A DNA stretch of 64,000 nucleotides from a virus, in the IMG/VR virus record IMGVR_UViG_3300025133_000055, positions 1 through 64,000 of that record. One strand, 5' to 3'. How positions within the stretch are numbered: the first letter of the stretch is position 1; every line of letters starts with the position of its first letter. Made by a program: the position numbers and the translations under genes. The notes under the pieces were generated by a model, which did no database searches, was not told the origin of the DNA, and was given only the letters and a program-made list of their open reading frames with translations. Shown here piece after piece: positions 1 through 64,000 of the stretch.

Positions 1-108
1 TCTAACGATACAAGCGCAAATGCAACGAAGAAAAAAGAAGCCAAAACGGCGGCCGCGACCGCCAACTCCGGGGTCGACTACTTCGCACCCATTCCCCCCA
101 GCGATTAA
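1..108 (+). CDS. 3' end of upstream gene (partial)
   Basis: Open frame 1 from the window edge to TAA at 106-108, followed by the SD of the next gene. Confidence 0.5.
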   Translation, partial: SNDTSANATKKKEAKTAAATANSGVDYFAPIPPSD

Positions 109-122
109 TAAAGGAAAATAAA

Positions 123-464
123 ATGTCACTATCTAGATACACTTCTCAATTTATAATAACAAACAATAGCGAAATTTATGACGAGCTATTTCGTGAAAGG
201 GGGGTTACGAAAATAAATCAATTTGAAACTCCTACAATATATCACCCAGATCTCCAGGAGCTAACAAACATATCCTATGAGACAAAAAGATGGAAAGCTG
301 GCGACCGGCTTTATAAAGTAGCACACAGATTTTATGGAGATTCGACCTACTGGTGGGTCATCGCGCAATTTAATAATAAACCAACAGAGTCTCACTTTAA
401 GGTAGGAGATATCTATTATGTCCCTCTTTCGATAGAATCGATATTAGAATATTATAGGATATAA
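123..464 (+). CDS. LysM-like baseplate wedge protein (T4 gp53/P2 gpX-like)
   Basis: GDRLYKVAHRFYGDSTYWWVIAQFN...GDIYYVP matches the LysM-type baseplate pattern. Confidence 0.75.
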   Translation: MSLSRYTSQFIITNNSEIYDELFRERGVTKINQFETPTIYHPDLQELTNISYETKRWKAGDRLYKVAHRFYGDSTYWWVIAQFNNKPTESHFKVGDIYYVPLSIESILEYYRI

Positions 465-472
465 GGTAAAAA

Positions 473-3364
473 ATGTCTGACGAACCTGACAGATTTAAGA
501 ATTTAAAAGAAATCCCTGGCTTCGATGAAAAACTGAAGACCGCCAACAACCCGGAATACGGCGCTGGCTTTGATGGTGATAAGACCATAGAGGTGTACAA
601 TGAAGGGGAGAAATTTAAAAAAGCTCTTAGGTCGGAGAAAGCCGGATATGAGGATCTAAATGCTCTTTACGATGAGAATCTCTCTGGCGACCGCGCGATA
701 TTTGACGCAGCAATTGAAGAAACATACGGTAAAGGATCAGCACCAGTTGTCCGACAACTTATCGAGGCTCAGGTAGGCACCGTCAAAGACTCCCACCTCT
801 ATAAGAGAAAGATTGATAATTTAGATCATCAGGTTTTATCCCGCGACGTAGCAAACTATTACCATATCCAGAAAAGAGCAGCCGTAGAAACTATAGTCGC
901 TAAATCGGCGTCCGAATTGAAGTCCGCTGGCATCACAGGCGACGCAAAACAACAACAATTAGACGCGGCCCGGGCGGCAGCGGAACAATTTGTGAGGGAC
1001 GATGAAGACGGCATTCTCACCGATGATGAGGTGGAAGATTTTGGAGATAAATTAAAAGAGTTTACTGCCCAAGAGCTTAAAAAAGTTGGAAAGTTTGATC
1101 ATCAAAACTATCTTCTCGGGCATGTAGGGGAGTTGGCGAAACTGTCTAAAGACCGCCGTTCTGTCGTTAACGCCTCCATACCTGTCGGAGTCCGCGCACC
1201 CGGACTTGGCGGTATTCGACAAAATGATGATAGGATTTTATCCCTATACAGCACTTCGACAAACCCCCTTAGTAAATTAAGAAAAAAAGAGAAAGGATAT
1301 GGTATTCTTTCGCTCCCGACAGAAAAACTATCTCAATTGGTGCCATCTATAAGACTTTTTAAACTATACACCACTACAGCAACCAAGAAAGGATCAAAAA
1401 AGAAAAGTTCAACTACTCATGAAGTGGAAATTCCGTTTCCCACAACAAGCTTAATATATGCAAATAGTGGTAAAAATTTTGGTGCATCTGGCGGCATCAC
1501 GGCAGGAAGCCAAGATCCTAGTAATTTTTTTAAAAATAGAGACGGATTTGGAATAAAATCTTTTGATTGGACGTTAGCCGGTAAAACGGAGGTCACCGCA
1601 AAGACAGATATAACGGCCAATTTAAATCTTTATTTCCAGGACTTCGGACAGTTAACAACTCCTAGAAAAAACAAAAAAGGTCAGGTCTTCAGATATCTTG
1701 ACCTTATTTTAGAGCAGGACGAAGCCCTGAGGCAGGGAATACAATATTTAAAAATAGTAGTGGGTTGGGCGGTTCCCTTACATCAGGGCCTTGGGTCGTT
1801 TACTTCGGAAGAATTAGACATAATAAGAGAAAATAGTATATCCCTAAAAATGACAACCACGGATTATTCTATTGTTTTTAATGATTCTGGAAACGGAACT
1901 TTCGAACTAGGCATTGAATATCGGTCTTGGGAAGGAGAATTTACGACAGATAACCTTGTTAATATTTTATTGCCATCCAAGGAAAATTGCACAATACTGG
2001 GACGACTTTCCAAAACAATAAGCGATGCGGAAAAGAATAATTTAAAAAAAGTAGGAGGAAAAGATGTCACAGAGTTACAAACAGAAAGAAGTAATTTGGA
2101 AACTTCTCTGGTTCCCGAAACACATACGAAGATAATGACCCTCTTAACAGAAAGTGAATCCATATATCATATGTCCCTTCCCCTCAAAGCGGTTTTTGAT
2201 TTCCAAGGAGTAGATGCAGCGGCCTCCGAGGGTACTCTATCGCAACTTCCCGATAGTCAAAGTGGAGAGGCAGTCAACTCGCTAGTTACAAAAATAGCCG
2301 CAGGAGAAGAAAAGCCATCAGGTTCGGAGGCAGACACAGAAGGAAATGTAGACATCTATTATACTTTTCTGGGAGATATAATCCAGGCAGCTATGGTAAA
2401 CTCTTTGGATGCGGACAAACTCAATCTTTTAAACAAAGTCGATGCCTCACAAGCTAATTTTATCAAAGTTTTAACCACAGATGTAAGATTTGGAAACGAT
2501 ATTGTGAATATTGCCGATATTCCCATAGATATTAAATTTTTTGCCTCATTCTTCTTTGAAAGAATCACAAATAAGAAAGAGGGCCAAAAAAGTCTTTCGA
2601 GCTTCATAGGTGATATGTTGGCTTATATGGTGGAAAACAGGATTGGAGATTTCTTCAATAAGCAGGCGGGAGATAATTACGAATATAAAACTTCGTGGTT
2701 TAATTTTGAAAATAAGGTCGTAGGCATACAAGATGCAAAAACAATAGTTCTCAAGGAGGGAATAAAATATTCTTATTTGGCTGTATATCCACAACCGGTG
2801 GCAGGTTTCGCCGGCTCATCTCTTATAATAAAAAAGGGAAAATACGCCAAGGCCAAAAAGACAGATCAAACACAAGATGGTATATATCATTTTATTTTGG
2901 GAGCCGCTGACTCAATCGTAAAGAGCGCCTCTTTTGAAAAAACCGATCTGAAATTCGAGAAAGAGCGAAGACTGGTCGAGGGGTCTTCGCCGTTTGCTAT
3001 CCTGAGGAATGTGTTTATGGTTAATTTGAGATTATATGGAAACACTCTTTTTTGGCCTGGAAGTTTGGTATTTATTAATCCCTCCCAAGCTGTGGGTGAC
3101 GGTGGACATCCATGGATCCCAGGTTCAATATTTAATATAATGGGTTTCGGCGGATACCATCAAGTTATAAGTGTTAAAAACACTATAAGTGATAATACAT
3201 TTGAAACTGCTTTGGAGACTAAATTTATAAATTCGGGAAACCCGCCGGTTAAAGGGTCGGGGTCGAAGGGTAAGACTACACAGGGCGGACTTGTCCGTGG
3301 GCAGAGCACCCCAGATGAAGTAGGGATAAAGGCTGTTCGAACTGAAGGGGGTGTCAAAAAGTGA
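473..3364 (+). CDS. large virion protein, probable baseplate hub (gp27/GpD-like C-terminus)
   Basis: 963 aa; C-terminal LYGNTLFWPGSLVFI...GGYHQVISVKNTI...FETALE resembles hub proteins; next to the LysM wedge gene. Confidence 0.55.
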   Translation: MSDEPDRFKNLKEIPGFDEKLKTANNPEYGAGFDGDKTIEVYNEGEKFKKALRSEKAGYEDLNALYDENLSGDRAIFDAAIEETYGKGSAPVVRQLIEAQVGTVKDSHLYKRKIDNLDHQVLSRDVANYYHIQKRAAVETIVAKSASELKSAGITGDAKQQQLDAARAAAEQFVRDDEDGILTDDEVEDFGDKLKEFTAQELKKVGKFDHQNYLLGHVGELAKLSKDRRSVVNASIPVGVRAPGLGGIRQNDDRILSLYSTSTNPLSKLRKKEKGYGILSLPTEKLSQLVPSIRLFKLYTTTATKKGSKKKSSTTHEVEIPFPTTSLIYANSGKNFGASGGITAGSQDPSNFFKNRDGFGIKSFDWTLAGKTEVTAKTDITANLNLYFQDFGQLTTPRKNKKGQVFRYLDLILEQDEALRQGIQYLKIVVGWAVPLHQGLGSFTSEELDIIRENSISLKMTTTDYSIVFNDSGNGTFELGIEYRSWEGEFTTDNLVNILLPSKENCTILGRLSKTISDAEKNNLKKVGGKDVTELQTERSNLETSLVPETHTKIMTLLTESESIYHMSLPLKAVFDFQGVDAAASEGTLSQLPDSQSGEAVNSLVTKIAAGEEKPSGSEADTEGNVDIYYTFLGDIIQAAMVNSLDADKLNLLNKVDASQANFIKVLTTDVRFGNDIVNIADIPIDIKFFASFFFERITNKKEGQKSLSSFIGDMLAYMVENRIGDFFNKQAGDNYEYKTSWFNFENKVVGIQDAKTIVLKEGIKYSYLAVYPQPVAGFAGSSLIIKKGKYAKAKKTDQTQDGIYHFILGAADSIVKSASFEKTDLKFEKERRLVEGSSPFAILRNVFMVNLRLYGNTLFWPGSLVFINPSQAVGDGGHPWIPGSIFNIMGFGGYHQVISVKNTISDNTFETALETKFINSGNPPVKGSGSKGKTTQGGLVRGQSTPDEVGIKAVRTEGGVKK

Positions 3365-3392
3365 GACACCTTTACAACAGGATTTCTAAATA

Positions 3393-4676
3393 ATGGCTAT
3401 AAAATATAAAGCGACAAATTCAACAAATTTATTATCTTTATTCGTAGAAAGAATATTGTATGACGCAATTTTTATATCACCCGAAAATGCAGATCAACTT
3501 TTTGTTGTACCTGGAGGAAGGCAAAAAGCTTCCGGTGAGGCTATTGGCGTCAAAAATTATTGGGCATTCGAAAACATCTTATATGGTAAAGTAAATAAAA
3601 GCCTGATATGTGTAGCCCCCATAAAAGAAATATTAAAACCTATTGATAGCGATGGAGAGACATTTTATGTCTTTTCAGAAGTGGCCGAGTGTTATTCAAC
3701 TTTTAGGGATTTTTTTAACTTGAGGGCAAGATATGGTAATCTGGCCGAAGACAATTATTTGCAGTCTCCTAAAATTTTTAAGGCGTTCGAAGATGCAGAT
3801 ATAAATTATAATGTTTATTTGACTAAAAGGGTGTCCAAGTTTAATAAAAATATCTTTTTAGAACAACAGAACAATAAAATAAAAAATATAAAAGATTATT
3901 CAAAAAAATTTATAAATGATTTTATGAATAACAAGGGAGATAATATATTAACGAGAACTGCCTATCGCTTATCAAATAAAGTTTCCTCGATTTCTTCGGG
4001 TCTTTCTATAGAAATAGCAGATTTAGACCCATCAAGTAATGCAGATAAACAATTGTTCCTCGATTCTCCAAATTTTCAATTTTATAGACAATCAGCAATA
4101 AATGCCGGATTCCTTATTGATAAAAATATTCCTTGGAAATTAAATTTTGATATGTCATCTCCAACAAATAAAGATAAAATACGACTTGCAGGCCCCGGCA
4201 TTGATGCAGCCACAAGTTATTTGACTGAAAATTTTGTTAGAGTTTATCGCGAAGACATCGAGTATTTACTTTCCATGATCGTAATGGGGTATAATTCTTT
4301 GGTTAATGATGCTCCATTTTATAGAGAGGGTCTTTGTGTTTTCTCACGGGAAAAAGTCGATAAAGAAAAGGTATTCGAAGAAACCTTAAAAAGAAATTAT
4401 TGGATTAAAAAGTATATTTTAATAAGAAATAAAGAAACCGGACATCCGTATAGAGACACCGAGATTGATAAAATAATTTTTAATGCTATCGATCTACCAG
4501 AAGGTCGGGGGATAGATTATATTGATAAGAAATTTAGATTGCCATTCATATATGAGGGATCGCTTACCTATGAGCTTTTCAGACAAAATTTTACACAAAA
4601 TACGAAATTTCCCCTTGACAATTTCTCTGAATATGTTAAAATAGTAATACAAAGAGCGATTAACGAAATATATTGA
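3393..4676 (+). CDS. hypothetical protein
   Basis: 427-aa ORF, no motif recognised. Confidence 0.6.
   Translation: MAIKYKATNSTNLLSLFVERILYDAIFISPENADQLFVVPGGRQKASGEAIGVKNYWAFENILYGKVNKSLICVAPIKEILKPIDSDGETFYVFSEVAECYSTFRDFFNLRARYGNLAEDNYLQSPKIFKAFEDADINYNVYLTKRVSKFNKNIFLEQQNNKIKNIKDYSKKFINDFMNNKGDNILTRTAYRLSNKVSSISSGLSIEIADLDPSSNADKQLFLDSPNFQFYRQSAINAGFLIDKNIPWKLNFDMSSPTNKDKIRLAGPGIDAATSYLTENFVRVYREDIEYLLSMIVMGYNSLVNDAPFYREGLCVFSREKVDKEKVFEETLKRNYWIKKYILIRNKETGHPYRDTEIDKIIFNAIDLPEGRGIDYIDKKFRLPFIYEGSLTYELFRQNFTQNTKFPLDNFSEYVKIVIQRAINEIY
4615..4642 (+). promoter_or_regulatory. sigma70-type promoter inside the 3' end of the upstream gene
   Basis: TTGACA-N16-TAAAAT with extended -10 TG. Confidence 0.55.
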
Positions 4677-4682
4677 GGGATC

Positions 4683-5864
4683 ATGCTTTTTCAGACACTT
4701 GACGACAAAAAAGATTGCGTCGGAATTTACTATGATGAACTTCTTTTCAACCAAGAATTGCCAGATGACCTGACTCACACATGGTCATATTCGGGATTTC
4801 TCAAAGGGAAGGAGATTGAGTATGCAAAACTCTATTGTGGAGGAAAAACCCTCGATATGGTATGTCCAGAGGCCCTGAAAGACCGCTACAAGAGATCCAG
4901 TGACAAACTCAGGGCTTTCGTCAAATCTTTTATGACGGCTCGTGTATCGCTCGATGAGAACTGTTTTTTTGATTTAGTACCTCAAAGATTCCTTGAGGAG
5001 TTCTGTCAAGTCAAAAATTATATTTGTGAGCACGTTTTTGAGAATTATGAAAGGCCAAAGAATTATGATTATCTTGTTTCTTTGACTGAGATAATCGAAG
5101 ACATAAAATATAGAAGTTTAAATTTGAATCCCAAGAATCTTTCCATGTTTAAGGCAGATCATAGAAAATTTTCACAAAATTTAAATCAGATTGAACATTC
5201 GTGCAAATTTAATATTCACGGAACAAAGACGGGGCGCCTAACAACAGTGCCGAAGAGCTTTCCAATTCTAACTTTAAAGAAAGAGCTTCGCTGTGTGGTC
5301 AAACCTCATAATGATTATTTTGTTGAGCTTGATTTTAACGCTGCGGAGTTACGAACTTTGCTTGCTTTGCAGGGGAAGTCTCAGCCGATCGGCGATATAC
5401 ACGAATGGAACATTAAGAATATATTTCAAGACTCAATAACGAGGGACGAGGCCAAAAAAAGAATTTTCGCATGGTTATATAATCCCGAGAGCGAGGACCA
5501 CCGGTGCGAGCATACATATAACAGGGAGTCGGTGGTACAAAAGTACTTCACACAGGGCCAAGTGAAAACCTTTTGGGACAAGGTGATCCCGTCAGAGGAG
5601 AGAACCGCATTGAATTACATTATTCAATCAACATGTGCCGAAAATGTTCTGAGACAAATGATTAAAGTATCTAATTACCTAAAAGGATGTAAATCATATG
5701 TTGCTTTCCCGATCCATGATTCTATTGTACTTGACCTTTCTAAAGAAGACAAAGAAAAATTGCCAGAAATCATAGATATTTTTTCTAATACGGCCCTTGG
5801 TAAATTTATGGTGAATGTCAGAGTAGGTCAAAATTTTGGCCAACTAGAGAAACTGGGGGTATAA
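4683..5864 (+). CDS. truncated family A DNA polymerase (polymerase domain only)
   Basis: GTKTGRLT, motif A ELDFNAAELR, motif B RDEAKKRIFAWLY, IIQSTCA, motif C IHDS. Confidence 0.8.
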   Translation: MLFQTLDDKKDCVGIYYDELLFNQELPDDLTHTWSYSGFLKGKEIEYAKLYCGGKTLDMVCPEALKDRYKRSSDKLRAFVKSFMTARVSLDENCFFDLVPQRFLEEFCQVKNYICEHVFENYERPKNYDYLVSLTEIIEDIKYRSLNLNPKNLSMFKADHRKFSQNLNQIEHSCKFNIHGTKTGRLTTVPKSFPILTLKKELRCVVKPHNDYFVELDFNAAELRTLLALQGKSQPIGDIHEWNIKNIFQDSITRDEAKKRIFAWLYNPESEDHRCEHTYNRESVVQKYFTQGQVKTFWDKVIPSEERTALNYIIQSTCAENVLRQMIKVSNYLKGCKSYVAFPIHDSIVLDLSKEDKEKLPEIIDIFSNTALGKFMVNVRVGQNFGQLEKLGV

Positions 5865-5865
5865 T

Positions 5866-6705
5866 TTGAATATCATAGGTCTAGGGGATGCTGGGTGTAA
5901 TATTGCAGATGCTTTTAATCAATATCCTCAGTATAAAATATTTAAAATAAATGTTGACATCGAGGGAAAGGGGTGCTATAATGTATTAAAGTGTCAGACA
6001 GCAGAGGAATACGAGAACGTGGATCTCCCAAAAATCAAAACATTTTTCAAGGGAACAAAGGGAGAGACCCTTTTTATTATTGGAGGTTCAGGAAAAATAT
6101 CTTGTGCTTCTTTAAAAATATTGGAACACATTAGGCATTTGCCAATTTCTGTTCTTTATATTAAACCAGACATGATGTTGCTCAATAAAGTACAAAAAAT
6201 GCGTGAAAGACTCGTTTTTGGTGTGATGCAAGAGTACGCACGATCTGGAGTTTTTGAGAAGATGTATATAGTTTCAAATACCGAACTTGATTCTGTTGTG
6301 GGGAGTGCCCCGATTATCGGATATCACGATAAGTTAAATGAAGTTTTAGTTTCAACGATCCATATGATAAATGTATTCCAGAATACAAAACCAGTAATTG
6401 GCAAAATCGGGAAACCCAAGGAAACACACCGCATATTAACGATCGGCCTTTTCGACGCGGAAAAAAATGAAGAAAAAATGTTTTTTTCCCTTGACAAAGC
6501 CCGCGAAAGATGTTATATTTATAGTATAAACGAAGATAAGTTAAGAACCGATAGCGATTTATTCAACAAGCTGAAAAAGCAAGTGAAATCAAAAACAACA
6601 GAAGATCTCAATATAACATACGCTGTGTATTCAACCAATTACGACTATGATCTCGGCTATGTTATAGAAAGAACACCAAACATCCAATTACAGGAAATAA
6701 ATTGA
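5866..6705 (+). CDS. divergent tubulin/FtsZ-like protein
   Basis: N-terminal IIGLGDAGCNIA (FtsZ/tubulin T1 loop); degenerate signature GGSGKISCAS; later YIVSN and NEVL elements. Confidence 0.65.
   Translation: MNIIGLGDAGCNIADAFNQYPQYKIFKINVDIEGKGCYNVLKCQTAEEYENVDLPKIKTFFKGTKGETLFIIGGSGKISCASLKILEHIRHLPISVLYIKPDMMLLNKVQKMRERLVFGVMQEYARSGVFEKMYIVSNTELDSVVGSAPIIGYHDKLNEVLVSTIHMINVFQNTKPVIGKIGKPKETHRILTIGLFDAEKNEEKMFFSLDKARERCYIYSINEDKLRTDSDLFNKLKKQVKSKTTEDLNITYAVYSTNYDYDLGYVIERTPNIQLQEIN
5954..5982 (+). promoter_or_regulatory. sigma70-type promoter (intragenic)
   Basis: TTGACA-N17-TATAAT with TG, perfect consensus. Confidence 0.6.
6491..6519 (+). promoter_or_regulatory. sigma70-type promoter (intragenic)
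   Basis: TTGACA-N17-TATATT with TG. Confidence 0.55.
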
Positions 6706-6971
6706 AAGCACATTCAGGAACATTTAGGAAAATAGACGGAAGTCTACGAACAATGAGATTTATAACACTGGACAACCTTCCAGAAGGATTTTTTATCTCT
6801 CAAACAAAGGGCACCGGCAAGAAGAGAACTCTTGCAGAGGGGAGCAATCTTGTTTGGGATTTGGATAAACAAGGATTTCGTGTTTTTAACAGAAACACGA
6901 TTATAGGGGAGATTGAGGATTTCAATATTGAAAGTCTTGAGAACTTCGAACTCATTAGTAATTTTGAGTAA
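6702..6971 (+). CDS. SH3-like/WYL_2 (DUF2693-type) phage protein
   Basis: FRKIDGSLRTM...VWDLDKQGFRVFN pattern. Confidence 0.65.
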   Translation: MKAHSGTFRKIDGSLRTMRFITLDNLPEGFFISQTKGTGKKRTLAEGSNLVWDLDKQGFRVFNRNTIIGEIEDFNIESLENFELISNFE

Positions 6972-7058
6972 ACAACAAAACAAACTAGCAAGACGAGAGA
7001 TTTGTCGTCTTGACTTTAGCCAATGGCACAATTTCAATAATAAAAGGAGAAAATTAAC

Positions 7059-7835
7059 ATGGCACTAGATATTGCAAAAATTCGAGCAAGGCTCGATAGC
7101 GTTAAAAACAACGGGAAGGCAGGAGGGTCTTTTTGGCGTCCAAAAGACGGCACACAGACAATCCGCATCGTTCCAACTGCTGACGGCGATCCCTTTAAGG
7201 ATTATTGGTTCCACTATAACTTGGGCCCAGATCAGCGAGGAGGCCTTCTCTGTCCTAAGAAAAATCATGGGGAAGGATGTCCCATCTGTGATTTTAAGGA
7301 TCGACTCTGGAAGGAATTTAATGGGAATCAGGATCCTGATACCATGAAACTCGCTAAGGACTTGAGCCCTCGTCAACGCTTCTTCTCACCCGTAATGGTT
7401 CGTGGTGAAGAGGCAGAAGGAATTCGTATCTGGGGCTATGGTAAAGAAGCCTATACTTCCCTCCTCAACTTGGTTTTGAATCCCGAGTATGGTGATATTA
7501 CTGCGATCGATGACGGAACCGATCTTACTATGACCTACGGGAAGCCGCCGGGAGCACAGTTCCCCAAGACCACTTTGACGCCGCGTCGACGAACCTCTCC
7601 GCTTTGTGATGAAGCAGTGGGAGGAGATGAGGAGTGCACTCGACTTATGGATAATATCCCTAACATCGATGGTCTCTTCCCCAAAAAGACGCTTGAAGAA
7701 GTTCAAGCAGCTTTGGACGGATTTATTAATTCTCTGGAAGGCACGAGCGATGAATCCGATTCTTTCACTCCTCCTACTCCATCGAATACAACTCCTGATG
7801 TTGTTGCTGCATTCAATGAGTTAACTGGAAACTAA
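7059..7835 (+). CDS. single-stranded DNA-binding protein (T4 gp32-like)
   Basis: FWRP..G...IRIVP, Zn ligands HY...CPK...CPIC, YGDIT..DDGTD, acidic tail. Confidence 0.85.
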   Translation: MALDIAKIRARLDSVKNNGKAGGSFWRPKDGTQTIRIVPTADGDPFKDYWFHYNLGPDQRGGLLCPKKNHGEGCPICDFKDRLWKEFNGNQDPDTMKLAKDLSPRQRFFSPVMVRGEEAEGIRIWGYGKEAYTSLLNLVLNPEYGDITAIDDGTDLTMTYGKPPGAQFPKTTLTPRRRTSPLCDEAVGGDEECTRLMDNIPNIDGLFPKKTLEEVQAALDGFINSLEGTSDESDSFTPPTPSNTTPDVVAAFNELTGN

Positions 7836-7852
7836 CAATCCCCCCCACCGTT

Positions 7853-7889
7853 TGGGGGCACGCGGTTTAAAATAAGTGCTCCCATTTTT
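7853..7889 (+). terminator. hairpin/putative terminator between ssb and recA
   Basis: gggggcac...gtgctccc stem followed by a T-rich run; overlaps an alternative C-tract/G-tract hairpin. Confidence 0.35.
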
Positions 7890-7907
7890 ATTTCGAGGGA
7901 TTAATTT

Positions 7908-9014
7908 ATGGCAAGAAAACCAACACCAACCGGCAAACTTTCAATGTCTGAGATGCGGAAGCTTATCAACAAGAAGGCCGGAATGAATGTCGCCCACGAC
8001 CTCAATGAGGCAAACCCGACAGAGGTTACCCAGTGGATTCCTACCGGCTCACGTTGGCTTGATTCCATTATCTGCCGAGGGCAGTTGTCTGGGATCCCCG
8101 TAGGAAAAGTTACGGAAATCGCAGGTTTAGAGGCAACTGGCAAATCCTATATGGCAGCACAAATCGCCGCCAATGCTCAAAAGATGGACATGGATGTTGT
8201 TTATTTCGATTCAGAATCTGCCATCGATCCAAAATTTCTTATAAATGCCGGGTGTGACTTAGGAAGACTTCTATATATCCAGGCCCAGTCCGTAGAATTT
8301 GTTCTCGAAACTATCGAAGAGCTACTCGGATCCAAAAATCAGATTCTTTTTATCTGGGATTCGCTGGCACTAACACCGGCCATTAGCGAGGTCCAAGGCA
8401 GCTTTGATCCGATGTCGCAAATGGCTATGAAGGCTCGCATTCTTGCGAGGGCTATGTCAAAGTTGGCCCTACCCATCGCAAATGCCAAAGCAACATTCCT
8501 CGTTCTAAATCAATTAAAGACGAATATTACTCGCATTGCGTCAGAGGCGATGACCACCCCATATGTAACTCCCGGCGGGAAAGCTATGATTTATGCTTAT
8601 TCTCTCCGCATTTGGCTAACAGGCCGCAAAGCCAAGGCAAGTTTTGTTCTTGATGACAACGGCTTTCGCATTGGCTCGGAAGTCAAGGTAAAACTTGAAA
8701 AGTCCCGATTTGGAACTTCGGGCAGACGCTGTAATTTCCGCATCCTTTGGGGTGGCGATGATGTCGCCATTCAAGATGACGAGTCGCTCTTCGACGCGAT
8801 AAAGGGATCGGATAACATCATCCAGTCAGGTGCTTGGTATACCATGATTTTCGAAGATGGCTCAACTGAAAAGTTTCAGGCAACGAAGTGGGTCGAGAAA
8901 ATGCAAGATGATAAGTTTCGGAAAAGAGTCTATCAGATCATCGATGAAGAAGTAATTTATAAATTTGATAATCGACAAGGAAAAGCAGAAGATTTTTACG
9001 AAGTCGAAGAGTAG
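7908..9014 (+). CDS. recA: RecA/UvsX recombinase
   Basis: IPTGS..LD, Walker A GLEATGKS, WDSLA, NQLK, TPGGKA, KLEKSRF. Confidence 0.92.
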   Translation: MARKPTPTGKLSMSEMRKLINKKAGMNVAHDLNEANPTEVTQWIPTGSRWLDSIICRGQLSGIPVGKVTEIAGLEATGKSYMAAQIAANAQKMDMDVVYFDSESAIDPKFLINAGCDLGRLLYIQAQSVEFVLETIEELLGSKNQILFIWDSLALTPAISEVQGSFDPMSQMAMKARILARAMSKLALPIANAKATFLVLNQLKTNITRIASEAMTTPYVTPGGKAMIYAYSLRIWLTGRKAKASFVLDDNGFRIGSEVKVKLEKSRFGTSGRRCNFRILWGGDDVAIQDDESLFDAIKGSDNIIQSGAWYTMIFEDGSTEKFQATKWVEKMQDDKFRKRVYQIIDEEVIYKFDNRQGKAEDFYEVEE

Positions 9015-9020
9015 GTCAAA

Positions 9021-9977
9021 ATGAAGAGAGTAATGGTCATCGATGCCCTGAATGCATATTTCAGGGCATATATTGTTAACCCCAGTCTATCCAAAAATGG
9101 CCAGCCGATCGGAGGATATAAAGGTTTCCTCGGGATCTTACAGAAGCTTTGCCGAGAGATGAAGCCTGATGAAATTATTATAGCTTGGGACGGGGCTGGT
9201 GGTTCCCTGCGAAGAAAGCAGATTAACTCGAACTATAAGGAGGGGCGCAAGCCCATCCGACTCAACCGCGATGTCCGTGTCCTTACTAAAGATGAGGAGA
9301 TGCAAAATAAAGTTTGGCAGCAATACCGGCTCATGGAGATACTAAACTTTATGCCAGTTATTCAATTGATGGCAGACTGTGTTGAAGCGGACGACATTAT
9401 CTCGTTTATCTCGCAGTCTCCACGGTATAAGGGATGGCAGAAGGTGATCATATCCAGCGACAAAGATTTCTTCCAATTGTGTGATGATGAGACGGTTCTT
9501 TATCGACCAATTCAAAAGAAATTCATGAACAAGCCAAGGCTCCTGGAAGAGTTTAAAATTCACCCAACGAATTTTGCCTTAGCTCGCGCCATGGCAGGCG
9601 ATTCAAGCGACAACCTTCCGGGAGTTAAGGGTGTCGGCCTCGGAACCATTTCTAAACGCCTCCCATTTTTCGCGGAGGAGAAGTCCGTGACTATTCCAGC
9701 ACTCATAGAATTCTGCGAGAACGACAATACAGGATTGAAGGCCTTCTCTTCAATCTGTGAAGCAGAAGAAATTATAACAGAAAATTATAAAATCATGCAA
9801 CTCTACTCCCCGTCTATGTCAATTAATGATAAAAGCAGGGTAAAGCACACTCTTGATAATTTCGAGCCAGAGTTTAACAAGACAGAAGTGATTAAACGCA
9901 TGGCCGAAGATGGCTTTGGAAACTGGGATACATCAGACCTGTTTTCTACTTTCAAAAGAATATCAAGTAAGGCTTGA
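9021..9977 (+). CDS. 5'-3' exonuclease/flap nuclease (PolI N-terminal/T4 RNase H type)
   Basis: IDALN, AWDG, YKEGR, EADD, SSDKDF, GDSSDNLPGVKGVG. Confidence 0.92.
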   Translation: MKRVMVIDALNAYFRAYIVNPSLSKNGQPIGGYKGFLGILQKLCREMKPDEIIIAWDGAGGSLRRKQINSNYKEGRKPIRLNRDVRVLTKDEEMQNKVWQQYRLMEILNFMPVIQLMADCVEADDIISFISQSPRYKGWQKVIISSDKDFFQLCDDETVLYRPIQKKFMNKPRLLEEFKIHPTNFALARAMAGDSSDNLPGVKGVGLGTISKRLPFFAEEKSVTIPALIEFCENDNTGLKAFSSICEAEEIITENYKIMQLYSPSMSINDKSRVKHTLDNFEPEFNKTEVIKRMAEDGFGNWDTSDLFSTFKRISSKA

Positions 9978-10002
9978 CAAGACGAATCTTAGGTGTTATA
10001 AT
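9974..10002 (+). promoter_or_regulatory. sigma70-type promoter of the helicase gene
   Basis: TTGACA-N17-TATAAT with TG. Confidence 0.75.
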
Positions 10003-10021
10003 AAAATAATGGGGGGGAATA

Positions 10022-11380
10022 ATGCCGAAGGAAGACTTTAGCCAATACGGCAAAGACTTTCAAGAAAGCTTGTGTCATTTGATTTTAGTTGATAGACCAT
10101 TCGCAGATCAAATGTTCGAGGTTTTAAATATTAATTTTCTGGAGCTTAAATATCTCCAGGTTTTTGTGCAGTTGGTCAAAAAATATAGAGAGAAGTATTC
10201 TGTCCACCCGACAGAAAAGATTATGACATCTATTCTGAGAACAGAATTAGAAGAACATAACGACTCTGTTAAGCAACAAATTAGAAACTTCTTCGCACGA
10301 ATATCTAAAACACAGATAGAAGATTCTGAATATATTATTGAAACTTCTCTCGATTTTTGCCGCAAACAAAAGTTAAAAGAGGCAATGCTGAAATCTGTTC
10401 GACTTCTTAAGACTTCTTCTTTTGATGAAATTTCTCAGGTTATCAACGATGCCCTAAAGCTCGGCTCAGATTCTAACTTTGGTCATGACTATATAAAAGA
10501 CTTTGAGCAGCGGTTTTTATTCAAGTCTCGAAACCCCACTCCGACTGGTTGGCCAGAAATTGATACCATAACTCACCAAGGGTTGGGAGAGGGAGAACTT
10601 GGAGTGGTGATCGCCCCAACTGGAGCCGGGAAAAGTATGGCACTTGTTCATCTCGGAGCAGAAGCCCTAAAGGCTGGTAGAAATGTGGTGTATTATACTC
10701 TCGAATTGGCAGATACAGTTGTGGGATCCAGATTTGATAGCTGCATAACAAATGTACCCCTTAACGATCTTAGCTCTTTCAAAGAAGAGATTTATGAAAA
10801 GGTCCAAATGTTAAACGGAAAGCTTGTTATCAAGGAATATCCGACAAAATCCGCCAGTGTGAACACACTAAAAAATCACCTCGAAAAATTAATAAATCGC
10901 GGCTTTAAACCCGATGTGATACTGGTAGATTACGGGGATCTTTTGCGCCCAATTTCCACATTAAAAGAGAAAAGGCATGAGTTGGAGACTATTTATGAAC
11001 AGCTACGAGCACTGGCGCAAATACACAATTGTTGTGTATGGACCGCATCCCAAACGAATCGTTCTGGATTAAATGCCGAAGTTATTACAATGGAATCCAT
11101 AAGTGAGGCTTTTAATAAGTGTTTTGTCGCAGACTTTATTTTTTCAATATCCAGAACGTCGGAAGACAAATTGAGTAATTCCGGCCGCATCTTTATCGCT
11201 AAAAATAGAAACGGCATGGATGGAATCATCTATCCGATCTATATGGATACAGCAAATGTCACAATAAGAGTTGAATCCTCAACGGGTGAGACCATTGGAG
11301 ACGTTAAAAAAGAAGCTAAGAAAAGACAAGAAAAGAAATTGGTCACATTATATAAAAAAGTAAAAAACGGGGGAAAGTAA
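10022..11380 (+). CDS. replicative DnaB-family (gp41-like) helicase
   Basis: APTGAGKS, YTLE, VDYGDL, WTASQTNR, KNRNG. Confidence 0.9.
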   Translation: MPKEDFSQYGKDFQESLCHLILVDRPFADQMFEVLNINFLELKYLQVFVQLVKKYREKYSVHPTEKIMTSILRTELEEHNDSVKQQIRNFFARISKTQIEDSEYIIETSLDFCRKQKLKEAMLKSVRLLKTSSFDEISQVINDALKLGSDSNFGHDYIKDFEQRFLFKSRNPTPTGWPEIDTITHQGLGEGELGVVIAPTGAGKSMALVHLGAEALKAGRNVVYYTLELADTVVGSRFDSCITNVPLNDLSSFKEEIYEKVQMLNGKLVIKEYPTKSASVNTLKNHLEKLINRGFKPDVILVDYGDLLRPISTLKEKRHELETIYEQLRALAQIHNCCVWTASQTNRSGLNAEVITMESISEAFNKCFVADFIFSISRTSEDKLSNSGRIFIAKNRNGMDGIIYPIYMDTANVTIRVESSTGETIGDVKKEAKKRQEKKLVTLYKKVKNGGK

Positions 11381-11383
11381 TTA

Positions 11384-13636
11384 ATGTCAATCAACGCACT
11401 ACAAGAATATACGAGAATAGCAAAATATGCAAAGTATTTGCCAGAATTAAAAAGACGAGAGACTTGGAAAGAACAGGTTACCCGAGTTTTTGATATGCAC
11501 CGAGAAAGATTCAAGGACAATGACGAAATTATGTCTCTTATTGGCGAAGCCGAAACATCGGTTCACAAGAAAGAGGTACTGGGCTCTCAAAGAATTCTTC
11601 AATTCGGAGGAGATCCAATCTTTAAGCACAATGCACGTGTATACAATTGCGGCTTTGGTCACATCAACCGCACCAGAGCTTTTCAAGAACTGATGTATCT
11701 TCTTTTATGTGGTTGTGGTATTGGCTTTTCTATTCAAAAGCACCACGTTGCCTCTCTTCCTCTCGTTAATCGCCCGGATGGCACAACGGGCGCCCAAGTT
11801 TTCGTCGTTCCAGATTCTATTGAGGGCTGGGCAGATGCTATTGGTGTGTTGGTGACAAGCTACTTCGGCGGAAATCAAGAGTTTGATGAATACATTGGAC
11901 ACAGGGTTATTTTCGATTATTCAGAAGTGCGACCAGCGGGAGCACCTTTGAGTTCCGGCGCAAAGGCACCCGGCCCGGACGGACTGAAGAGGTCTATTGA
12001 GAAGATCCGACAAGTGTTTGAGACGTGCCTCGGAGATAGCAACCATATCCGCATGCGGCCCATAGATGTTTATGATATTATTATGCACGCCGCCGATGCA
12101 GTCATTTCAGGTGGTGTCAGGCGATCTGCAACTATTGCACTCTTTTCACCCGATGATGAAGAGATGGCCAGAGCAAAGACGGGTAACTGGTTTGTTGAAA
12201 ACCCTCAGCGAGGAAGATCAAACAACAGTGCCCTTCTTATCCGCGATCAAACCACAAAGGCAGAGTTTAATCAGTTGATGGAGTGGGTGCGAGAATTTGG
12301 AGAACCGGCCTTTGTGTGGGCCGAGAGTACAGAGATGGGATTTAACCCCTGTGTCGAAATTGGCCTTTATCCAGTTGACGTGGAGACAGGCAAACCTGGA
12401 TGGCAGTTTTGTAACTTGACCGAGATTAATGGGAAGAAGGCAAATACTCCAGAGAACTTTTATAAAGCTTGTCGAGCGGCCGCCATAATTGGAACACTTC
12501 AATCTTCCTATACGAGCTTTCCGTACTTAGGGGAGACAACCGAGAAAATAACAAAAAGGGAAGCGTTGCTCGGCGTCTCTATCACTGGCATGATGGATAA
12601 TGCCGAACTTCTATTTGACCCACAGGTTCAAAGAAATGGTGCCAAGATCGTTAAAGAGGTTAATAAGTGTGTCGCTTCAATAATCGGGATTAACCAAGCG
12701 GCAAGAACGACTTGTGTAAAGCCGGCAGGATCAACAAGCTGCATCCTTGGTACTGCCAGCGGTATTCACCCCCATCATGCAAAGAGATATTTCCGAAGAG
12801 TACAGGCAAATAAACAAGAGAACCCAGTTCAACATTTTAAAAAATATAATCCCCGAGCCGTTGAAGTTTCAGTGTGGGATCCAAACGAAGTCACAGAAGT
12901 TATTACTTTTCTTTGTGAAGTTCCAGTTGGAGCTAAGACAAAGAATCAAATTGATGCACTAAAGTTGTTGGAAAGTGTGAAGTTAACACAGCAGAATTGG
13001 GTTCGTTATGGAATCAATAAAGATCTTTGTACACAACCATGGTTGAGCCACAATGTTTCCAACACAATTCATGTCAAAGAAGATGAGTGGGATGAAATTG
13101 CAGACTATATTTATAAAAACAGAAAATACTTCGCAGGGATCTCCCTGATTCCATGTTCTGGAGATAAAGACTATCCACAGGCTCCATTTTGTGCCGTACC
13201 TTACCCTAACGATATCCTTCGTGAATACGGCGCAGGTTCTTTTTTTGCTTCTGGGATCATCGAAAAGGGCATCGCAGCCTTTGACCACGATCTTTGGGCC
13301 GCAAGCGATTGTTTGCTAGGAATTGGAGAGCCGCTTGATCAGGTTACTCCCGTCAAGCGAGACTGGGCCACCGCCGCCATCAAGTTCGCCCATAGTCATT
13401 TTGAGGGAAATGTTAGAAAGATGACTTATTGTTTAAAAGACGTTTATAACCTAAAGCGATGGGAAAAGCTTTCTCAAGAGTATGGAGACGTTGATTGGAC
13501 AACAATGTGTGAAGAGGAGAATAATGTACACTTTGAAGCAGACTCGGCCTGTGCCGGCGGTGCATGCGAATTGCCAATTGAATATTTAGAAGCACTTAGA
13601 GAATCGAAAAATATAATGCACCTGGAGGAAACATGA
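11384..13636 (+). CDS. nrdJ: class II (B12-dependent) ribonucleotide reductase
   Basis: YNC, GGVRRSA, NPCVEI, FCNLTE, TTCVKPAGS, C-terminal CAGGAC; no small subunit gene nearby. Confidence 0.85.
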   Translation: MSINALQEYTRIAKYAKYLPELKRRETWKEQVTRVFDMHRERFKDNDEIMSLIGEAETSVHKKEVLGSQRILQFGGDPIFKHNARVYNCGFGHINRTRAFQELMYLLLCGCGIGFSIQKHHVASLPLVNRPDGTTGAQVFVVPDSIEGWADAIGVLVTSYFGGNQEFDEYIGHRVIFDYSEVRPAGAPLSSGAKAPGPDGLKRSIEKIRQVFETCLGDSNHIRMRPIDVYDIIMHAADAVISGGVRRSATIALFSPDDEEMARAKTGNWFVENPQRGRSNNSALLIRDQTTKAEFNQLMEWVREFGEPAFVWAESTEMGFNPCVEIGLYPVDVETGKPGWQFCNLTEINGKKANTPENFYKACRAAAIIGTLQSSYTSFPYLGETTEKITKREALLGVSITGMMDNAELLFDPQVQRNGAKIVKEVNKCVASIIGINQAARTTCVKPAGSTSCILGTASGIHPHHAKRYFRRVQANKQENPVQHFKKYNPRAVEVSVWDPNEVTEVITFLCEVPVGAKTKNQIDALKLLESVKLTQQNWVRYGINKDLCTQPWLSHNVSNTIHVKEDEWDEIADYIYKNRKYFAGISLIPCSGDKDYPQAPFCAVPYPNDILREYGAGSFFASGIIEKGIAAFDHDLWAASDCLLGIGEPLDQVTPVKRDWATAAIKFAHSHFEGNVRKMTYCLKDVYNLKRWEKLSQEYGDVDWTTMCEEENNVHFEADSACAGGACELPIEYLEALRESKNIMHLEET

Positions 13637-13902
13637 AATTTGAACCCTGTAACCGATATCTACTTATAGAAAAATCATCAGCCGCAAAAGAAGAAAGCCT
13701 TATAGCTCTTCCTGATAATTTTAAAACAAAGGAAAAATATGAAAGAGTAAAAATATTATTAATAGCGTCAGATGTGAGGCCGCCCATCTCACCAGGACAA
13801 CAAGTGGTCGTTTTGGCACATATGATCGAAGAGGTTGATTTTGGCGAAGGTAAAGTCTATTTAGTGTTAGAAAATCACGTTGTAGGCGTGCTAAAGGAAT
13901 AA
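13633..13902 (+). CDS. GroES-like co-chaperonin
   Basis: FEPCNRYLLIE...LIALPD...PGQQVV...YLVLENHVVGVL pattern, 89 aa. Confidence 0.7.
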   Translation: MKFEPCNRYLLIEKSSAAKEESLIALPDNFKTKEKYERVKILLIASDVRPPISPGQQVVVLAHMIEEVDFGEGKVYLVLENHVVGVLKE

Positions 13903-13908
13903 ATACAA

Positions 13909-14058
13909 ATGAAACTGACAGATAAACAATTTTTGAATTTACTCAAAGATCTTATTAGAGAGGAAGTGGGCGATAGGGAGGTTCTTTTAGAAGCCCCGAA
14001 GAAAAAGAAAACCATTCGCGAAAAAACGAGTGCACGTGAAAAGACTAGACAAACATGA
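13909..14058 (+). CDS. 49-aa basic peptide with the MKLT...LIREE leader (not in ORF track)
   Basis: MKLTDKQFLNLLKDLIREEVGDREVLLEAPKKKKTIREKTSAREKTRQT, translated by hand. Confidence 0.65.
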   Translation: MKLTDKQFLNLLKDLIREEVGDREVLLEAPKKKKTIREKTSAREKTRQT

Positions 14059-14929
14059 ATATAAATATGAAATGATCGTTATTGGAGGGGGGCTAAATGC
14101 TCTTCTATTCTCTTATTATAATAACTATCCTTGTATTTTTTGTAAACCTCTTGTCCCCTTTATTTTTGACATGTGTAACGAGGGGTACGATTTCTCTTTT
14201 CTGGGCCTACATCCTGGCGCCAGCAAGGCGATCATCTGGCAAAGATTAATAATTTCCCTCTCTCTTGCAGGCCTTCTGCCGATGGGAGACAAAGTTGTAT
14301 CATTGGGTGTTCAAAAAGATAAATTAAAAGCTTCAACCCATAATTCTAGGCTCGGGAGGTTTGAATTTAATAAACTCATAATCTTTGATGATAAAGATAT
14401 CAGAGGTTTGTCAAAAGTAAAGGAACAGCAGTTTGGAAAGTGCAGAGTTATTGATTGGTTTCATGTTCGCTCTGGTATGGAGCATGATCATAATTTATTT
14501 GAGACCGAAGACAACTTCATTCAGAAGGTTATTTTTCACCCCTCAGACAGATTCGGAAATCAAACGTCGGGGAGACTTAGAAAAGACCTTGTGGCGATAT
14601 CATATCTTGATGAGAACCAGATAGACGATTTCGACTACTCCGACACGATGGCAAAGTTTAAAATCACACAGATGATGAAAGATGCAGGAATCAAGGGTGC
14701 TCGGAACGGCAGAGACACTTACAACCCCAATATTTATAGATACTATTCTCCCAAGATAGAAGCGGTAGAGAGACAAATAATTCCAGATATTAAAAACTTT
14801 TACCACAAGGATGAAAGATTTGAATTTCGCTATGAAACTCCGGAAGAAATTATTGAAAAGTTTAGTCGCAATCCAGAAACTTACGCATCAAAAATTGCCA
14901 ACTTAATAAATCGCGCGAACTATTTATAG
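14030..14929 (+). CDS. hypothetical protein with Rossmann-like N-terminus
   Basis: MIVIGGGLNAL dinucleotide-binding-like motif; start uncertain. Confidence 0.5.
   Translation: MHVKRLDKHEYKYEMIVIGGGLNALLFSYYNNYPCIFCKPLVPFIFDMCNEGYDFSFLGLHPGASKAIIWQRLIISLSLAGLLPMGDKVVSLGVQKDKLKASTHNSRLGRFEFNKLIIFDDKDIRGLSKVKEQQFGKCRVIDWFHVRSGMEHDHNLFETEDNFIQKVIFHPSDRFGNQTSGRLRKDLVAISYLDENQIDDFDYSDTMAKFKITQMMKDAGIKGARNGRDTYNPNIYRYYSPKIEAVERQIIPDIKNFYHKDERFEFRYETPEEIIEKFSRNPETYASKIANLINRANYL
14918..14928 (+). promoter_or_regulatory. putative phage late promoter motif
   Basis: AACTATTTATA 3 nt before the ATG. Confidence 0.6.
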
Positions 14930-14931
14930 AT

Positions 14932-16530
14932 ATGAAATCCTTATTTGAAAATTTTCGGCGCTGGTCCACACTAGATAGGACACAACTTCTTATAGAGGGA
15001 ATTCTTGACGATGTTAAAAAAAAATATCCAGACATTAACGCAGATGTAATAACGACTCTTTCCAATAAAGATCCTTCCGGCAGAAATAAATATTTAATGT
15101 GGATGGCCAACCAACTTTACACACGATTAGTTGTTATGGCTAAAGAAGCCGCAGCGACTGTCGCACCACAGGATATCCCGATATATGGTGACACTCTTGG
15201 GACACCTGCTATGTTTCGCCGGCGCTACCACATCGCCTATAACGCGGCAAAAGAGATAATAAGAGAAATAAAAAAGTTTCACGAAAACAGGCAGAGAATA
15301 AAAAACACGGATCTTGGCTCTTATAAAACCTTAGAAGATTTGAAAAAAGTTAATAGAGATCTGGGATTCACCGACAAACAAAAGAGAAAAAAGAAACGCG
15401 AAGCTGCAAGAGCCGGATCAAGTATCATTTTTCAAAATGATGATTTCTTTATGGTGAGGCCAACCACACAAAAGGCATCGTGCTACTACGGCCGGGGTGC
15501 ACCATGGTGCATTTCCAGACAGGGCAGTAATTATTTTCACCAATATACCAAAGAAGGTAAGGCTTTCTATATGATTTTGCTGAGAAATCTTGATGCCCAC
15601 GATACGGGGCAGCACATTGTAATAGTTTACAATTCGGAGCAAACAAGTACAAACCCTTCCGAAATATGGAATTTTGACAATAAGGAAATCGGATCCGTGG
15701 CTTTTTTTCGTCACATTACCAAAAACATTTTGGCCGGCCATGTTTCTGATTATGAAAGATTTTATGAAGAATATAAAACATTCTCTGGTCAGCCATCAGA
15801 AAAAATAACACCCGAAATTAAAAAAGTATCGGAAGCCATACTCGAAAATAAGGACTCCTTCAGCGGCCCAATATCGAAAGAGGAATTAAAAACATACGAC
15901 CCAGTAGATCTTGCAAACGCGATGATAAATGAATTTGAACAGGCCTATGAGACACTGGAGACTTCCGCATTTGAGAATAATTATGAAAACCCAGCAGATC
16001 CAGGTGAGGTCAACCTAGCAATTTACAATAATATCTTGGCTGAATATGAAGATAGTTTGCATGCTGTCAGTGTAGATTTAAATCTCGACAGTGAGGATCC
16101 GGAGAATATGCACTATTCCGCCGCAATGGGTTGGCCACTTCCCGATGATCTCAAATATGCATTAGACGACGACGGGGTTGCATACGATTTTGGAGACTGG
16201 CAAAATGAAATTGAAGAAATCTTCAAAGCAGCCGGAGAAGATAGAGGGATTGATCCAGATACAATAGATAGCAATGATTATAGGCAGGATCCAGTCGTTC
16301 GCTTTGACTTTTACCCAAAAATTGATGAATTGAACCATTCCGATGGATTTAGGGATTTCCTAATAAGAATTTCAGATTATGATGGGAAACATGATGAGGT
16401 TCTCCAGCTTTCGTTGCAAATGATGGAAGAGAAGGGAATTATTCGTTCCGACGAATCCGACGCCGCACTCGCCGAAAATGCTTCTTACGGAAAGTTATGT
16501 GAAAGCTGGAAGGGGTGGGTGAAGAGATGA
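14932..16530 (+). CDS. hypothetical phage protein with MKSLFENF leader
   Basis: 532 aa; DPSGRNKYLMW and ASCYYGRGAPWCIS segments typical of large-phage proteins. Confidence 0.65.
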   Translation: MKSLFENFRRWSTLDRTQLLIEGILDDVKKKYPDINADVITTLSNKDPSGRNKYLMWMANQLYTRLVVMAKEAAATVAPQDIPIYGDTLGTPAMFRRRYHIAYNAAKEIIREIKKFHENRQRIKNTDLGSYKTLEDLKKVNRDLGFTDKQKRKKKREAARAGSSIIFQNDDFFMVRPTTQKASCYYGRGAPWCISRQGSNYFHQYTKEGKAFYMILLRNLDAHDTGQHIVIVYNSEQTSTNPSEIWNFDNKEIGSVAFFRHITKNILAGHVSDYERFYEEYKTFSGQPSEKITPEIKKVSEAILENKDSFSGPISKEELKTYDPVDLANAMINEFEQAYETLETSAFENNYENPADPGEVNLAIYNNILAEYEDSLHAVSVDLNLDSEDPENMHYSAAMGWPLPDDLKYALDDDGVAYDFGDWQNEIEEIFKAAGEDRGIDPDTIDSNDYRQDPVVRFDFYPKIDELNHSDGFRDFLIRISDYDGKHDEVLQLSLQMMEEKGIIRSDESDAALAENASYGKLCESWKGWVKR

Positions 16531-17189
16531 AGCTCCTTATGGAAAACTGGCGAGAATATCTTAAAGAAGAAGCCATTGATGAAGTTTGGAATCCTTTTGG
16601 TAGACGAGACATCGACATCGGACCCCCAAGAGAGAAAAGGAATAAGAAGGAAGCTCAGATAAGTGGGGAAGACTTTAAACTCTCCGAAGAGGTCCTTGAC
16701 TACGCAAACAGTCTTATCTGTGTATTAAGTCTCCATGGAGAGGCCGGCGAGACCGGAAGACAGGCCGGCTTCCCCGATCGTGACTGTCACAAGTATCAGA
16801 AATTTGGTACTTCTCGGTGGCAGGACGACGACACATTCTATATCAGCAGCCCATACTACCGAGACTTTCCCCATGAAAACGAGACATTATCCGAGATGCT
16901 AGAAAGAGTAATAAGATTTTATGAAGAGCGCCTGGAACCACTTTTAACTAAGTTAATAATCGCGCGAGCACAAATAGAAAATTATGGTAAACGATTTCCA
17001 AAAGAACTGGGACGCACCGGGAAAGCTCACGACCGCCTCTCAAAATCAATCGGTGCTCTCGAACAGCATCGAAACGCTCTTTTGGGATTATACAAGAGGT
17101 TGCATGGTGTGGCACGTTTGCCAAAATATACACCAAAACCGGGGATATATGATCTCCAAAAATTGAGGAAGCATGCCACCGGCGCCTAA
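16527..17189 (+). CDS. hypothetical protein with MKLLMENWREYLKEE leader
   Basis: ATGA overlap with the previous stop; leader shared with 37294. Confidence 0.7.
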   Translation: MKLLMENWREYLKEEAIDEVWNPFGRRDIDIGPPREKRNKKEAQISGEDFKLSEEVLDYANSLICVLSLHGEAGETGRQAGFPDRDCHKYQKFGTSRWQDDDTFYISSPYYRDFPHENETLSEMLERVIRFYEERLEPLLTKLIIARAQIENYGKRFPKELGRTGKAHDRLSKSIGALEQHRNALLGLYKRLHGVARLPKYTPKPGIYDLQKLRKHATGA

Positions 17190-17229
17190 AAAGACAAATT
17201 TATTCAGCCCAAAACCCGATGAGGATTAA

Positions 17230-18111
17230 TTGAGCAGCTTTCATCTGGCCGGCATCATACCGGTGGCAGGACAGCCATTAGATTTCAAAATGGACTGGCA
17301 CGACGCGATGATGCCGATAGCCCCGAACTACCTCGCGGTTGAGCGAGCGGTGTATGAGTGTACTTGGGCTGGATGTGAAACCATCTGGATTGTCTGTAAC
17401 GATGACATGAAGCCGTTGATAAGACATCGACTTGGAGAGTGGGTCCAAGATCCTGTTTGGATTGGAAGAGGGCTCGATCCCTATCCATCACAGACGAGAA
17501 AACAAATCCCAATCTTTTACGTTCCGGTTCATGCAAAGGACGTGGGCAAACGAGACTGTTTATCTTGGAGCATCATTTGGGGAGCAACCACTGCTTTCAG
17601 AGTCTCGATCAAACTGAGCAAGTGGATCGTTCCCAAAAGATATTATGTGGCATTCCCTTACGGGGTTTATGATCCTGAGATTTTGAGATCACATAGAAAA
17701 GATATTTCAAGTGAGAGACCATTTATGTTGAGCCACGACGGGAAGACAGTTAAGGATAATGAGTATCTTGGATTTACATTTGGCCGCGATGACTTTGTTG
17801 CTTGTCGTAGAAAGCTCCGCGAGGGCACCGGACAGTATAATTCTGAGGTTATGGAGGACGGAATATATCCCAGGGAGAAACTGCCAAAAGAAGAAAGATA
17901 TTCTGCACGACATTTTTTACTTGACAAAATCTTTGAACCTGTTATAATAGATATAGAAAGCAAAGTTGAAGTCCCATGGTATCACAACATAGATTCTTGG
18001 GATGGCTACTGTAACTTTCTAAGTTCAGAGGAAAGAAAGAATGTTGAACGACCTCACCCGATTTTCATGTCTTATCACGAATGGAACGAAATAGGAGTTG
18101 ATGATGAATAA
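17230..18111 (+). CDS. sugar-nucleotidyltransferase-like (GT-A/NTP_transferase fold) protein
   Basis: AGIIPVAG...MMPIA...AGCETIWIV; YYVAFPYG. Confidence 0.6.
   Translation: MSSFHLAGIIPVAGQPLDFKMDWHDAMMPIAPNYLAVERAVYECTWAGCETIWIVCNDDMKPLIRHRLGEWVQDPVWIGRGLDPYPSQTRKQIPIFYVPVHAKDVGKRDCLSWSIIWGATTAFRVSIKLSKWIVPKRYYVAFPYGVYDPEILRSHRKDISSERPFMLSHDGKTVKDNEYLGFTFGRDDFVACRRKLREGTGQYNSEVMEDGIYPREKLPKEERYSARHFLLDKIFEPVIIDIESKVEVPWYHNIDSWDGYCNFLSSEERKNVERPHPIFMSYHEWNEIGVDDE
17921..17948 (+). promoter_or_regulatory. sigma70-type promoter (intragenic)
   Basis: TTGACA-N16-TATAAT with TG. Confidence 0.5.
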
Positions 18112-18730
18112 TTCTAGCGCACAAGATGACACAAGAGAGAGCCAACAAAAAGAATTGTTTGGCCTTATCGAAGAACACATTCGAGATCAAACATATGATG
18201 CAGTCTTGGATGATATCAAAATAGATTTTAAAACGAGAGCCACTGGAAAATCTTGTTCGACAAAAAGAAAATACAGACCTGATGCATTTAAGGATGTTGT
18301 TTTGGTTGTCAATGAATACAAAGATAAAAAAACCATTCGTTCAAAGGGACATCTCATTTTTCCTCCTGGTCTTAAAGATTGGAGAAAATACCAAGAGGAA
18401 AAATTATATAGCGGAGTTTCGCCAAAGCCTATAAATTATCAAGAATGCGAATTATTGAGAGCCGCCATTGATTCTGATAACACAGTGGTACTAAATCTCA
18501 TAGAAAGAATTGAAAAAGAAATTCACCTTGGGGATCCACACATTGGTTTATCTATTTTCAAAAGCGATGGAGATTACATCTATATTGATCGTAGGAAGCA
18601 TAAGTTAGAACACCCAGAATGGGTTGTTCCGTTTGATGAAAATAGCGACCATAAAAAATTAATAAGAGAGGAGATATCCAGATATAAAGAGTTTTTAAAG
18701 TTAACAGGAGTTGGTGATGAGCAAACTTGA
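18098..18730 (+). CDS. hypothetical protein
   Basis: 210-aa ORF with SD. Confidence 0.55.
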   Translation: MMMNNSSAQDDTRESQQKELFGLIEEHIRDQTYDAVLDDIKIDFKTRATGKSCSTKRKYRPDAFKDVVLVVNEYKDKKTIRSKGHLIFPPGLKDWRKYQEEKLYSGVSPKPINYQECELLRAAIDSDNTVVLNLIERIEKEIHLGDPHIGLSIFKSDGDYIYIDRRKHKLEHPEWVVPFDENSDHKKLIREEISRYKEFLKLTGVGDEQT

Positions 18731-18881
18731 TGAAGCATACATCGAGAAATTTCAAAAGGGGCGAAGAATGAAAGATAACCGGCCGAAGACCTACAAAGGA
18801 AGACAGGTAGAATACCGAGGCGAGATCTCCGATAGAGAATCTTTCGAGGGCAAAAAAGAAATTAGAAACAGGATCCAATAA
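18717..18881 (+). CDS. 54-aa hypothetical protein (not in ORF track)
   Basis: MSKLDEAYIEKFQKG...; overlaps the neighbouring stop and start codons. Confidence 0.45.
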   Translation: MSKLDEAYIEKFQKGRRMKDNRPKTYKGRQVEYRGEISDRESFEGKKEIRNRIQ

Positions 18882-18982
18882 TGAATCTTGACCATCCACT
18901 TATGCCCTTTGTACTAATCTTTATTGTTTTCCCAGCCATTGGTTTGCTTACGGCCATCGTCTCTCTTGCCTTGGGGATCTAA
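18881..18982 (+). CDS. 33-aa single-TM peptide (not in ORF track)
   Basis: MNLDHPLMPFVLIFIVFPAIGLLTAIVSLALGI; TAATG coupling on both sides. Confidence 0.5.
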   Translation: MNLDHPLMPFVLIFIVFPAIGLLTAIVSLALGI

Positions 18983-19203
18983 TGGTTGAAGAAATTAAAG
19001 AGGGAGATTTCGTATCAATCTCCTCCGAAAGAACAAGGTTTGGAGACATCATACCGGGTATAATTTTAAAAGTTATGGATGTTCCTGGCGCTCCTTATGG
19101 AAAGATGTACGAGGTTTTTACTTGCGGAACTATCATAATTTACGTTCAGGGTTTTTGGAAATTTAAAATATTAAGTAGAGCAAATGAAGAATTTAATAAA
19201 TAA
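18982..19203 (+). CDS. small beta-barrel-like hypothetical protein
   Basis: IKEGDFVS start resembles the early-region paralogue family. Confidence 0.5.
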   Translation: MVEEIKEGDFVSISSERTRFGDIIPGIILKVMDVPGAPYGKMYEVFTCGTIIIYVQGFWKFKILSRANEEFNK

Positions 19204-19912
19204 TGTTGTATGTGGCGATGCCATTCAAGTAATGAAAACAATCCCCGATGGTTCGGTGGATATGATTCTGTGTGATCTTCCTTATGGAACCACCAGGTGT
19301 AGGTGGGATACTCCACTTCCGCTGGATGAATTATGGGAACAGTATCTGAGAGTAACAAAGATGAATGCAGCGATCGTCCTGACAGCATCGCAGCCATTTA
19401 CCAGTGTCCTTATCTGTTCAAATTTGAAGCACTACAGATACAATTGGGTGTGGGAGAAGTCCAAAGCATCGGGTTATTTGAACGCAAAGAGAATGCCACT
19501 AAAAGCACACGAAGAAGTTTGCATCTTTTATAAGAAGCCGCCTACTTATAATCCTCAGTTCTGGGAGAGCACACCTTACAACAAGGGGAAGGCTCACAGG
19601 CCCACCGAGGTTTATGGAAAACAAAAATCTGTGTTAGTAAAAAGTGACGGACAACGCTATCCTCGATCAGTTCAATATTTCAAGACTGCCGAGAGCGAAG
19701 GCCAAACGCGCCACGCGACTCAGAAGCCACTGTCTCTTTTTGAGTATATGATCGAGACTTATACAAATCCGGGGGAATTAGTCCTCGATAACTGTATTGG
19801 GAGCGGCACAACTGCGGTGGCCGCAAAAAGATTAAAAAGAAGCTATATTGGTATTGACATTGACCCAGAATATGTTATAATAAGTAAAGAAAGGTTGGAG
19901 AACACACAATGA
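19184..19912 (+). CDS. N4-C/N6-A DNA methyltransferase (beta class)
   Basis: DLPYG, HATQKP, VLDNCIGSGTT. Confidence 0.9.
   Translation: MKNLINNVVCGDAIQVMKTIPDGSVDMILCDLPYGTTRCRWDTPLPLDELWEQYLRVTKMNAAIVLTASQPFTSVLICSNLKHYRYNWVWEKSKASGYLNAKRMPLKAHEEVCIFYKKPPTYNPQFWESTPYNKGKAHRPTEVYGKQKSVLVKSDGQRYPRSVQYFKTAESEGQTRHATQKPLSLFEYMIETYTNPGELVLDNCIGSGTTAVAAKRLKRSYIGIDIDPEYVIISKERLENTQ
19854..19881 (+). promoter_or_regulatory. sigma70-type promoter of dnaE
   Basis: TTGACA-N16-TATAAT with TG. Confidence 0.55.
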
Positions 19913-22900
19913 AAAAGATCCCATTTGTTGGATTACACGCGCATTCCGTAGCCGGCAGCATTTTTGATGCCCTTGGATATCCACAGGAACACATGGACTT
20001 TGCCTATGAAAACGGCATGGATGCCTTGGCATTGACTGACCATGGGAACATGAACGGCTTGCCCCATCAGGTTCTTCACGCAAAGAAGATGAAGGAGGAG
20101 GGAAAGGACTTCAAGCCCATATTCGGCATTGAAGCATATTTCTTGCCTAGTCTCGATGACTGGCGTGATGACTATGAAGCAGCCAAGGAAGATAAGAAGC
20201 GGCGCAAGGCACTAAGTAAAGATGTAACTGCAACAACGGTCGAAGATGAGGATGCATCGAAGAAGCAGGTTAGGAACATTCTTAATCGCCGGCGACACCT
20301 CATCCTGTTGGCGCAAGACCAAGAGGGATTGAGCAACCTCTTTTCGTTAATTTCTGAATCGTTTAATCCGGGAAATTATTATCGTTATCCGAGGGTTGAT
20401 TATAAACTCTTAAAAAAGTATTCTCAGGGTGTCGTGGCGGCCTCGGCCTGCCTTGGAGGCGTGTATGCTGGAAACTACTGGGAGAACCGTGACAATGGGC
20501 AAATGGCGGTCCTGGAGGCTATGCGTGAGACCACAAAAGAGATGATGGGTATCTTCGGGGATCGATGGTACGGAGAGCTTCAATGGAATAATATTCCAGA
20601 GCAACATGAACTCAATAAATATATCATCCAAATGCACGACGAGTTTGGAATCGAACTGATTTCAACCTCTGACTCACACTATCCCAATCCAGATGCATGG
20701 AAGGATCGAGAGCTTTACAAAAAGCTTGGTTGGCTTGGGAAACCAAGGCCAGGATATGAGAGTCCAGATCTTCCAGCGGGAGTTGAGGAGATTGGCTATG
20801 AGCTATACCCTCGCAATGGGAATCAGATGTGGGAAGCATATAAAAAGTACTCTGAATCTTGCGGCGTTGAGTACGACGACGACTTGGTTCTGGAATCTAT
20901 TACGAATACATATCACATCGCTCACGAGAGGATTTCTGACTTTCTACCGGATAATACTGTTCGGCTCCCCGACTTTGTTATTCCCGATGGAGAGACAGCA
21001 GACTCGGCGTTGGAGAAGTTTTGCATCGAAGGCTTACGTCGGCTTGGTTTATATACGAACGAGGAGTACACCGAGCGATTGCGAATGGAGCTTGAGGTTA
21101 TTTCAGACCGAGGCTTCTCAAAGTATTTCTTGACGATGAATCAGATCAGTGAAAAGGCAAACGAGGTTATGTTAACTGGCCCAGGCCGAGGCTCAGCCGC
21201 TGGCTCGTTGGTTGCCTATGCGCTGAATATTACACAGGTTGATCCAATCAAGTGGGACTTACAATTTGCACGGTTCCTTCGCGCCGATGCGACTGACTAT
21301 CCCGACATCGATTACGATGTTGCTGACAGCATGGTGCTTAAAGAACTTCTTATCGAAGACTGGGGAAAAGATAAAGTTGCGCCCATTTCAAACTGGAACA
21401 CACTGCAACTTAAAAGTTTAATCAAGGACATTTCAAAGTTTTACGGAATTGAATTCAGAGAAGTCAATGATGTAACTTCTGTGATGATGGTGGAAGCCAT
21501 TGGGCCGGCGAAATTGAAGCACGGCATCAAAACTGGCATTTATGCTCCAACTTTCGAAGAAGTGATGGAATTCAGCGATACTCTAAAGGTTTTCTTGGCC
21601 CGCTATCCCCACATCAAGACTCACATTGAGGCTTTATATGGTCAAGTGCGTTCCTGCTCTCGCCATGCGGGAGGGATAGTTATCGCCGAGAACTTAAACA
21701 ACAGAATGCCTCTTATTAATTCTGGTGGTGTTCGTCAAACACCTTGGAGTGAGGGGCAGAATGTTAGACACCTTGAGCCAATGGGCTTTATTAAATTTGA
21801 TGTCCTTGGCCTTTCGACCCTGAAGATGATTGACGGTGCTATTCGCCATATTCTGCGAAGACATCATAATATTGAGAATCCGACATTCGAAGATGTAAAA
21901 GACTATTACAATAAGAACTTGCATCCAGATGTTATTAACTTCGATGATCAGAAAATTTACAAAAACATTTTCCAGGCAGGGAAATGGGCTGGCATCTTTC
22001 AGTTCACCGAGACTGGGGCACAAAGATTCTGTCAACAAGTCAAGCCGACAAGCTTGATCGATCTCGCTGCTGTTACTTCTATCTATCGTCCAGGCCCATT
22101 GGGCGCCAATGTTCATAATGATTACGTCCGGGCCAGGGAAAACCCACACCGGCTCAAATTTATTAATGAAGAACACAGGTCTGTCACCGAGGAGACCTCA
22201 GGCTTCCTTATTTTCCAGGAGCAAATTGCGCTGTTGGCTCACAAGCTTGGAAAGGATCTCTCTCTCGATGAGGGAAATGCCTTGCGCAAGGTTCTAACCA
22301 AGAAAGGAACAGGCAAAGAGGCAAAGGTTAAGAAGGCTTTGAAATCAAAGTTTCTTAAAGGCTGCATTGAAAAGGGCTTGAAGAAGACAACTGGTGAAAG
22401 ATTCTGGGAAACCTTTGAGTACTTCTCTGGTTATGGATTTAATAAGTCTCACGCCGTATCATATTGTATTCTATCTTACCAATGCGCTTGGTTACTTAAT
22501 TATTATCAGGTTGAGTGGCTCGCTGCATTTTTGGACAAAGAACCCGAGACGAGAAAAGAAAAGGCAATTGGCATCGCAAAGTCTTTTGGTTTGGGAATAA
22601 AGGGCCTTGATATTAATTCTTCCGGTAGAGTTTGGGAAATTTCAGAGGATGGGACGAGGTTAATTCAACCGTTGTCTTCAATCAAGGGATTGGGTGATGC
22701 AGCAATCGATCAGATCACTGCCAACAGACCATTCGCAAATGTCGAAGAGTTTTTGTTCAATGAAGATATCATTTATTCAAAGTTGAATAAGAAGAGTCTA
22801 GATGTTCTTTGCAGAAGTGGAACACTCAACGGCCTGATCGATGATAGGTTCACGGGAGGTAAGCATTTCTGGTCTGCCATTTGTGTTGATCGGCCGAGGA

Positions 22901-23328
22901 AAGAACAGAACCTCATTGATAATATTGGACTATACTCTCCGGAGGGAGACTTCTCCGATGAGGAAAAGATTGGATATCTTGTTGAACTAACTGGAGTATT
23001 TCCATTCAATAAGGTTATGAAACCGGAGATTTATAATCAGTTGAGTGAGGCCTCTATTCCGGCGATTGCGAATTATGATCCTAGACTATGTGAGTGTGTT
23101 TGGTTCATTCCGAGAAGAGTTGTCCCAAAGAAGACAAAGAACGGGAAGCCATATTGGATTATTGAGGTTGTTGATGATACAAATGCTTTAACAAAAATTC
23201 GTTGCTGGGGAGTCAAAGACCACGATAGAATTCATGTTAATAAGCCATATATGGCAAAGTTAGAGTATAATGAGAAGTGGGGATTTTCAACTCGAAGTCT
23301 CCGAAGAAATTTTAGAATCTTGGCATAG
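19909..23328 (+). CDS. dnaE: DNA polymerase III alpha subunit
   Basis: PHP domain LHAHS/ALTDHG, GPGRGSAAGS, PDIDYD, KFDVLGL, YGFNKSHA. Confidence 0.95.
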   Translation: MKKIPFVGLHAHSVAGSIFDALGYPQEHMDFAYENGMDALALTDHGNMNGLPHQVLHAKKMKEEGKDFKPIFGIEAYFLPSLDDWRDDYEAAKEDKKRRKALSKDVTATTVEDEDASKKQVRNILNRRRHLILLAQDQEGLSNLFSLISESFNPGNYYRYPRVDYKLLKKYSQGVVAASACLGGVYAGNYWENRDNGQMAVLEAMRETTKEMMGIFGDRWYGELQWNNIPEQHELNKYIIQMHDEFGIELISTSDSHYPNPDAWKDRELYKKLGWLGKPRPGYESPDLPAGVEEIGYELYPRNGNQMWEAYKKYSESCGVEYDDDLVLESITNTYHIAHERISDFLPDNTVRLPDFVIPDGETADSALEKFCIEGLRRLGLYTNEEYTERLRMELEVISDRGFSKYFLTMNQISEKANEVMLTGPGRGSAAGSLVAYALNITQVDPIKWDLQFARFLRADATDYPDIDYDVADSMVLKELLIEDWGKDKVAPISNWNTLQLKSLIKDISKFYGIEFREVNDVTSVMMVEAIGPAKLKHGIKTGIYAPTFEEVMEFSDTLKVFLARYPHIKTHIEALYGQVRSCSRHAGGIVIAENLNNRMPLINSGGVRQTPWSEGQNVRHLEPMGFIKFDVLGLSTLKMIDGAIRHILRRHHNIENPTFEDVKDYYNKNLHPDVINFDDQKIYKNIFQAGKWAGIFQFTETGAQRFCQQVKPTSLIDLAAVTSIYRPGPLGANVHNDYVRARENPHRLKFINEEHRSVTEETSGFLIFQEQIALLAHKLGKDLSLDEGNALRKVLTKKGTGKEAKVKKALKSKFLKGCIEKGLKKTTGERFWETFEYFSGYGFNKSHAVSYCILSYQCAWLLNYYQVEWLAAFLDKEPETRKEKAIGIAKSFGLGIKGLDINSSGRVWEISEDGTRLIQPLSSIKGLGDAAIDQITANRPFANVEEFLFNEDIIYSKLNKKSLDVLCRSGTLNGLIDDRFTGGKHFWSAICVDRPRKEQNLIDNIGLYSPEGDFSDEEKIGYLVELTGVFPFNKVMKPEIYNQLSEASIPAIANYDPRLCECVWFIPRRVVPKKTKNGKPYWIIEVVDDTNALTKIRCWGVKDHDRIHVNKPYMAKLEYNEKWGFSTRSLRRNFRILA

Positions 23329-23336
23329 GAGAGCAA

Positions 23337-24338
23337 GTGTCTTTATTTGTTGATGTAATCGTTGGCGTCCAATACGGTGACGAGGGGAAAGGAAAGGTTA
23401 CTCACCACCTTTTAAAAGATGGGGATTATACACACTGTGTCCGTTACAACGGTGGATGCAATGCTGGTCATACTATTTACCATAATGGTGAAAAGTTTGT
23501 GACGCACCACATTCCAGCCGGCGTGTTCTTTGGTGTGAAAAGCATCATCGGGCCCGGTTGTGTTGTTGATGTTCACAAGTTCTTTGCAGAGATTAAAATG
23601 CTCAAAGAAGCTGGTATAGATGTAACTAACAAAATATACATTGCGAGAAACGCCCACATGATAAAAGATGAACACTGTGAGGCCGACCGCAAAGAGACAA
23701 AGCTCGGCACAACAAGGACTGGCAATGGCCCCTGTTATGGGGATAAGTACGGCAGAAATGGGATGAGGGCAGAGAACTTATCAGTGCTTGAAGACTATCT
23801 TATAGATATGTATGAGGAGTTTTATTTTCATAATCCTGATGCCATTGTTCTTTGTGAGGGCGCCCAAGGATTTGGGCTTGACATCGATTGGGGAGACTAC
23901 CCCTACGTTACGAGCAGTCATTGCACGAGCGCCGGCGCACTGTTGAATGGGTTCCCTCCGCAGTCCGTAAGGAGGGTCTATGGTGTAGCGAAAGCATACG
24001 AAACCTATGTTGGTTCAAAAACCTTCCAGCCCAAAAATCCCATATTTGAAACTTTACAAGAAGCGGGACAAGAATATGGAGCCACGACGGGAAGGAAAAG
24101 GCAGTGTGACTGGATGAGCTTGCACGATTTGGAAAAGGCAACACAGCTAAATGGAGTTACTGATTTGATTATCAACAAGATGGATGTGCTCCAAGAGGTC
24201 GGCTCTTGGAAAGTTTATGTTGATAGAGGAAAGTATAGTTTGTTTTCTTTTCAAGATAAAGAGGAGTTTTGTGATTTTATTAAAGTTTATTTTAAAGATG
24301 TAAATGTCACTTTTTCTGACAATCCGCATACCATTTGA
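23337..24338 (+). CDS. purA: adenylosuccinate synthetase (short form)
   Basis: QYGDEGKGK, GGCNAGHT, EGAQG, YPYVTSS, GATTGRKR, NKMD. Confidence 0.92.
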   Translation: MSLFVDVIVGVQYGDEGKGKVTHHLLKDGDYTHCVRYNGGCNAGHTIYHNGEKFVTHHIPAGVFFGVKSIIGPGCVVDVHKFFAEIKMLKEAGIDVTNKIYIARNAHMIKDEHCEADRKETKLGTTRTGNGPCYGDKYGRNGMRAENLSVLEDYLIDMYEEFYFHNPDAIVLCEGAQGFGLDIDWGDYPYVTSSHCTSAGALLNGFPPQSVRRVYGVAKAYETYVGSKTFQPKNPIFETLQEAGQEYGATTGRKRQCDWMSLHDLEKATQLNGVTDLIINKMDVLQEVGSWKVYVDRGKYSLFSFQDKEEFCDFIKVYFKDVNVTFSDNPHTI

Positions 24339-24363
24339 GAAAAACAGACATAGTTACCCGTAG

Positions 24364-24528
24364 ATGGGTAAAGAGTGTACCAATTGCGAGGAACTGAAGA
24401 GAGAGATAAAAGATCTCCGAAGAAGGCTGGAAGAAGCTCAAAAGAATTTGCAACAAGCAAAAATTCAAAGAGATGCTATAAAGTCTGTTCTAAATATTTA
24501 TCGCGATTGGGGAAGGTTACCAGAATAG
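24364..24528 (+). CDS. 54-aa coiled-coil protein (not in ORF track)
   Basis: MGKECTNCEELKREIKDLRRRLEEAQKNLQQAK... Confidence 0.5.
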   Translation: MGKECTNCEELKREIKDLRRRLEEAQKNLQQAKIQRDAIKSVLNIYRDWGRLPE

Positions 24529-24539
24529 GGAACTTTAAT

Positions 24540-24758
24540 ATGGAATGTTTGGACCTACACGGAATACATTATGATGAGGCTGAGTTTATTATAGAGAAGT
24601 TTATATCAGATAATTTTGATAGGCTTCCAATAAAAATAATAAGCGGACATTCCAGAGCCTTTTCTGATCTCATCAAAGAGGTTGTCGATTGTCACGATCT
24701 TGAGTGTCACAAAGAAATGTGGTTCAACGACGGCTGCTGGGTAATCACAGATTTTTAA
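24540..24758 (+). CDS. stand-alone Smr domain protein
   Basis: LDLHG...IISGHS; start reassigned from 24375. Confidence 0.7.
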   Translation: MECLDLHGIHYDEAEFIIEKFISDNFDRLPIKIISGHSRAFSDLIKEVVDCHDLECHKEMWFNDGCWVITDF

Positions 24759-24767
24759 AAATAATGC

Positions 24768-24796
24768 TTGACAACAAGCGATAAAAATGTTATATT
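24768..24796 (+). promoter_or_regulatory. sigma70-type promoter of the endonuclease-methylase pair
   Basis: TTGACA-N17-TATATT with TG. Confidence 0.65.
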
Positions 24797-24819
24797 ATAT
24801 AGAGAAAGGGGAGTTTGCT

Positions 24820-25650
24820 TTGCTAAGTGAGAATTGTGTGAAGAAGAGTGCAGGCGAGAAAGGAAGATCCGAAGGGTATGACTATGAGAGGCAACTTGTG
24901 GATGCCTTCAATAATATTATTCCCGGCATTGCAACTGAAGCACAGCAGTCTGTGTTGTCTAAGTTTGAACGAAGGACGATATCGAAGGCAGATATCAATG
25001 TCGCCGGACAACCGGTAAGCATCAAGAATCCGGGAAGATCTAGCTCTTCTATTCAAATTATGGTAACCGCAGCGGAGAACTTTTTCCTTTCTCTTGGTGT
25101 GAGTCCGGAAACGATGAACGCTTTTAATTTGTTTTTTGGCTTGGGAGACGGCTTCTCTAGCCTTCTGGAGGAGAACTCTATCGATAGACACACCTTGGAT
25201 TGGGACAGTGAGTCTCGCCGCCAAAGGTTGAAATATGGTAGCCTACCGCAGGATTCACAGGATTCTCTTTTATCTTTTCTCAACAAAAACAAGAGAGAAA
25301 TTGTAGAGGTTGTATTTTCTCATGGGTGGGCAAAAGATTCCGAATATCATGCAAGTAAGATGATTTGGTGCAATTCGTCTGTCTCTGGAAAGAGTAATGT
25401 AGACAATCTATGTCTCTTCGATATGGAAGAGGTGATTGATAAAATCTGCCAATATGAGTGGAGTGTTCGACCCAGCGAAACGGTGGTTGAACTGGGTCCG
25501 CTGACTCTCCAAATGAAGGGGTCGGGAAAGGGCAAGTCATATCACTATCCGCAGTTCAACACTTCTCTTAACGATTTGCGAAAATTTGGAATCAATTGTG
25601 TTGAGGGGGATTACAAACAAATACTAGAAACCATCGCGGGGTCAAATTGA
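24820..25650 (+). CDS. putative type II restriction endonuclease (PD-(D/E)xK, HinP1I/MspI-like)
   Basis: GYDYE, KADI, VSIK, LTLQMKGSG...QF; coupled to a C5 methylase; TTG start after GGGGAG. Confidence 0.6.
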   Translation: MLSENCVKKSAGEKGRSEGYDYERQLVDAFNNIIPGIATEAQQSVLSKFERRTISKADINVAGQPVSIKNPGRSSSSIQIMVTAAENFFLSLGVSPETMNAFNLFFGLGDGFSSLLEENSIDRHTLDWDSESRRQRLKYGSLPQDSQDSLLSFLNKNKREIVEVVFSHGWAKDSEYHASKMIWCNSSVSGKSNVDNLCLFDMEEVIDKICQYEWSVRPSETVVELGPLTLQMKGSGKGKSYHYPQFNTSLNDLRKFGINCVEGDYKQILETIAGSN

Positions 25651-26759
25651 AAGCATTATCTCTATTTGCAAATGTGGGTATCGGAGAGACTTATTTTTCC
25701 GAAGTTGGGATAGAGGTGGTAGTTGCCAATGAGTTGGAAAAAGATCGAGCAGAGTTTTATCAGGAGCTATATCCAAAGTCCAAGATGATACATGGCTCTA
25801 TTGTAGATTCGGAAGTTTATGAAAGAGTCATCGAGGAAGCCAAGAATCATAATGTTGAATTAATTTTTGCAACCCCACCCTGCCAAGGTATGAGCATCGC
25901 CAATGCCAAACGCGCAGAGAGAGATGATCCTCGAAATTCTTTAATTAAAAGAGTAGTTGGTGCGGTGCATGAATTGAATCCTAAGTATGTTTTGATTGAA
26001 AATGTGGCGGGAATGGCTAGTGAAAAAACTTTCATCTTGGATAATTCTGGTAACCAGACAAATATTATGCCCTATATTGAGTCAGAACTTGGCGATAAAT
26101 ATGAAGTGAGGTATAAGGTGCTTAATGCCGCCGACTTCGAGACTCCACACTACAGGAAGAGACTGATTACTTTATTGTCTAGAAAAGACTGCGAACTGTG
26201 GGAGCATCCTGTTCCCAACGAAGACCACATAACAGTTCGAGATGTCATCGGCGACTATCCTTCTTTAGAGTCTGGACAATCTTCGCCTATCAAGTGGCAC
26301 TCAATGGAGCATAAGATTCATAATGGCAACCACATCGAATGGATCTCGAATACCCCCACGGGCAAATCAGCTTTCGATAACGAAGTCCACTATCCAAAGA
26401 CCATCGATAAAGAGACTGGGCTATTGAGGAGAATCAAAGGCTTCAAGACAACCTATAAGCGTATCGATTGGGACAGGCCAGCACCTACTGTAACAATGAT
26501 GAACGGTAGTATTAATAGTCAAAACAATTGCCATCCCGGAACCAAAAAAGAAGACGGCACATATTCAGATGCAAGAGTCCTGACCATCAAAGAATTGTTA
26601 GCTGTCGTTGGCTTGCCTCTTGATTGGGTCGACCATTTGGATCATACACAGAAGAGGGAAAACTTCTTGAGAAAAGTAATTGGAGAATGTTTCCCACCCA
26701 AGATGTCTCTAAACATCGTAAAAGTAATTCCAGCAAAAAAATACCTTGACATAGAATAG
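25647..26759 (+). CDS. C5-cytosine DNA methyltransferase
   Basis: SLFANVG, TPPCQG, ENV, RKR, RVLTIKE, IGECFPP. Confidence 0.92.
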   Translation: MKALSLFANVGIGETYFSEVGIEVVVANELEKDRAEFYQELYPKSKMIHGSIVDSEVYERVIEEAKNHNVELIFATPPCQGMSIANAKRAERDDPRNSLIKRVVGAVHELNPKYVLIENVAGMASEKTFILDNSGNQTNIMPYIESELGDKYEVRYKVLNAADFETPHYRKRLITLLSRKDCELWEHPVPNEDHITVRDVIGDYPSLESGQSSPIKWHSMEHKIHNGNHIEWISNTPTGKSAFDNEVHYPKTIDKETGLLRRIKGFKTTYKRIDWDRPAPTVTMMNGSINSQNNCHPGTKKEDGTYSDARVLTIKELLAVVGLPLDWVDHLDHTQKRENFLRKVIGECFPPKMSLNIVKVIPAKKYLDIE

Positions 26760-26774
26760 ATAATGAGTTATAAT
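26746..26774 (+). promoter_or_regulatory. sigma70-type promoter
   Basis: TTGACA-N17-TATAAT. Confidence 0.7.
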
Positions 26775-26807
26775 ATAAGAACAAAACAAACAATAGGAGT
26801 CACTACC

Positions 26808-27119
26808 ATGATGAGTGGTTATGAAATTTTTGAAAATGTAGTTGGAATTCATGCAGAGGAAAATGATGAGGAGGTGAACATAAAAGAGCAGAAGATGCTT
26901 GAGTATGTTCGTAGTCTCAAAACTCTAGAAGATGCGATGGAGCCTTACAAAGAACAAAAGCGAGAACTCAAGAAAGAGTTTAAGGATCAGGGCTGGTTGT
27001 CCGGAGATGAAATCTCGATGACGGTAAAGGCCTATCGCATGATGAGCACAAAAGACTTTGACTTCGATGAATTTACACAAGTTTATGAATCACTTGCCAA
27101 AGTGGCGGGGAAGATATAA
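26808..27119 (+). CDS. dsDNA-binding protein (T4 DsbA/GapR-like)
   Basis: Helical LEYVRSLKTLEDAMEPYKEQKRELKKEFKDQG pattern; start after the SD. Confidence 0.55.
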   Translation: MMSGYEIFENVVGIHAEENDEEVNIKEQKMLEYVRSLKTLEDAMEPYKEQKRELKKEFKDQGWLSGDEISMTVKAYRMMSTKDFDFDEFTQVYESLAKVAGKI

Positions 27120-27658
27120 TGATTTTAGAATATTTTAGAACACGAGGGGATGCCGTCCCCCCAAGCCGAGCTAACCCCTCGGACGCTGGACTGGATGTTC
27201 ATTTTAATCCAGACGACGGAGAAATAAAAGGAGTTTACCTTGAGCCAGGAGAGAGCAAGTTGTTCTCAACAGGCTTGAAATTCGGAGTACCTCACGGTTA
27301 CATGTTGGAGGTCAAGAACCGCAGTGGCAACGCCTCCAAGCGCAGCCTCCTTGTCGGAGCCTGTGTCATTGACTCCGGTTATGACGGGGAAGTTTTTGTT
27401 AATTTACACAATGTTGGTATAGAAACACAATTCATTGAGCGAGGAATGAAGATTGCACAGATCGTAATGGTGCCAGTGGTCCACTTCCGAGCCCTTGAGA
27501 CTTCAAAGGATAATCTATATGATTGGTATCCCATTAGCATGAGCGACCGAGGCGATGGTGCACTCGGCTCGACGGACGGAGGTACCGCTGGATCCTCCAT
27601 TGATCCTTTCGAGGCTCATCCTAGTTCTAGAACTTGGGAAATGGGAGACGAACTATGA
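27119..27658 (+). CDS. dut: trimeric dUTPase
   Basis: AGLD, NRSG, VIDSGYDGE, IAQ, RGDGALGST. Confidence 0.93.
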   Translation: MILEYFRTRGDAVPPSRANPSDAGLDVHFNPDDGEIKGVYLEPGESKLFSTGLKFGVPHGYMLEVKNRSGNASKRSLLVGACVIDSGYDGEVFVNLHNVGIETQFIERGMKIAQIVMVPVVHFRALETSKDNLYDWYPISMSDRGDGALGSTDGGTAGSSIDPFEAHPSSRTWEMGDEL

Positions 27659-28149
27659 AGGGGGGTGAGTTAAAAACAATGTTTTCCTCCAAAACTCCCG
27701 AATGGGGAACACCGCAAGCATTCTTCGACAAACTTAATAAGAAATATAATTTCACTCTCGATCCTTGTGGAAATAAGAGCAATCATAAGTGTGCTAAATA
27801 TTTCTCAGTGGAAGAAGACGGGCTCAGTCAGGACTGGGGAGGGCATAAAGTATTTATGAATCCTCCGTATGGGAGGGTGATTAAGGAGTGGATCCATAAA
27901 GCACATGAAGAAAGTCTAAAAAGAAACACTACGGTTGTGTGCTTGATACCAGCCCGAACCGATACGAAATACTGGCACGATTATTGTATGAAACATGCTA
28001 AAGAGATTCACTTTGTCAAGGGTCGTCTGAAATTCGAGGGCACTTCAAATAACTCTGCACCCTTTCCATCGGCTGTTGTAGTATTTAGTTCAGGAAGGAA
28101 GTATGTTTTCGGCCATTACCCAATGATATATACGATGGAGAGAAAATGA
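27655..28149 (+). CDS. phage N6-adenine DNA methyltransferase
   Basis: WGTPQ, FTLDPC, NPPYG, PARTDT, GRLKF. Confidence 0.9.
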   Translation: MKGGELKTMFSSKTPEWGTPQAFFDKLNKKYNFTLDPCGNKSNHKCAKYFSVEEDGLSQDWGGHKVFMNPPYGRVIKEWIHKAHEESLKRNTTVVCLIPARTDTKYWHDYCMKHAKEIHFVKGRLKFEGTSNNSAPFPSAVVVFSSGRKYVFGHYPMIYTMERK

Positions 28150-29186
28150 AGATACGACAGTGTTTATCTTATGACGATGTTCTTCTCGCGCCTCAGTATT
28201 CTGGAGTTACAACGAGAAGAGAGGTAAGCATTGGCTCGGGCCTGGATTCGGATTTCCACTTTAGTTTGCCCATCATTTCTTCTCCGATGGATACGATTAC
28301 CGAAGCCGAGATGTGCGTGTCTATGGCAAGTTATGGTGGCTTGGGAATCATTCATCGATATAATTCAATTGAAGATCAGGTTGCTATTGTAAAGAAAGCC
28401 AAAGAGGTTTTAGAAAAACATGGAAGCCCTCCCATCGCAGCCGCCGTGGGGATAAGCGATGATTACTTAGAGAGAGCATCGGAACTTTATAATCACGGCG
28501 TCCGTGTCTTTTGTTTGGATGTGGCCCACGGCCACCATGTTTTAATGGAAGGTGCCCTCCATGCCATCAAGTCTCGCTTCACGGATGCTCACATCATGGC
28601 AGGGAACGTGGCCACAAAGGGAGCATTCGAGGATCTCGCTTATTGGGGGGCGAATTCTATTCGAGTTGGAATAGGGGGAGGCTCCATCTGCTCTACCAGA
28701 CTTCAAACTGGTCATGGAATTCCCACTCTTCAGTCCATCATAGATTGTTCCCATGCGGATATTAGGTGGGAAGTGTCAATGATTGCTGATGGTGGTATAA
28801 GAACCAGCGGAGATATTGTGAAGGCACTCGCCGCCGGCGCAAACTTTGTTATGCTCGGATCCTTATTGGCTGGAACTTCGCAGACACCAGGGAATATTAT
28901 GACTGGTGCCTCCGGGAAGAAATACAAGGCTTATCGAGGAATGGCCAGCAAGGAAGCCCAGTATGATTGGAGGGGAAGGCATAGTTCGAACGAGGGGATC
29001 TCAACAACAGTTCCCTATCGAGGCAGCGTCATTGAGATCTTACATGATTTAATCGGAGGAATTAAGAGCGGCCTTTCTTATTCTGGCGCCAAAGATATTT
29101 ATGAACTTCAAGCGAAGGCCGAGTTTGTTTTACAAACTGGTGCTGGTCAGGCAGAGAGTGGCACACATATTTTGGGAAGAAAGTAA
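28146..29186 (+). CDS. IMP dehydrogenase/GMP reductase family (no CBS domains)
   Basis: SSPMDT, DVAHG, GIGGGSICSTR, ADGG, YRGMAS. Confidence 0.9.
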   Translation: MKIRQCLSYDDVLLAPQYSGVTTRREVSIGSGLDSDFHFSLPIISSPMDTITEAEMCVSMASYGGLGIIHRYNSIEDQVAIVKKAKEVLEKHGSPPIAAAVGISDDYLERASELYNHGVRVFCLDVAHGHHVLMEGALHAIKSRFTDAHIMAGNVATKGAFEDLAYWGANSIRVGIGGGSICSTRLQTGHGIPTLQSIIDCSHADIRWEVSMIADGGIRTSGDIVKALAAGANFVMLGSLLAGTSQTPGNIMTGASGKKYKAYRGMASKEAQYDWRGRHSSNEGISTTVPYRGSVIEILHDLIGGIKSGLSYSGAKDIYELQAKAEFVLQTGAGQAESGTHILGRK

Positions 29187-29516
29187 ATGTCAGATTACGG
29201 GAAGAGAGACAAAAGAATATCTTTTATGGATACAGACAAAAGAAGTGCAGATTTAATGATACGTTTAAAGCACGACGGACTAACTAAGACAAAGTTCTTT
29301 AGAATACTTCTAACGGGCTATTTAGAGAGGGACCATTCTATTGTTGAATTTATTGAAAGATTTAAAGAGAACACAGGAATACAAAGCAAAGCTAAGGCAA
29401 AGATTGTCAAAGATCTTGAAGAAAGGGGCGACCAAAATAAGAGAAAGTTTGGATTGGAAGATAGTGAAATAGAGAGTATTTTTGATATACTTGAGAAAGA
29501 GCATCCTGATTTATAA
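29187..29516 (+). CDS. hypothetical protein
   Basis: 109-aa ORF abutting the previous stop. Confidence 0.6.
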   Translation: MSDYGKRDKRISFMDTDKRSADLMIRLKHDGLTKTKFFRILLTGYLERDHSIVEFIERFKENTGIQSKAKAKIVKDLEERGDQNKRKFGLEDSEIESIFDILEKEHPDL

Positions 29517-29542
29517 ATTTCGTGGTTTTTTAGAATTCAAGG

Positions 29543-29553
29543 AACTATTTATA
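29543..29553 (+). promoter_or_regulatory. putative phage late promoter motif
   Basis: AACTATTTATA. Confidence 0.6.
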
Positions 29554-29598
29554 AATGTAAAAACTGCTACTTTTGTGGATTTTTGAGGAGAACATACT

Positions 29599-30477
29599 AT
29601 GAGCAAGAAGCAACTGAATGAAGTTCGTCGCTTTATGAAACTGGCCAATCTTAACGGGAACATTACTTCTAACTTTATTAAGGAAACATATGGCGCAGAC
29701 TATATGCACGAAGAGGAAGAGATCGAAGATGTAAGTGTGGAGGACGAGGGCACTGAAGATGATGTCATGGATCTTGAAGATGTCGGCCTCGAAGATGAGA
29801 TGGGCCCCCCCGTCGCTGAAATCGAAGGGGGAGGGGACGCCGAAGAACTCGTTTTAAATATCGTTAACGATATCCAGCAACTTGCATCTCTCGCTGGTGT
29901 TGATGTTGATGTCGAGGGCGACGAGGCAGTTGAAGATGATGTGGACATGGACATGGATATAGACATGGAAATGGGCCCCGACGATGAAATGGACATCGAG
30001 GGCGATATCGAATTAGACACAGAAGAACCTGCGGAAGAAACCCTTGAAGAAATGATCAATGCCATCTTGGCAGAAGATCCTAAAGGAACTAAGAAAGGTG
30101 CCCCCCGAAAAACTGCTCGACGAGCTTACGAAAAGGAAGAGCTTGAAGAAGAAATAAGTGACGAAGATATCGACGGCTGGTTGAAGGGAGAGAGGGAGAT
30201 GCCCAGCAAACAACAAAGCGATGACGACGATCTGGCGAAACTCCAAGCAAGAGCAGCAGAGGAGGATGCGCCAGAAGATAAGGGCCGCACCAAGCCGCAC
30301 CGACGCGCCAAACGACCCCCACGCAGCGGCACACCCCTAAAGGGAGTTGCCCCTCAAAACGAATCAGTTCAAATTCTTGACGACGAAAAGCTTATTCAAG
30401 AGGTTACAAAGAGAGTTAAAAAACGCCTTGCTAAATATGCAAGGGCCCAAAAACGCCAACGACGCCAACGACGATAG
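29599..30477 (+). CDS. highly acidic low-complexity protein, possible internal head/scaffold protein
   Basis: D/E-rich body, Arg-rich tail, LNEVRRFMKLA start, late motif upstream. Confidence 0.6.
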   Translation: MSKKQLNEVRRFMKLANLNGNITSNFIKETYGADYMHEEEEIEDVSVEDEGTEDDVMDLEDVGLEDEMGPPVAEIEGGGDAEELVLNIVNDIQQLASLAGVDVDVEGDEAVEDDVDMDMDIDMEMGPDDEMDIEGDIELDTEEPAEETLEEMINAILAEDPKGTKKGAPRKTARRAYEKEELEEEISDEDIDGWLKGEREMPSKQQSDDDDLAKLQARAAEEDAPEDKGRTKPHRRAKRPPRSGTPLKGVAPQNESVQILDDEKLIQEVTKRVKKRLAKYARAQKRQRRQRR

Positions 30478-30492
30478 CATAATTTATAAAGC

Positions 30493-30530
30493 AATACCTC
30501 GGCAATGTGGAGTGCATAGACCGAGGTATT
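30493..30530 (+). terminator. stem-loop after the acidic protein gene
   Basis: aatacctcgg...ccgaggtatt perfect 10-bp stem. Confidence 0.5.
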
Positions 30531-30549
30531 TGTGCATTTGGAGTAGTAA

Positions 30550-30933
30550 ATGTTAAATCTTATTATAGGAGCACTCCTGGGAATTCTATTATATAGATTC
30601 TTCAGTCGTCTCTATGGACCCTCTGTTCCTACTACACTGCTCAAAGTATCAGAATTTTATTGTTTGCAGCTTTTAATCTCAGCACATGATGATTTAGTCT
30701 TTCTAAAAGAAACGAAGGCAAAGACGATGAAAGACTTGAATTTAACAGAAAATCAAATAAAGATAGCAAAAAATATAGAAGAGGCTCGTATCAATAGGTG
30801 GAAGCACGACTCCATTCAACAACTCTTATTACGATATCCAGCCTCGTTTTTAACAACGGTGGAATACCATGATTGGAACTCTGCTATGAGCTACTTGGAA
30901 AAAATAATAAAAAGACTTGACAAACCTTCTTGA
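30550..30933 (+). CDS. membrane-anchored hypothetical protein
   Basis: N-terminal hydrophobic helix. Confidence 0.6.
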   Translation: MLNLIIGALLGILLYRFFSRLYGPSVPTTLLKVSEFYCLQLLISAHDDLVFLKETKAKTMKDLNLTENQIKIAKNIEEARINRWKHDSIQQLLLRYPASFLTTVEYHDWNSAMSYLEKIIKRLDKPS

Positions 30934-30945
30934 AACAGATATACT
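30917..30945 (+). promoter_or_regulatory. sigma70-type promoter
   Basis: TTGACA-N17-TATACT. Confidence 0.6.
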
Positions 30946-30969
30946 TATAATAGAAGGGGGAATTTGTAA

Positions 30970-31347
30970 ATGAATGCTACAGCGTGGAAACACACTAAAG
31001 ACATCGACGGAGTAATCTATGCTATTCAAATCGATGGTATAAAGGGAAAGAGAAATGAAAGTAATCTTTTAAAGGAATTAAAAGATTGGAAGAGCTTCGG
31101 AGAAGGATATGACCCTACAAAAAAAGCCAGAACATTAATGTTTAAAAAGATATTTTCCAGCGACACAGATTGGAAAAAGTGGGCCCGAACATTTCCTTAT
31201 ATTTTAGTGGAGATTGGTTCTGTTAGTGGAAAACCCAAGCCCTATAAACTGGGGTTAGAGTATATTAAATCTAAAGAAAAGGGGAGCAAGAAAAATGTCA
31301 GAAAAAATGTCAGAAAAAAACAAAGAGGAAGAAAAAGCACCAAGTGA
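30970..31347 (+). CDS. basic hypothetical protein
   Basis: 125-aa ORF with SD. Confidence 0.55.
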   Translation: MNATAWKHTKDIDGVIYAIQIDGIKGKRNESNLLKELKDWKSFGEGYDPTKKARTLMFKKIFSSDTDWKKWARTFPYILVEIGSVSGKPKPYKLGLEYIKSKEKGSKKNVRKNVRKKQRGRKSTK

Positions 31348-31870
31348 GGATCTGAAACCTCCTGAGCCACGAGCTATTGGAATATTCAGCGATATTAATG
31401 AAAAGAAATCAGAAGATATAGTTTATGCCCTCAAATTATATACCGCTGATTCCAAAGAAGATATAGATTTCTATATTTCAACTAGCGGGGGTTCTGCTGC
31501 TGATATGTTTGCCATCTATGATTTCATGCGGGAGACGCGGGAAAAATTAGATATTGTAACCCACGGATTGGGGAAGGTAATGTCGGCTGGTATTTTGCTG
31601 CTTGCGGCCGGAACAAAAGGGAAGAGAAAGGTAGGGAAGCATTGCAGAGTGATGATTCACACGGTTGTTGGTGCCAATGCTGGACCCTTTCATGAACTAG
31701 AAAATGAAATGTGCGAAATTCAACACATACAAAATATGTATATACAGGCCCTATGTTTAGAAACAAAACTTACAAAGAAGAAAATAAGAGCATTATTTGC
31801 AAAAAATGTAAATGTTTATCTGTCGGCAGAAGAAGCAGTTGAATATGGCATAGCCGACATTATTGTATAG
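31295..31870 (+). CDS. clpP: ClpP-family protease 1
   Basis: ISTSGGS, VMSAG, MIH, YLSAEEAVEYGIADII. Confidence 0.88.
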   Translation: MSEKMSEKNKEEEKAPSEDLKPPEPRAIGIFSDINEKKSEDIVYALKLYTADSKEDIDFYISTSGGSAADMFAIYDFMRETREKLDIVTHGLGKVMSAGILLLAAGTKGKRKVGKHCRVMIHTVVGANAGPFHELENEMCEIQHIQNMYIQALCLETKLTKKKIRALFAKNVNVYLSAEEAVEYGIADIIV

Positions 31871-31887
31871 AATAACAAGATATTGAG

Positions 31888-31898
31888 GACTAATTATT
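31888..31898 (+). promoter_or_regulatory. putative phage late promoter motif
   Basis: GACTAATTATT 3 nt before the ATG. Confidence 0.5.
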
Positions 31899-31901
31899 AG
31901 T

Positions 31902-33299
31902 ATGAATAAACTAGAAAATTTAATTGAAAAACACTATAAAAGGAAGAAGGGGAGTCTTACATTTCGATCTCTTATTGAAATGGTAGAAGAGACTATGAAA
32001 AATCTGAGCCCCCTCTTCGAAGAGACACTGGCGGTCAGTTATGATGCTGCTGAGGGAGAAGTTCCCCCCGAATTAAAAAACGGAGTGAGGCTTCCCATAT
32101 TTAAAATTACAGAATTATGGGGAAAAGTTGATAATAAGGACAGGGAGATTATCGAGCAATTCACCAAGAATTTGGGGGGTTCAACGATAAAAGAAAAATT
32201 AACCAACCTTAACGAGATAATTCAATATGATCCAAAGGCAGATATTCCCAAAATTATATCTGCGATGGTAGTGGTGGAAACACTCAGGAGTATCATCATT
32301 GAGTATACCGAAGCCGTTGGTGGCTTTTTATTCGAGGGTTTTTTAGCTGGCATCTTTGGTGGTCAAAGTATTCAAATTGTGGATGTCACCGGAGATGAGG
32401 CCGCTGGCCAAGCTGGGAAACCCATTACCGATGTTGTTCTCAATGGCATTCATTATAGTTTAAAGTTGTTGTCACCGGGAACGACCATTGATGGCTCTTA
32501 TAAAAATATTGTAGAGCACTTTGCCACCGTTTCTCCGCCGGAGATAACTTACTTAGTTGTACGCAAAGTGGGCAACGATGTTTTAGACTTCTATGAATTT
32601 ACCATTACACAAGACAACTTTACAGATTATATCGGCTGGGCTGAGTATCATGACGTGAAAGAGGAGAAAGAAATTAGTGGTCTTTCAAGTGATGAGATGA
32701 TAGATCTTTTTAGCGATATCGGGTCTTCGAAAGGGAAGGGGAAGTCTGGTGTTGTGAAGATTAGCGATAAAAATGAAAAGAACGTCAATCGAAGTATTAA
32801 ATCTTTTAAAGACTCCCGCGCCCCCTTTACTGTTATTTATCGCGGAGAGGAAGATATAAGTCAACTTAAAAGATATTCCGCCAGTGTCAATCACCTTTAT
32901 GGCTCACCGGAGGTATACCAACAAGTTAAAGAAGCCCAGAATGGTCCGTTTGAGGAGTTTATTAACCTTTTAAGAACAACTCCCGGATATACCGGATCCC
33001 AACAGTTTCATATTTCTCCCGAATATGCCAAGTCTGTGTCTGAAAATGTGGGACAGTTAGATCTATCAGAAAATAATTTATTGGGTATCACGGAAAAGTA
33101 TCTAGATAAACTGGCAGGAGAATTGATACCCATCTATTCCACACTTCACTCATTTAGTGAAAATATAAATCGTTATTTCCTGGGTGTCGATGAAAAGGAC
33201 ACAACTCGAAAAAAACGAGCACTTGCCGCAAGAGAAGATGCGTTTAGACTTCGTAAAAATGTCGACAATGTTGTTGAAAAAGAAACAGAAGAGAGGTAA
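31902..33299 (+). CDS. hypothetical protein, possible PD-(D/E)xK nuclease-like fold
   Basis: GFLFEGFLA...ITDVV...YSLKLL. Confidence 0.5.
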   Translation: MNKLENLIEKHYKRKKGSLTFRSLIEMVEETMKNLSPLFEETLAVSYDAAEGEVPPELKNGVRLPIFKITELWGKVDNKDREIIEQFTKNLGGSTIKEKLTNLNEIIQYDPKADIPKIISAMVVVETLRSIIIEYTEAVGGFLFEGFLAGIFGGQSIQIVDVTGDEAAGQAGKPITDVVLNGIHYSLKLLSPGTTIDGSYKNIVEHFATVSPPEITYLVVRKVGNDVLDFYEFTITQDNFTDYIGWAEYHDVKEEKEISGLSSDEMIDLFSDIGSSKGKGKSGVVKISDKNEKNVNRSIKSFKDSRAPFTVIYRGEEDISQLKRYSASVNHLYGSPEVYQQVKEAQNGPFEEFINLLRTTPGYTGSQQFHISPEYAKSVSENVGQLDLSENNLLGITEKYLDKLAGELIPIYSTLHSFSENINRYFLGVDEKDTTRKKRALAAREDAFRLRKNVDNVVEKETEER

Positions 33300-33302
33300 T
33301 AA

Positions 33303-34871
33303 TTGACCAAACATTATGGTTCTGGCTCTGAGATGAGCCAAAAGATTCTGAAAGGAATTAATGTTTTAGCAGATAATGTAGCTTCCACCCTTGGACCAAG
33401 GGGGAGGAATGTTATTCTGCAAGAGAAAGGAAAGCGACCTATCATCACCAAGGACGGTGTGACAGTTGCAAACTTTGTGGATTTAGAGGATCCAATTGAG
33501 AATGCTGGTGTTCAGATTATTAAACAAGCGGCAGCACAAACAAATTTGGATGCCGGTGACGGCACAACAACTGCAACAGTTTTATCACGCGCTATTCTCA
33601 ATAAGGCTCAAAAATATATTTCTGCGGGAGTTCCCCCTATTGAATTGCAGCGAGGGATCGAAAAGGCAGTTGCAGTTATTGTTGAAAACTTAAAAGAGAT
33701 GTCGCAACCAATCGCATGCGAAGAAAACATTGCTCACATTGCAACCATTTCTGCAAATAATGATAAACATATCGGAAATTTGGTTGGCCGTGCGGTGAGT
33801 GCAGCGGGCAAGGACGGTGCTATTACAGTCGAGGAGGCACGCTCCCATCAAACCAGCCTAGACCTTGTAGAAGGCTTCAGGATGGACTCTGGTTATGCTG
33901 CAACGGCTTTCATTACCGATGAGAGACGACGCGCCGCAACTTACGATAACCCGCTTCTACTGGTAACAGATGAGAAGATCGAGCATGTTCAAGATATCAT
34001 GGGCATCTTGGAATTGTCGGCCAGGGAGGCGCGCCCTCTGGTGTTTATCTCTACGGAGGTAGAGGGTCAAGCATTAGCCGCAATGATTATGAATGCGATT
34101 AAGGGTACATTAAAGATCGCAGCAGTCAAAGCACCGCGATATGGCGAGGAAAGACAAAACATCCTAAAGGACTTAGCCATCTCCACTGGCGCAAACTTTA
34201 TTAGCAGGTCGCAAGGAAGAAAACTTAGTGAAGTTAAGTTGACTGATTTTGGAACCGCCGCCAGAATTGATATTACTCGAAGTCAGACTACAATCGTCGG
34301 CGGCGATGGGAACCAAGACTTGATTGATGAGCAGGTCGAAGAACTCAAATCAGACCTGATCCACGAAGAAAACTTGCATGAGTGTGAGAAGATTCAAGAC
34401 AGGATCGCCAGATTGTCAAGTGGGATCGCCATCATCCGAATCGGTGCAGCCACCGAGATTGAGATGATCGAGAAGAAACACAGAGTTGAGGATGCCCTAG
34501 AGGCTGTCCGATCGGCACAAATGGAAGGCATCATCGCGGGGGGAGGTGCGGCATTGATTCGAGCGACCACTAACCTAGAAGTTGATGTTGACAATGATGA
34601 TCAACTGCTTGGTGTTGAAATTGTCAAAGAGGCAGTTAAGGCGCCCCTCAAACAGATGGCCCTGAATGCGGGTAAATCTCCAGACATTATTTGTGAACTA
34701 GTTTTAAAAGAAAAAGGTAATTGTGGTTATAATTTTATATCCGATAGCCTTGTTGATTTATTAGAGGCCGGCGTCATAGATCCTGTAAGAGTCACACGTA
34801 CCGCACTCCAAAATGCAGCCTCAGTTGCGGGCACATTAATTACAACAAACTGTGCCATAATACAAAGTTAA
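33303..34871 (+). CDS. groEL: chaperonin GroEL
   Basis: TLGPRGRNV, ITKDGVTVA, AGDGTTTAT, GGGAAL, VIDP. Confidence 0.95.
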   Translation: MTKHYGSGSEMSQKILKGINVLADNVASTLGPRGRNVILQEKGKRPIITKDGVTVANFVDLEDPIENAGVQIIKQAAAQTNLDAGDGTTTATVLSRAILNKAQKYISAGVPPIELQRGIEKAVAVIVENLKEMSQPIACEENIAHIATISANNDKHIGNLVGRAVSAAGKDGAITVEEARSHQTSLDLVEGFRMDSGYAATAFITDERRRAATYDNPLLLVTDEKIEHVQDIMGILELSAREARPLVFISTEVEGQALAAMIMNAIKGTLKIAAVKAPRYGEERQNILKDLAISTGANFISRSQGRKLSEVKLTDFGTAARIDITRSQTTIVGGDGNQDLIDEQVEELKSDLIHEENLHECEKIQDRIARLSSGIAIIRIGAATEIEMIEKKHRVEDALEAVRSAQMEGIIAGGGAALIRATTNLEVDVDNDDQLLGVEIVKEAVKAPLKQMALNAGKSPDIICELVLKEKGNCGYNFISDSLVDLLEAGVIDPVRVTRTALQNAASVAGTLITTNCAIIQS

Positions 34872-34872
34872 A

Positions 34873-34883
34873 AACTATTTATG
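34873..34883 (+). promoter_or_regulatory. putative phage late promoter motif
   Basis: AACTATTTATG. Confidence 0.5.
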
Positions 34884-34920
34884 AGTGTTGGGATAAAACT
34901 TAAAGGGGGGCCCAAGTGAC

Positions 34921-35199
34921 ATGTCTGAAGATGAAGTTAGCAAGGTGGATATTATTGAATTGGATGGGAAACTATCAAGGATTGTCGATGGATTGGAAGG
35001 GGTTAGAACATGCCAGGACCGGATGTCAGATGATATTGCGAAGATTAAAGATGCAGTCTACAATCCTGACGAGGGATTGTACGCAAGACTCAGGAATCTT
35101 GAGCAGTGGAAAGAGGCTTCTTCAAAAATTACTTGGGTGATAATGACCAGTATTGTAGGTCTGGCATCTGCAACAGTTTGGCACACTTTTTTTAAATAA
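34921..35199 (+). CDS. coiled-coil plus C-terminal TM protein (XhlA/holin-like)
   Basis: RLRNLEQW followed by a hydrophobic C-terminal helix. Confidence 0.5.
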   Translation: MSEDEVSKVDIIELDGKLSRIVDGLEGVRTCQDRMSDDIAKIKDAVYNPDEGLYARLRNLEQWKEASSKITWVIMTSIVGLASATVWHTFFK

Positions 35200-35203
35200 A
35201 GGG

Positions 35204-35232
35204 TTGACAATTATTTCATAACATGTTATAAT
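35204..35232 (+). promoter_or_regulatory. sigma70-type promoter
   Basis: TTGACA-N17-TATAAT with TG. Confidence 0.75.
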
Positions 35233-35253
35233 TATAATTAGCGTGGAGTATAA

Positions 35254-35568
35254 ATGCGTGTTAATATAAGTTACTCTGTGGAGCTATGTGAAGTCCCACG
35301 AGAGGTTGATAAATTACTTGAAGAGTGTGAGGTTCTTTTTAGACAAATGTGCGGAAAATTTGGGGGTGTTTGTAGCACTAGTCCACTTGAAACTATTGAA
35401 AATTTAAATGATATTCGTGAGCAGTTGAAGACAACCGACATTAGATTGTCGGAATGCACTCAAATTTTGGCGGGGTATGTGGATATTAAAACCAAAATGC
35501 CTTTGTTGTCCCCCCAAGAGCAGGAGCACCAACCGGAGGAGAAGCAAGGCGATGATGAAGAACTTTAA
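35254..35568 (+). CDS. hypothetical protein
   Basis: ORF with SD after a promoter. Confidence 0.6.
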   Translation: MRVNISYSVELCEVPREVDKLLEECEVLFRQMCGKFGGVCSTSPLETIENLNDIREQLKTTDIRLSECTQILAGYVDIKTKMPLLSPQEQEHQPEEKQGDDEEL

Positions 35569-35797
35569 ACAGGGGGAGTATGTTTATATTCCCTCAAATG
35601 TGATGCTGTTTCGCATCGATATGGACCAAAAAAAAGACTTGACAAACTTTGAGGCGGCTAAATTAATGGAAAAACCACAGCACCTGATGTTTATTAACGA
35701 ATGTAAAGTTGATAGTAACTGGGTTCAAGTTTTTTATAAAGGAGAACTTTGGACCGTTAAAAAAGAAAATATTTATGAAATAGAGGAAGAAGGATGA
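35552..35797 (+). CDS. small beta-barrel-like hypothetical protein
   Basis: FKQGEYVY start; start reassigned. Confidence 0.55.
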   Translation: MMKNFKQGEYVYIPSNVMLFRIDMDQKKDLTNFEAAKLMEKPQHLMFINECKVDSNWVQVFYKGELWTVKKENIYEIEEEG

Positions 35798-36084
35798 ACA
35801 TAAAATTTATAGAAGTTTTTGGACATGGACACGGAAGTGCTTCAAAGAATTATTCTTTGAGAACAGTATATGTTAATCCAAACCATGTAGTTTGTTTGAG
35901 AGAGGACTCCGATACATCCAGGCTTTTAAGTGAAGGACGCCTACCTGACGAGTTAGATTCTCGACAGACTTTTACTTGTATGTCGATCAACAAGGGAACT
36001 CATGGCCAGGATATTATTATAATTGGCCCTGTCGAGGAAATTCAGAAAAAACTACAATCCCACCGACAATTACTAAGGGGATAG
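35794..36084 (+). CDS. hypothetical protein (FlbD-like motif)
   Basis: VYVNPNHVVCLRE. Confidence 0.5.
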   Translation: MNIKFIEVFGHGHGSASKNYSLRTVYVNPNHVVCLREDSDTSRLLSEGRLPDELDSRQTFTCMSINKGTHGQDIIIIGPVEEIQKKLQSHRQLLRG

Positions 36085-36086
36085 TT

Positions 36087-36518
36087 ATGGAAATTGCATG
36101 TAAATTTAAAGAGCTTAAAGAGCTTGAACCGTCCATTGTTCGAGAAAAAGATACGAGAACGAAGTGTGGTAGATATGAAGGGGGGAGTCTTAATATAAAG
36201 GGTTTTGGTCATGACAGGTGGGCGGTTGCTGCTTATATTATTCCCGACAAACCCCTTAAAAAATATGTTTCTAAAGGTCTGTCGGAGCAACAAATCGTCG
36301 AGGGATGCTTGAAGTATCTCAATAAGCCTCCCACCAAGAGATCCAAAAAGCTTAAATATGGAAAATTGGAATGTAGACATTTTATTTTTATGGAAGGAGC
36401 GATTAGTGTTTCTTTGATCGTTGACCAGAGAAATAATAAATATTTCTGGGGGCGCGGAAAAATTAACAAGCAACGAAAAATAAACTCATACAGGGGTCGA
36501 CCGAGAAAAAAGAAATGA
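36087..36518 (+). CDS. basic hypothetical protein
   Basis: Start reassigned to the ATG after the SD. Confidence 0.55.
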   Translation: MEIACKFKELKELEPSIVREKDTRTKCGRYEGGSLNIKGFGHDRWAVAAYIIPDKPLKKYVSKGLSEQQIVEGCLKYLNKPPTKRSKKLKYGKLECRHFIFMEGAISVSLIVDQRNNKYFWGRGKINKQRKINSYRGRPRKKK

Positions 36519-36913
36519 TAACAGAAAAAATAGAACAAGACCTCTCTTGTGTGGAGGCTTATTTGCTGGACTATCATAGTGTTGTTGTGGATTTCGATAT
36601 ATTAGGGCTGGATGAATATTGGGTTGAGGATAGGACAGTGACAATTAATAGCTCCCAAGATAAAAAACACCAGCTTTTTGTTTTGCTACATGAAACGGGC
36701 CATGTAATTTTGAGAGACAGAGAAAATTTCAATGAAGCATTCCCGGATGTCGAATACGAAAGAATAGAAACGCTAAAAGAAGAGGTAATGGCATGGGAAG
36801 AAGCCAGGAAGTTGGCAAAAAAATTAAATATTGAATTAGATGCTGACTGGATTTTAAATTATCGTAATTCTTTAAAAAGATATGCATCGTGGTCTATTAG
36901 GCTGGAGAGTTAA
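36515..36913 (+). CDS. zinc metallopeptidase-like (ImmA/IrrE type)
   Basis: LLHETGH followed by EEVMAW. Confidence 0.7.
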   Translation: MITEKIEQDLSCVEAYLLDYHSVVVDFDILGLDEYWVEDRTVTINSSQDKKHQLFVLLHETGHVILRDRENFNEAFPDVEYERIETLKEEVMAWEEARKLAKKLNIELDADWILNYRNSLKRYASWSIRLES

Positions 36914-37260
36914 TGACACCCAAATTTTATTTAGCGTGCCTCCTTATCTTGGCGGGACATGTTTTTGCTTGGTATGGAACTTACTCTCAATTTATCTGGG
37001 ACTGGTGTAAAAACAATGTTCATCTGCTTCCTTTAATATTCGCCATTCCAACTGGCTATCTCTTTCTTTATGGAATGAGATTTGCCGTTCAAGAAATGGG
37101 AGAAGTCTGGGGTCCGCGATTGTTGGGCTTCGGGCTTTCTTATTTGGTCTTTCCTATCCTGACTTATTATTATTTTGGCGAGAGTATACTGGCTCCTAAA
37201 ACTTTAATTTGTATTGGTTTATCTTTTTCTATCGTAGGTATCCAGGTATTTTGGAAATAA
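36913..37260 (+). CDS. four-TM small membrane protein (SMR/DMT-like)
   Basis: Four hydrophobic helices, FGES motif. Confidence 0.6.
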   Translation: MTPKFYLACLLILAGHVFAWYGTYSQFIWDWCKNNVHLLPLIFAIPTGYLFLYGMRFAVQEMGEVWGPRLLGFGLSYLVFPILTYYYFGESILAPKTLICIGLSFSIVGIQVFWK

Positions 37261-37264
37261 GATG

Positions 37265-37275
37265 AACTAATTATA
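37265..37275 (+). promoter_or_regulatory. putative phage late promoter motif
   Basis: AACTAATTATA. Confidence 0.6.
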
Positions 37276-37293
37276 AGCTGGAAGGAACTTGAT

Positions 37294-37638
37294 ATGAAAC
37301 TTTTAATTGAAAGCTGGCGGAAGTATCTTAATGAAGGTGACGTTGTTGATCTCTCTTCTCACCCTAAATATAAAGTTCACCAAACAAAGGCAGAGAAGAT
37401 GATTGCCGCAGATGACTTGATCGAATGGGGCGCCAAATATTTAAACAGCACCAGATATGATGTCACCGAGAAACACAAAGAGTTAGCTAAATTCGCTGAG
37501 AAGGCCGAAGAGTTAGGTTTAAATTTGGGCAATGAGGAACTTCAAGATTTTATAGACGACTCATATATAGCACATGCCGCATACAAAGCCGAGCCTGAAA
37601 AAAAGCCATGGTGGAAATTTTGGGGTGATGAAAAATGA
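37294..37638 (+). CDS. hypothetical protein with MKLLIESWRKYLNEG leader
   Basis: Leader shared with 16527; ends KKPWWKFWG. Confidence 0.7.
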   Translation: MKLLIESWRKYLNEGDVVDLSSHPKYKVHQTKAEKMIAADDLIEWGAKYLNSTRYDVTEKHKELAKFAEKAEELGLNLGNEELQDFIDDSYIAHAAYKAEPEKKPWWKFWGDEK

Positions 37639-37991
37639 ACTTAGATCAAATTATAGATGAACAATTGGAGGTTCTCCAAGAGGAGAAATATAAGTTAAGA
37701 ATATTCCAGGTTGAGGTTCTGCTAAGAATTGAATCTGAGTTCGGAGTCGAAGAAACATTGCAAGATATTCGCTCTATTTCCGGGGTGACCGTTGTAACTG
37801 CTTTGGATTCGCTATTTAGAAAAAACACTGGTTCCTATTTGAGTCACATTCGGATAAAATTTCATCCCCACAAAGATTCAACGACCGCAAAAACTTATAT
37901 AAAAGATTTCTTGCTTCCTTCTTTAAGGGGCGGCGAAATCCCTGGTTGTAAAATAATTAGAGTTGTCTCATCTCCGGAACAAATTGGGTGA
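37635..37991 (+). CDS. hypothetical protein
   Basis: DIRSISGVTVV, possible ferredoxin-like fold. Confidence 0.55.
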   Translation: MNLDQIIDEQLEVLQEEKYKLRIFQVEVLLRIESEFGVEETLQDIRSISGVTVVTALDSLFRKNTGSYLSHIRIKFHPHKDSTTAKTYIKDFLLPSLRGGEIPGCKIIRVVSSPEQIG

Positions 37992-38401
37992 TTAAAGTGA
38001 AAATAATTTCGCCTCAACAACCGCGCCGTGATACTAAACGAGTCGCGAAGGTAGTGATCGTGAATGACAAGGGTGAAATCTTATTGTTGCTCCGAAAAAA
38101 AGACCAGCCCTTTCCGATGAAGTGGGATCTTCCTGGCGGCCACCTTAAAGAGGGGGAGACTTGGGAGGAGGGAGCGCATCGTGAGGCCAAAGAAGAAACA
38201 AACCTTGACATCGGAAAAATGAAAATGATTTCCGATAAGGGAAAAAATAAATATTTCAAAACAGCAGACTGGGGTGGTGAATTATTCAGTTCCAAAGAAT
38301 TACCAGAACACGATGACTTTGTGTGGAGGGATCCAAATAGGCTCAAAGACTTGGATATCGGGCAACTCTATTTAGACGTTATAAGGAGTGCATTCAAATG
38401 A
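37988..38401 (+). CDS. Nudix hydrolase
   Basis: WDLPGGHLKEGETWEEGAHREAKEETNL Nudix box. Confidence 0.92.
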   Translation: MIKVKIISPQQPRRDTKRVAKVVIVNDKGEILLLLRKKDQPFPMKWDLPGGHLKEGETWEEGAHREAKEETNLDIGKMKMISDKGKNKYFKTADWGGELFSSKELPEHDDFVWRDPNRLKDLDIGQLYLDVIRSAFK

Positions 38402-38562
38402 AGTGGATGATAATAATTTTGTTGCTCGGTGGGTGTCTCAAAAAAAAGAAAGAAGTTGAACCGACTCCCATTCCGAGAGAAAAGATCTTGACGGAAGAAG
38501 ATCTTGAGCGGCTGCCCGAAACAAGATGGCCCGAAGAAAAAAGACCAGATGAAGGTTCATAA
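38398..38562 (+). CDS. 54-aa lipoprotein (not in ORF track)
   Basis: MKWMIIILLLGGC lipobox followed by a Pro-rich polar body. Confidence 0.6.
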   Translation: MKWMIIILLLGGCLKKKKEVEPTPIPREKILTEEDLERLPETRWPEEKRPDEGS

Positions 38563-38639
38563 ATTTTAAAATAGTTCTTCTTTTAGTCATTCCTTTAATA
38601 GTTACTAATAGAGGTGATAATTAGGAAGGAACTAAATTA

Positions 38640-39449
38640 ATGAAAATCGCAAGGAAGGTGTTAAGAAGCTTATTTGTTTTAATGTGCTTTATGTTAATTG
38701 TAACAACTCCCGGCTGCACAAAGATCGGGTCCTCTTTCTCTGATCTTGAAAAAAGTATCAAAGATGCACAGCAGGGACAGGAGTGTTGTTATTTAGAATA
38801 TGGTGTGAAAGAAAAGATAAGGGGTCGCGCCAATAAGGTGTCGAGAGAGTCCACCGTAAAAGTGGTGGTTCAAACGGAAAGAGGCACCTATCGTGGAACT
38901 GGTAGCTATTTTGTTTACAAGGGTCATCATATTGTGATCACTGCTGGGCATCTTTTCGCAGAAGGGCTTCCAACTGTTTTGGATTCGGAAGCTCTCATAA
39001 CAGCGCCTACTGAAAAAGTAGTTGGGACGCTGGCTTATTTCGATCCCTATACTGATATGGCAGTCTTTAGGGTTGCCCCCCTGGAAAGCCGCAAGCCGGC
39101 TAAGTTTGTACGCACGCCAAACTATGTGGTGGGGGATCCGGTGGTGTACTCGGGGTTTCCAGGCTCAAACAATCTGCTCACTCTTAATGGTGAGATAGCT
39201 GGAGATGGTTACGGAACCGATCTCGCCATTCAGTCATTTGCATGGGGCGGCTCGTCTGGATCGGGTGTCTTTGATGCCAAGGGTCATTTCGTTGGTGTGG
39301 TAGTCTCTATTATGGTGGGTCGAAGCCTGTTCGGATATCCAGAAAAAATTGGTTCAATTGTGTATGTGGCACCAGCCAATTTAATAGATATGGTTTATTT
39401 GAGACAAAATTTAGATAAATTGGAGGCGACAATGAATGACGGTTTTTAG
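38640..39449 (+). CDS. exported trypsin-like serine protease
   Basis: Signal peptide ending PGC, TAGH, D, GGSSGSGV. Confidence 0.85.
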   Translation: MKIARKVLRSLFVLMCFMLIVTTPGCTKIGSSFSDLEKSIKDAQQGQECCYLEYGVKEKIRGRANKVSRESTVKVVVQTERGTYRGTGSYFVYKGHHIVITAGHLFAEGLPTVLDSEALITAPTEKVVGTLAYFDPYTDMAVFRVAPLESRKPAKFVRTPNYVVGDPVVYSGFPGSNNLLTLNGEIAGDGYGTDLAIQSFAWGGSSGSGVFDAKGHFVGVVVSIMVGRSLFGYPEKIGSIVYVAPANLIDMVYLRQNLDKLEATMNDGF

Positions 39450-40407
39450 AAATGTTTTGTTAATAGTTTTCTCGGTTCTTTTGATGAGTTGTGATAATGG
39501 AATCGATTATGTCGTCCACGGTGGAGAAGGAGAGGTAGAGACAGAAACAATTATCAAATACATTGTCACGGAACCAGAGGCAGATATTTGGATTGATTCA
39601 TTCATACAGATTGAGGCATATGAGGCGATAGATATTGTATGGGTCATCGATGGTTCCTGCTCGATGATGTCACACCAGACTCGATTACTCGCCGGAATCG
39701 AACACATGATGAACAATCTCCCCCCCGATGTAAATTGGAGGCTCAAAATGATAACCGCCGGTGACGGTTCCTATGTTACACAGCCTACAACTTTTCCACT
39801 GACAAGGGGTGATGACATCGCAGATGCCATGAATATGTATAATCAGTTGCCCAATGACGGACAAGAGAAGGGTTTCGATGCTATAAAGAATTATGTAACA
39901 CTTGATGTATATGCTAAAACTTGGATGCGCAGCGATGCCGCACTATTAGTGGTCTTCGTCACTGATGAGAGAGAGCAAAGCCCTATGACAACAACAGACT
40001 TTATTAACTGGTATGCTTGGCTCAGGCCATCTGTTTATTTGTCATTTATCGGAAATGTGGACACGGAAGATTCGATTTGTCCTTACAAAACAAATTATTC
40101 CACCATTGGAAGAAAATATATGGATGCGGTAAGTCACTTTTCAGGTACTATAATTGATATCTGTGAGACTGATTGGTCAGCCGGTGTCGATGATGCAACT
40201 CAAAACATTGAGCCGATTGTGGAGTGGGAACTGACCCATGTGCCCTATGTTGATACACTGGTGGTCTTTGAAGATAATGCCCCGATGGACAGTAGCAAGT
40301 GGACATACAGTGCGGTGGACAATATGATTGAGTTTTCGACAACTCCACCAGAAAATTCTTTGATAGAAATTGGGTATGCTATCAAATTTTATAAATTAAA
40401 CCCTTAA
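39436..40407 (+). CDS. VWA-domain lipoprotein
   Basis: LLMSC lipobox; MIDAS DGSCS; VFVTDE. Confidence 0.8.
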   Translation: MTVFRNVLLIVFSVLLMSCDNGIDYVVHGGEGEVETETIIKYIVTEPEADIWIDSFIQIEAYEAIDIVWVIDGSCSMMSHQTRLLAGIEHMMNNLPPDVNWRLKMITAGDGSYVTQPTTFPLTRGDDIADAMNMYNQLPNDGQEKGFDAIKNYVTLDVYAKTWMRSDAALLVVFVTDEREQSPMTTTDFINWYAWLRPSVYLSFIGNVDTEDSICPYKTNYSTIGRKYMDAVSHFSGTIIDICETDWSAGVDDATQNIEPIVEWELTHVPYVDTLVVFEDNAPMDSSKWTYSAVDNMIEFSTTPPENSLIEIGYAIKFYKLNP

Positions 40408-40409
40408 CA

Positions 40410-40420
40410 GACTAATTATA
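40410..40420 (+). promoter_or_regulatory. putative phage late promoter motif
   Basis: GACTAATTATA. Confidence 0.55.
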
Positions 40421-40437
40421 GTTGAGGTACAAAACAA

Positions 40438-40725
40438 ATGTTATTCAAGATGATAGATGCTATTTTGCGGTTGGTGGGGTATACACGCACGAGCGAGGTT
40501 AATCTTTTAAAGTTTCAGAAGAGGATCCTGGAAGAGCAGGTTGCTTTATTAAACGAAGAGATCAAAGCCGTTAATGACGAGAATGGATCTCTTTGGGACA
40601 TGATAGATGAACTACAAGGATCCAGCAAGGTGGGCAAAGATACCGCCACCCAACTTCTAGAATCTCTCAAGGATGCTCTTGCCGATGAAATGTTAAAAGA
40701 TTTCAAAGCCGTTGGCGAAGCATAG
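40438..40725 (+). CDS. coiled-coil hypothetical protein
   Basis: 95-aa ORF with SD. Confidence 0.55.
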   Translation: MLFKMIDAILRLVGYTRTSEVNLLKFQKRILEEQVALLNEEIKAVNDENGSLWDMIDELQGSSKVGKDTATQLLESLKDALADEMLKDFKAVGEA

Positions 40726-40737
40726 GAGCACAAACTA

Positions 40738-41070
40738 ATGAGTGATTCTATTGAGGGAGAAATAGAGGCTTCCGGCGCCGAGGACTTGAAGCCCAAACCT
40801 CCTGCCAAGCTGGCGCCACGCGGAATAAGAACTTTCACGGTTTGTCGGCAGCACGATGAAACGGGAGTATCTGGTGAGGGAGTGGTCATCGAAGGTGTCG
40901 TTCTGGGAACTGGTCAGTGTATCGTTCATTGGCTTTATCCCACACCCCGAGGTGGTATAGCGATTTTTGATTCAATGAGCGACTTCATTAAAGTACACAT
41001 TGGACCGCATCCGAGCAATAAAACAATAATAACTTATCAAGACGGGGAGCAAGATCTTTATGGAAACTAG
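40738..41070 (+). CDS. conserved phage hypothetical protein
   Basis: DETGVSGEGVVIEGV...W motif. Confidence 0.6.
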   Translation: MSDSIEGEIEASGAEDLKPKPPAKLAPRGIRTFTVCRQHDETGVSGEGVVIEGVVLGTGQCIVHWLYPTPRGGIAIFDSMSDFIKVHIGPHPSNKTIITYQDGEQDLYGN

Positions 41071-41075
41071 TTATA
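41065..41075 (+). promoter_or_regulatory. putative phage late promoter motif
   Basis: AACTAGTTATA. Confidence 0.5.
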
Positions 41076-41088
41076 ATGAGGGGCGATT

Positions 41089-42009
41089 ATGTATTTAGAA
41101 GAGTGGGAAGAATTTAAAAGTATTTTAAAGGAGGTTGAACCTTATCAGGAAAAGGTCCGCAATATAATAAATCCGGCCTTCAAAGAGGACACAATGTTGA
41201 ATGGCGGAATTTCAAACACAGCGCCGTATACTAACAAAATTTCTGCTAAAAGTGGCAAATCAGGTCTTGGACCGATGGAGGAGGAAGTTAATCTTATTCC
41301 TGAAATTAGAGAAGATCTAAATCGTGATATTTGGAATGATGATAATAGATTAAAGCCCGAGATTGCTGACAAATTAGTAAGAATTGCCGAAGACTTTTAT
41401 AAAAAACTAGAATTACCGGCACCCATTTTAAACATAACCTTAACTGGTTCTATGGCAAATTATAATTGGACTGACAAATCAGACCTAGATGTTCATATTG
41501 TTATTGACTACTCGGCGGTGGATGAAGACATCGAGCTTGTCAGAAAGTATTTGATGGAAGCAAAAATCAATTGGAATAGGAGTCATGAAATAATGATTAA
41601 GGGCCACGAGGTGGAAATATATGTTCAAAACATAGGCGAACCTCATCACTCAACGGGTGTTTATTCTATTTTAGACGAGGAGTGGGTAATTGAACCATTG
41701 CCAGTTGATTTTGAGGTTAGTGAAGATGCAGTTAGGCAAAAGACCGATGGCCTTAGAGAAACAATCAAGATGATCGAGAAACTTCAAAAAGAAGGAAAGC
41801 ATGAAGAGGCATATGGAGATTCTGATAGATTAAAAGAGAAACTGAGAAAATTCAGGCAGGGTGGTCTTGAGAGCGGGGGCGAATTTTCAGTTGAAAATTT
41901 AGTTTTTAAGGCGCTGAGAAATGGAGGCGAGCTTGAAACTTTATCGAATTTAAAGCGCGAATCCTATGATGCCATTATGTCTATAAGAGAGGCCAAAGGG
42001 AAAAAATAA
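41089..42009 (+). CDS. Pol-beta-superfamily nucleotidyltransferase
   Basis: GSMANYNW...SDLDVH (GS + DxD), VEIYVQ. Confidence 0.8.
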   Translation: MYLEEWEEFKSILKEVEPYQEKVRNIINPAFKEDTMLNGGISNTAPYTNKISAKSGKSGLGPMEEEVNLIPEIREDLNRDIWNDDNRLKPEIADKLVRIAEDFYKKLELPAPILNITLTGSMANYNWTDKSDLDVHIVIDYSAVDEDIELVRKYLMEAKINWNRSHEIMIKGHEVEIYVQNIGEPHHSTGVYSILDEEWVIEPLPVDFEVSEDAVRQKTDGLRETIKMIEKLQKEGKHEEAYGDSDRLKEKLRKFRQGGLESGGEFSVENLVFKALRNGGELETLSNLKRESYDAIMSIREAKGKK

Positions 42010-42012
42010 TGA

Positions 42013-42318
42013 ATGTCGGATCCATCTTTCAAATGCGGAGATATTGTAAGATGGAAGCCGATCTTAGATGATGTTGAATACTATTATGGATTGGTTTTAG
42101 AGAGCGAGACAACTGATGAATATGGGTATATGGAATATCCCTTTTTCTCCTATGATGATATATTCGATATGGGTTACACAACTTTCTGCACCAGGAGAAT
42201 AGTTGTCTTTTCATTTCACGAACAAAAAGTAACCACCATATATCAAAGCACATTTGACGTCCCCTCCTTCCCCGAGATGGTTCACGTTTACAAGATTCCT
42301 GAAAGTGAAGATCAGTAA
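42013..42318 (+). CDS. beta-barrel-like paralogue
   Basis: FKCGDIVRW. Confidence 0.55.
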   Translation: MSDPSFKCGDIVRWKPILDDVEYYYGLVLESETTDEYGYMEYPFFSYDDIFDMGYTTFCTRRIVVFSFHEQKVTTIYQSTFDVPSFPEMVHVYKIPESEDQ

Positions 42319-42338
42319 TAAATCATACAGAAAATGAC

Positions 42339-42367
42339 TTGACAAGGTGCCTCGCATGGTGTATAAT
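42339..42367 (+). promoter_or_regulatory. sigma70 consensus promoter opening the early region
   Basis: TTGACA-N17-TATAAT. Confidence 0.75.
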
Positions 42368-42391
42368 AATATTATAAACTTGGAGCTTTCA

Positions 42392-42763
42392 ATGTCACAA
42401 ATTAACCTTCAACCCTCAGAACTCGAAATAAAACACGAGTTCGGTATCCTTATGCAGAGGTTGCAGGAAAAAATTAATATATCCCACAGTAAAAATAGGA
42501 ATTATGGCCTTTCTCCCGAATTGACCTTTAAAAAAGGCCGAGTATATTGGAAATTGATAAAGGAGCAGCGCTATGAGAATCAAGCTCAGAACAGTAAAAC
42601 TGTATATGCTTTTATCCGTCGAAAAGATGGCGCAATTTTACGAGCCGCAACGTGGAAACAACCTGAAACTCGTACTAAAAACCCAATTAAGGGATATATA
42701 ACTGATGAATGGTCCGCCGATTATTTTACGGCATACGGAGTCGCCTATGAACCTCAAGATTGA
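42392..42763 (+). CDS. conserved phage hypothetical protein
   Basis: KGRVYWKL...VYAFI...GAILRAATWKQP; start reassigned. Confidence 0.65.
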   Translation: MSQINLQPSELEIKHEFGILMQRLQEKINISHSKNRNYGLSPELTFKKGRVYWKLIKEQRYENQAQNSKTVYAFIRRKDGAILRAATWKQPETRTKNPIKGYITDEWSADYFTAYGVAYEPQD

Positions 42764-42896
42764 AACACAACGATTGATAGTGCAGCTTCTAAATGAAGAA
42801 TTGCGACGGGCAAATCGTCTTGCCACGAGGCTTTATCATAAAGAGATCGAGGACGCCAAAGCTAACTTTATTAAATTCACTAACTTTCCAAAATAA
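42747..42896 (+). CDS. small hypothetical protein
   Basis: GGAG + ATG MNLKIETQRL. Confidence 0.45.
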   Translation: MNLKIETQRLIVQLLNEELRRANRLATRLYHKEIEDAKANFIKFTNFPK

Positions 42897-42901
42897 TCCT
42901 C

Positions 42902-43153
42902 TTGAGGTATTCGAATATGATGAAGCCAGGACAGATCATTCAGCACTGCTGTAAATTTCTCGATAAGGAAGAAGAAGAAATGGACCGCCATTTAATTTTA
43001 TCGGTGGATGAAGAATGGCTGGAAACTTATGTTTTGTTTACTAACTGGCCGGAAGGCCCACATCGTGTGGGTGAACTTCAGCAAATACTCGTTTCAACTA
43101 TCGAGTCCGAAGAAGAGACAACGAACAATTTTTATTGGAAAATAGTCTCTTGA
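42902..43153 (+). CDS. beta-barrel-like paralogue
   Basis: MKPGQIIQ...YWKIV. Confidence 0.6.
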   Translation: MRYSNMMKPGQIIQHCCKFLDKEEEEMDRHLILSVDEEWLETYVLFTNWPEGPHRVGELQQILVSTIESEEETTNNFYWKIVS

Positions 43154-43204
43154 CATTCTCTTGACAACTTAGTTGTTGACATGAGGCTCTTTATCCTGTA
43201 TAAT
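43150..43204 (+). promoter_or_regulatory. triple-TTGACA early promoter 1
   Basis: TTGACA-N5-TTGACA-N9-TTGACA-N17-TATAAT. Confidence 0.85.
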
Positions 43205-43231
43205 ATGGGTATAGAAAACGGAGAAACCAAA

Positions 43232-43471
43232 TTGTTTAGAAACTGGATAATTCAGAGCGGCGATAATGTAATCATTGATGAGTGGTGTTCATGCTGCACC
43301 CCGGAAGAAGAAGAGTGCAGCCCTCGTTTCTTCGTTATCGACGACCCGAATAACGCCGTGCATTCGCCCGGCGACCTCTATATTCGCTGCACGTGTTATG
43401 CTTCGGGCGATTCAGATTATGCAGTTGGTGAAACTTATCTAAAAAGAACCGTGGATCTAAAGGTATTATAG
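43232..43471 (+). CDS. Cys-rich hypothetical protein
   Basis: TTG start after GGAG, downstream of the promoter. Confidence 0.5.
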   Translation: MFRNWIIQSGDNVIIDEWCSCCTPEEEECSPRFFVIDDPNNAVHSPGDLYIRCTCYASGDSDYAVGETYLKRTVDLKVL

Positions 43472-43749
43472 TGCAGTTTAAGCCTGGACAAATGTTAAAA
43501 ATTGTCGGTGCCGAAGGATCGGGTGAGTGGGGTGTGTTCATAGTGTTGGAAAATATGCCTGATAATGGAATTAAACTTTGGACCGTTTCTGCGCCCAAAG
43601 CATGGTCAAACACCCTTTCAAGACAGACATTTATTTTCGAACCCCAACTATGGCTCGATCGACATGGCGGTGAATACATTGAAATATTAAGTGAAGAGAC
43701 GGCATCACTCAATGAAGCCCCCAAGGGAAAACAACGAAATGAAGTTTAA
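43471..43749 (+). CDS. beta-barrel-like paralogue
   Basis: FKPGQMLK. Confidence 0.6.
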   Translation: MQFKPGQMLKIVGAEGSGEWGVFIVLENMPDNGIKLWTVSAPKAWSNTLSRQTFIFEPQLWLDRHGGEYIEILSEETASLNEAPKGKQRNEV

Positions 43750-43915
43750 AGTAGGAGATTTAGTAAAGCATAAAGTTGCCGGTTGGATCGGTCATATTTT
43801 GGATATGACCGAGAGGGATATTACCATCCGAGTTATGTACGAACCAAGGGGAACAATCTGGCCAGTGATTTTATTGTTCCCTTCACAACTGGAATTGCTG
43901 GAAAAAGTATTATGA
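43739..43915 (+). CDS. beta-barrel-like paralogue
   Basis: MKFKVGDLVKH. Confidence 0.6.
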   Translation: MKFKVGDLVKHKVAGWIGHILDMTERDITIRVMYEPRGTIWPVILLFPSQLELLEKVL

Positions 43916-43939
43916 AAAGACATTACAAACCAATCAAAC

Positions 43940-44203
43940 ATGAAGGAAAACATGATCAAAACTTGTAAACATTGTGGAATTGAATTTAACTTATACTCAC
44001 GTCAGAAAAAACTGGTCGGAGGTTATATAAATGAGTGTCCAGACTGCGTTGAGGAATTGGGTGGTGACCAGTCAGAGCCTAGACATTTCGGTGTCACTGG
44101 TTCCTGTGGCTCTGTGAATATCCGACGATTCGATAGTGAGGAAGATAGAAAACAATTTCAAAAAGATTATGAATCTACCAAAACAATTAAGGATTTCTTA
44201 TAA
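43940..44203 (+). CDS. zinc-ribbon protein
   Basis: CKHC...CPDC. Confidence 0.6.
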   Translation: MKENMIKTCKHCGIEFNLYSRQKKLVGGYINECPDCVEELGGDQSEPRHFGVTGSCGSVNIRRFDSEEDRKQFQKDYESTKTIKDFL

Positions 44204-44439
44204 TGTCGATGCTCGAAGAACTTCAGGGCTACCCTCTCCCAGATCCCTCTTTCCAATGGAGGGACGAGGCAGAAATTTATACTTTGGAGCAGTCTGATTC
44301 GTCTTGGGTTTTGTACTGCGACGGCATGTCAGTTCGCGATAACTTTGGATATCCCATCATTTTCGAGACTAGCTGGGATGCAAAAAAGTATGCGAAGGAG
44401 ATTTTAGGGCACGAAGATGTGGTCTTGACATTCTCTTGA
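44203..44439 (+). CDS. hypothetical protein
   Basis: TAATG coupling. Confidence 0.5.
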   Translation: MSMLEELQGYPLPDPSFQWRDEAEIYTLEQSDSSWVLYCDGMSVRDNFGYPIIFETSWDAKKYAKEILGHEDVVLTFS

Positions 44440-44479
44440 CAACTTTTCTCTTGACCTGACCTAAAATATCGTGTATAAT
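44425..44479 (+). promoter_or_regulatory. triple-TTGACA early promoter 2
   Basis: TTGACA-N5-TTGACA-N9-TTGACC-N17-TATAAT. Confidence 0.85.
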
Positions 44480-44512
44480 ATAGATACATTTCAACCAAAG
44501 GAGCATTTTCAA

Positions 44513-44683
44513 ATGCCTTATCGTGACGAACCATCCCTTAAAGACCTTTACACTATTTCTTCTGAGGAATACTACGAAGAAAACTATGATTTTGGCGGGT
44601 CATATGATCCAATGCCTCTCGATATGGAGGAAGAATGCCCACAATGGATGCAGGAGCAAATTGATGAAGAAATCCCCTTTTAA
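44513..44683 (+). CDS. small acidic protein ending DEEIPF
   Basis: AGGAG + ATG; MPYRDEPS...QIDEEIPF. Confidence 0.6.
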   Translation: MPYRDEPSLKDLYTISSEEYYEENYDFGGSYDPMPLDMEEECPQWMQEQIDEEIPF

Positions 44684-44921
44684 AAATGGAGATACTGTTA
44701 CTCTGACCTTTCGTAGAAAGGACAGAAAGGCATCGTCACGCACTCGCAATAGAATAAGGGAACACGGGCCGGAATTCGTGGTGAGACAATCACCACGGGC
44801 CTTTAGGGGTGCGGGAGAGCTTGAAAATCGCCTGTGTGTTATGTTAGAGCCGGTCCCAAATCCAAACGAGTGGGCCGGTTGGTTGCCACTGGATGAAATA
44901 GAGATTATAAATGTCGTTTAA
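44664..44921 (+). CDS. beta-barrel-like paralogue
   Basis: FKNGDTV...WAGWLPLDEI; start reassigned. Confidence 0.55.
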   Translation: MKKSPFKNGDTVTLTFRRKDRKASSRTRNRIREHGPEFVVRQSPRAFRGAGELENRLCVMLEPVPNPNEWAGWLPLDEIEIINVV

Positions 44922-45129
44922 ATTTAAAACAGGACAAATCATTGACATGGAAAAACGCTCGCTGCTCGGCCGCCGCGTGTATCGGTATATCATTCTAGGC
45001 CCAGGCGAGAACCGGGGTTTCTCCTTGGTTTATTGCATGCACTCACCGCGAGATCATGATGTAGGGCAAACCTTCTCTATGAATAATTTTGTTCTAAACG
45101 CCGCAGGAGTCGCTGTTGATGGAATTTGA
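44911..45129 (+). CDS. beta-barrel-like paralogue
   Basis: FKTGQII. Confidence 0.6.
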   Translation: MSFKFKTGQIIDMEKRSLLGRRVYRYIILGPGENRGFSLVYCMHSPRDHDVGQTFSMNNFVLNAAGVAVDGI

Positions 45130-45349
45130 AGTTGGCCAAGCTGTTGAGGAATTTTATTCCGATAGTCATAAGTGGGTTTCCACCTACCTTATCCTTCAAG
45201 TGGATTATGTGGGAAGGGTAGTCGAGGCGCTGTGCCTGGGAGAATCGGAAGATCACGGCTACACTGGCGGACATATTGTGAAATTCCCCTTTACTGTTTT
45301 CACGGATCCGCCCGAGAGTTATTGGAAAGTAAATGAAAAATCAGTTTAA
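45116..45349 (+). CDS. beta-barrel-like paralogue
   Basis: FEVGQAV...YWKV. Confidence 0.6.
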   Translation: MMEFEVGQAVEEFYSDSHKWVSTYLILQVDYVGRVVEALCLGESEDHGYTGGHIVKFPFTVFTDPPESYWKVNEKSV

Positions 45350-45596
45350 ACCTGGGCAAATCATTAACGAGTATTGTGTATGGAAAACTGACAGATTGTT
45401 TTCGTCTTATTTAATAATTGATGAAGGCGGTTATCAAAATATGCACTGGAAATGTTTGTGTATATATAACGACTGTGCCGATATCAGGGAAAAGCCAGGA
45501 GAAACGCGCTTTATCAAAAAAGAGTGGCTGGCAAATCAGTCCAGCGCGAAGCAGCGCAACTGGCCATCTTTCTGGAAAATTGAAAATGAAGTTTGA
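45333..45596 (+). CDS. beta-barrel-like paralogue
   Basis: MKNQFKPGQII...FWKI. Confidence 0.6.
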   Translation: MKNQFKPGQIINEYCVWKTDRLFSSYLIIDEGGYQNMHWKCLCIYNDCADIREKPGETRFIKKEWLANQSSAKQRNWPSFWKIENEV

Positions 45597-45792
45597 AACA
45601 GGACAAATCGTTGTGCAATCTATGAATGGCATCCAGGGAATTGTTTTGGAACACAAGACTACACCTCACAATTCGTATTACAATAAGGTAATTATCTACT
45701 GTACTTTCGCTCCTCACAATTCATCATTGGTTGGACAAGCCCTGGAGCTTAGCGCCTTTGGGCTAAAGGTTAAAGATGAAAAATCAGTTTAA
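45586..45792 (+). CDS. beta-barrel-like paralogue
   Basis: MKFETGQIV; start reassigned. Confidence 0.6.
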   Translation: MKFETGQIVVQSMNGIQGIVLEHKTTPHNSYYNKVIIYCTFAPHNSSLVGQALELSAFGLKVKDEKSV

Positions 45793-46060
45793 ACCTGGGG
45801 ATTTGATTGGGAACGCCCCAAATGGATACCATCCCGATGAGCCACTGCCTCCACAACTCATGGCGAGTGGCGATTTCCGAGGTATAATCTTGGATATCAA
45901 TAGTATCGGAGACGGCGGCTTTCGTCAGTGGTGCATAACGCTGCTTATCACGCTGAATCTAAATTACAATGAGTATTTTCAGAAAGAATACCCCGTTAAT
46001 ACAGTTAAAACCTTAACAATCAACGACCTTTCAAAATGGAGAAAGATAATAAATGTTTGA
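45776..46060 (+). CDS. beta-barrel-like paralogue
   Basis: MKNQFKPGDLI...WRKI. Confidence 0.6.
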   Translation: MKNQFKPGDLIGNAPNGYHPDEPLPPQLMASGDFRGIILDINSIGDGGFRQWCITLLITLNLNYNEYFQKEYPVNTVKTLTINDLSKWRKIINV

Positions 46061-46298
46061 AGCAATTTACATCAACCGAGATCAGGCTTTTGAATTCGAT
46101 AATGGGCAGGATCTCTATTTTGGTCCGGTTGGAACTTGGTTTTCAGTCCGCGCCGATGCTCTCCTGAGATCCCGTCCTGGCGGATACGACAAGACTCACA
46201 CTGAAATACTAAAATCATATGGTACAGAAAATATCCTGCTTGTACGCACACAATCCTGCGGTCCAGGCTGGTATCAAATTCACCCGAACGAAAGATAG
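46053..46298 (+). CDS. hypothetical protein
   Basis: Overlap-coupled ORF. Confidence 0.5.
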   Translation: MFEAIYINRDQAFEFDNGQDLYFGPVGTWFSVRADALLRSRPGGYDKTHTEILKSYGTENILLVRTQSCGPGWYQIHPNER

Positions 46299-46304
46299 AT
46301 TATA

Positions 46305-46315
46305 AACTATTTATA
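46305..46315 (+). promoter_or_regulatory. late-type motif directly upstream of an early promoter
   Basis: AACTATTTATA. Confidence 0.4.
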
Positions 46316-46321
46316 AAGTTG

Positions 46322-46376
46322 TTGACATTCTCTTGACAACTTTTTTATTGACTCCAACTGAAAAACCCTGTATAAT
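46322..46376 (+). promoter_or_regulatory. triple-TTGACA early promoter 3
   Basis: TTGACA-N5-TTGACA-N9-TTGACT-N17-TATAAT. Confidence 0.85.
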
Positions 46377-46405
46377 GTATATACATTCAACGGAGATCCT
46401 CTCAC

Positions 46406-46996
46406 ATGCCCGCACAACTTGAACGAATTGAAAAACTCCTCGAAAATCAGGACTTGTCAGCTTCTAACCGCTCTTTCGCGGAGTCGTTGAGGAATAGCCA
46501 CAAAAAGTGGAAATCTCTCACTTTTGCTCAGTGGTCTGCATTCGAGAGGATGGAAGCCCGCTATGACCCTGCCGTCATTAACGCTCGAAAAGAGTGGACC
46601 AATGCCTGGAATAACGAAAAGGCTAAGAACCTTCGCATTGCTGCTGAGTATTACCTTCAAAATCCGCCTTATTTCGGTGACATCGCCGCGAAGATTGTTT
46701 CGGACGAAACTTATGTTCCGTCTGCTAAGCTTTATCGCAAGATGGTCGAAAACAAGTACGTTCAAAAGGTGCTTACAACCCGTGCTTCCGAGCCTGCCTT
46801 TGAAGTCGGCTCGCTGGTAAAGGTTCGCAAAACCAGTAGAAATCACCGTCTGAGAGATCGGATCGCTATGGTTGTCGATAATAACGGAGTAGTCAAGACA
46901 TCAGCTAAGGGAGGAAAAACCTACACTATCCTTCCTTTCGGTGAAGCGAACACGATCCAGATCGAAGAACGTTGGCTCAAAAGACACCGAGGATAA
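46406..46996 (+). CDS. hypothetical protein with C-terminal beta-barrel
   Basis: Helical N-terminus, then FEVGSLVKV. Confidence 0.7.
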   Translation: MPAQLERIEKLLENQDLSASNRSFAESLRNSHKKWKSLTFAQWSAFERMEARYDPAVINARKEWTNAWNNEKAKNLRIAAEYYLQNPPYFGDIAAKIVSDETYVPSAKLYRKMVENKYVQKVLTTRASEPAFEVGSLVKVRKTSRNHRLRDRIAMVVDNNGVVKTSAKGGKTYTILPFGEANTIQIEERWLKRHRG

Positions 46997-46998
46997 AG

Positions 46999-47238
46999 AT
47001 GCTTGAACCTGTACAATTGAAGGCCGGGGATGTTATCTCTCAAGTCCACGGCGAAAAGGAAGTTTTAAGGGTAGCTTTAACGAAGGCCGACGAGGAGATT
47101 TTGGAGGGTTACATTTTGCTCAGCGATTACGAAACCTGGGGGCAGGAAAACATAGGGGAAACCTTCCGAATGACGACGGATTATTTTTCAGCATGGTCGA
47201 ATAATAAAACTGCCTTTGTTTATTGGAGGGTAGTGTGA
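46999..47238 (+). CDS. beta-barrel-like paralogue
   Basis: LKAGDVIS...YWRVV. Confidence 0.6.
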   Translation: MLEPVQLKAGDVISQVHGEKEVLRVALTKADEEILEGYILLSDYETWGQENIGETFRMTTDYFSAWSNNKTAFVYWRVV

Positions 47239-47260
47239 AAACACAGATTTAAACTTGAAT

Positions 47261-47476
47261 ATGGCCAAGTGGGGCCAATTAACAAAAAACCCAGCCCGTT
47301 GCTGTATAGGGCTGGCTCTCGATTCTAAGGGTTGAAGGTTGCTTATCGTGGATGCGGTACATAAAGGGCTTTCTATCTCCATTATCGAGGGGGCTACCAT
47401 GAGAGTGTCAACAACAGATTTATGCAGATAGGAAGTCGGCTATCCGAGAAAAACGACACCGGCCCCACTTGGTCAT
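47261..47476 (+). ncRNA. candidate structured non-coding RNA
   Basis: 16-bp closing stem enclosing three nested stems; no credible ORF. Confidence 0.55.
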
Positions 47477-47511
47477 CATCTATTTACCAGTTTGAAACTT
47501 TATAAAATCTC

Positions 47512-47566
47512 TTGACATTTTCTTTACAATTTAGTTATTGACTTGAACCGAAATATCCTGTATAAT
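47512..47566 (+). promoter_or_regulatory. triple-TTGACA early promoter 4
   Basis: TTGACA-N5-TTTACA-N9-TTGACT-N17-TATAAT. Confidence 0.8.
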
Positions 47567-47592
47567 ATAGGTACAAATTAGGAGTTCCCAGT

Positions 47593-48369
47593 ATGTCTAT
47601 TCGCCGTCCAAATTCTGCCCATAAAAGAACCGTCCGTTGCTCATTTTGCTATGAGAGAGGACATAACAAGTCATCCTGTCCAAAATACGCCGCGAAAATA
47701 GAGGATTTTCGTACTAAATACGGTGATGACCATTATGATGTCCGCCGCTTTGACGCGAAGAAAGCCAGAAGACACGCGAAGGCCAAGGATCGCAAGTGCT
47801 CATATTGCGACGGGAAAGGCCACAATCGCGCGACCTGTCCTGAACTACTCAGCCACATTCGCGAAAGTCAGGCTAAAACCGCCTCTTTCCGCAAGTCGAT
47901 GCTCGCGCGAATGAAGGCGCTGGGAATTGGTGTTGGGACTGTTTTGTCAACGGATAGGTTTATGGGTCGCACCAATAAGGATGATTATGAATCTGCGCGC
48001 TATCGCATCCCGCACGTTATTACACTTATAAACTGGGATAATATCAATCACTTTAATCGAGAATACTCTTATTTTGATGGCAATGCCCCGTGGGTTTCCA
48101 AGCCTTTATGCGAGATCTCGGCACGTTGGAATAGTGAACCGGGCTGGCCCTGGGACGCCGAAATTGTGAAGTTACTTATGGGAGAAGCAAATGCGACAGA
48201 ATGGATTGAAGGAACCCACTGGCGATTCGATCGAAGGATGCAATATTTTTGTGATGTAGAATGCCCGGTACCAACCCCACAGCCGCCCCACAAGTGGCTT
48301 CTCGGGGGAGATCTAAAGTATTGGAAAGGGATTTATAAGAAAACAAAATCCTATTCAGGGGCTTTGTAA
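47593..48369 (+). CDS. double zinc-knuckle (CCHC) protein
   Basis: CSFCYERGHNKSSC and CSYCDGKGHNRATC (CX2CX4HX4C). Confidence 0.8.
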   Translation: MSIRRPNSAHKRTVRCSFCYERGHNKSSCPKYAAKIEDFRTKYGDDHYDVRRFDAKKARRHAKAKDRKCSYCDGKGHNRATCPELLSHIRESQAKTASFRKSMLARMKALGIGVGTVLSTDRFMGRTNKDDYESARYRIPHVITLINWDNINHFNREYSYFDGNAPWVSKPLCEISARWNSEPGWPWDAEIVKLLMGEANATEWIEGTHWRFDRRMQYFCDVECPVPTPQPPHKWLLGGDLKYWKGIYKKTKSYSGAL

Positions 48370-48383
48370 GCCTCTTTTCACCC

Positions 48384-48438
48384 TTGACATTCTCTTGACA
48401 ACTTTCTTATTGACCTAAGCCAAAATATCGTGTATAAT
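48384..48438 (+). promoter_or_regulatory. triple-TTGACA early promoter 5
   Basis: TTGACA-N5-TTGACA-N9-TTGACC-N17-TATAAT. Confidence 0.85.
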
Positions 48439-48484
48439 GTATACATAACTTGAACCTCTTCCCTACTTATCACTGGAGCCTAAA

Positions 48485-49639
48485 ATGTCCGTCGCCATCA
48501 CATTCTCAAACCTCTCTTCAATGATCCCGGCCCTTTTATCGGGTGACGAAAACAACCTTTATTCCGTTCTTATCCGTGGTCGCCACGGTATCGGCAAATC
48601 GTGGATTGCATACCAGACCGCCGCTGGCCTGACGTGGGATAAGAAGGCCAAAACTACGCGCCCGATTAAGAAGGGCGAAACTCCTCTTCCGGTAGAAGAG
48701 CAGCGCGCATCACAGATGACTGAGGGCGATCTGCTGGGTTTGCCGAGTCCAGAGATGGTTAAGATCAATGGCGAGCTTGCGGCCAACCTGCGCCCATTTG
48801 CTTGGCTTATAAGGGCATGCACGGAGCCGGTTGTGCTTTTCCTCGATGAGATCGATCGAGGCACCACCGAGGTACGTCAGGGATTTTTCCAGCTTGGCGA
48901 TAGCCGTCAAATCAACGGCTGGAAATTGCACCCTGGAACCGTTGTTTTCGGTGCAGTCAACGGCGGCGTTCACGCAGCCCAGTATCAGGTCGCCGATATG
49001 GATCCCGCAGAACTTGATCGCTGGGTTACTTTCGATGTCGAACCTTCTATTGAAGATTGGCTTAACTGGGGCAAAACCGAGGTTCATCCTATCGTATGGG
49101 ACTTTATTAATCAGAATCACGATCATCTGGAGCACAAAGGCGAATTTGAGCCGGGTACCGTATACCCATCACGCCGATCGTGGCACCGCTTGAGTAACAC
49201 ACTCGCTAAGGTCGATATGCTCGACGACGAAAACGCCGATTTAGGCTTGCTTTTCAACCTGAGTCATGGATTTGTCGGCTTTGAAGCTGCGGTTTGCTTC
49301 CGCGACTTCGTTGAGAATTTCGAGCGTCAAGTAACCGTTGAGGATATCTTAGATGATGGCAAGATCGAGAAAACCAAAGATTTTGGCCTAGTTGATCATG
49401 TCGCTTTAATTGAGAAAATGGCAGCACGCGCCGTATTCGCTGCTAAAATTGAGGATCCCCGAATGATCAATTTAGTCGCCTACTTTGATGCACTCCCGGC
49501 TGAGGCTCGAATGAAGTTATTCACAACTTTAACTGAGGACAATAACCAGATCTCAGCGGACAACGGCTCCACATTCCACAGAGAATTAGCTAGACAGGGC
49601 AAGGTTGGAGCATTTATTAAGCTTCTCGGTGGGAAGTAA
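48485..49639 (+). CDS. MoxR-like AAA+ ATPase
   Basis: GRHGIGKS, DLLGLP, LFLDEIDR, DPAELDRW, PSRRSW. Confidence 0.85.
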   Translation: MSVAITFSNLSSMIPALLSGDENNLYSVLIRGRHGIGKSWIAYQTAAGLTWDKKAKTTRPIKKGETPLPVEEQRASQMTEGDLLGLPSPEMVKINGELAANLRPFAWLIRACTEPVVLFLDEIDRGTTEVRQGFFQLGDSRQINGWKLHPGTVVFGAVNGGVHAAQYQVADMDPAELDRWVTFDVEPSIEDWLNWGKTEVHPIVWDFINQNHDHLEHKGEFEPGTVYPSRRSWHRLSNTLAKVDMLDDENADLGLLFNLSHGFVGFEAAVCFRDFVENFERQVTVEDILDDGKIEKTKDFGLVDHVALIEKMAARAVFAAKIEDPRMINLVAYFDALPAEARMKLFTTLTEDNNQISADNGSTFHRELARQGKVGAFIKLLGGK

Positions 49640-49649
49640 AACACAGGTT

Positions 49650-49673
49650 GAAGGGGGCTTTTTCGCCCCCTTC
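49650..49673 (+). terminator. hairpin after the AAA gene
   Basis: gaagggggc-N6-gcccccttc 9-bp stem; weak U tract. Confidence 0.45.
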
Positions 49674-49679
49674 GGCCTC

Positions 49680-49734
49680 TTGACATTCTTTTGACAATTG
49701 TTTTATAGACAAGTGCACTAAGATCGTGTATAAT
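49680..49734 (+). promoter_or_regulatory. triple-TTGACA early promoter 6
   Basis: TTGACA-N5-TTGACA-N9-TAGACA-N17-TATAAT. Confidence 0.8.
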
Positions 49735-49759
49735 ATATATATAAATCGGAGCTTCCTAC

Positions 49760-51112
49760 ATGACAACTATCGCCACAAAACCCGCTACTGAGGTTCTACC
49801 TTTTAATCTCGATGAACACATTGTTGATCTTTTGAGAGATGAACCCTTTTTTGCCGCTTTATCCCGTCGTATGGATAAGGTACCTTCAACCCGGATCCCT
49901 ACCGCTGGCGTGTGCTTAAATGAGGAACGATGCCGGTTTGAACTGGTTTATAACCCGATCTTCATGGGATCGATCCTTGCACGCGATAGGAAATTCGTTA
50001 AGGGTATTTTGCTCCATGAATTTTATCACATTGTGCTTTTGCATGTCACTACTCGCTTGCCAGATGGTAAAATGTCTAAAAAGTGGAATATTGCAACCGA
50101 TTTAGCGATTAATAGCGATCTTTCAATCTTTGATCACGCCGAGACATCTACAGGCTGGAAAATGGTTAGTACAATATTGCCCGAAGAAGCACTGTTTCCG
50201 ACCGTAGGCCCATTTGCAGAGTTTCCACCGGGATTATCGGCCGAGGAGTATCTTGAAATGCTGCCCGAGGGCGACGACGAAGGCGACGAAGGCGACGAAG
50301 GCGGCGAAGGCGAAGGCTCCGGCGCTGGGAAGGGAAAAGGGCAGAAAGAAAGTGATGAATCCGACGAAGGTGAGGAGGGAAGTGAGGGATCTGGCGATAG
50401 TGACGGTCCCTCCTCACCTTCCGAGGGTCACGGTGACCATTCCAATTGGGGCGACTCTGACGGTACAGATGAAAAACGTAAGATTGCGGAAGAGCGCCTA
50501 AAGGAAAATATTAAAGAGTCTTTCGTTGAGTCGCAATCTAAGGGGTTCGGATCTGTATCGGCTGGCATGCGCCGACAAATTAAAGAAGCGATCACACCTA
50601 AAGTCAATTGGCGTTCTATCCTTCGTTCATTCGTCAAGGCTTCTCAAAGAGCGGATAGAACCTCGACAATTAAGAAATTAAATCGCCGCTATGCCTATAT
50701 CCATCCGGGCCGCAAAGCAAAGCGCCAAGCGAAAATAGCGGTTTCAATTGATCAATCGGGCAGTGTGTCCGATCAAATGCTTGTCGCATTTTACGCCGAG
50801 CTTGAAAAGCTTTCTCAGCTTGCTGAATTCACGGTAATCCCCTTTGATACCGAGGTTGCCGAGGATCATGTTCACGTCTGGAAAAAAGGTGAGCGTCATG
50901 AGAAGGCCCGTTATAGATACGGCGGAACCTGCTTTAATTGCTGCACCAAATGGGTCAACGAACGACAGTTCGATGGTCACATTGTCCTGACTGATATGGA
51001 GGCTCCTAAGCCGGTTCCGAGCAAGTCTCAGCGTATGTGGATGACAACCAAGCGATGCGCCGAGCACCCTTATTTCAAAACCAACGAAAGAGTGATCGCA
51101 ATCGATGATTAA
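49760..51112 (+). CDS. HEXXH metallopeptidase-like + VWA protein (DUF2201 type)
   Basis: LLHEFYH, WNIATDLAIN, acidic linker, DQSGS, GGTCF, LTD. Confidence 0.85.
   Translation: MTTIATKPATEVLPFNLDEHIVDLLRDEPFFAALSRRMDKVPSTRIPTAGVCLNEERCRFELVYNPIFMGSILARDRKFVKGILLHEFYHIVLLHVTTRLPDGKMSKKWNIATDLAINSDLSIFDHAETSTGWKMVSTILPEEALFPTVGPFAEFPPGLSAEEYLEMLPEGDDEGDEGDEGGEGEGSGAGKGKGQKESDESDEGEEGSEGSGDSDGPSSPSEGHGDHSNWGDSDGTDEKRKIAEERLKENIKESFVESQSKGFGSVSAGMRRQIKEAITPKVNWRSILRSFVKASQRADRTSTIKKLNRRYAYIHPGRKAKRQAKIAVSIDQSGSVSDQMLVAFYAELEKLSQLAEFTVIPFDTEVAEDHVHVWKKGERHEKARYRYGGTCFNCCTKWVNERQFDGHIVLTDMEAPKPVPSKSQRMWMTTKRCAEHPYFKTNERVIAIDD
50267..50317 (+). repeat. 9-bp tandem repeat (gaaggcgac) in the acidic linker
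   Basis: Encodes EGDDEGDEGDEGGEGEG. Confidence 0.7.
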
Positions 51113-51371
51113 AGAGTTTAAAACCGAGGAATTGAAGGTAGGTGATATAATATCCCTTCGCGCGGGTTTACAGCCCGCTCCTCTTGATCATTTTACAGAA
51201 TGGTCCAGGCTGGCAATCTTTGAGATTACCAATAGGTTAATTAGAACCGTTATTTTGCTTGATAGGACTGATGGCTTCGCGCCCGGAACCCTTTACAATT
51301 TCCAGATAATCGACTTAGAACGGGCCTTAGAGACAGGCGCCCGTTGGAGGCTTTTGTGCGATTCAAAGTAG
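51105..51371 (+). CDS. beta-barrel-like paralogue
   Basis: LKVGDII...PGTLY...WRLL. Confidence 0.6.
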   Translation: MIKEFKTEELKVGDIISLRAGLQPAPLDHFTEWSRLAIFEITNRLIRTVILLDRTDGFAPGTLYNFQIIDLERALETGARWRLLCDSK

Positions 51372-51589
51372 GCGATTTGGTACTTAATAGGCTGGAATCC
51401 GAGCAGGGCGAAGAGGTAGATTGCGAGGGGATTATCGTCCAGCACTGGCAAACGCCGAGCATGGACGGCCCTGGAACTGTCGATAACGTAGTTTTATACA
51501 TAACTCTCGACCGGTCATGGCCCACACAAACGAATAAAGTAGTTACACACCGGGGTTTCAAAGAATTCCAATGGGAACTAAAACAATGA
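51356..51589 (+). CDS. beta-barrel-like paralogue
   Basis: FKVGDLV...WELK. Confidence 0.6.
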   Translation: MRFKVGDLVLNRLESEQGEEVDCEGIIVQHWQTPSMDGPGTVDNVVLYITLDRSWPTQTNKVVTHRGFKEFQWELKQ

Positions 51590-51641
51590 AGCCCAGGTTT
51601 ATGCAGGTTGAAAGGGGATTCTCGGCTCTATCTACTACAGG

Positions 51642-51902
51642 ATGGAGCACAAATTCAAAAGGGGCGACCTAATACAATATATCAGGACCGAAGCACTTTA
51701 TCTGCTATTGGAGCAAGTGGAACTCACAGAGCTTACCACCAAATATAAGAGGAAGGGAGTCGGTTTTCGCGTGATGGTGATTTATTCAGGTAGAAGCTAC
51801 ACAAAGCAGAGTACAATAACAACAATTTTTATTCCTTTCACTGCACCCTATTATGTAGTTTTAAGCTCGGCTCTCGGCGCCACCCAGGAAAACCGGGCTT
51901 GA
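51642..51902 (+). CDS. beta-barrel-like paralogue
   Basis: FKRGDLIQY. Confidence 0.6.
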   Translation: MEHKFKRGDLIQYIRTEALYLLLEQVELTELTTKYKRKGVGFRVMVIYSGRSYTKQSTITTIFIPFTAPYYVVLSSALGATQENRA

Positions 51903-51951
51903 ACGCCGATTTTTATTCGCCAAATTTTTTTAATCCACTAGGGACAACGAT

Positions 51952-52176
51952 ATGCTAGATTTAAAGCCAGGAATGTTAATTGAAGTCATAAGTCCGGTCC
52001 TTACCGAGGACAACCGCATATGGCACCTCCTCATATTGGAGGAAGAACCCGCACATTGGGTGACTCGCATGGTTTATAATAATACGAAAAAGCCAAAAGA
52101 TTACTTTCGCATCGAGAAATTATATTTAGAAAACAGATCGAGAGCGAATCAACTTAGAATCCTATCCGAAATTTAA
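51952..52176 (+). CDS. beta-barrel-like paralogue
   Basis: LKPGMLIE. Confidence 0.6.
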   Translation: MLDLKPGMLIEVISPVLTEDNRIWHLLILEEEPAHWVTRMVYNNTKKPKDYFRIEKLYLENRSRANQLRILSEI

Positions 52177-52222
52177 TAAATGACAATGAAAGATATATTT
52201 TTCGATACCCCAGAGGCCAAAA

Positions 52223-52573
52223 GTGAATCCTCACATATATGAATATATTTTTAGTCCTGGCGATATTGTAGCTGAAAGCTGGACTTTGCCCGAGAGTGGC
52301 AATATAAAAAGAGAAGAGGTTCTCCGCGTGCTTATCATTGATAAGCGAGATAGATGGTGCGATATGAACGATATCTATTATGTAGAATACCAAACAAGGG
52401 TAGTTTTTGCGCATCCCGATCGGCTTCCGCTCCATCCAGAAGGAAGGGACTTTAAACCCGGTGATACCTGGGTTTTGACGTCTTGGGAAGAGGATAATGT
52501 GAAGAAATGGAATAATGACTGGCGATCGTGGGAAGTCCTGCTTGAATCGGGCTTATCGTGGGAAGGAGAGTAA
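52223..52573 (+). CDS. beta-barrel-like paralogue
   Basis: FSPGDIV...FKPGDTW...WEVL. Confidence 0.6.
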   Translation: MNPHIYEYIFSPGDIVAESWTLPESGNIKREEVLRVLIIDKRDRWCDMNDIYYVEYQTRVVFAHPDRLPLHPEGRDFKPGDTWVLTSWEEDNVKKWNNDWRSWEVLLESGLSWEGE

Positions 52574-52678
52574 AAGTGGGCGTTTGCACCGCGACAATGG
52601 GATACTTTGTCCTATTTCTCTATTTTTCATCGATGGTGACCGCCGTGATTGTCCTCTTGGGAAGGTGGAAATGACGAC

Positions 52679-52733
52679 TTTACAAGCCCTTGACATAATA
52701 AAGATGTACAATAAGCCGCTTACGCGGTATAAT
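52679..52733 (+). promoter_or_regulatory. degenerate triple-hexamer early promoter 7
   Basis: TTTACA-N5-TTGACA-N9-TGTACA-N17-TATAAT, same geometry as promoters 1-6. Confidence 0.65.
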
Positions 52734-52967
52734 ATGTATATGAAATCGAGCACTTCACCACTTTTTACCCTTCCCGCGCGCTTCCTGCTCGTCTGCGCGA
52801 TTATGGAGTTTATAACTTGCTTTCTAAGTCAAACCAAAAATATTGGAGGATTCACCGCCGATGACATTCAGTTTGGCGCGTTATGTTTGGAAGTCGCGCA
52901 CCCATCCCGCAAAAGCCCCTTTAACCTTGCTTTTCACCAAAGCTATCACTTTCAGTCAGAGAGCATT

Positions 52968-53240
52968 ATGTCTTTAAAAACCGACAAATCCACACCCCTT
53001 GAGGCGGCGAATAGCGCCGCTTCATCCTTCGCTATTAACCTGCTCCTTAACACGGCTATCACCGAGACTCTCAAGACCATCGAAAAAATGCGCTTAGAAG
53101 GCCAGGAATTGCTCGGCGAGTTCAAGGCGAGTGAGGGTCCAGCGAAAGAGAAGGTTAAAACTGCCATATCGCTGAACATTCAAGACCGCAAATTCCTGCT
53201 AAAAGCTATTTTTACGAACCCTATCGAAAAGGATGTTTAA
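52968..53240 (+). CDS. hypothetical protein
   Basis: Helical C-terminal part of the 52515 ORF; true start uncertain. Confidence 0.5.
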   Translation: MSLKTDKSTPLEAANSAASSFAINLLLNTAITETLKTIEKMRLEGQELLGEFKASEGPAKEKVKTAISLNIQDRKFLLKAIFTNPIEKDV

Positions 53241-53243
53241 ACC

Positions 53244-53516
53244 ATGAATATCATCAATTACAAAGCAAATCAAACTATAGTCGAGGCCCGAGACGATCAG
53301 GGAAAACCCAGTTTCACGGCCCTTTTATCATATGGCGTACCACAATGCGTTATCCTCCATAAGGAAGGTTTAAACCTGATTAACACAAAGCGGTATTCGA
53401 ATACCACTTCAAAGCACCGCAACGCATACGCGCGCGATATGATGCCTTCTAACTTCACAACCATCGACGCCACTCCCGAAGAGATTCAGGAAATAACTGG
53501 CTTGCAAACCCGATAA
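53244..53516 (+). CDS. conserved phage hypothetical protein
   Basis: LSYG...YSNTTSKH motif. Confidence 0.65.
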   Translation: MNIINYKANQTIVEARDDQGKPSFTALLSYGVPQCVILHKEGLNLINTKRYSNTTSKHRNAYARDMMPSNFTTIDATPEEIQEITGLQTR

Positions 53517-53529
53517 TCCGAGGCTCCAA

Positions 53530-53784
53530 ATGAATAAATTAAATAACAGAAACCAGCCGGGCGATTCATCGCTTTCAACCGTCATAACGAGGGATGAAGC
53601 CATTATCCGGTTTGAAACAGAGCTATTGCCTCTTATTATCGAGGAATTTGAGCAGGATGGAGTACCTGATATTCCCGCTCGATCCGAGGCTTTCAACAAC
53701 TGGACCGATGCTCTATGTAAGGACGGCGAGATCAGCGAGTGGCAATATAATAACTGGACGCACCCAGACTCTTGTGAGTATTAA
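53530..53784 (+). CDS. conserved phage hypothetical protein
   Basis: AFNNWTDALCKDGEIS..QY..W. Confidence 0.65.
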   Translation: MNKLNNRNQPGDSSLSTVITRDEAIIRFETELLPLIIEEFEQDGVPDIPARSEAFNNWTDALCKDGEISEWQYNNWTHPDSCEY

Positions 53785-54060
53785 ATGAGTTCAAACCTTC
53801 TATATCCAGAGGTCGGTGATATTGTGCTTTGTACCCATAAAAATATCAAAGAGGTGGGAAAGTTCATTGTCCTCCAAAAGAAGGTTTATACCAGTGATAT
53901 CGTCTATGCTTGCATGTGCCTATGGTTTGATAATTTCTATAATGCCATTGATGCCGAAAATGCAGGGGAAACCTTTACTATCACCCATAAGGAGATGACT
54001 TTAATATCGGCCTTGGATGAGTATCGGTTCTCCCTTGATTATCGGCCAGAGGAGGGATAA
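53785..54060 (+). CDS. beta-barrel-like paralogue, LDYRP subfamily 1
   Basis: EVGDIV...GKFIVL...LDYRPEEG. Confidence 0.7.
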   Translation: MSSNLLYPEVGDIVLCTHKNIKEVGKFIVLQKKVYTSDIVYACMCLWFDNFYNAIDAENAGETFTITHKEMTLISALDEYRFSLDYRPEEG

Positions 54061-54360
54061 ATGAGTTTGAAAGTCAAAGATATCAAAGTCGGTGATATGC
54101 TAGTTTGCACCACCTCTTCCGAGGCTGCCGTCGAACCCGGCGTTGTAATTGGCAAATTCCTCGTTCTAGCAAAAGAAAGGTCCGAGGCCAACAATAATAA
54201 AAATGATGATAATACAGTTCTAACCTTACATATCATGTATAGGAACCACGAAGGTTCCAAACATGGCCATAAGCAAGGTTCAAACTTCAATATCGCCTTA
54301 GAGTATTTCAACCATGAAGTATACAGGTGGAAACTTGATTATCGTCCAGAGGAGGGATAG
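54061..54360 (+). CDS. beta-barrel-like paralogue, LDYRP subfamily 2
   Basis: KVGDML...GKFLVL...LDYRPEEG. Confidence 0.7.
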   Translation: MSLKVKDIKVGDMLVCTTSSEAAVEPGVVIGKFLVLAKERSEANNNKNDDNTVLTLHIMYRNHEGSKHGHKQGSNFNIALEYFNHEVYRWKLDYRPEEG

Positions 54361-54654
54361 ATGAGTTTCAACCTTGAGGATGCCGCGCCCGGTGATATAC
54401 TAGTTTTGACCTCCAATTGGTCGAACCATTCGCTGAAAGTCGGCGAGCTACTTGGTAAATTCATCGTTGTCTCAAAAGAAAGGTCCGAGGCCAACAATAA
54501 TAATAATCCTCATTCCAAAGGTTTAACCTTGCATATCATCCAGGCCAAAGAGAGTTATCCTCCCCTGAGTAATAACATAGGAAGAAACTGCTCTTTCAGC
54601 TTTGATCAGATGGATGTCCCAATATTGACTTGGAAACTTGATTATCGTCCATAG
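54361..54654 (+). CDS. beta-barrel-like paralogue, LDYRP subfamily 3
   Basis: PGDIL...GKFIVV...LDYRP. Confidence 0.7.
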   Translation: MSFNLEDAAPGDILVLTSNWSNHSLKVGELLGKFIVVSKERSEANNNNNPHSKGLTLHIIQAKESYPPLSNNIGRNCSFSFDQMDVPILTWKLDYRP

Positions 54655-54944
54655 GGGGAAAGAAATGGTTCAAAGTGGGTTATCGTGGGGGGACATCTGA
54701 CCCATAGGAATGGTAGTTTAAAGCCTGCATATGGCTGTTCCCTTATAGGCAAGGGAGAAAGCGGGGAATCATGCTTTGTATTTAGCCCCTTCTAACTAGT
54801 AAATCAACCCCTATATTATCAACAATATTATCCCCTTGCAACCCCCACAATGCCCCGTGATGCCCATATGAATGTGATCCCCCTCTATAGCGAAGGGTGA
54901 ACCACACATATCGCGGACACACTTAAAATAAACCTATGCCCTTG

Positions 54945-55056
54945 ATAAGTCAGCTTTATGCTGGCTTTTTTTTTGTCAAGCATTATTATAACGAATTGAT
55001 ACAATGTTGACAATAAAGTGCTTGACAAGGGAAAAGCCAGCATCAAGCTGGCTTAT
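54945..55056. repeat. inverted repeat 1 (38-bp arms, 33/38)
   Basis: 54945-54982 vs 55019-55056; each arm is itself a terminator-like hairpin. Confidence 0.9.
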
Positions 55057-55384
55057 AGAGAATTGATATAAACTTGACAACTTTGTGCTTGACAGGGGAA
55101 AGCCGGGGTTTAAACTTATATATAAGTTACCAGCCCATATTGAAAGGGGGATCGCCCTAAGAGAAGTTTATAACTGACCTTTCGTTTGTCAAGTATTATT
55201 ATGACGAATTGACATAAGATTGACATTAATTTGCTTGACAGACGAAAGGTCAGTTATAAACTTGGCTATGACGAATTGACATTCAATTGACATTCTCTTG
55301 ACAACTTAGTGCTTGACAGGCTACTAATTACTTTGTAACTCCCTTATGGCGAATTGACATGCATTTGACACAAATCGCTTGACA
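54986..55384 (+). repeat. array of five TTGACA-triplet direct repeats
   Basis: Units at 54986, 55053, 55199, 55266, 55344; consensus TTAT.ACGAA-TTGACA-N5-TTGACA-N6-TGC-TTGACA. Confidence 0.9.
55164..55263. repeat. inverted repeat 2 (30-bp arms, 29/30)
   Basis: 55164-55193 vs 55234-55263. Confidence 0.9.
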
Positions 55385-55452
55385 CAAATTAATAAGTTAC
55401 AACCTGACATATCGACGATCCCAACTGATTTGTCAGGTTTAAAGGGGCATAT

Positions 55453-55475
55453 GGGGGGGGTCCCCCCCTCCCCCC
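55453..55475. other. G8-T-C7-T-C6 homopolymer tract
   Basis: Directly visible; anomalous in an AT-rich genome. Confidence 0.8.
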
Positions 55476-55591
55476 ACCGGCCGGAAAGTACCTTCCTAAC
55501 TGGGATATGGGCCGCCCCGCGCTGATACACCCGCGAGAGAGCGATTCAAAAATTTCCCAGAATAAAAAAACACAGATATGCGATCCCTAAG

Positions 55592-55602
55592 AACTATTTA
55601 TA
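55592..55602 (+). promoter_or_regulatory. putative phage late promoter motif
   Basis: AACTATTTATA. Confidence 0.6.
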
Positions 55603-55621
55603 AGCAAGAGGATCAAGAAGT

Positions 55622-55822
55622 ATGAGTGGATTAGTGACAAAAGAAGAATTAAAAGAGCAATATAGTGCCCCAAAAGAAGAAGGCTTTGAAACCAAAGAAG
55701 AGTATTTAAACGCCAAGATTGCCTGGGTCGCATCGAACCCGGATGAATACCAAGAAATCCTAAATGCGTCAAGCGCAGATGAACTATTAATGCATGAAAA
55801 GAAAAGAGGATCCAAATCATGA
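55622..55822 (+). CDS. hypothetical protein
   Basis: 66-aa ORF with SD. Confidence 0.55.
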   Translation: MSGLVTKEELKEQYSAPKEEGFETKEEYLNAKIAWVASNPDEYQEILNASSADELLMHEKKRGSKS

Positions 55823-56286
55823 AAATCACGAAAAACCAGCTAAGAAAAATTATCAAAGAAGAAGTTCAAAAGGTTTTTGAAATAGACGCTTCTGGCAGAG
55901 GTGCTTGGGATCCCGTAAATGTCAAAAAAAGAGAAAAAGAAGTTCATCGACTTGGAAGAAATAAGATCGCACAATTGCGGCGTGATGCAGAAAAAGACCA
56001 AGAGGACCGCGCCAAATCTCCAAGGTTTGGTAAAAAAAATAATAAAAAAAATAATCCTTCCAAGGAAGAGGAGCCATCACCCATTAGCGAGGATGATGTT
56101 GGCGAACCCATCTATTCCCGCCATCATGGAGGGGAGGATGATTTGGATAGTCTAGATGTCATATTTGACCTAGCACAACAGATGGCTCTTTTCACCAGGA
56201 TGATACCAAGCGATCCTTTAAGAAATCAGCTTCAAGAGCTTATACAGAGCATTATCGATAAGCTCGGGGGAGAGCAGGGAGAGTGA
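55819..56286 (+). CDS. leader-bearing protein (MKITKNQLRKIIKEE)
   Basis: Conserved N-terminal leader. Confidence 0.7.
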   Translation: MKITKNQLRKIIKEEVQKVFEIDASGRGAWDPVNVKKREKEVHRLGRNKIAQLRRDAEKDQEDRAKSPRFGKKNNKKNNPSKEEEPSPISEDDVGEPIYSRHHGGEDDLDSLDVIFDLAQQMALFTRMIPSDPLRNQLQELIQSIIDKLGGEQGE

Positions 56287-56362
56287 CCTTTGAAAATCAA
56301 TGCAACAGCTAGCGATGAATTTGATGCGAACCTCAATAAAATCCTCCAGAATAAAACTTGAT

Positions 56363-56871
56363 AAAACTTGACAGAATTCGAGTTCTATGGTATAATAAAG
56401 TATGAAGAGATGCTTTGAGTGCGACAAGACCGAAGATAATATTGAGATACATGATCACCATGTTGTCCCAAAAAGCCGTGGTGGAACGAAGACAATACCC
56501 CTTTGCTATGTGTGCCATGCATTGGTGCATGATAAGAGGGCAGTATCTAGTAGATATTTGATAAGGCAGGCACATAAAGAAAGAAGAAGTAAGGGCCTTG
56601 TCTGCGGCCACCCTCCTTACGGCTTCAGTCGTGGGGAAAAGGATGAACTTGTTGTGAACCCAGAGGAGCAAGCCATCTGGACTTATGTTGAGGAACTACG
56701 AAGCACACCACTAGGAAAAAAGAAAAAGCACCCGTGGCGAGCAATTGCCGAGAAACTAAACGAGCAAGGATTCAAAAACCGCTCTGGTCGTGAGTGGAAA
56801 CTTCACAATCTGTTCGTAATCAACAAAACCAAAAACAAAAACTTGACAGAATTCGAGTTCTATGGTATAAT
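56363..56871 (+). mobile_element. HNH gene insertion bounded by exact 34-bp direct repeats
   Basis: aaaacttgacagaattcgagttctatggtataat at 56363-56396 and 56838-56871. Confidence 0.65.
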
Positions 56872-56881
56872 GGAAGAATAG
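56402..56881 (+). CDS. HNH endonuclease fused to a serine-recombinase-type DNA-binding domain
   Basis: CFEC...HHVVPKSRGG...LCYVCHALVH plus PPYGF...AIAEKLNEQG...GREW. Confidence 0.75.
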   Translation: MKRCFECDKTEDNIEIHDHHVVPKSRGGTKTIPLCYVCHALVHDKRAVSSRYLIRQAHKERRSKGLVCGHPPYGFSRGEKDELVVNPEEQAIWTYVEELRSTPLGKKKKHPWRAIAEKLNEQGFKNRSGREWKLHNLFVINKTKNKNLTEFEFYGIMEE

Positions 56882-56897
56882 AATAGAATAGAATAGA
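56876..56897 (+). repeat. (GAATA)4 microsatellite
   Basis: gaatagaatagaatagaataga right after the second direct repeat. Confidence 0.7.
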
Positions 56898-56999
56898 GCA
56901 TGAAATGAGGCTTTTAAAATTTAAAAACTCAAAACCTCAAAAGTTTAAAGCCTTGAGCACGGAAAAAATTTCCGTCGAAAAAACAGAAGGATCAATCAA

Positions 57000-57566
57000 G
57001 TGGCAGCTTCATCATTACCGGTTCCGAAGGGAAGAAATTTATATCTCCCAAAGCAAGTTACTCAAGAATCAATGCATGATTTAACGAAATCAATCATTGA
57101 AATAAACGACAGCGATGATTATTTGAAAAAAATATATGCGATCCATGATTTGGTATATGTTCCCAAGCCGATCAAACTGTATATTGATTCCTATGGGGGT
57201 GCAGTTTATCAGTGCTTCGGTTTGATCGGTGTCATTGAAAAGAGCGAAACTCCTATATGGACAATTGTCACAGGTGCGGCAATGTCCTGCGGGTTCATGA
57301 TTTTAATAAACGGACATAAAAGACTTGGGTACACCCATGCAACTCCGCTCTATCATCAGGTTTCAACTGGGTTTCATGGCAAAGTCCAGGATATGGAGGA
57401 GACCCTTGCCGAAACGAAGCGGCTCCAAAAGAAGATCGAAGAAATGACATGCAGGTTGACAAACATCCCAAAAAAGAAACTCAAGGAAATTTTGAAGAAC
57501 AAAGTTGACTGGTTTATGGATGCAGAGGAGGCACTTCTTCTCGGTGTTATTGACGAAATCATTTGA
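57000..57566 (+). CDS. clpP: ClpP-family protease 2
   Basis: IDSYGG, AMSCG, YHQ, DWFMDAEEALLLGVIDEII. Confidence 0.88.
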   Translation: MAASSLPVPKGRNLYLPKQVTQESMHDLTKSIIEINDSDDYLKKIYAIHDLVYVPKPIKLYIDSYGGAVYQCFGLIGVIEKSETPIWTIVTGAAMSCGFMILINGHKRLGYTHATPLYHQVSTGFHGKVQDMEETLAETKRLQKKIEEMTCRLTNIPKKKLKEILKNKVDWFMDAEEALLLGVIDEII

Positions 57567-57591
57567 TTCTTATTCTTTTATGTCTGATTTA

Positions 57592-57602
57592 AACTATTTA
57601 TA
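57592..57602 (+). promoter_or_regulatory. putative phage late promoter motif
   Basis: AACTATTTATA. Confidence 0.55.
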
Positions 57603-57634
57603 GAAGAAGCATTTAAATATATAGGAGGAGAATT

Positions 57635-58009
57635 GTGAAGAATATTGGAATAGGAATAATTCTATTAATTGGGGGGTTTGGGGTAATACTAATCAGTATG
57701 CTAGCATTCGTTTTTGGGGCAACAGTATCCCTGGCATCACAAGAGGAAAGAATTGGCAGCGCTGTAAACGGCCGAATTGTATACGAAGGCTTTTGCACAG
57801 GATGTCACCAAGCAGACGGTAAAGGAATGAATGGAATGTTGGGTGCAGATTTCACTGATAAAGAAAGAATGAAAAAATCAAACGACGAATTGCTTAAATC
57901 CATAAAATTCGGATTTAAAGGGAAGAACGGTGTGATGCCACCATGGGAAGGGACATTATCAGATAAACAAATGAAAGATGTTTTACAATATATAAGAGAT
58001 GAATTTTAG
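57635..58009 (+). CDS. class I c-type cytochrome
   Basis: N-terminal TM/signal, CTGCH haem motif, MPPW axial Met. Confidence 0.9.
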   Translation: MKNIGIGIILLIGGFGVILISMLAFVFGATVSLASQEERIGSAVNGRIVYEGFCTGCHQADGKGMNGMLGADFTDKERMKKSNDELLKSIKFGFKGKNGVMPPWEGTLSDKQMKDVLQYIRDEF

Positions 58010-58017
58010 GGGGAAGG

Positions 58018-59196
58018 TTGAAAAAAGCAGAAGAACAAGAAAAGCAAGAAGAATTGGTGAGCTTACAGAAGATAACCGAAAATACCGAAATATCAAAAAT
58101 AACTTTTAATACCCCAAGATTTACACAACTTTTAAGAATGTCAGGAGCTATACTTAAAAACAGGATTTCGTTTAAAAATCCGCTCATGTTAATGCACTCA
58201 GTCACTGAGGCATGTAATGCTAAATGCCCCTATTGTGTATTTCGCCATGGAAAAGGGGGCCCTAACGAAATGTCTCTAGACGAGATTTCCTCTCTATATA
58301 AAGAGGCGGAGAAACTTTCTATGCAATATGTTCACCTCTGGGGAGGTGAGCCGCTTATTCATCCGAGAATTTCTCAAATTTTAACCCTCGCAAAAGAATC
58401 TCGACTAATAACCGGACTTGTTACGAATGGTGCCTTTTTAAGAAAGAAGGCTGATGATATAATCCCCAAGCTTGATAGACTTTATATATCCCTTGATTAC
58501 CCGGGCCCTTATCATAACACTTTGAGGGAAACTCCTGGACTTTATGAAGCCACTATAGAGGGGGTTAAGTATATTCGCTCAAAATGGAAAGATCAACCAA
58601 TAGTCGTTAGTTTTACATTAATGAAAGATAATGCTGATGCTATTGTTGAAATGGCCGCATTATGTAGTGAAATAGGTGCAAGGCTATATGTTAATCCGAT
58701 GCGAGAAACTTCAAATTCAGATTCAGATCAAATCTCAATCCTCCAAAATAAAGAAGTTTTTGAGGTTAATAACAGTGACAGAATAATAAAGTGGACCGAA
58801 CAGTCTTTGATTTGGGAGCAGCTTATACAGCTTAAAAGACAGGGTTATCCCATTCAAAACTCTATGTATTATATGAAAATGTTGGCTAAAACTGGAAAAT
58901 CTCCAACCTACAAATGTCACTGGCCCAAGATTGCCATTGGAATAGAGTCTAATGGAGATATTGCAGACTGTCAAAGGTGGGGGAATCCAATTTCTAATAT
59001 AAGAGAGCAATCTCTCAAGGGTATTGTTCAGCTTCCAAGAATGAAGGAACTTTACGGGGCCTGCGGTGAAGCCTGTAATGAATGTGCATCTCCAGCTAGA
59101 GTGGAGCCTTCAAAATTTTGGGATCTCCATGTCGGAATGATATTGCAAACAGTGCAGAGTATGGTTTTTGGAGCACCTGTTCCAAAGAAAGAATGA
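58018..59196 (+). CDS. radical SAM protein with SPASM/Twitch-like C-terminus
   Basis: CNAKCPYC, GGEP, TNG, ISLD, C-terminal Cys cluster. Confidence 0.88.
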   Translation: MKKAEEQEKQEELVSLQKITENTEISKITFNTPRFTQLLRMSGAILKNRISFKNPLMLMHSVTEACNAKCPYCVFRHGKGGPNEMSLDEISSLYKEAEKLSMQYVHLWGGEPLIHPRISQILTLAKESRLITGLVTNGAFLRKKADDIIPKLDRLYISLDYPGPYHNTLRETPGLYEATIEGVKYIRSKWKDQPIVVSFTLMKDNADAIVEMAALCSEIGARLYVNPMRETSNSDSDQISILQNKEVFEVNNSDRIIKWTEQSLIWEQLIQLKRQGYPIQNSMYYMKMLAKTGKSPTYKCHWPKIAIGIESNGDIADCQRWGNPISNIREQSLKGIVQLPRMKELYGACGEACNECASPARVEPSKFWDLHVGMILQTVQSMVFGAPVPKKE

Positions 59197-59271
59197 AAAA
59201 AAATAAAAAAATCAAACGACGAATTGCTTGAATTCATATCTACAATATATAAGAGGTGCATTTTAGGGAAG
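59184..59271 (+). pseudogene. internally deleted duplicate of the cytochrome c 3' end
   Basis: Matches 57860-57904 and 57984-58011. Confidence 0.7.
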
Positions 59272-59275
59272 TTTT

Positions 59276-59286
59276 AACTATTTATA
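59276..59286 (+). promoter_or_regulatory. putative phage late promoter motif
   Basis: AACTATTTATA. Confidence 0.6.
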
Positions 59287-59300
59287 AGCGGGGAAAGCAA

Positions 59301-59594
59301 GTGAATTTAACAAAAAAACAATTAAAAAGAATTATAAAAGAGGAGCTTAATCTTCTCAATGAGCAAGAGCAAGAGCAAGCCCCAGCCAGGGCCCGCACAA
59401 ATGTCAAGCGTGTGTCTAAGAAGCTAGAAAAAGTCGCTGGACTTGATGAGTTGCTCGCCGGGCTAACAAATAGACAAGATCTTATACAATTTATTTGGAG
59501 TCAGGTTCTTCAAAAAGTTAGTGGAAACATTTCAAAACAAGATATCGGCGCCGCACTTAAAGCTCTTCTTGCTCAAGTGGCTAAATCAGGATAA
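59301..59594 (+). CDS. leader-bearing protein (MNLTKKQLKRIIKEE)
   Basis: GTG start after the late motif; conserved leader. Confidence 0.7.
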   Translation: MNLTKKQLKRIIKEELNLLNEQEQEQAPARARTNVKRVSKKLEKVAGLDELLAGLTNRQDLIQFIWSQVLQKVSGNISKQDIGAALKALLAQVAKSG

Positions 59595-59605
59595 TAAAAA
59601 AACAA

Positions 59606-59902
59606 ATGAAAATATCAAAAGACACATTAAGAAAGATGATCATGCAAGAAATAAGAATTTCTATTGCCCAACAGGCGCCTGTCGAAGAAGAACTTGGTTC
59701 TGCTCAAACTTATGTTACAGCCAAGCCAACTTCCTATATTGCATCGCACGACGCAACGATGGGACAAATCTCTGAGGACGAGGACGAGGATGAAATAAGT
59801 GAGGGAACTACTGGAATTACCCTAACGAAGAATTGGCTAAAGACCATGGTTCAAGAAGCCATCGACGATTTACTTTTTTCAGATAAAGGTGTTGTTGAAT
59901 AA
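59606..59902 (+). CDS. leader-bearing protein (two leader copies)
   Basis: MKISKDTLRKMIMQE and internal ITLTKNWLKTMVQE. Confidence 0.7.
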   Translation: MKISKDTLRKMIMQEIRISIAQQAPVEEELGSAQTYVTAKPTSYIASHDATMGQISEDEDEDEISEGTTGITLTKNWLKTMVQEAIDDLLFSDKGVVE

Positions 59903-59920
59903 AAGGGGTGGAAAATTACA

Positions 59921-60070
59921 ATGAAAAAACATCTTAGAAATCTTATTAAAGAGGGGCTCGACGAGGCCTGCGGGATTCCCGCTGAACGTCTTCCCCTTAT
60001 AATAAAAGAACCTCCAAAGAAAAAAATCATTATTAGAATTCTAAGAAAAGCGAATAATGATTCAATTTAA
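59921..60070 (+). CDS. 49-aa peptide with truncated leader (not in ORF track)
   Basis: MKKHLRNLIKEGLDEACG... Confidence 0.5.
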   Translation: MKKHLRNLIKEGLDEACGIPAERLPLIIKEPPKKKIIIRILRKANNDSI

Positions 60071-60584
60071 ATTATCCCAGGGACTCCAAGACCGCGAGTT
60101 TAAAAATAAAAACCCCATTAAAGAAAAAATAGATCAAATGACTCATATTCTGCGTGAAGTGCAGAATATTAAGGATGAGCTTGACAAGTTAATTAAACCA
60201 GGAAACCTCCCTATTTCCAAAAATAATGAGAAGGAAACATGGGCCCAAGATGTTTTAGAGTTGTTGGGTGGACCTCACACAAAAAGTAATAAATTATTTG
60301 ATAGGCTATTATATCTTCATAAAAATTTTCATAATCTTTTTATGCCCATGTGGGATGATATAGACGGTATAGACTCGGAATGGGAAACCAAAATAAAAAA
60401 AATGTCCGAAGATTATTGGTCGATATATAGTTTGTTAAGCATACTGAGAGATTTTGCCCAATCTCTTATAGAGAGAGATTGGGGGGCCCTTGAGGGCATT
60501 TTAGATTTCTATTACGATAATTTTGTGTTATTTAATCTTCAAAATAAGCTAGACGGGAATATGTGGGAGCGCGCCCAAAACTAG
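60057..60584 (+). CDS. helical hypothetical protein
   Basis: 175-aa ORF. Confidence 0.55.
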   Translation: MIQFKLSQGLQDREFKNKNPIKEKIDQMTHILREVQNIKDELDKLIKPGNLPISKNNEKETWAQDVLELLGGPHTKSNKLFDRLLYLHKNFHNLFMPMWDDIDGIDSEWETKIKKMSEDYWSIYSLLSILRDFAQSLIERDWGALEGILDFYYDNFVLFNLQNKLDGNMWERAQN

Positions 60585-60604
60585 GAATAAAATAACAATA
60601 ATGC

Positions 60605-60633
60605 TTGACATCTCTACGAAAATATGTTATATT
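60605..60633 (+). promoter_or_regulatory. sigma70-type promoter
   Basis: TTGACA-N17-TATATT with TG. Confidence 0.65.
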
Positions 60634-60649
60634 TATAATAGAGGAAAAA

Positions 60650-61117
60650 ATGAAAGCAAACAAATTTAAACTCTCTTATATCATTGCATTCTGGCCGGCC
60701 CTATTCTTTGTGATGATTATGTTATGTTTATCAGCCCTTTCTGGGTGTTATGGCTATGATACGGGATATTATAGTCATAAGCATAATAATCCCGAGCGGA
60801 CACCAATGATCGAGGCAGTTAAGGCCTCGTGTTATTATAATTATACATACGACGACTATAAGTGGTACTTCGATGCTTGGGTTCACTACCCAAGATATGA
60901 TTTCGAAGGTGTCGTAGAAGTTCATGTTGATATTTTCGATGAAGGGTATCTAGTCGATACTTTTCCCCTATATCATAATAGGGAAAAGTATTGGGAGTCA
61001 CAATGGATCGAAATGGCGGAAACACACTTGTGGTGTGGAGACTACTACGAAGTCGAATTCGTTGCATATGATCACCAAGGGAATTTTGATATTTTTAGAA
61101 CAACTCCTTATTATTGA
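60650..61117 (+). CDS. Tyr/Asp-rich lipoprotein
   Basis: Hydrophobic signal ending LSGC; start reassigned. Confidence 0.65.
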   Translation: MKANKFKLSYIIAFWPALFFVMIMLCLSALSGCYGYDTGYYSHKHNNPERTPMIEAVKASCYYNYTYDDYKWYFDAWVHYPRYDFEGVVEVHVDIFDEGYLVDTFPLYHNREKYWESQWIEMAETHLWCGDYYEVEFVAYDHQGNFDIFRTTPYY

Positions 61118-61163
61118 ATAAATTTGTATCTATAAAATTATTACTGGTTTATAAAACTCCTGA

Positions 61164-61174
61164 AACTATTTATT
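61164..61174 (+). promoter_or_regulatory. putative phage late promoter motif
   Basis: AACTATTTATT. Confidence 0.55.
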
Positions 61175-61197
61175 AGTGTTGGAGAAATTTGATTTTT

Positions 61198-61722
61198 ATG
61201 AAATTAACAAGAGAACAATTATTACAGATCGTTCAAGAAGAACTCTCAAAAATTTTAAAAGAGAGTGACCCTCCATGGATTCGTAAACGAAGAGAGAAAG
61301 AAAAGGGAGGGAGAAAACAAATACCCCTGTATGTTCCTCAGTATAGAGAACCTCCCGAAGAAGAAGAAGAAGAGGAAGAAGAGGCTCGGAGGGGAACAAC
61401 CTATATAAGTGGGGGTAATATTCCAAGTGGGGGCAATATTCCATCAAGTAATATCCCGGAGGGAAAAATGTTTAAACTTACAAGATCACAGTTGAAAAAA
61501 ATTATAAGAGAAGAAATATCGAATATAGTTCATGAATCCGGAGAAGATTTCCTTCAAGATATAAAGTCAACCGGAGAATGGACAGATTATACCATCGCAC
61601 AGTTGGAAAAGAAGAAAGCCGCACTGATGAAGAAAAAGACAAGAACGAAGCCCGAACAAGAAAAGGTTAGTCAAATTACTTTTGCGATCAATGCCAAAGA
61701 AGGGGATTATAAGAAGAAATGA
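61198..61722 (+). CDS. leader-bearing protein (two leader copies)
   Basis: MKLTREQLLQIVQEE and internal FKLTRSQLKKIIREE; poly-E tract and (SGGNIP)n. Confidence 0.72.
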   Translation: MKLTREQLLQIVQEELSKILKESDPPWIRKRREKEKGGRKQIPLYVPQYREPPEEEEEEEEEARRGTTYISGGNIPSGGNIPSSNIPEGKMFKLTRSQLKKIIREEISNIVHESGEDFLQDIKSTGEWTDYTIAQLEKKKAALMKKKTRTKPEQEKVSQITFAINAKEGDYKKK

Positions 61723-62090
61723 AATTATCCAGAAAAAGATTAAAACAAATTATCGCTGAAGAAATTCAAAGAGTGGAAGAGATTAAAAATGATGCCGTTC
61801 AATTAGCGACAATGCAAGATCAAATGAGCCAAATCAATGGTGGTGGAGATGATCAACTGATAATAGATCTCGGTTCTATGTGCGACGAGATGATCGATCC
61901 AATCAGTAGACTTAGCGATGGGTCGATGCAGGGTGCTCTACGACTATCTCTTGATAATTTAAGGGCAATTGTTGGCGAAATCGCACAAGATTTGAAAGGT
62001 AGAAGTAGGCAGGCGGTTCAATCGCCAGAACAACATATGGGGGGTGTGCAGCCGGCACAGGCGCCACCAACGCAAGAGGAGAATAGTTAA
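61719..62090 (+). CDS. leader-bearing protein
   Basis: MKLSRKRLKQIIAEE. Confidence 0.7.
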   Translation: MKLSRKRLKQIIAEEIQRVEEIKNDAVQLATMQDQMSQINGGGDDQLIIDLGSMCDEMIDPISRLSDGSMQGALRLSLDNLRAIVGEIAQDLKGRSRQAVQSPEQHMGGVQPAQAPPTQEENS

Positions 62091-62468
62091 ATGTCACGAT
62101 GGGGAAAACCAATAAAAAATAAGAAAAGATTCGATGCTCGTTATTTTATGAGCGAAAGAGAAGAAAGGATTGATGAGATTCATCCTGGAGATCCTGGAAT
62201 TGACTCTAAAAAAAGAGATAGAAAGGAGCCTGGGGTTGATGGTGCACCATTCCCGGGTGGTTCAATTGAAGATCTTCCTCCTATTTCCGATGATATATTG
62301 CAACAAGAAAAAGAAAAAGCTCTAGCTACAAAATTGGGATTACCATGGAAGGGTACCGGTGGTCCGAACAAGATGGAACCTGGAGATTTTGATTGGGATG
62401 ATGTTGTTGATGAAGTGGAGGCTGCACAGGAAAGAACTGCACGTGCCACCGAATTGGAAGAAACTTGA
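62091..62468 (+). CDS. hypothetical protein
   Basis: KKRFDARYFMSE N-terminus. Confidence 0.6.
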   Translation: MSRWGKPIKNKKRFDARYFMSEREERIDEIHPGDPGIDSKKRDRKEPGVDGAPFPGGSIEDLPPISDDILQQEKEKALATKLGLPWKGTGGPNKMEPGDFDWDDVVDEVEAAQERTARATELEET

Positions 62469-62508
62469 ATGAAGCACGATGATCAGGATGATCATCAATA
62501 ATAAAAAA

Positions 62509-63000
62509 ATGAAAATTACACAATCACATTTAAAGAGACTTATTAAAGAAGAACTTCAAAAAGTTCTCCTTGAGGCGGAATATGATACAAAAGTAGCTAT
62601 GGATATGGCATATCTTAACTGCGATAACGCAACAGCAGGAGAATTTTGTGGTGATTTTTTTAATAAAGAAAGGGCCGATCACTGGGTAGATCTCAGGGAT
62701 GACCCAAAAGAGATAGAAAGAATAGGCCTATCCTTTCAGAAAAGAGGCTTATCTGCTGGAATGGTTGATCATTTGATGAAGATTTTAACCGTTATAAAAT
62801 GCATTCGCGCTGGATCTGATCAAAATGAAACCGTCCAAAGAGAAATTAAAACTATAGTTTCTGTTATTCGGGATATAATGGGTGTTGATGGAGAAATACA
62901 GTGTCCTCCAAGTGATACAGAAGAGCCTGAAGAATTAGATCACGAAGAAAGAGCCCAAAGATATCGAGATATTGGATACGGAAGGCCTTCTAGGGATTAA
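62509..63000 (+). CDS. leader-bearing protein
   Basis: MKITQSHLKRLIKEELQKVLLE. Confidence 0.7.
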   Translation: MKITQSHLKRLIKEELQKVLLEAEYDTKVAMDMAYLNCDNATAGEFCGDFFNKERADHWVDLRDDPKEIERIGLSFQKRGLSAGMVDHLMKILTVIKCIRAGSDQNETVQREIKTIVSVIRDIMGVDGEIQCPPSDTEEPEELDHEERAQRYRDIGYGRPSRD

Positions 63001-63015
63001 GGGGGTGGTATAAAT

Positions 63016-63102
63016 ATGGATATTCCTATTCCATTACCGTGCTTACTGTTTATTTTATTTGGATTATTTACTTTTTTGGTAGTACTTTATCTAAAAGATT
63101 AA
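63016..63102 (+). CDS. 28-aa TM peptide (not in ORF track)
   Basis: MDIPIPLPCLLFILFGLFTFLVVLYLKD. Confidence 0.35.
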   Translation: MDIPIPLPCLLFILFGLFTFLVVLYLKD

Positions 63103-63116
63103 TAATTACTTATGAT

Positions 63117-63230
63117 ATGATGAAAAATAGAATTCCTTTAAAAGATTACTTGACATTCATTGCCGGAGTTGGTATAATGGTATTAATGATGGCGGGATTG
63201 ATTTCTCTTGCTCTCTTTGCAAATTGTTAA
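63117..63230 (+). CDS. small TM peptide
   Basis: Hydrophobic 37-aa C-terminal part of the 63039 ORF. Confidence 0.35.
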   Translation: MMKNRIPLKDYLTFIAGVGIMVLMMAGLISLALFANC

Positions 63231-63240
63231 ACTATTTATA
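63230..63240 (+). promoter_or_regulatory. putative phage late promoter motif
   Basis: AACTATTTATA. Confidence 0.6.
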
Positions 63241-63257
63241 GCAGGAGATCTCAAAGA

Positions 63258-63866
63258 ATGATAATAACAAAGAACCAGCTACGAAGAATTATCAAAGAAG
63301 AAATTCAAAAAGAGTTGCTTAAAGAGGGCGATGAGATAATTTTGGCCCAACAAATTATTGATTCAATAATTGGCAGCATACTTGGTGCCGGTCTCGGTGC
63401 ACTCATCGCACTTCCTGGTATAGCGCTGGTTGATTGGTTGGGATCTCTTGGAATAGGTCCTGCGAAATATGATCATCAACTGAGAAAACAAGACGAAGCT
63501 AAAGCTTTGGAGAAAATTAAAGATGTTGTTGCGGGCACCTTCTTGGGCTCCGAAGATTATGAAGATCCAGACTACGAAGGTCCACCTCCAGGATACACCT
63601 CAATTGCACATGAAGAGGGGGCAAGAGAGAAGATAAAAAGAGAGATTGATAGAAGGCTAGAAGAACTCAAAGCTAGTGACGAGATTGAGGAACTGCGCCA
63701 AATGTTCAGAGAAGAGACTGATTCAGAGAAATCAGGATCGGCAAAAGAAGATATAACACAAGTTTGGCCGCTGCATGCATATGATGAAAAATTGAACAAT
63801 ATGACCCTTAAGGGCGCCCAGGAATATCTTCAAGCGAGACAGCAAACCAAAGACTGGAACGAATAA
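63258..63866 (+). CDS. leader-bearing protein with a glycine-zipper hydrophobic segment
   Basis: MIITKNQLRRIIKEE...IIGSILGAGLGALIALPG. Confidence 0.72.
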   Translation: MIITKNQLRRIIKEEIQKELLKEGDEIILAQQIIDSIIGSILGAGLGALIALPGIALVDWLGSLGIGPAKYDHQLRKQDEAKALEKIKDVVAGTFLGSEDYEDPDYEGPPPGYTSIAHEEGAREKIKREIDRRLEELKASDEIEELRQMFREETDSEKSGSAKEDITQVWPLHAYDEKLNNMTLKGAQEYLQARQQTKDWNE

Positions 63867-63868
63867 AA

Positions 63869-64000
63869 ATGAAGCTTACAAAAAAATATTTAAGAAAATT
63901 TATTAAAGAGGAACTGGCCAAGGTCGTAGAAGACGAAGCTCACAATCCACTGGCAGCGCGCAACACCCTAATGAGGGATCTTGGCGCAGGTGAGGCTACT
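63869..64000 (+). CDS. leader-bearing protein (partial, runs off the window)
   Basis: MKLTKKYLRKFIKEELAKVVE. Confidence 0.7.
   Translation, partial: MKLTKKYLRKFIKEELAKVVEDEAHNPLAARNTLMRDLGAGEAT

Follow-up and report, generated by a model that had tools for sequence, protein, structure and literature searches.

The early promoters of bacteriophage T4 are 'uber' promoters that combine UP, -35, TGn and -10 elements (PMC2988021). Regulators of the OmpR/PhoB family bind head-to-tail to tandem direct repeats of ~11 bp and contact sigma region 4, the beta flap and the alpha-CTD (PMC11825685, PMC2275107). The elements known to lie 5' of a -35 hexamer are either A/T-rich UP elements or sites for individual activators. 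The CII sites of phage lambda (TTGC-N6-TTGC, 10-bp period), for example, straddle the -35 hexamer of the weak promoter PRE. The promoters described here differ from these elements in that a fixed pair of -35 look-alike hexamers occurs throughout a whole class; a literature search for tandem TTGACA boxes at phage promoters found nothing relevant.

The window, i.e. the whole stretch of viral DNA that was analysed (64,000 nucleotides; IMGVR_UViG_3300025133_000055:1-64000), belongs to a record of 87,145 bp. It contains seven sites with the structure box1-N5-box2-N9-TTGACN-N17-TATAAT, all on the + strand (Table 1), and the N5, N9 and N17 spacing is identical in all of them, as the preliminary description had reported. 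When the whole record was searched with this 55-bp pattern (two mismatches or fewer), exactly these seven forward matches were obtained, with none on the reverse strand and none in a backwards-read control. The box pair alone (two mismatches or fewer) was found 20 times in the window versus 7.7 +/- 2.9 times in shuffled sequences (maximum 16). Scans of the window against Rfam and for tRNAs gave no matches, nor did megablast of the region against cultured phages. A search of sequencing runs listed no RNA run that contains the sequence.

Table 1. Position of the triple-box promoters and of neighbouring elements in the window.
Feature	Coordinates	Strand	Box 1 / box 2	-35	Remarks
P1	43150..43204	+	TTGACA / TTGACA	TTGACA	N17, TATAAT; drives small ORFs about 43232-44439
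P2	44425..44479	+	TTGACA / TTGACA	TTGACC	drives small ORFs about 44513-46298
P3	46322..46376	+	TTGACA / TTGACA	TTGACT	drives conserved 196-aa gene 46406-46996
P4	47512..47566	+	TTGACA / TTTACA	TTGACT	drives conserved 258-aa gene 47593-48369 (product with zf-C2H2_10 match)
P5	48384..48438	+	TTGACA / TTGACA	TTGACC	drives MoxR-like AAA ATPase gene 48485-49639
P6	49680..49734	+	TTGACA / TTGACA	TAGACA	drives DUF2201 metallopeptidase/VWA-like gene 49760-51112 and later small ORFs
P7	52679..52733	+	TTTACA / TTGACA	TGTACA	most degenerate; no TG
Terminator-like hairpin	about 48357-48375				ahead of P5
G+C hairpin	about 49650-49673				ahead of P6
Single -35 comparison promoter	42339..42367	+		TTGACA	perfect TTGACA-N17-TATAAT, box-free, just 5' of block
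Single -35 promoters (-35 hexamer starts)	5954, 9974, 17921, 19854, 26746, 35204, 42339, 56368, 56843, 63150			TTGACA	no upstream boxes
110-aa protein gene	40738..41070	+			no recognisable DNA-binding fold
Array of five box1-box2-box3 units	54986..55400	+			promoter-less, nested in inverted repeats
G/C-rich near-palindrome	55453..55475	.			after array; similar tracts follow relatives' box arrays

As expected of sigma-70/sigma-A promoters (17 +/- 1 bp), each of the seven sites carries a perfect TATAAT 17 bp downstream of a hexamer close to TTGACA; in this geometry the boxes are located at about -61 to -56 and -50 to -45. TG directly abuts the -10 hexamer (TGTATAAT) in six of the seven, the canonical TGn being one base farther, and a motif scan of these promoters returned 'TG before second hexamer: no'. 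The exception, P7, is the weakest of the set; an ATG at 52740, 7 nt past its -10, may give rise to a leaderless mRNA. Boxes 1 and 2 are each perfect in six of the seven promoters, while the true -35 is perfect in only one, which bears out the earlier claim that the upstream hexamers are better conserved than the -35. Single-hexamer promoters had also been noted in the replication region, and ten TTGACA-N16/17-TATAAT promoters in the record indeed lack upstream boxes; the -35 is perfect in all ten, compared with one of the seven boxed promoters.

The genes situated between the promoter units are hypervariable orphans. Box 1 of P1 contains the TGA stop codon of the upstream ORF 42902-43153, and box 2 of P2 contains the stop of ORF 44203-44439. 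A hairpin lies upstream of two of the seven units (P5 and P6), and the other units overlap the ends of upstream genes.

The distribution of the motif was then examined in 82 related IMG/VR loci, picked by protein without use of the motif. Between 4 and 15 triple-box promoters were present in 48 of them. Genome G001 carries 12 copies within one 13-kb block, and five further complete genomes of ~195-205 kb carry 9-13 each, on one strand and within a single block of 13-15 kb, with zero in controls; four complete sister genomes have no triple-box promoters. The boxed block consists of small orphan genes and of four that are conserved, which encode the 196-aa and 258-aa proteins, the MoxR-like ATPase and VWA/DUF2201. 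It separates the replication module from the virion module in these phages, a widespread and uncultured marine clade with genomes of about 190-205 kb. The seven sites belong to a conserved class of composite sigma-70-type promoters that is restricted to one block and kept in many related phage genomes; their proposed status as a separate class is thus upheld.

Among 131 boxed promoters of the relatives, the -35/-10 spacer is 17 bp in 117, 16 bp in eight and 18 bp in six. In 156 unique promoters, the information content reaches 0.4-2.2 bits per position from -3 to +21 around the boxes, including conserved inter-box spacers (TTCTC and ACTTA), and is about 0 bits in the upstream flank and in the -35/-10 spacer. 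The same box sequence is common to genomes whose core proteins are just 52-57% identical. Taken together, these observations indicate selection on the boxes themselves. TGACA at a period of 11 is the sole recurrent upstream repeat. Three contigs carry, in promoter context, the variant GTGACA-N4-GTGACA, in which both half-sites are altered in concert; other matches in a scan for this variant were mostly due to chance.

The boxes and the true -35 are constrained in different ways. In the protein-chosen set, all 61 mismatches in the boxes are at position 1, 3 or 6, leaving T2, A4 and C5 untouched, whereas 147 mismatches of the -35 fall at positions 4-6 (the TTG being fixed by the selection of this set). 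In a second set, found with a 19-mer and selected on the -10 alone, the mismatch contrast is 36 vs 3 for the boxes and 5 vs 98 for the -35; TTG is retained at almost every -35. The pattern of mismatches is alike in box 1 and box 2. Since the boxes vary at positions 1 and 3 and the true -35 at positions 4-6, it is unlikely that sigma region 4 reads the boxes. A perfect TTGACA is present at the -35 of 27 of the 131 boxed promoters versus 17 of 32 promoters of box-less lineages; the -35 is relaxed, as at promoters that receive help.

Comparison with the box-less lineages is informative as to the position of the boxes. Upstream of the MoxR gene, these lineages carry A-runs directly before a perfect TTGACA, at the place where boxed lineages have the box pair instead. 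A-runs of at least 5 are found in 53% of promoters of box-less lineages versus 4.6% of boxed ones. The boxes (-61 to -45) thus occupy the location of UP elements (about -40 to -60), but boxed promoters do not show the A/T-rich UP consensus with its A-tracts. Boxes and UP-like A-tracts exchange at the same position in orthologous promoters.

A star-like core tree places the boxed genomes on one side with support of 82. In trees of the four conserved block genes, boxed lineages are not monophyletic and the trait is patchy, with 6-7 changes; all four genes were for this reason rejected as trackers of the trait. Closely related lineages without boxes exist, and GC content did not separate boxed from box-less loci. 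When bacterial and archaeal genomes were scanned with the 19-mer, eight matches were obtained, which is near chance; five represent one orthologous Acidobacteriaceae promoter. No host was deduced from these matches, of which only CP070664.1, with phage-like pieces, is related.

A possible reader of the boxes was sought among the phage proteins. The preliminary description had suggested a dimeric factor of OmpR/PhoB type or additional sigma4 domains. No match to the OmpR/PhoB-type domain (Trans_reg_C) was obtained in genomes G000, G001 and G002, which speaks against a phage-encoded regulator of this type; the idea of a dimer fares better, as the 11-bp hexamer-N5-hexamer geometry and the concerted GTGACA-N4-GTGACA change both fit a tandem dimer. 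Additional sigma4 domains are disfavoured by the opposite constraint on boxes and -35 and by the fact that the sole sigma4-like protein, a Zn-ribbon protein, occurs in nine of ten genomes, box-bearing and box-less alike, so that it was ruled out as a class-specific reader. Within 6 kb of the MoxR gene, no gene cluster was shared by all boxed lineages and missing from the box-less. In atlas look-ups, the 196-aa and 258-aa proteins matched only viral hypothetical clusters.

One protein of 110 aa is a weak candidate for the box reader, judged by its distribution. It is encoded 2-8 kb upstream of the block in all seven box-bearing genomes examined and in none of the four complete box-less genomes. 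Its precomputed label is PF26761; it gave no match in Pfam (library without PF26761), none to PDB sequences and none with Foldseek at E <=0.001. Its presence in two of 35 box-less records and its lack of a recognisable DNA-binding fold count against this candidate. Five genes are confined to boxed genomes; they may be no more than clade markers.

Downstream of the block, the array at 54986-55400 repeats the box1-box2-box3 arrangement with N5/N9 spacing in the first four units and N8 in the fifth. It has no good -10 (TAAACT is found at 16 bp in two units), and the third hexamer is perfect in all five units. Promoter-less box clusters are located just downstream of the block in G000, G004, G006 and G008, and none were found in box-less genomes. 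This co-occurrence backs the suggested coupling of the promoter class to the array. G001 and G007 possess triple-box promoters and no array.

What could be the function of the box pair? We see an even chance that it serves as an upstream recruitment site in place of an UP element, loading RNA polymerase on this one block. Sigma region 4 would read the third hexamer, i.e. the true -35, and the two upstream boxes (core nTgACA) would be the halves of a single tandem site, phased at 11 bp, to which another protein binds. We infer that a protein binds them, that this reader is dimeric (its subunits most likely arranged head-to-tail, as in winged-helix response regulators), that it would activate, and that the promoters would act early. 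The reader would most probably recruit or hold RNA polymerase, since the boxes occupy the zone of the A-tract UP elements of sister lineages. The boxes would give the gene block a common control handle, and its promoter-less arrays, at the block end, would be bound by this reader too. The reader could come from the host, be injected with the virion or be some other product of the phage.

Several observations count against a recruitment role. A reader unrelated to sigma leaves unexplained why the boxes are an exact match to the sigma-70 -35 consensus. The -35, TG and -10 are already strong, so an activator may be unnecessary. The -35 follows box 2 with a step of 15 bp, out of the 11-bp phase, and the perfect third hexamers of the array fit a reader of three boxes better. 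The searches for an OmpR-type domain (G000, G001 and G002) and for a gene following the trait within 6 kb of MoxR, both without result, were also counted here.

A more far-reaching version of polymerase recruitment, which we regard as doubtful, is that the boxes dock an undescribed adaptor replacing the alpha-CTD/UP contact. Such an adaptor could be virion-delivered or phage-made, its reservoirs would be the arrays, it would co-evolve with its site (GTGACA-N4), and the module would swap with UP elements upon a change of host. The conserved 110-aa protein, whose fold is not a recognised one and which all box-bearing genomes examined encode, would be a candidate.

Alternatively, the boxes could be a shut-off operator: a phage protein appearing after infection would bind all three hexamers, the -35 among them, and silence the class, single -35 promoters would escape, and the arrays would provide extra or titrating sites. 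The recurrence of box1-N5-box2-N9-box3 without a -10 in the array, with its perfect third hexamers, agrees with this, as do the strength of the promoters unaided and the restriction of arrays to boxed genomes, at the block end. Temporal shut-off also needs a class-specific handle, and how the early promoters of T4 are shut off has yet to be explained (PMC2988021). Yet the third hexamer of the real promoters follows the sigma4 constraint pattern rather than that of the boxes, G001 and G007 have the promoters with no array, sister lineages have A-tracts in exchange for the boxes, which suggests a positive role, and neither the domain search (G000, G001 and G002) nor the genes within 6 kb of MoxR yielded a repressor candidate. 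We consider this explanation improbable.

It is also unlikely, and distinctly so, that RNA polymerase itself reads the boxes through alpha-CTDs, free sigma or sigma4 of further holoenzymes, the pair acting as an antenna that concentrates polymerase. With a universal reader of this kind, conservation among diverged phages would be expected. No dedicated factor was found by the domain search (G000, G001 and G002) or among the genes within 6 kb of MoxR, and the boxes do equal the -35 consensus, lie in the alpha-CTD/UP zone and exchange with A-tracts. However, their constraint (ACA invariant, positions 1 and 3 free) reverses that of the sigma4-read -35. The alpha-CTD prefers A/T tracts, which the boxes and their spacers are not. 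The conserved TTCTC and ACTTA spacers and the GTGACA-N4 variant imply a longer, changeable recognition surface, and near lineages do without boxes.

We attach only a slight probability to the explanation that a 95-bp unit is solely a mobile regulatory cassette resembling the promoter early stem-loops (PeSLs), made uniform by duplication or gene conversion, its boxes having no binding role. Hypervariable orphan genes flanked by promoters, hairpins before two promoters and the patchy trait on local gene trees would all suit a cassette, and PeSLs mediate shuffling in T4-type phages (PMC2839356, PMC4122927). Nevertheless, conservation is position-specific rather than block-wise, with near-invariant boxes beside ~0-bit flanks at 52-57% core identity, mismatches avoid T2, A4 and C5, homogenisation within a genome cannot produce identity between genomes, and the described PeSLs are without such boxes. 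That the units are three overlapping promoters, each box being the -35 of its own promoter (every box resembles TTGACA), a possibility that the preliminary description had itself named as refuting its proposal, can practically be dismissed, because none of the seven sites and none of the 131 relatives has a -10-like hexamer 16-18 bp past either box.

With hundreds of copies over an abundant clade of uncultured marine phages, this class offers a natural experiment on the capture of host RNA polymerase by phages. The signature box-N5-box-N9-TTG-N20-TATAWT marks the gene block in metagenomes, and the box pair is a defined bait for its putative reader, possibly for the host.

How does this class relate to the systems described so far? 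It resembles PeSLs in its repeated, near-identical early promoter units, some led by hairpins, which are interspersed among the orphan genes of a hyperplastic region and probably serve as substrates for recombination (PMC2839356, PMC4122927). However, a PeSL consists of a stem-loop and a plain sigma-70 promoter with no tandem boxes, while here a hairpin precedes only two of seven units and conservation between genomes is specific to the boxes. With the uber/UP promoters of T4 it shares strong sigma-70 elements, small non-conserved phage genes and an additional conserved signal around -40 to -60 that enhances the capture of polymerase (PMC2988021), but the signal here takes the form of two GC-containing TGACA boxes at a fixed 11-bp phase, not of A/T tracts. 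The phage itself, with a DnaE-type polymerase, is not visibly T4-type; large proteins encoded past the window end (virion region) had no PHROG matches. As in the case of lambda CII, short direct repeats at a sigma-70 promoter would be the target of a specific activator, although CII repeats flank the -35 and the boxes lie wholly upstream of a good -35.

The OmpR/PhoB sites differ from the boxes in several respects. The phage genomes G000, G001 and G002 lack a Trans_reg_C domain, the spacer is not A/T-rich, and the box site stands 9 bp off the -35 instead of abutting or overlapping a poor one. The likeness to a pho box noted earlier is real as regards TGTCA-N6-TGTCA, but the resemblance is confined to the opposite strand and lies at a distance from the -35. 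On the other hand, the boxes share with these sites the hexamer-N5-hexamer direct repeats (N5 in all copies), the 11-bp period, the equal constraint on both half-sites and the position 5' of a somewhat relaxed -35.

Promoters that carry two -35-like hexamers (box 1 and box 2, together the pair) upstream of the true -35 are a real and widespread class, which we found described nowhere in the literature searched. All seven sites of the preliminary description were recovered on the + strand with identical spacing (TTGACA-N5-TTGACA-N9-TTGACN-N17-TATAAT). At up to two mismatches, the full 55-bp pattern occurs seven times forward, never in reverse and never for a control read backwards, and the pair occurs 20 times in the window versus 7.7 +/- 2.9 times in shuffled sequences. 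The upstream hexamers are, as previously claimed, better conserved than the -35: boxes 1 and 2 are each perfect in 6/7 promoters, the -35 in 1/7. A TG directly adjoins the -10 (TGTATAAT) instead of the canonical TGn. Ten more TTGACA-N16/17-TATAAT promoters, all without upstream boxes, occur in the record (87,145 bp, estimated 48% complete, the window being its first 64 kb). Frequently the boxes share sequence with the 3' end of the gene before them, and the ORFs ending at 43153 and 44439 have as stop codon a TGA inside a box. The -10 of the seventh promoter is followed, 1 and 7 nt further on, by ATG codons in frame with an ORF ending at 53240; this transcript may be leaderless, or the ORF miscalled.

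All genes are oriented on the + strand. Upstream of the 12-kb block driven by the seven promoters, the first 42 kb contain genes of replication and nucleotide metabolism, which encode a DnaE-type polymerase, DnaB-like helicase, UvsX-like recombinase, ribonucleotide reductase and GroEL. The block itself comprises small, poorly conserved ORFs and four conserved genes, and is followed by 970 bp of non-coding DNA, in which lie five triple-box units without a promoter (the array) and a G/C-rich near-palindrome. Beyond it lie ClpP, a radical-SAM protein and other downstream genes; for several large proteins past the window's end no PHROG match was found. Two identical promoters without upstream boxes, placed 475 bp apart on either side of a 159-aa ORF, were also observed in this region. 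The sequence is present in marine metagenomes from 21 studies, with no RNA run among those listed, and the polymerase has thousands of marine relatives but no close cultured one.

Features of the window and of related genomes
Feature	Location	Remarks
Lipoprotein with VWA domain	39436-40407	~320-350 aa; carried by genomes with the boxes
110-aa protein	40738-41070	well conserved
Seven triple-hexamer promoters	43150, 44425, 46322, 47512, 48384, 49680, 52679	starts, + strand
Conserved block genes		196 aa; 258 aa with zinc-finger hit; MoxR-like ATPase; DUF2201 metallopeptidase/VWA protein
ATG codons after seventh -10	52734-52742
Near-palindrome	55453-55475	G runs, then C runs; after the array
Identical promoters	56368-56396, 56843-56871	perfect TTGACA-N17-TATAAT, canonical TGn, identical spacers
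159-aa ORF	56402-56881
Cytidylyltransferase-like / TlpA-like genes	G001:198587-199105, G001:195075-195671; window record 76965-77522 (L031)
Sigma4-like small protein	G001:136237-136476 (L026)	core protein; Cys-rich N-terminus, sigma-70 region-4-like helix-turn-helix
Cys-rich repeat protein	G009:28836-30800 and homologues	610-710 aa, distantly related VWA end; replaces the lipoprotein in genomes without the boxes

The VWA protein led to a related complete phage genome (G001; 205,517 bp, ~50% protein identity), in which 12 promoters of the same design lie within one 13-kb block. An exact 19-mer covering both boxes was found in 40 IMG/VR stretches (~30 contigs), from which 156 unique promoters were collected. 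Their consensus is CTC-TTGACA-TTCTC-TTGACA-ACTTA-nnyc-TTGACt-N17-TATAWT; a short leader that is also conserved and includes a Shine-Dalgarno sequence comes next, and information is essentially nil in the flank before the boxes and between the -35 and the -10. Motif ascertainment was avoided by fetching 80 loci via the MoxR-like protein (328 relatives): triple promoters, 4-15 per locus, were present in 48/82 MoxR-selected loci and absent from 34/82. Five complete genomes with such promoters ("boxed") have 9-13 copies each, on a single strand and in one 13-15 kb block, against none in four complete "box-less" genomes; controls gave 0 throughout. When promoters of boxed lineages were selected on TGnTAYAWT and a TTG at the -35 only, 137/148 had the pair, the gap from box 2 to the -35 being N9 in 132 and N8 in 5. 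Three triple promoters were also noted in CP070664.1 (L076, L081, L082), labelled 'candidate division WOR-3 bin77 chromosome', a MAG with scattered pieces of this phage family; box pairs number 36 there versus 9 for a control pattern, and its ClpP stretch is 79% identical to G001, a sign either that phage contigs ended up in this bin or that it is linked to the phages as a host.

In box-less lineages the block promoters, including that of the orthologous MoxR gene, have a perfect TTGACA with A-runs directly upstream. A-runs of at least 5 occur in 53% of these promoters versus 4.6% of boxed ones, and a perfect -35 in 17/32 versus 27/131. This contrast places the pair in the UP-element zone, where it exchanges with UP-like sequence over evolution. 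Because of this exchange, and because the -35 is relaxed where the pair is present, the comparison on which our view of the mechanism relies throughout points to a positive, recruiting role of the pair, similar to that of the upstream element at T4 early promoters.

The suggested coupling of the promoters to the array at 54.9-55.4 kb gains support from co-occurrence: orphan box clusters lie directly 3' of the block in the window's record, G004, G006 and G008 (G005 has a single pair), and are absent from G001, G007 and every box-less genome examined. Since G001 and G007 have the promoters without orphan clusters, the array is dispensable to boxed genomes. Its third hexamer is perfect in 5/5 units, which would fit a three-box reader or holoenzyme docking better than a two-box reader; this is also the main reason for retaining the rather improbable alternative of shut-off, i.e. 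silencing of this promoter class via its triple boxes. Near-palindromes like that of the window follow box arrays in L035, L059, L062, L064, L067 and G004 (near 180983), and could be an origin, packaging site or terminator.

In recruitment, the reading we prefer, the boxes would be read by a factor, probably a dimeric one. When sigma region 4 reads a -35, TTG is kept and ACA is loose. Box mismatches in the MoxR-selected set fall at positions 1, 3 and rarely 6, with T2, A4 and C5 invariant, while in these promoters the -35 has its mismatches at positions 4-6 (30, 34 and 83 of 131), a bias partly by design as its TTG was fixed when the set was chosen. In the 19-mer set, chosen on the -10 alone, mismatches split 36 versus 3 in the boxes and 5 versus 98 in the -35. 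The boxes thus show the reverse of the sigma4-read constraint, which argues against the additional sigma4 domains proposed earlier and for another protein, or another binding mode. Nor are the boxes -35s of overlapping promoters, as a -10-like hexamer lies 16-18 bp from them in 0/131 cases.

At the pair's position three contigs, which form a sub-lineage, carry GTGACA-N4-GTGACA, so that the two half-sites and their phase are altered together. Such concerted change is what co-evolution between a dimeric reader and its site would produce; the spread of one founder cassette could be another source. This motif (period 10) precedes otherwise similar TTG-N20-TATAWT promoters in L115/L258/L288, L289 and L310. 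A third lineage (L089, L098) has a different conserved core, CTTTGAATAAAMC-N12-ACGTCTAAY, often preceded in L089 by two A5-GATCA repeats; upstream module and core therefore both vary between lineages of this phage group.

The OmpR/PhoB-type factor of the preliminary description finds no phage-encoded counterpart, Trans_reg_C domains being absent from G000 (the window's record), G001 and G002. None of the genes within 6 kb of the MoxR gene tracks the box trait, and boxed lineages are monophyletic in none of the trees of the four conserved block genes (6-7 changes needed). A Zn-ribbon, sigma4-like protein of ~80-125 aa was rejected as class-specific reader, since it occurs in 9/10 complete genomes, boxed and box-less; it is possibly a transcription factor for another gene class. 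Profiling of the 10 complete genomes revealed five clusters present in 6/6 boxed and 0/4 box-less ones. The most notable is the 110-aa protein, whose gene precedes the block by 2-8 kb in all boxed genomes. Searches assigned it to no family of the profile library used and gave no PDB match, and its confident model (pLDDT 81) found no Foldseek match. The protein also occurs in 2/35 box-less records, and the core-gene tree is star-like, the branch that sets the boxed genomes apart being weak (support 82), so shared ancestry may account for the association; as candidate reader the protein is no more than a lead. Among the genomes examined, two other proteins, one cytidylyltransferase-like and one a TlpA-like thioredoxin lipoprotein, were likewise seen in boxed ones only.

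Among known systems, three resemble the boxed promoters most. OmpR/PhoB-family proteins bind head-to-tail and contact sigma4, the beta flap and alpha-CTD (PMC11825685, PMC2275107). The boxes share the hexamer-N5-hexamer geometry of this family's sites but are not classed with them: they stand 9 bp away from the -35, their TGTCA core is on the opposite strand and their spacer is not A/T-rich, none of which fits a pho box. Promoter-early stem-loop (PeSL) cassettes of T4-type phages share the genomic role of boxed promoters, although no boxes are described for them. T4 early promoters have a UP/-35/TGn/-10 layout (PMC2988021); T4-type early promoters with UP elements follow the same logic as the boxed promoters, from which they differ in the upstream element.

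Follow-up and report, generated by a model that had tools for sequence, protein, structure and literature searches.

The question raised by this locus is what lies in a long gap without a credible open reading frame (ORF) in the early region of a marine phage. The window, which is the whole stretch of DNA analysed here, comprises the first 64 kb of an 87-kb IMG/VR record representing a ~48% complete phage, and nearly all long ORFs of the record lie on its + strand. A preliminary description had placed a structured, multi-branch RNA in a gap of about 270 nt. The element carries no coding signature, and the gap measures 354 nt (47239-47592), running from the stop codon of the 88-aa ORF p88 (47236-38) to the start of a zinc-knuckle gene at 47593; its part from 47511 to 47569 is a promoter cassette, not RNA structure. 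We conclude that the + strand of 47251-47507 encodes a pseudoknotted RNA belonging to an uncatalogued family whose members measure ~215-255 nt. Taken as a whole, this RNA has a long closing stem, four inner hairpins (P2-P5) and one knot, and comprises ~230 bases here. The features are as follows.

46322..46380 (+): early promoter cassette, recognised from its cassette sequence
47251..47261 (+): P0 5' arm, outer imperfect helix pairing with 47481-47493, from the minimum free energy (MFE) fold and the inverted repeat
47261..47276 (+): P1 5' arm, 16-bp closing helix with partner arm 47461..47476
47277..47290 (+): J1/2, A-rich variable linker whose A-run is not conserved in the alignment
47291..47315 (+): P2 hairpin, 7 bp (arms 47291-97/47309-15) with an 11-nt loop
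47302..47308 (+): PK1 5' strand, CUGUAUA in the P2 loop, paired with UAUGCAG at 47421-47427 in J4/5
47316..47391 (+): P3 domain, made of P3 (47317-23/47384-90), P3a (47329-31/47378-80), P3b (47334-39/47368-73) and P3c (47344-49/47354-59)
~47391..47409 (+): P4, variable hairpin taken from per-sequence folds, with gtgtc as its 3' arm
47410..47434 (+): J4/5, highly conserved joining strand with invariant alignment columns, holding the PK1 3' strand (47421-27) and UAGGA (47429-33)
47431-33 with 47443-45 (+): PK2, tentative 3-bp contact of GGA with UCC in the P5 loop
47435..47457 (+): P5 hairpin GUCG/CGAC (arms 47435-38/47454-57), conserved loop ..AUCCGAG.AAA
47461..47476 (+): P1 3' arm, in which relatives have two transitions that create G.U pairs only when read as + strand
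47477..47507 (+): 3' tail holding the P0 3' arm (47481-93), conserved along with the RNA in L002, where the flank beyond differs
47511..47569 (+): next early promoter cassette, with three -35-like boxes and TATAAT, outside the RNA
47593..48369 (+): zinc-knuckle gene (258 aa, two CCHC knuckles), a syntenic neighbour of the RNA whose product is a candidate partner

The + strand of the element folds with an MFE of -82.9 kcal/mol (z = -3.86), and none of 200 dinucleotide shuffles was as good, whereas the - strand fold has a z of -2.01. The + strand thus folds better than both its shuffled controls and the opposite strand. For comparative evidence, we fetched 160 loci from marine metagenomes and IMG/VR through homologues of the zinc-knuckle protein. 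Blastn and nhmmer located the element in ~50 of these loci, giving 29 distinct versions that are 70-99% identical. Pair counts were made on a structure-blind MAFFT alignment of 28 distinct rows and covered 34 pairs (P2, PK1, P3, P3a, P3b and P5), with partners slid by 1-3 columns as the control. Across the 34 pairs, 94.1% of cells were paired, compared with 40-49% for slid partners, and the covariation score over the same pairs and rows was 0.29 against 0.04-0.08. Compensatory changes on both sides occurred in 13 of the 34 pairs, and covariation proved abundant across the 29 independent versions.

At the level of single helices, P2, P3, P3a, P3b and P5 were 91-100% paired in the 28 distinct relatives. 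P2 was paired in all of them, with compensatory changes in three of its seven pairs, and P5 was 98% paired, with one pair appearing as U:A, G:C and C:G. For PK1, pairing reached 84.9% against 13-53% for slid partners, and four pairs showed compensatory changes, including the exchanges G:C to A:U and U:A to C:G. The pseudoknot between the P2 loop and J4/5 is therefore supported by the alignment independently of the other helices. The PK2 contact GGA:UCC, which we propose tentatively, was 100% paired with one double change in the family, and a sister element described below adds another double change.

These counts also correct the helix map. The 16-bp P1 with its one G.U pair (47261-76/47461-76), the P2 hairpin (47291-97/47309-15) and a P3 with inner stem had all been drawn from the window alone, and each was recovered in place: position 47316 or 47317 to 47323 pairs with 47384 to 47390 or 47391, and the inner helices are present. 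Two further stems were not. The proposed P4 gtgtc/gacac (47405-09/47455-59) was only 54% paired in relatives and the stem gatag/ctatc inside it (47427-31/47440-44) 69%, neither above shuffles; gacac overlaps the 3' arm of P5, and ctatc sits in the P5 loop. The hairpin that we now call P4 is, like P3c, a variable one whose stem sequences differ among most members; it is weak in the window, L029 and L050 and strong in relatives.

The strand follows from the wobble pairs. Since G.U cells exceed A.C cells by 110 to 23, as the preliminary description had anticipated from the window, we assign the RNA to the + strand. Canonical pairing likewise stood at 94.1% when the alignment was read as + strand and at 84.2% when read as - strand.

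P1 covaries from one subgroup to another. It is present in every subgroup with sequences unrelated between subgroups, and comparable outer P0 pairing was found in all of them. Together, P0 and P1 form a duplex of ~27 bp in the window and of ~25-30 bp in every subgroup despite the unrelated sequence. Within a member, the 5' and 3' flanks at P1 pair at -20 to -41 kcal/mol, whereas a 5' flank matched with the 3' flanks of other members gives medians of -14 to -22 kcal/mol. Some 60 loop or unpaired positions of the RNA are invariant or nearly so, among them the junction nucleotides, and the internal loops of the P3 domain are nearly invariant. Six 'mini' versions (L038, L041, L072 and L074-76) carry a plain hairpin instead of the ornate P3 domain, which is thus peripheral and dispensable.

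The RNA is far better conserved than the neighbouring protein genes: it retains 87% nucleotide identity where the zinc-knuckle protein has 50%, and 75% where the protein has 45%. On two IMG/VR contigs the element is 93% identical while both flanks are wholly different. A core covariance model (R1) detected a single full copy per genome in three related genomes, which are 92-100% complete, 168-193 kb long and encode a T4-type gp23 capsid protein. The carriers are about thirty uncultured marine phages, of which the three near-complete relatives are T4-type. Applied to 95 more distant zinc-knuckle loci, the R1 model returned no further members. Among GenBank phages, we found no similar DNA by blastn and no match to the zinc-knuckle protein by tblastn, and no cultured carrier is known. 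An exact search of IMG/VR with the P1 16-mer gave 24 matches, 22 of them chance matches in sequence coding for 'MAKWG', and a corrected motif scan of IMG/VR returned only the contigs already known plus chance matches. An earlier, badly designed motif pattern gave four matches in bacterial contigs, all by chance in coding sequence, and is weak evidence of absence from bacterial genomes. A search for antisense targets in the 87-kb record yielded chance-level 11-13-mers only.

We then compared the element with catalogued RNAs. Rfam 15 gave no match at the gathering threshold over the whole window, only a chance HIV_GSL3 match (E 5.5) at the RNA itself, and no match to the RNA in eight divergent members; ARAGORN reported no tRNA or tmRNA gene in the window. 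We found no description of this RNA in the literature, although it may be among the 10,006 unnamed candidate viral RNAs of Fremin et al. 2023 (PMC10690425). A MITE or other mobile element was excluded because the RNA is single-copy wherever whole genomes are available and its synteny is fixed, and its ends show no target duplication. A retron msr-msd was rejected because the 87-kb record encodes no reverse transcriptase (no RVT_1 match); the neighbours are p196, p88, the zinc-knuckle gene and MoxR. The proposal of a novel multi-branch structured RNA on the + strand has therefore passed the shuffle, covariation, Rfam and copy-number tests with a corrected helix map: P1, P2, P3, the strand, the lack of a known match and the zinc knuckles next door all stood, and the original P4 and its gatag/ctatc stem fell.

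The genomic context suggests how the RNA would be made. Seven early promoter cassettes occur in the window (43150, 44425, 46322, 47512, 48384, 49680 and 52679), marked by a pair of additional phased TTGACA-like boxes that lie 5' of the -35 box, and canonical terminator hairpins precede only some of the cassettes (48340-48378 and 49640-49676). The usual gene order around the RNA is p196, small ORFs, RNA, promoter cassette, small ORFs, zinc-knuckle gene and MoxR ATPase. Conservation of the RNA begins ~12-25 nt past the upstream stop codon, and the genes upstream are unrelated (p88 here, p196 in L002). Since this stop codon adjoins P0, there is no room for a dedicated promoter, and the 46322 cassette most likely drives a unit p196 - p88 - RNA. 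In L002, L050 and L053, a small ORF with a ribosome-binding site stands directly 3' of the RNA with no promoter between them, so the polymerase must read through. From its position after an upstream stop codon and before either a cassette or a promoter-less ORF, we infer that the RNA belongs to an early transcript, either as its tail or as a part between cistrons.

The ORF inserted between RNA and cassette starts with MKE(I/V)YLVTYEH (L002:2640-2880, L050 and L053) and occurs in three different RNA subgroups, which illustrates how genes come and go by cassette at the RNA-promoter junction. Further downstream, the window encodes a MoxR-type AAA ATPase followed by a DUF2201 metallopeptidase-like/VWA protein (48485-51112), a pair resembling the CobS/CobT-like pair of marine T4-type phages. 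The MoxR-type ATPase is 80-91% identical across RNA-bearing loci, far above its neighbours.

The reading that we favour, with middling confidence, is that of a stable knotted RNA that is released or delimited at P0/P1 and shows its conserved core to a partner. Having no promoter of its own, it would form the tail of the early transcript started at the 46322 cassette, and the closing duplex P0+P1 would set its ends. These ends could arise through double-strand-specific cleavage of the RNase III type, or through partial termination in members with a U-rich tail. P0+P1 offers a mostly regular duplex of at least 20 bp and about two turns, as RNase III requires, and the closing duplex is kept in length (two and a half turns) but not in sequence, which is what double-strand-specific processing needs. 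The compact knotted core would then last as a stable RNA, whose invariant unpaired nucleotides and P5 module may be shown early in infection to a partner, which would be either a protein or a small ligand.

One neighbour to consider as this partner is the zinc-knuckle protein. As had been noted from the sequence, it carries two CCHC zinc knuckles, each of the form CX2CX4HX4C. Its gene is present in all RNA-bearing loci, but the loci were found through that very gene, and more distant homologues at 40-44% identity keep the order p196 - Zn - MoxR with no detectable RNA (including in a 114-kb record). For both reasons, a partnership is possible but unsupported. The AlphaFold model of the protein is confident (pLDDT 89). 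With this model, Foldseek returned nothing at E <= 0.001, and VIA-align gave only weak matches to KOW/Tudor-like barrels (Z <= 4), the C-terminal domain having no convincing solved fold; an Atlas search with the protein returned unnamed viral clusters only. One lineage (L047 / L049) has two diverged zinc-knuckle paralogues, 48% and 42% identical to the window protein (matches at 2501-3247 and 4525-5298), with p196 and the RNA between them.

The P5 module, UAGGA/AUCCGAG, is found again in another non-coding element that these phages carry (L201:1461-1662 on the - strand, L202:1371-1572 and L203:1371-1572; also L213, L233, L236 and L239). This element consists of a hairpin GGUUC-AUUGUCUCUAAC-GAACC and a covarying helix, then UAGGA with a P5-type hairpin (loop ..AUCCGAG.UAA), and it ends in a U-run followed by a conserved 84-aa ORF. 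One copy occurs in each of the three near-complete genomes with the main RNA; neither the 87-kb fragment studied here nor the two incomplete records without the main RNA contain it. The module shows the compensatory changes GGA:UCC to GAA:UUC and to AGA:UCU; L233 has UAAGA/AUCUAAG, in which both sides have changed and the GGA:UCC contact is preserved. In L216, L228 and L235, which are other marine phage contigs, the same GGUUC..UGUCUCUAAC..GAACC hairpin, around the match to TGTCTCTAACGAACC, heads a different downstream structure, so it may be a widespread leader motif in its own right.

The main rival to a stable, partner-binding RNA is a purely cis-acting 3'-end element, an ornate stem-loop of the PeSL type that would end or pause early transcription and, as a cap, shield the upstream message from 3' exonucleases. 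We consider it doubtful but worth serious weight, as the position of the RNA, where other cassettes carry a plain terminator hairpin, suits a role in cis alone just as well. In the slot that the RNA occupies before the 47511 cassette, the 48384 and 49680 cassettes carry ordinary GC-rich hairpins with U-runs, and in most relatives the promoter cassette begins 5-35 nt 3' of the closing stem. A U-rich run also directly follows the P1 3' arm in L045, L047, L059 and L060, and PeSLs are defined as composite terminator/promoter motifs (PMC4122927). However, a cap or terminator needs a hairpin only, whereas ~60 near-invariant unpaired or loop positions and a pseudoknot are kept here; a cap would need neither an invariant junction nor a knot nor the P5 module. 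Moreover, a terminator scan at the RNA found no terminator-like site, groups B-D have no U-tract, the promoter-less ORFs of L002, L050 and L053 call for read-through, and PeSLs are multi-copy whereas this RNA is single-copy.

It is rather improbable, in our view, that the RNA represents a new functional class made in bulk at the start of infection, whether as a sponge or decoy, its knotted five-way junction capturing a host defence signal or a defence protein, or as a new self-processing ribozyme that would divide early transcripts into units. If it did, the UAGGA/AUCCGAG module, common to it and a second phage RNA, would be a recognition handle. Few structured RNA classes are both large and well supported, and among them several have proved to be ribozymes, riboswitches or RNP scaffolds.

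A ligand-binding aptamer, acting as a riboswitch-like sensor that would tune read-through at P1 or as a strongly expressed early 'sponge' for a host metabolite or signalling nucleotide, is quite improbable. By analogy, the closing helix, the junction and the knotted hairpin loop recall the architecture of riboswitches such as SAM-I, and invariant junction nucleotides with a dispensable peripheral domain would suit an aptamer. But Rfam riboswitches gave no match even with E values of 5-10 allowed, there was no sign of an expression platform, a full and strong promoter cassette separates the RNA from the next gene in most members, and the neighbouring genes give no clue to a ligand. Very improbable is a self-cleaving or otherwise catalytic RNA that would make the transcript end between early units. 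The intercistronic site, the knotted conserved core, the size typical of a mid-sized ribozyme and conservation beyond structural need would suit it, but no catalogued ribozyme class matches, no conserved candidate cleavage site was singled out, and the long closing duplex points to protein nucleases.

Scarcely credible is a reading other than a + strand RNA, namely a DNA element such as a MITE, an origin or a recombination site, a minus-strand small RNA ending at P2 and a T-run, or a minus-strand gene (47400-47188, 70 aa): the minus strand of the window does show P2 followed by TTTTTTGTT, there is a 16-bp terminal inverted repeat, and most members have a stop-free minus frame of 45-84 codons, but relatives do not keep the A/T-run beside P2, which rules P2 out as a minus-strand terminator, the G.U asymmetry favours the + strand, the element is single-copy in fixed synteny with neither target duplication nor reverse transcriptase, and the minus frame has frame-breaking indels and no codon-position periodicity (entropies 0.66, 0.59 and 0.67).

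Strong covariation, a pseudoknot, a dispensable domain and slow evolution amid hypervariable early genes argue for a function on which a widespread group of ocean phages relies while taking over the host. A complex RNA can evidently occupy the 'stem-loop' slot of T4-type promoter-terminator cassettes, and a defined construct of 215-255 nt is now at hand for probing, structure determination and partner searches.

Among known systems, the closest in position are the PeSL cassettes (Arbiol 2010, PMC2839356; Comeau 2014, PMC4122927), which share the slot before a sigma-70-type early promoter. As in those cassettes, the folded element lies directly upstream of an early promoter and ends an early gene unit, in the plastic early region of T4-type phages where small ORFs are gained and lost on either side. 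PeSL stem-loops, however, are short, simple terminator hairpins with many copies per genome. The RNA is no such hairpin but a single-copy, knotted, multi-helix element of 215-255 nt. It has unpaired nucleotides that do not vary, and in some relatives transcription passes through it.

Phage T4 itself has rnaC and rnaD, small stable non-coding RNAs of unassigned function that are processed from a longer transcript (AF158101 annotation), as we propose here; they lie inside a tRNA cluster, however, and rnaC has a tRNA-like T arm. Run with filters off on T4 66-76 kb, which contains rnaC and rnaD, the R1 model scored 5 bits at best (E ~1). GOLLD, ROOL and raiA are likewise conserved, pseudoknotted RNAs of unassigned role that are often carried by phages. 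The present RNA has no Rfam match, is much smaller than GOLLD and ROOL, and belongs to marine T4-type phages, where it probably forms the tail of an early transcript.

In architecture, the nearest likeness is to SAM-I-type riboswitch aptamers, which have a closing P1, a four-way junction and a P2 loop pseudoknotted to a junction strand. The RNA shares the closing P1, a multi-helix junction and a P2 loop knotted to a junction strand. It differs in having a five-way junction, no expression platform and no similarity in sequence or by covariance model, and in its likely place, which is the tail of a transcript and not a 5' leader.

In its predicted processing, the RNA resembles the RNase III sites of the early polycistronic mRNA of phage T7, which are simple irregular hairpins. 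Both place a duplex of at least 20 bp between the cistrons of an early phage transcript, and after cleavage at P0/P1, as at the T7 sites, the upstream message would end in a stem that protects its 3' end. Unlike the T7 sites, the duplex here closes a large conserved core, so that the predicted cleavage would free a separate RNA.

What the first reader, a model, noticed from the sequence alone, without database searches (positions are those of the whole stretch)
54945..55440. Non-coding array of phased TTGACA triplets nested in covarying inverted repeats
Seen: five ~42-bp direct repeats (54986, 55053, 55199, 55266, 55344) with consensus TTAT.ACGAA-TTGACA-N5-TTGACA-N6-TGC-TTGACA. Their hexamers have the same 11+15-bp phasing as the early promoters (unit 4 has an extra hexamer; unit 5 is 11+14). 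Units 1-2, 3-4 and 4-5 are each separated by exactly 25 nt of unique sequence. Units 1 and 3 each sit within a long inverted repeat (38 bp, 33/38; 30 bp, 29/30), and the block recurs with a 213-bp period. Beyond the TGTCAAG/CTTGACA core the two inverted repeats share little sequence, yet both pair. Five of the six mismatches are G.U-compatible on the + strand. No TATAAT follows these triplets; TAAACT at 16 nt follows units 2 and 3, so IR2 could be a divergent promoter pair. A third short IR lies at about 55401-55439. Inference: a selected cis-element such as a replication origin primed by divergent transcripts, a high-valency sink/loading site for the factor that reads the early promoters (sigma region 4 or an activator), or a structured decoy RNA. 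It lies at the early-to-late gene boundary.
Basis: partly seen in the sequence, partly recalled or inferred. Interest (0 to 1): 0.88.

Follow-up and report, generated by a model that had tools for sequence, protein, structure and literature searches.

The report
Promoter-less -35-box array in marine phage
Right after the stop signal of its early genes, an uncultured marine phage keeps a row of three to five gene-less, non-firing copies of the upstream half of its early promoters, interleaved with RNA hairpins; the boxes are under clear selection and most likely act as docking or decoy sites for whatever reads the early promoters, but no binding, transcription or function has been shown.

Summary
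Positions 54945-55440 hold five ~42-bp units (TTATRACGAA-TTGACA-N5-TTGACA-N9-TTGACA), two long inverted repeats and two inverted hexamers, directly after the early-operon terminator.

Independent metagenome assemblies span the array, so it is not an artefact. About 20 distinct variants exist in marine metagenomes, with 3-5 units each.

Across variants the hexamers and their 11+15 phasing are nearly invariant while the spacers drift. None of 61 units has a good -10 box, whereas all seven early promoters here and about 50 in distant relatives do. Hairpin pairing is kept by compensatory changes, and mismatches are G.T, which wobble-pair only in the + strand.

One relative (G003) and five distant relatives lack the array, so it is an accessory element and not an obligatory origin.

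Best reading (about 0.4): a selected boundary or decoy element derived from terminator-plus-promoter cassettes. The boxes would dock the -35 reader (most simply host sigma-70) without firing, and the hairpins would handle early read-through RNA.

Rivals are neutral cassette relics (as in T4-type PeSLs), weak promoters or small-RNA genes, an RNA platform, and an origin, packaging site or injection-stop site.

This scan has noted similar promoter-like arrays after early terminators in other phages.

The parts
54947..54976 (+). Early-operon intrinsic terminator T_E: 8-bp stem, 5-nt loop, T9 run. It also forms the left arm of IR1.
   Evidence: Best terminator-like site in 42-57 kb. The same terminator-plus-TGTCAAG junction occurs in G001, G004 and all metagenome variants.
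54974..54979 (-). Inverted hexamer (TGTCAAG on the + strand), 22 nt before the first hexamer of unit 1.
   Evidence: The 21-22 nt distance is kept in relatives even where the AT-rich filler sequence is replaced.
54986..55027 (+). Unit 1 (hexamers at 54996, 55007, 55022).
   Evidence: family D2. TTGATA at 54996 reads TTGACA in 4 of 4 other runs.
54985..55013 (-). Minus-strand sigma-70-like promoter TTGTCA-N17-TATAAT. Its -35 is the complement of hexamer 2 and its -10 is the complement of the TTATAA flank.
   Evidence: 11/12 consensus match. The same feature occurs in G001 unit B. It is absent in variants with the other filler, so it is not universal.
54945..55056 (+). IR1: 38-nt arms (54945-54982 and 55019-55056) enclosing hexamers 1-2 of unit 1.
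   Evidence: I1. The + strand RNA folds at -60.9 kcal/mol (z -12.2) against -50.9 for the - strand. Four of its 5 mismatches are G.T.
55053..55094 (+). Unit 2 (TTGATA at 55063; TTGACA at 55074 and 55089).
55088..55193 (+). 106-nt element H bounded by CTTGACA...TGTCAAG. Here the arms pair weakly (70%). It contains the palindrome AACTTATATATAAGTT (55113-55128) and a degenerate copy of the late-promoter region (55146-55173).
   Evidence: I3, D8. The element is 103-106 nt long in all 21 distinct variants. It is a 34-bp stem followed by a U-tract in G001-type arrays.
55164..55263 (+). IR2: 30-nt arms (55164-55193 and 55234-55263) enclosing hexamers 1-2 of unit 3. An inverted hexamer lies at 55187-55192.
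   Evidence: I2. The + strand RNA folds at -53.0 kcal/mol (z -12.5) against -43.1 for the - strand. Three double compensatory changes separate it from L061.
55199..55240 (+). Unit 3 (hexamers at 55209, 55220, 55235).
55266..55318 (+). Unit 4, with four hexamers (55276, 55287, 55298, 55313). Its inner part is identical in form to the upstream half of the early promoter at 43150.
   Evidence: The population variant AA>TC at 55285-6 makes the spacer promoter-like.
55344..55384 (+). Unit 5 (hexamers at 55354, 55365, 55379; phasing 11+14).
   Evidence: Its last hexamer lies 48 nt before the anchor GATTTGTCAGG, as in every metagenome variant that reaches the anchor and has this last unit intact.
55385..55570 (+). 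Conserved downstream element. It holds a short hairpin at 55401-55439, the G8-T-C7 run, CCGGAAAGT, CTGGG and TTCCCAGAATAA.
   Evidence: Conserved in W, G001, G003, G004 and L050. No Rfam family matches and no covariation is seen.
55578..55604 (+). Late-type promoter motif AACTATTTATAA, upstream of the first downstream gene (ATG at 55622).
   Evidence: The motif CTATTTATA occurs 10 times forward and once in reverse, mostly just upstream of start codons.

Best explanation
The array is a selected, lineage-specific boundary element at the end of the early operon. It is built from gene-less, -10-less copies of the phage's own 'terminator stem-loop plus triple -35-box' early cassette. At the DNA level, the phased TTGACA boxes (one inverted box, then three direct boxes spaced 22, 11 and 15 nt) would serve as docking sites for whatever reads the same boxes at the early promoters. 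The simplest candidate is region 4 of sigma-70 in the host RNA polymerase holoenzyme; an early or injected phage factor is the alternative. Because the units lack a usable -10, they would bind without firing. The array would then work as a decoy, sink or roadblock that helps separate early from late transcription, and its strength would be tuned by the number of units. At the RNA level, the hairpins between and around the units form in the + strand read-through transcript, where they terminate or process RNA that escapes the first terminator and keep the array free of transcription.

Shown: the anatomy; conservation of boxes and phasing; the absence of -10 boxes; maintained pairing with a + strand wobble bias; copy-number variation; derivation from promoter cassettes.

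For: 1. The hexamer is the sigma-70 -35 consensus. It has the same 11+15 phasing as in 7 early promoters here, in 37 IMG/VR stretches that share the exact 21-mer, and in about 50 promoters of five distant genomes.
2. In 60 distinct unit sequences from 38 arrays, hexamer columns carry 1.9 bits and the other columns 0.64 bits. The SNPs seen in four runs avoid the hexamers, and one restores TTGACA.
3. None of 61 third hexamers in 22 array variants has a 5/6 or better -10. All 7 early promoters have 6/6.
4. Three distances are fixed while the sequence between them changes: inverted hexamer to first hexamer 21-22 nt, element H 103-106 nt, last hexamer to downstream anchor 48 nt.
5. The array always starts at the early terminator.
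6. Hairpin pairing is maintained. There are three double compensations between W and L061, and A-U/G-U/G-C series in H. Twelve stem positions show G.T against 2 with A.C. The + strand folds are about 10 kcal/mol better for the window's three hairpins (IR1, IR2, H), though only about 2 kcal/mol better for G001's H.
7. Unit number varies among strains.
Against: No binding, transcription or phenotype data exist, and no RNA run holds this phage. Sigma-70 holoenzyme binds weakly to a -35 box without a -10, so a pure RNAP sink is biophysically uncertain. The unit-specific flank TTATRACGAA and the TGC before the third hexamer are conserved but absent from the promoters, so the units may have their own reader, or a minus-strand promoter function. 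The array is absent from G003 and from five distant relatives with the same promoters, so it is dispensable. Part of the G.T bias can be explained by constraint on the terminator U-tracts. The unit statistics are biased, because units were detected by near-perfect hexamers.
Confidence: 0.4

Rival explanations
1. The array is a neutral graveyard of degraded terminator-promoter cassettes. It was left by recombination that removed the genes and -10 boxes, like the 'half PeSLs' of T4-type phages, and has no function of its own.
For: [quoted passage not shown] 5 legend). The units are clearly homologous to the early-promoter upstream halves: unit 4 and units A of G001 and G004 keep the TTCTC and ACTT spacers. 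Unit number varies, and G003 and the distant relatives lack the array.
Against: The hexamers stay perfect while the spacers between them diverge into about ten different 5-mers. A -10 is absent in 61 of 61 units, and no array variant carries a gene between units. Distances are fixed even where the filler is replaced. Stem changes are compensated. The units share a flank that the promoters lack.
Confidence: 0.15
2. The units are real but weak or conditional promoters, or small-RNA genes. Candidates are rightward TTGACA-N16-(T/C)AAACT promoters, a strong leftward TTGTCA-N17-TATAAT promoter, and in G001-type arrays a + strand TTGTCA-N18-TACATT promoter whose transcript would end at hairpin H. These would produce short hairpin RNAs or prime transcription towards the late genes.
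For: The promoter scans flag 55089 and 55235 (+), 55192 (-) and 55013 (-, 11/12 match). In G001 they flag 1520 (-, 11/12) and 1337 (+). About half of the third hexamers have A at position 2 and T at position 6 of a hexamer 16-18 nt downstream. The conserved flank TTATRACGAA reads as a -10 on the minus strand.
Against: The minus-strand -10 is lost in several variants (L060, L065 and L061 unit A). The wobble bias favours + strand RNA, not the minus-strand transcript. The rightward '-10' boxes reach only 2-4 of 6 matches, and they are mirror images of stem sequence. No expression data exist.
Confidence: 0.15
3. The array acts as RNA. The 3' untranslated read-through part of the early transcript folds into long hairpins that display UUGACA-N5-UUGACA in their loops. 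This would form a platform or sponge for an RNA-binding protein, for example the conserved early protein with two zinc knuckles, or a set of RNase III-type processing sites.
For: Mismatches in IR1, IR2 and H are G.U-compatible on the + strand, and the + strand folds are more stable. Changes in the stems are compensatory. An early protein with two CX2CX4HX4C knuckles, similar to retroviral nucleocapsid, TUT4 and Lin28 knuckles, is conserved in all relatives tested.
Against: The boxes equal the -35 consensus and keep the exact promoter phasing, which an RNA site would not need. Many units (B and C of G001-type arrays; units 2, 4 and 5 here) are not enclosed by hairpins. The array lies beyond a strong terminator. 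Nothing links the zinc-knuckle protein to the motif.
Confidence: 0.15
4. The array is a DNA-transaction site: an iteron-type replication origin, a terminase recognition (pac) site, or an injection-stop signal like the T5 iss region.
For: Arrays of short phased repeats with inverted repeats in a non-coding gap, insulated by terminators and variable in copy number, are typical of such sites. The T5 iss region is an untranslated repeat- and palindrome-rich region at the end of the pre-early genes and carries boxes for a host protein (bioRxiv 10.1101/866236, abstract).
Against: G003 and five distant relatives lack the array. There is no DnaA-box cluster, no sign change in GC skew and no adjacent initiator or terminase gene. 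Contig ends do not coincide with the array. The repeated word is the promoter -35 box.
Confidence: 0.1

Closest known systems
PeSLs (promoter-early stem-loops) and degraded 'half PeSLs' of T4-type phages (Arbiol et al. 2010; Comeau, Arbiol and Krisch 2014, PMC4122927)
   Same: Both are composite terminator stem-loop plus sigma-70-type early promoter cassettes, repeated through a plastic early region. Degraded copies that keep the -35 and the stem-loop but have no -10 are described. Both are associated with indels and copy-number change.
   Different: Here the -10-less copies form a tight tandem array at one fixed place, the end of the early operon. They carry three phased boxes plus an inverted one, and a flank of their own. 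They are conserved across about 20 variants rather than decaying. The phage is not shown to be T4-like: it has a DnaE-type polymerase.
Injection-stop-signal (iss) region of phage T5 (Davison, bioRxiv 10.1101/866236)
   Same: Both are untranslated, rich in repeats, inverted repeats and palindromes, lie at the distal end of the first-expressed gene block, and contain an ordered set of boxes for a host DNA-binding protein.
   Different: T5 uses DnaA boxes inside a terminal repeat. Here the boxes are -35-type hexamers, no terminal position or two-step injection is known, and the T5 mechanism is itself a hypothesis.
Decoy iteron arrays such as P1 incA or F incC (my own knowledge, not checked here)
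   Same: Both are tandem copies of a binding site also used at a functional site (origin or promoter). They lie apart from that site and are thought to act by titration, with a copy-number-dependent effect.
   Different: Those arrays bind a known plasmid-encoded initiator and control replication.
Promoter-like arrays noted earlier in this scan (e1-3267073: TTGACA modules with a crippled -10 after the early terminator of a Bacillus phage-plasmid; e1-4039522: box array in Felix O1-like terminal repeats)
   Same: Both are same-strand arrays of promoter-upstream modules with a perfect -35-type box and no good -10. They sit after early terminators or at genome ends, and copy number varies among relatives.
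   Different: They occur in unrelated phages with different box architecture. Those notes are unchecked AI readings and are not independent evidence.

Membership tests
Sigma-70 promoter | A -35 hexamer close to TTGACA | tested here: met
   14 perfect TTGACA and 2 TTGATA on the + strand.
Sigma-70 promoter | A -10 hexamer close to TATAAT, 16-18 nt downstream | tested here: not met
   The best is TAAACT (4/6) for units 2 and 3. None of 61 units in 22 variants reaches 5/6, whereas all 7 early promoters have 6/6.
PeSL / degraded PeSL (T4-type phages) | A stem-loop terminator immediately upstream of early-promoter elements | tested here: met
   T_E and the H or IR hairpins precede the units. Early promoters at 48384 and 49680 are also preceded by stem-loops.
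PeSL / degraded PeSL (T4-type phages) | Degraded copies decay: weak or mis-spaced boxes and eroded stems | tested here: not met
   Hexamers, phasing and stems are conserved across about 20 variants.
PeSL / degraded PeSL (T4-type phages) | The host genome is a T4-type myovirus | tested here: inconclusive
   The polymerase is DnaE-type and at most 30% identical to that of any cultured phage. Structural genes were not identified.
Iteron-type replication origin | Tandem direct repeats that bind an initiator encoded nearby | tested here: inconclusive
   Repeats are present. No initiator gene is adjacent: the flanking genes have no family hit.
Iteron-type replication origin | Host-factor boxes (DnaA) and conservation in all relatives | tested here: not met
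   DnaA boxes are at chance level and none lies in the array. G003 and five distant genomes lack the array.
CRISPR array | Near-identical repeats, unique acquired spacers of constant length, regular period | tested here: not met
   Units are only 69-78% alike. Spacings are 67, 146, 67 and 78 nt. The 'spacers' are inherited and homologous among variants.
Intrinsic (Rho-independent) terminator | A GC-rich short-loop hairpin followed by a T run | tested here: met
   Met for T_E only (54947-54976). H in G001-type arrays has a 34-bp stem followed by a U-tract but a 37-nt loop, so the simple scan does not call it.
Known RNA family (Rfam) | A match at or above the gathering score | tested here: not met
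   Only generic hairpin (miRNA-precursor) matches appear, all far below gathering scores.
T5-type injection stop signal | Location in a terminal repeat at the end of first-step-transfer DNA | not testable with these tools
   The genome ends of this lineage are unknown, and the contigs are 'linear, no end repeats'.

The most novel reading that the evidence does not exclude
The array is a purpose-built decoy. A row of perfect, phased -35 boxes cannot fire, but it captures host sigma-70 RNA polymerase, or the factor that reads the double upstream boxes of the early promoters. The hairpins keep the decoy clear of transcription, and strains tune the timer by changing the unit number.
Probability: 0.25. 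Interest if true: 0.8.

Novelty: new variant of a known kind. Interest (0 to 1): 0.55.

Why it matters
Phage early promoters are normally thought of one at a time. This lineage belongs to a widespread group of 170-205 kb marine phages whose early promoters share an exactly conserved double box upstream of the -35. The lineage has also amplified the box module, without a -10, into a conserved array at the early/late boundary. If the array titrates or blocks the promoter reader, it would be a natural example of decoy-site timing in a virus and would give a handle on what reads the upstream boxes. If it is only a terminator-rich relic, it still shows that '-35-only' cassette remnants can stay under selection, which changes how degraded PeSL-type elements should be read. 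The hexamer-plus-hairpin design is also small enough to test in a plasmid reporter although the host is unknown.

Tried and rejected
- **Cultured relatives.** Nucleotide searches against cultured phages found nothing for this window or for a second contig group. Protein searches with the polymerase and GroEL gave only distant hits of at most 30-44% identity. The host remains unknown.
- **Host search by motif.** The 19-mer scan of 185,579 genomes returned Acidobacteriaceae MAG sites with no promoter context and one WOR-3 MAG with two phage-like promoters, which is probably phage DNA. It gave no host lead.
- **Expression.** No RNA holder was listed for this phage, so expression could not be examined.
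- **Known RNA families.** Rfam returned only sub-threshold hairpin matches.
- **Downstream conserved element.** Consensus folding found no compensatory pair.
- **RNAalifold on all H elements.** It failed to recover the stem because the array types pair in different registers. I used a hand-set structure on one type instead. There the shuffle control gives only modest support (16 of 500 shuffles reach the score).
- **G004 inserted gene.** I guessed it was a sigma factor from its sequence, but it has no Pfam support and no homologue in this contig. I dropped the guess.
- **Co-occurring genes.** No early gene is present in the array-bearing genomes and clearly absent in G003.
- **Packaging genes.** No terminase or portal gene was found at 64-87 kb, so pac adjacency cannot be judged.
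- **DnaA boxes.** They are at chance level.
- **CRISPR reading.** Rejected because the repeats diverge and the spacing is irregular.
- **Integron attC resemblance.** The ends of H differ from the core site at the base where recombination would occur and no integrase was seen, so I treated this as coincidence.
- **Other motif resemblances.** MotA-box, sigma-32, sigma-E, FNR, Fur and Spo0A resemblances were considered by eye and dropped for wrong spacing or poor matches.
- **Protein Atlas.** The search with the zinc-knuckle protein returned only viral hypothetical proteins.

Full report
**What is there**

The window is the first 64 kb of an 87,145-bp viral contig, and every ORF of 150 aa or more but one lies on the + strand. 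A non-coding gap of about 970 bp lies between a small early gene that ends at 54654 and a gene that starts at 55622.

- Five units of about 42 bp lie at 54986, 55053, 55199, 55266 and 55344.
- Each unit carries three TTGACA-type hexamers spaced 11 and 15 nt. Unit 4 has four hexamers and unit 5 is spaced 11+14.
- There are two 30-38-nt inverted repeats, a 213-bp repeat of the whole block, and a short third hairpin.
- The window has 73 TTGACA against about 40 expected, and the excess is concentrated here and at the early promoters.
- In the whole contig, phased hexamer pairs occur only at seven early promoters (43150-52679) and at the five units, apart from one near-match on the minus strand at 59418.

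**It is not an artefact**

Contigs from four independent marine metagenome runs were laid on the stretch. Single contigs of three of them span most or all of the array with 3-6 differences. The phage occurs in runs from at least 21 studies, all marine.

In all four runs position 55000 is C, so the first hexamer of unit 1 is TTGACA in the population. The other variable positions inside the array fall in spacers or flanks, not in hexamers. Several contigs join unit to unit and skip 86-309 bp, so strains differ in unit number.

**What the units are related to**

The early promoters read TTGACA-ttctc-TTGACA-actt-N5-TTGAC-N17-tgTATAAT. The 21-mer that covers the two upstream boxes is exact in 37 stretches of IMG/VR. 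In every case it stands at the same distance upstream of a -35 and a -10.

Ten related contigs of 60-205 kb each carry 4-11 such sites, almost all on one strand within a block of roughly 10-15 kb. The array units have the same three boxes and phasing. Unit 4 and the first units of G001 and G004 even keep the promoter spacers. So the units are copies of the upstream half of the early promoter.

The early promoters at 48384 and 49680 are themselves preceded by terminator stem-loops. The array begins at the best terminator of the region, 54947-54976. The building block is therefore the 'stem-loop plus early promoter' cassette known from T4-type phages as a PeSL. Degraded PeSLs that keep the -35 and the stem-loop but not the -10 have been described (PMC4122927). 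That sets the ordinary reading against which everything else must be judged.

**Relatives**

The orthologous gap exists in G001 (three units), in G004 and its close variant L050 (two to three degenerate units), and in G003 (no array at all). All four share a strongly conserved element just downstream of the array position.

A metagenome scan with a unit-specific pattern returned 35 more loci. With the window and its two viral relatives (38 arrays in all) these fall into 22 similarity groups, about 20 distinct arrays of 8-15 forward hexamers. All follow one plan:
- the early terminator with its T run;
- TGTCAAG;
- 15-16 nt of AT-rich filler;
- a first unit;
- a 103-106-nt element bounded by CTTGACA and TGTCAAG, called H here;
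- further units;
- the conserved downstream element, starting exactly 48 nt after the last hexamer wherever that unit is intact.

Five more distant genomes with the same promoter architecture have about 50 triple-box sites. Almost all of these have a good -10, and none forms a dense array. The promoter-less array is therefore an accessory feature of one sublineage.

**Evidence for selection**

1. Hexamers and phasing stay fixed while spacers diverge. In 60 distinct unit sequences the hexamer columns carry 1.9 of 2 bits and the remaining columns 0.64 bits. The first spacer of the last unit alone occurs as about ten different 5-mers between unchanged hexamers. This statistic is biased, because units were found by near-perfect hexamers. 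The SNP pattern is not biased in that way and points the same way.
2. A good -10 is absent everywhere. None of 61 third hexamers has a 5/6 match at 16-18 nt, against 6/6 for all seven early promoters.
3. Distances are kept where the sequence is replaced. The inverted hexamer lies 21-22 nt before the first box whether the filler is ATTATTATAACGAA or AAAATAAATGGTGAA. H keeps its length although its sequence differs completely between array types.
4. The units have their own conserved flank, TTATRACGAA, and a TGC before the third box. The promoters lack both.

A decaying relic would not show these four properties together.

**The inverted repeats**

IR1, IR2 and H fold far better than shuffled sequence (z of -12 to -13 for IR1, IR2 and G001's H). 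For the window's IR1, IR2 and H the + strand RNA is about 10 kcal/mol more stable than the - strand; for G001's H the gap is only about 2 kcal/mol.

Five of the six mismatches in IR1 and IR2 are G.T. In the G001-type H stem (34 pairs, 94.8% of cells paired), twelve positions show a G.T state and two an A.C state. Pairs run through A-U, G-U and G-C series.

Between this window and L061, three positions of the left arm of IR2 differ, and all three are compensated in the right arm. A fourth position occurs as T.G, C-G and T-A.

Pairing is therefore maintained, and the strand bias points to the + strand as the folded strand, as RNA or as single-stranded DNA. Two cautions apply. Part of the bias can come from constraint on the terminator U-tracts. 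Within one array type the shuffle control is only modestly exceeded (16 of 500).

Which arms pair also differs between array types. In this window the hairpins enclose units 1 and 3. In G001-type arrays the long stem lies between units A and B, and the right flank of unit B does not pair. In G001-type arrays H looks like a long read-through terminator, a stem followed by a U-tract, although the simple scan does not call it because of its 37-nt loop.

**Other features**

A minus-strand sigma-70-like promoter, TTGTCA-N17-TATAAT, is formed by the complement of the second box and the unit flank. It matches 11 of 12 positions here (55013 to 54985) and in G001. It is missing in several variants, and the wobble bias does not favour the minus-strand transcript.

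Weak rightward '-10' boxes of the type (T/C)AAACT follow many third hexamers at 16-17 nt. They are mirror images of stem sequence.

The phage's late-type promoter motif, AACTATTTATA(A/G), is strongly strand-biased and sits before many genes. One copy lies before the first downstream gene, and a degenerate copy of that region lies inside the array at 55146-55173 (D8).

There is no DnaA-box cluster, no GC-skew turn, no Rfam family, and no informative family for the flanking genes.

**Interpretation**

I read the array as a selected boundary element made from disarmed early cassettes. The missing -10 prevents firing. The hairpins act on + strand read-through RNA.

This makes the array a decoy or roadblock whose strength depends on unit number. 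I give this about 0.4. Nothing about binding or effect is shown, and sigma-70 holoenzyme binds poorly to a -35 alone.

The rivals:
- neutral cassette relics (0.15);
- weak promoters or small-RNA genes (0.15);
- an RNA platform for a protein (0.15);
- an origin, packaging site or injection-stop site (0.1).

The RNA-platform reading has one possible partner. A conserved early protein (47593-48369) has two invariant CX2CX4HX4C motifs that match retroviral nucleocapsid, TUT4 and Lin28 zinc knuckles. It is present next to triple-box promoters in all five distant genomes tested. No link between this protein and the array has been tested.

**Novelty**

The kind is known: PeSL-type cassettes and their -10-less remnants, and decoy repeat arrays. 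A conserved, phased, terminator-interleaved array of -35-only modules at the early/late boundary of an uncultured marine phage lineage is a new variant. Earlier notes of this scan describe comparable promoter-like arrays after early terminators in unrelated phages. I used them as leads only.

Noticed in passing
window 43150-52733, and loci L001-L037: The 21-mer TTGACATTCTCTTGACAACTT upstream of the -35 is exactly conserved in 37 IMG/VR stretches from contigs of 8-205 kb. It always stands at a fixed distance from a -35 and a -10. Two classes of -10 and leader occur: tgTATAATgtata and tgtTATATTATAtgtatagaaaggag. This exact motif appears to mark a widespread group of uncultured phages; the runs holding this phage are all marine.
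   Followed up: partly
window 55385-55570: A strongly conserved non-coding element lies downstream of the array. It holds two GATTTGTCA repeats, a G8-T-C7 run, CCGGAAAGT, CTGGG and TTCCCAGAATAA. It is present in W, G001, G003, G004 and L050, and it is kept even where the array is missing. No Rfam match and no covariation were found. In G001 and G004 a gene (an HNH-type gene, or an unassigned 228-aa ORF) is inserted just after it, between duplicated copies of the TTCCCAGAATAA segment.
   Followed up: partly
window 47593-48369: A conserved early protein of 258 aa has two invariant CX2CX4HX4C motifs separated by a basic stretch. A profile search of the PDB hits the zinc knuckles of TUT4, MoMuLV nucleocapsid and Lin28. 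Homologues sit in the early regions of five distant genomes, several of them close to a triple-box promoter. It is probably a binder of single-stranded nucleic acid.
   Followed up: partly
whole contig, e.g. 14920, 29545, 46307, 55594, 57594, 59278, 63232, and 65459 and 73672 beyond the window: The strand-biased motif (A)ACTATTTATA(A/G) occurs 10 times forward and once in reverse. It lies about 10-25 nt upstream of many start codons and is probably the phage's late (or middle) promoter. At 46307 it directly abuts an early triple-box promoter.
   Followed up: partly
window 4615-35204, and 56368, 56843, 60605, 63150: A second class of sigma-70 promoters has a single perfect TTGACA-N17-TATAAT and an AT-rich upstream region where the early promoters carry the two extra boxes. 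These lie mainly in the replication-gene region.
   Followed up: no
window 48485-51112: An AAA+ ATPase (MoxR/AAA_5-like) plus a DUF2201 metallopeptidase/VWA protein form the best-conserved early gene pair: 84-87% and 69-70% identity in G001, G003 and G004.
   Followed up: no
L054 (CP070664.1, candidate division WOR-3 MAG chromosome), about 1280 and 1475 on the minus strand: Two phage-type triple-box promoters with the exact 19-mer lie 195 bp apart inside a MAG chromosome. This may be a prophage, or phage DNA binned with the MAG. It is the only cellular-genome lead for this promoter type.
   Followed up: no
window 54655-54945: The 290 bp between the last early gene and the terminator are also non-coding. 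They are partly conserved in G001 (71% over 168 nt). In G001 two small ORFs follow at this place that this window lacks.
   Followed up: no
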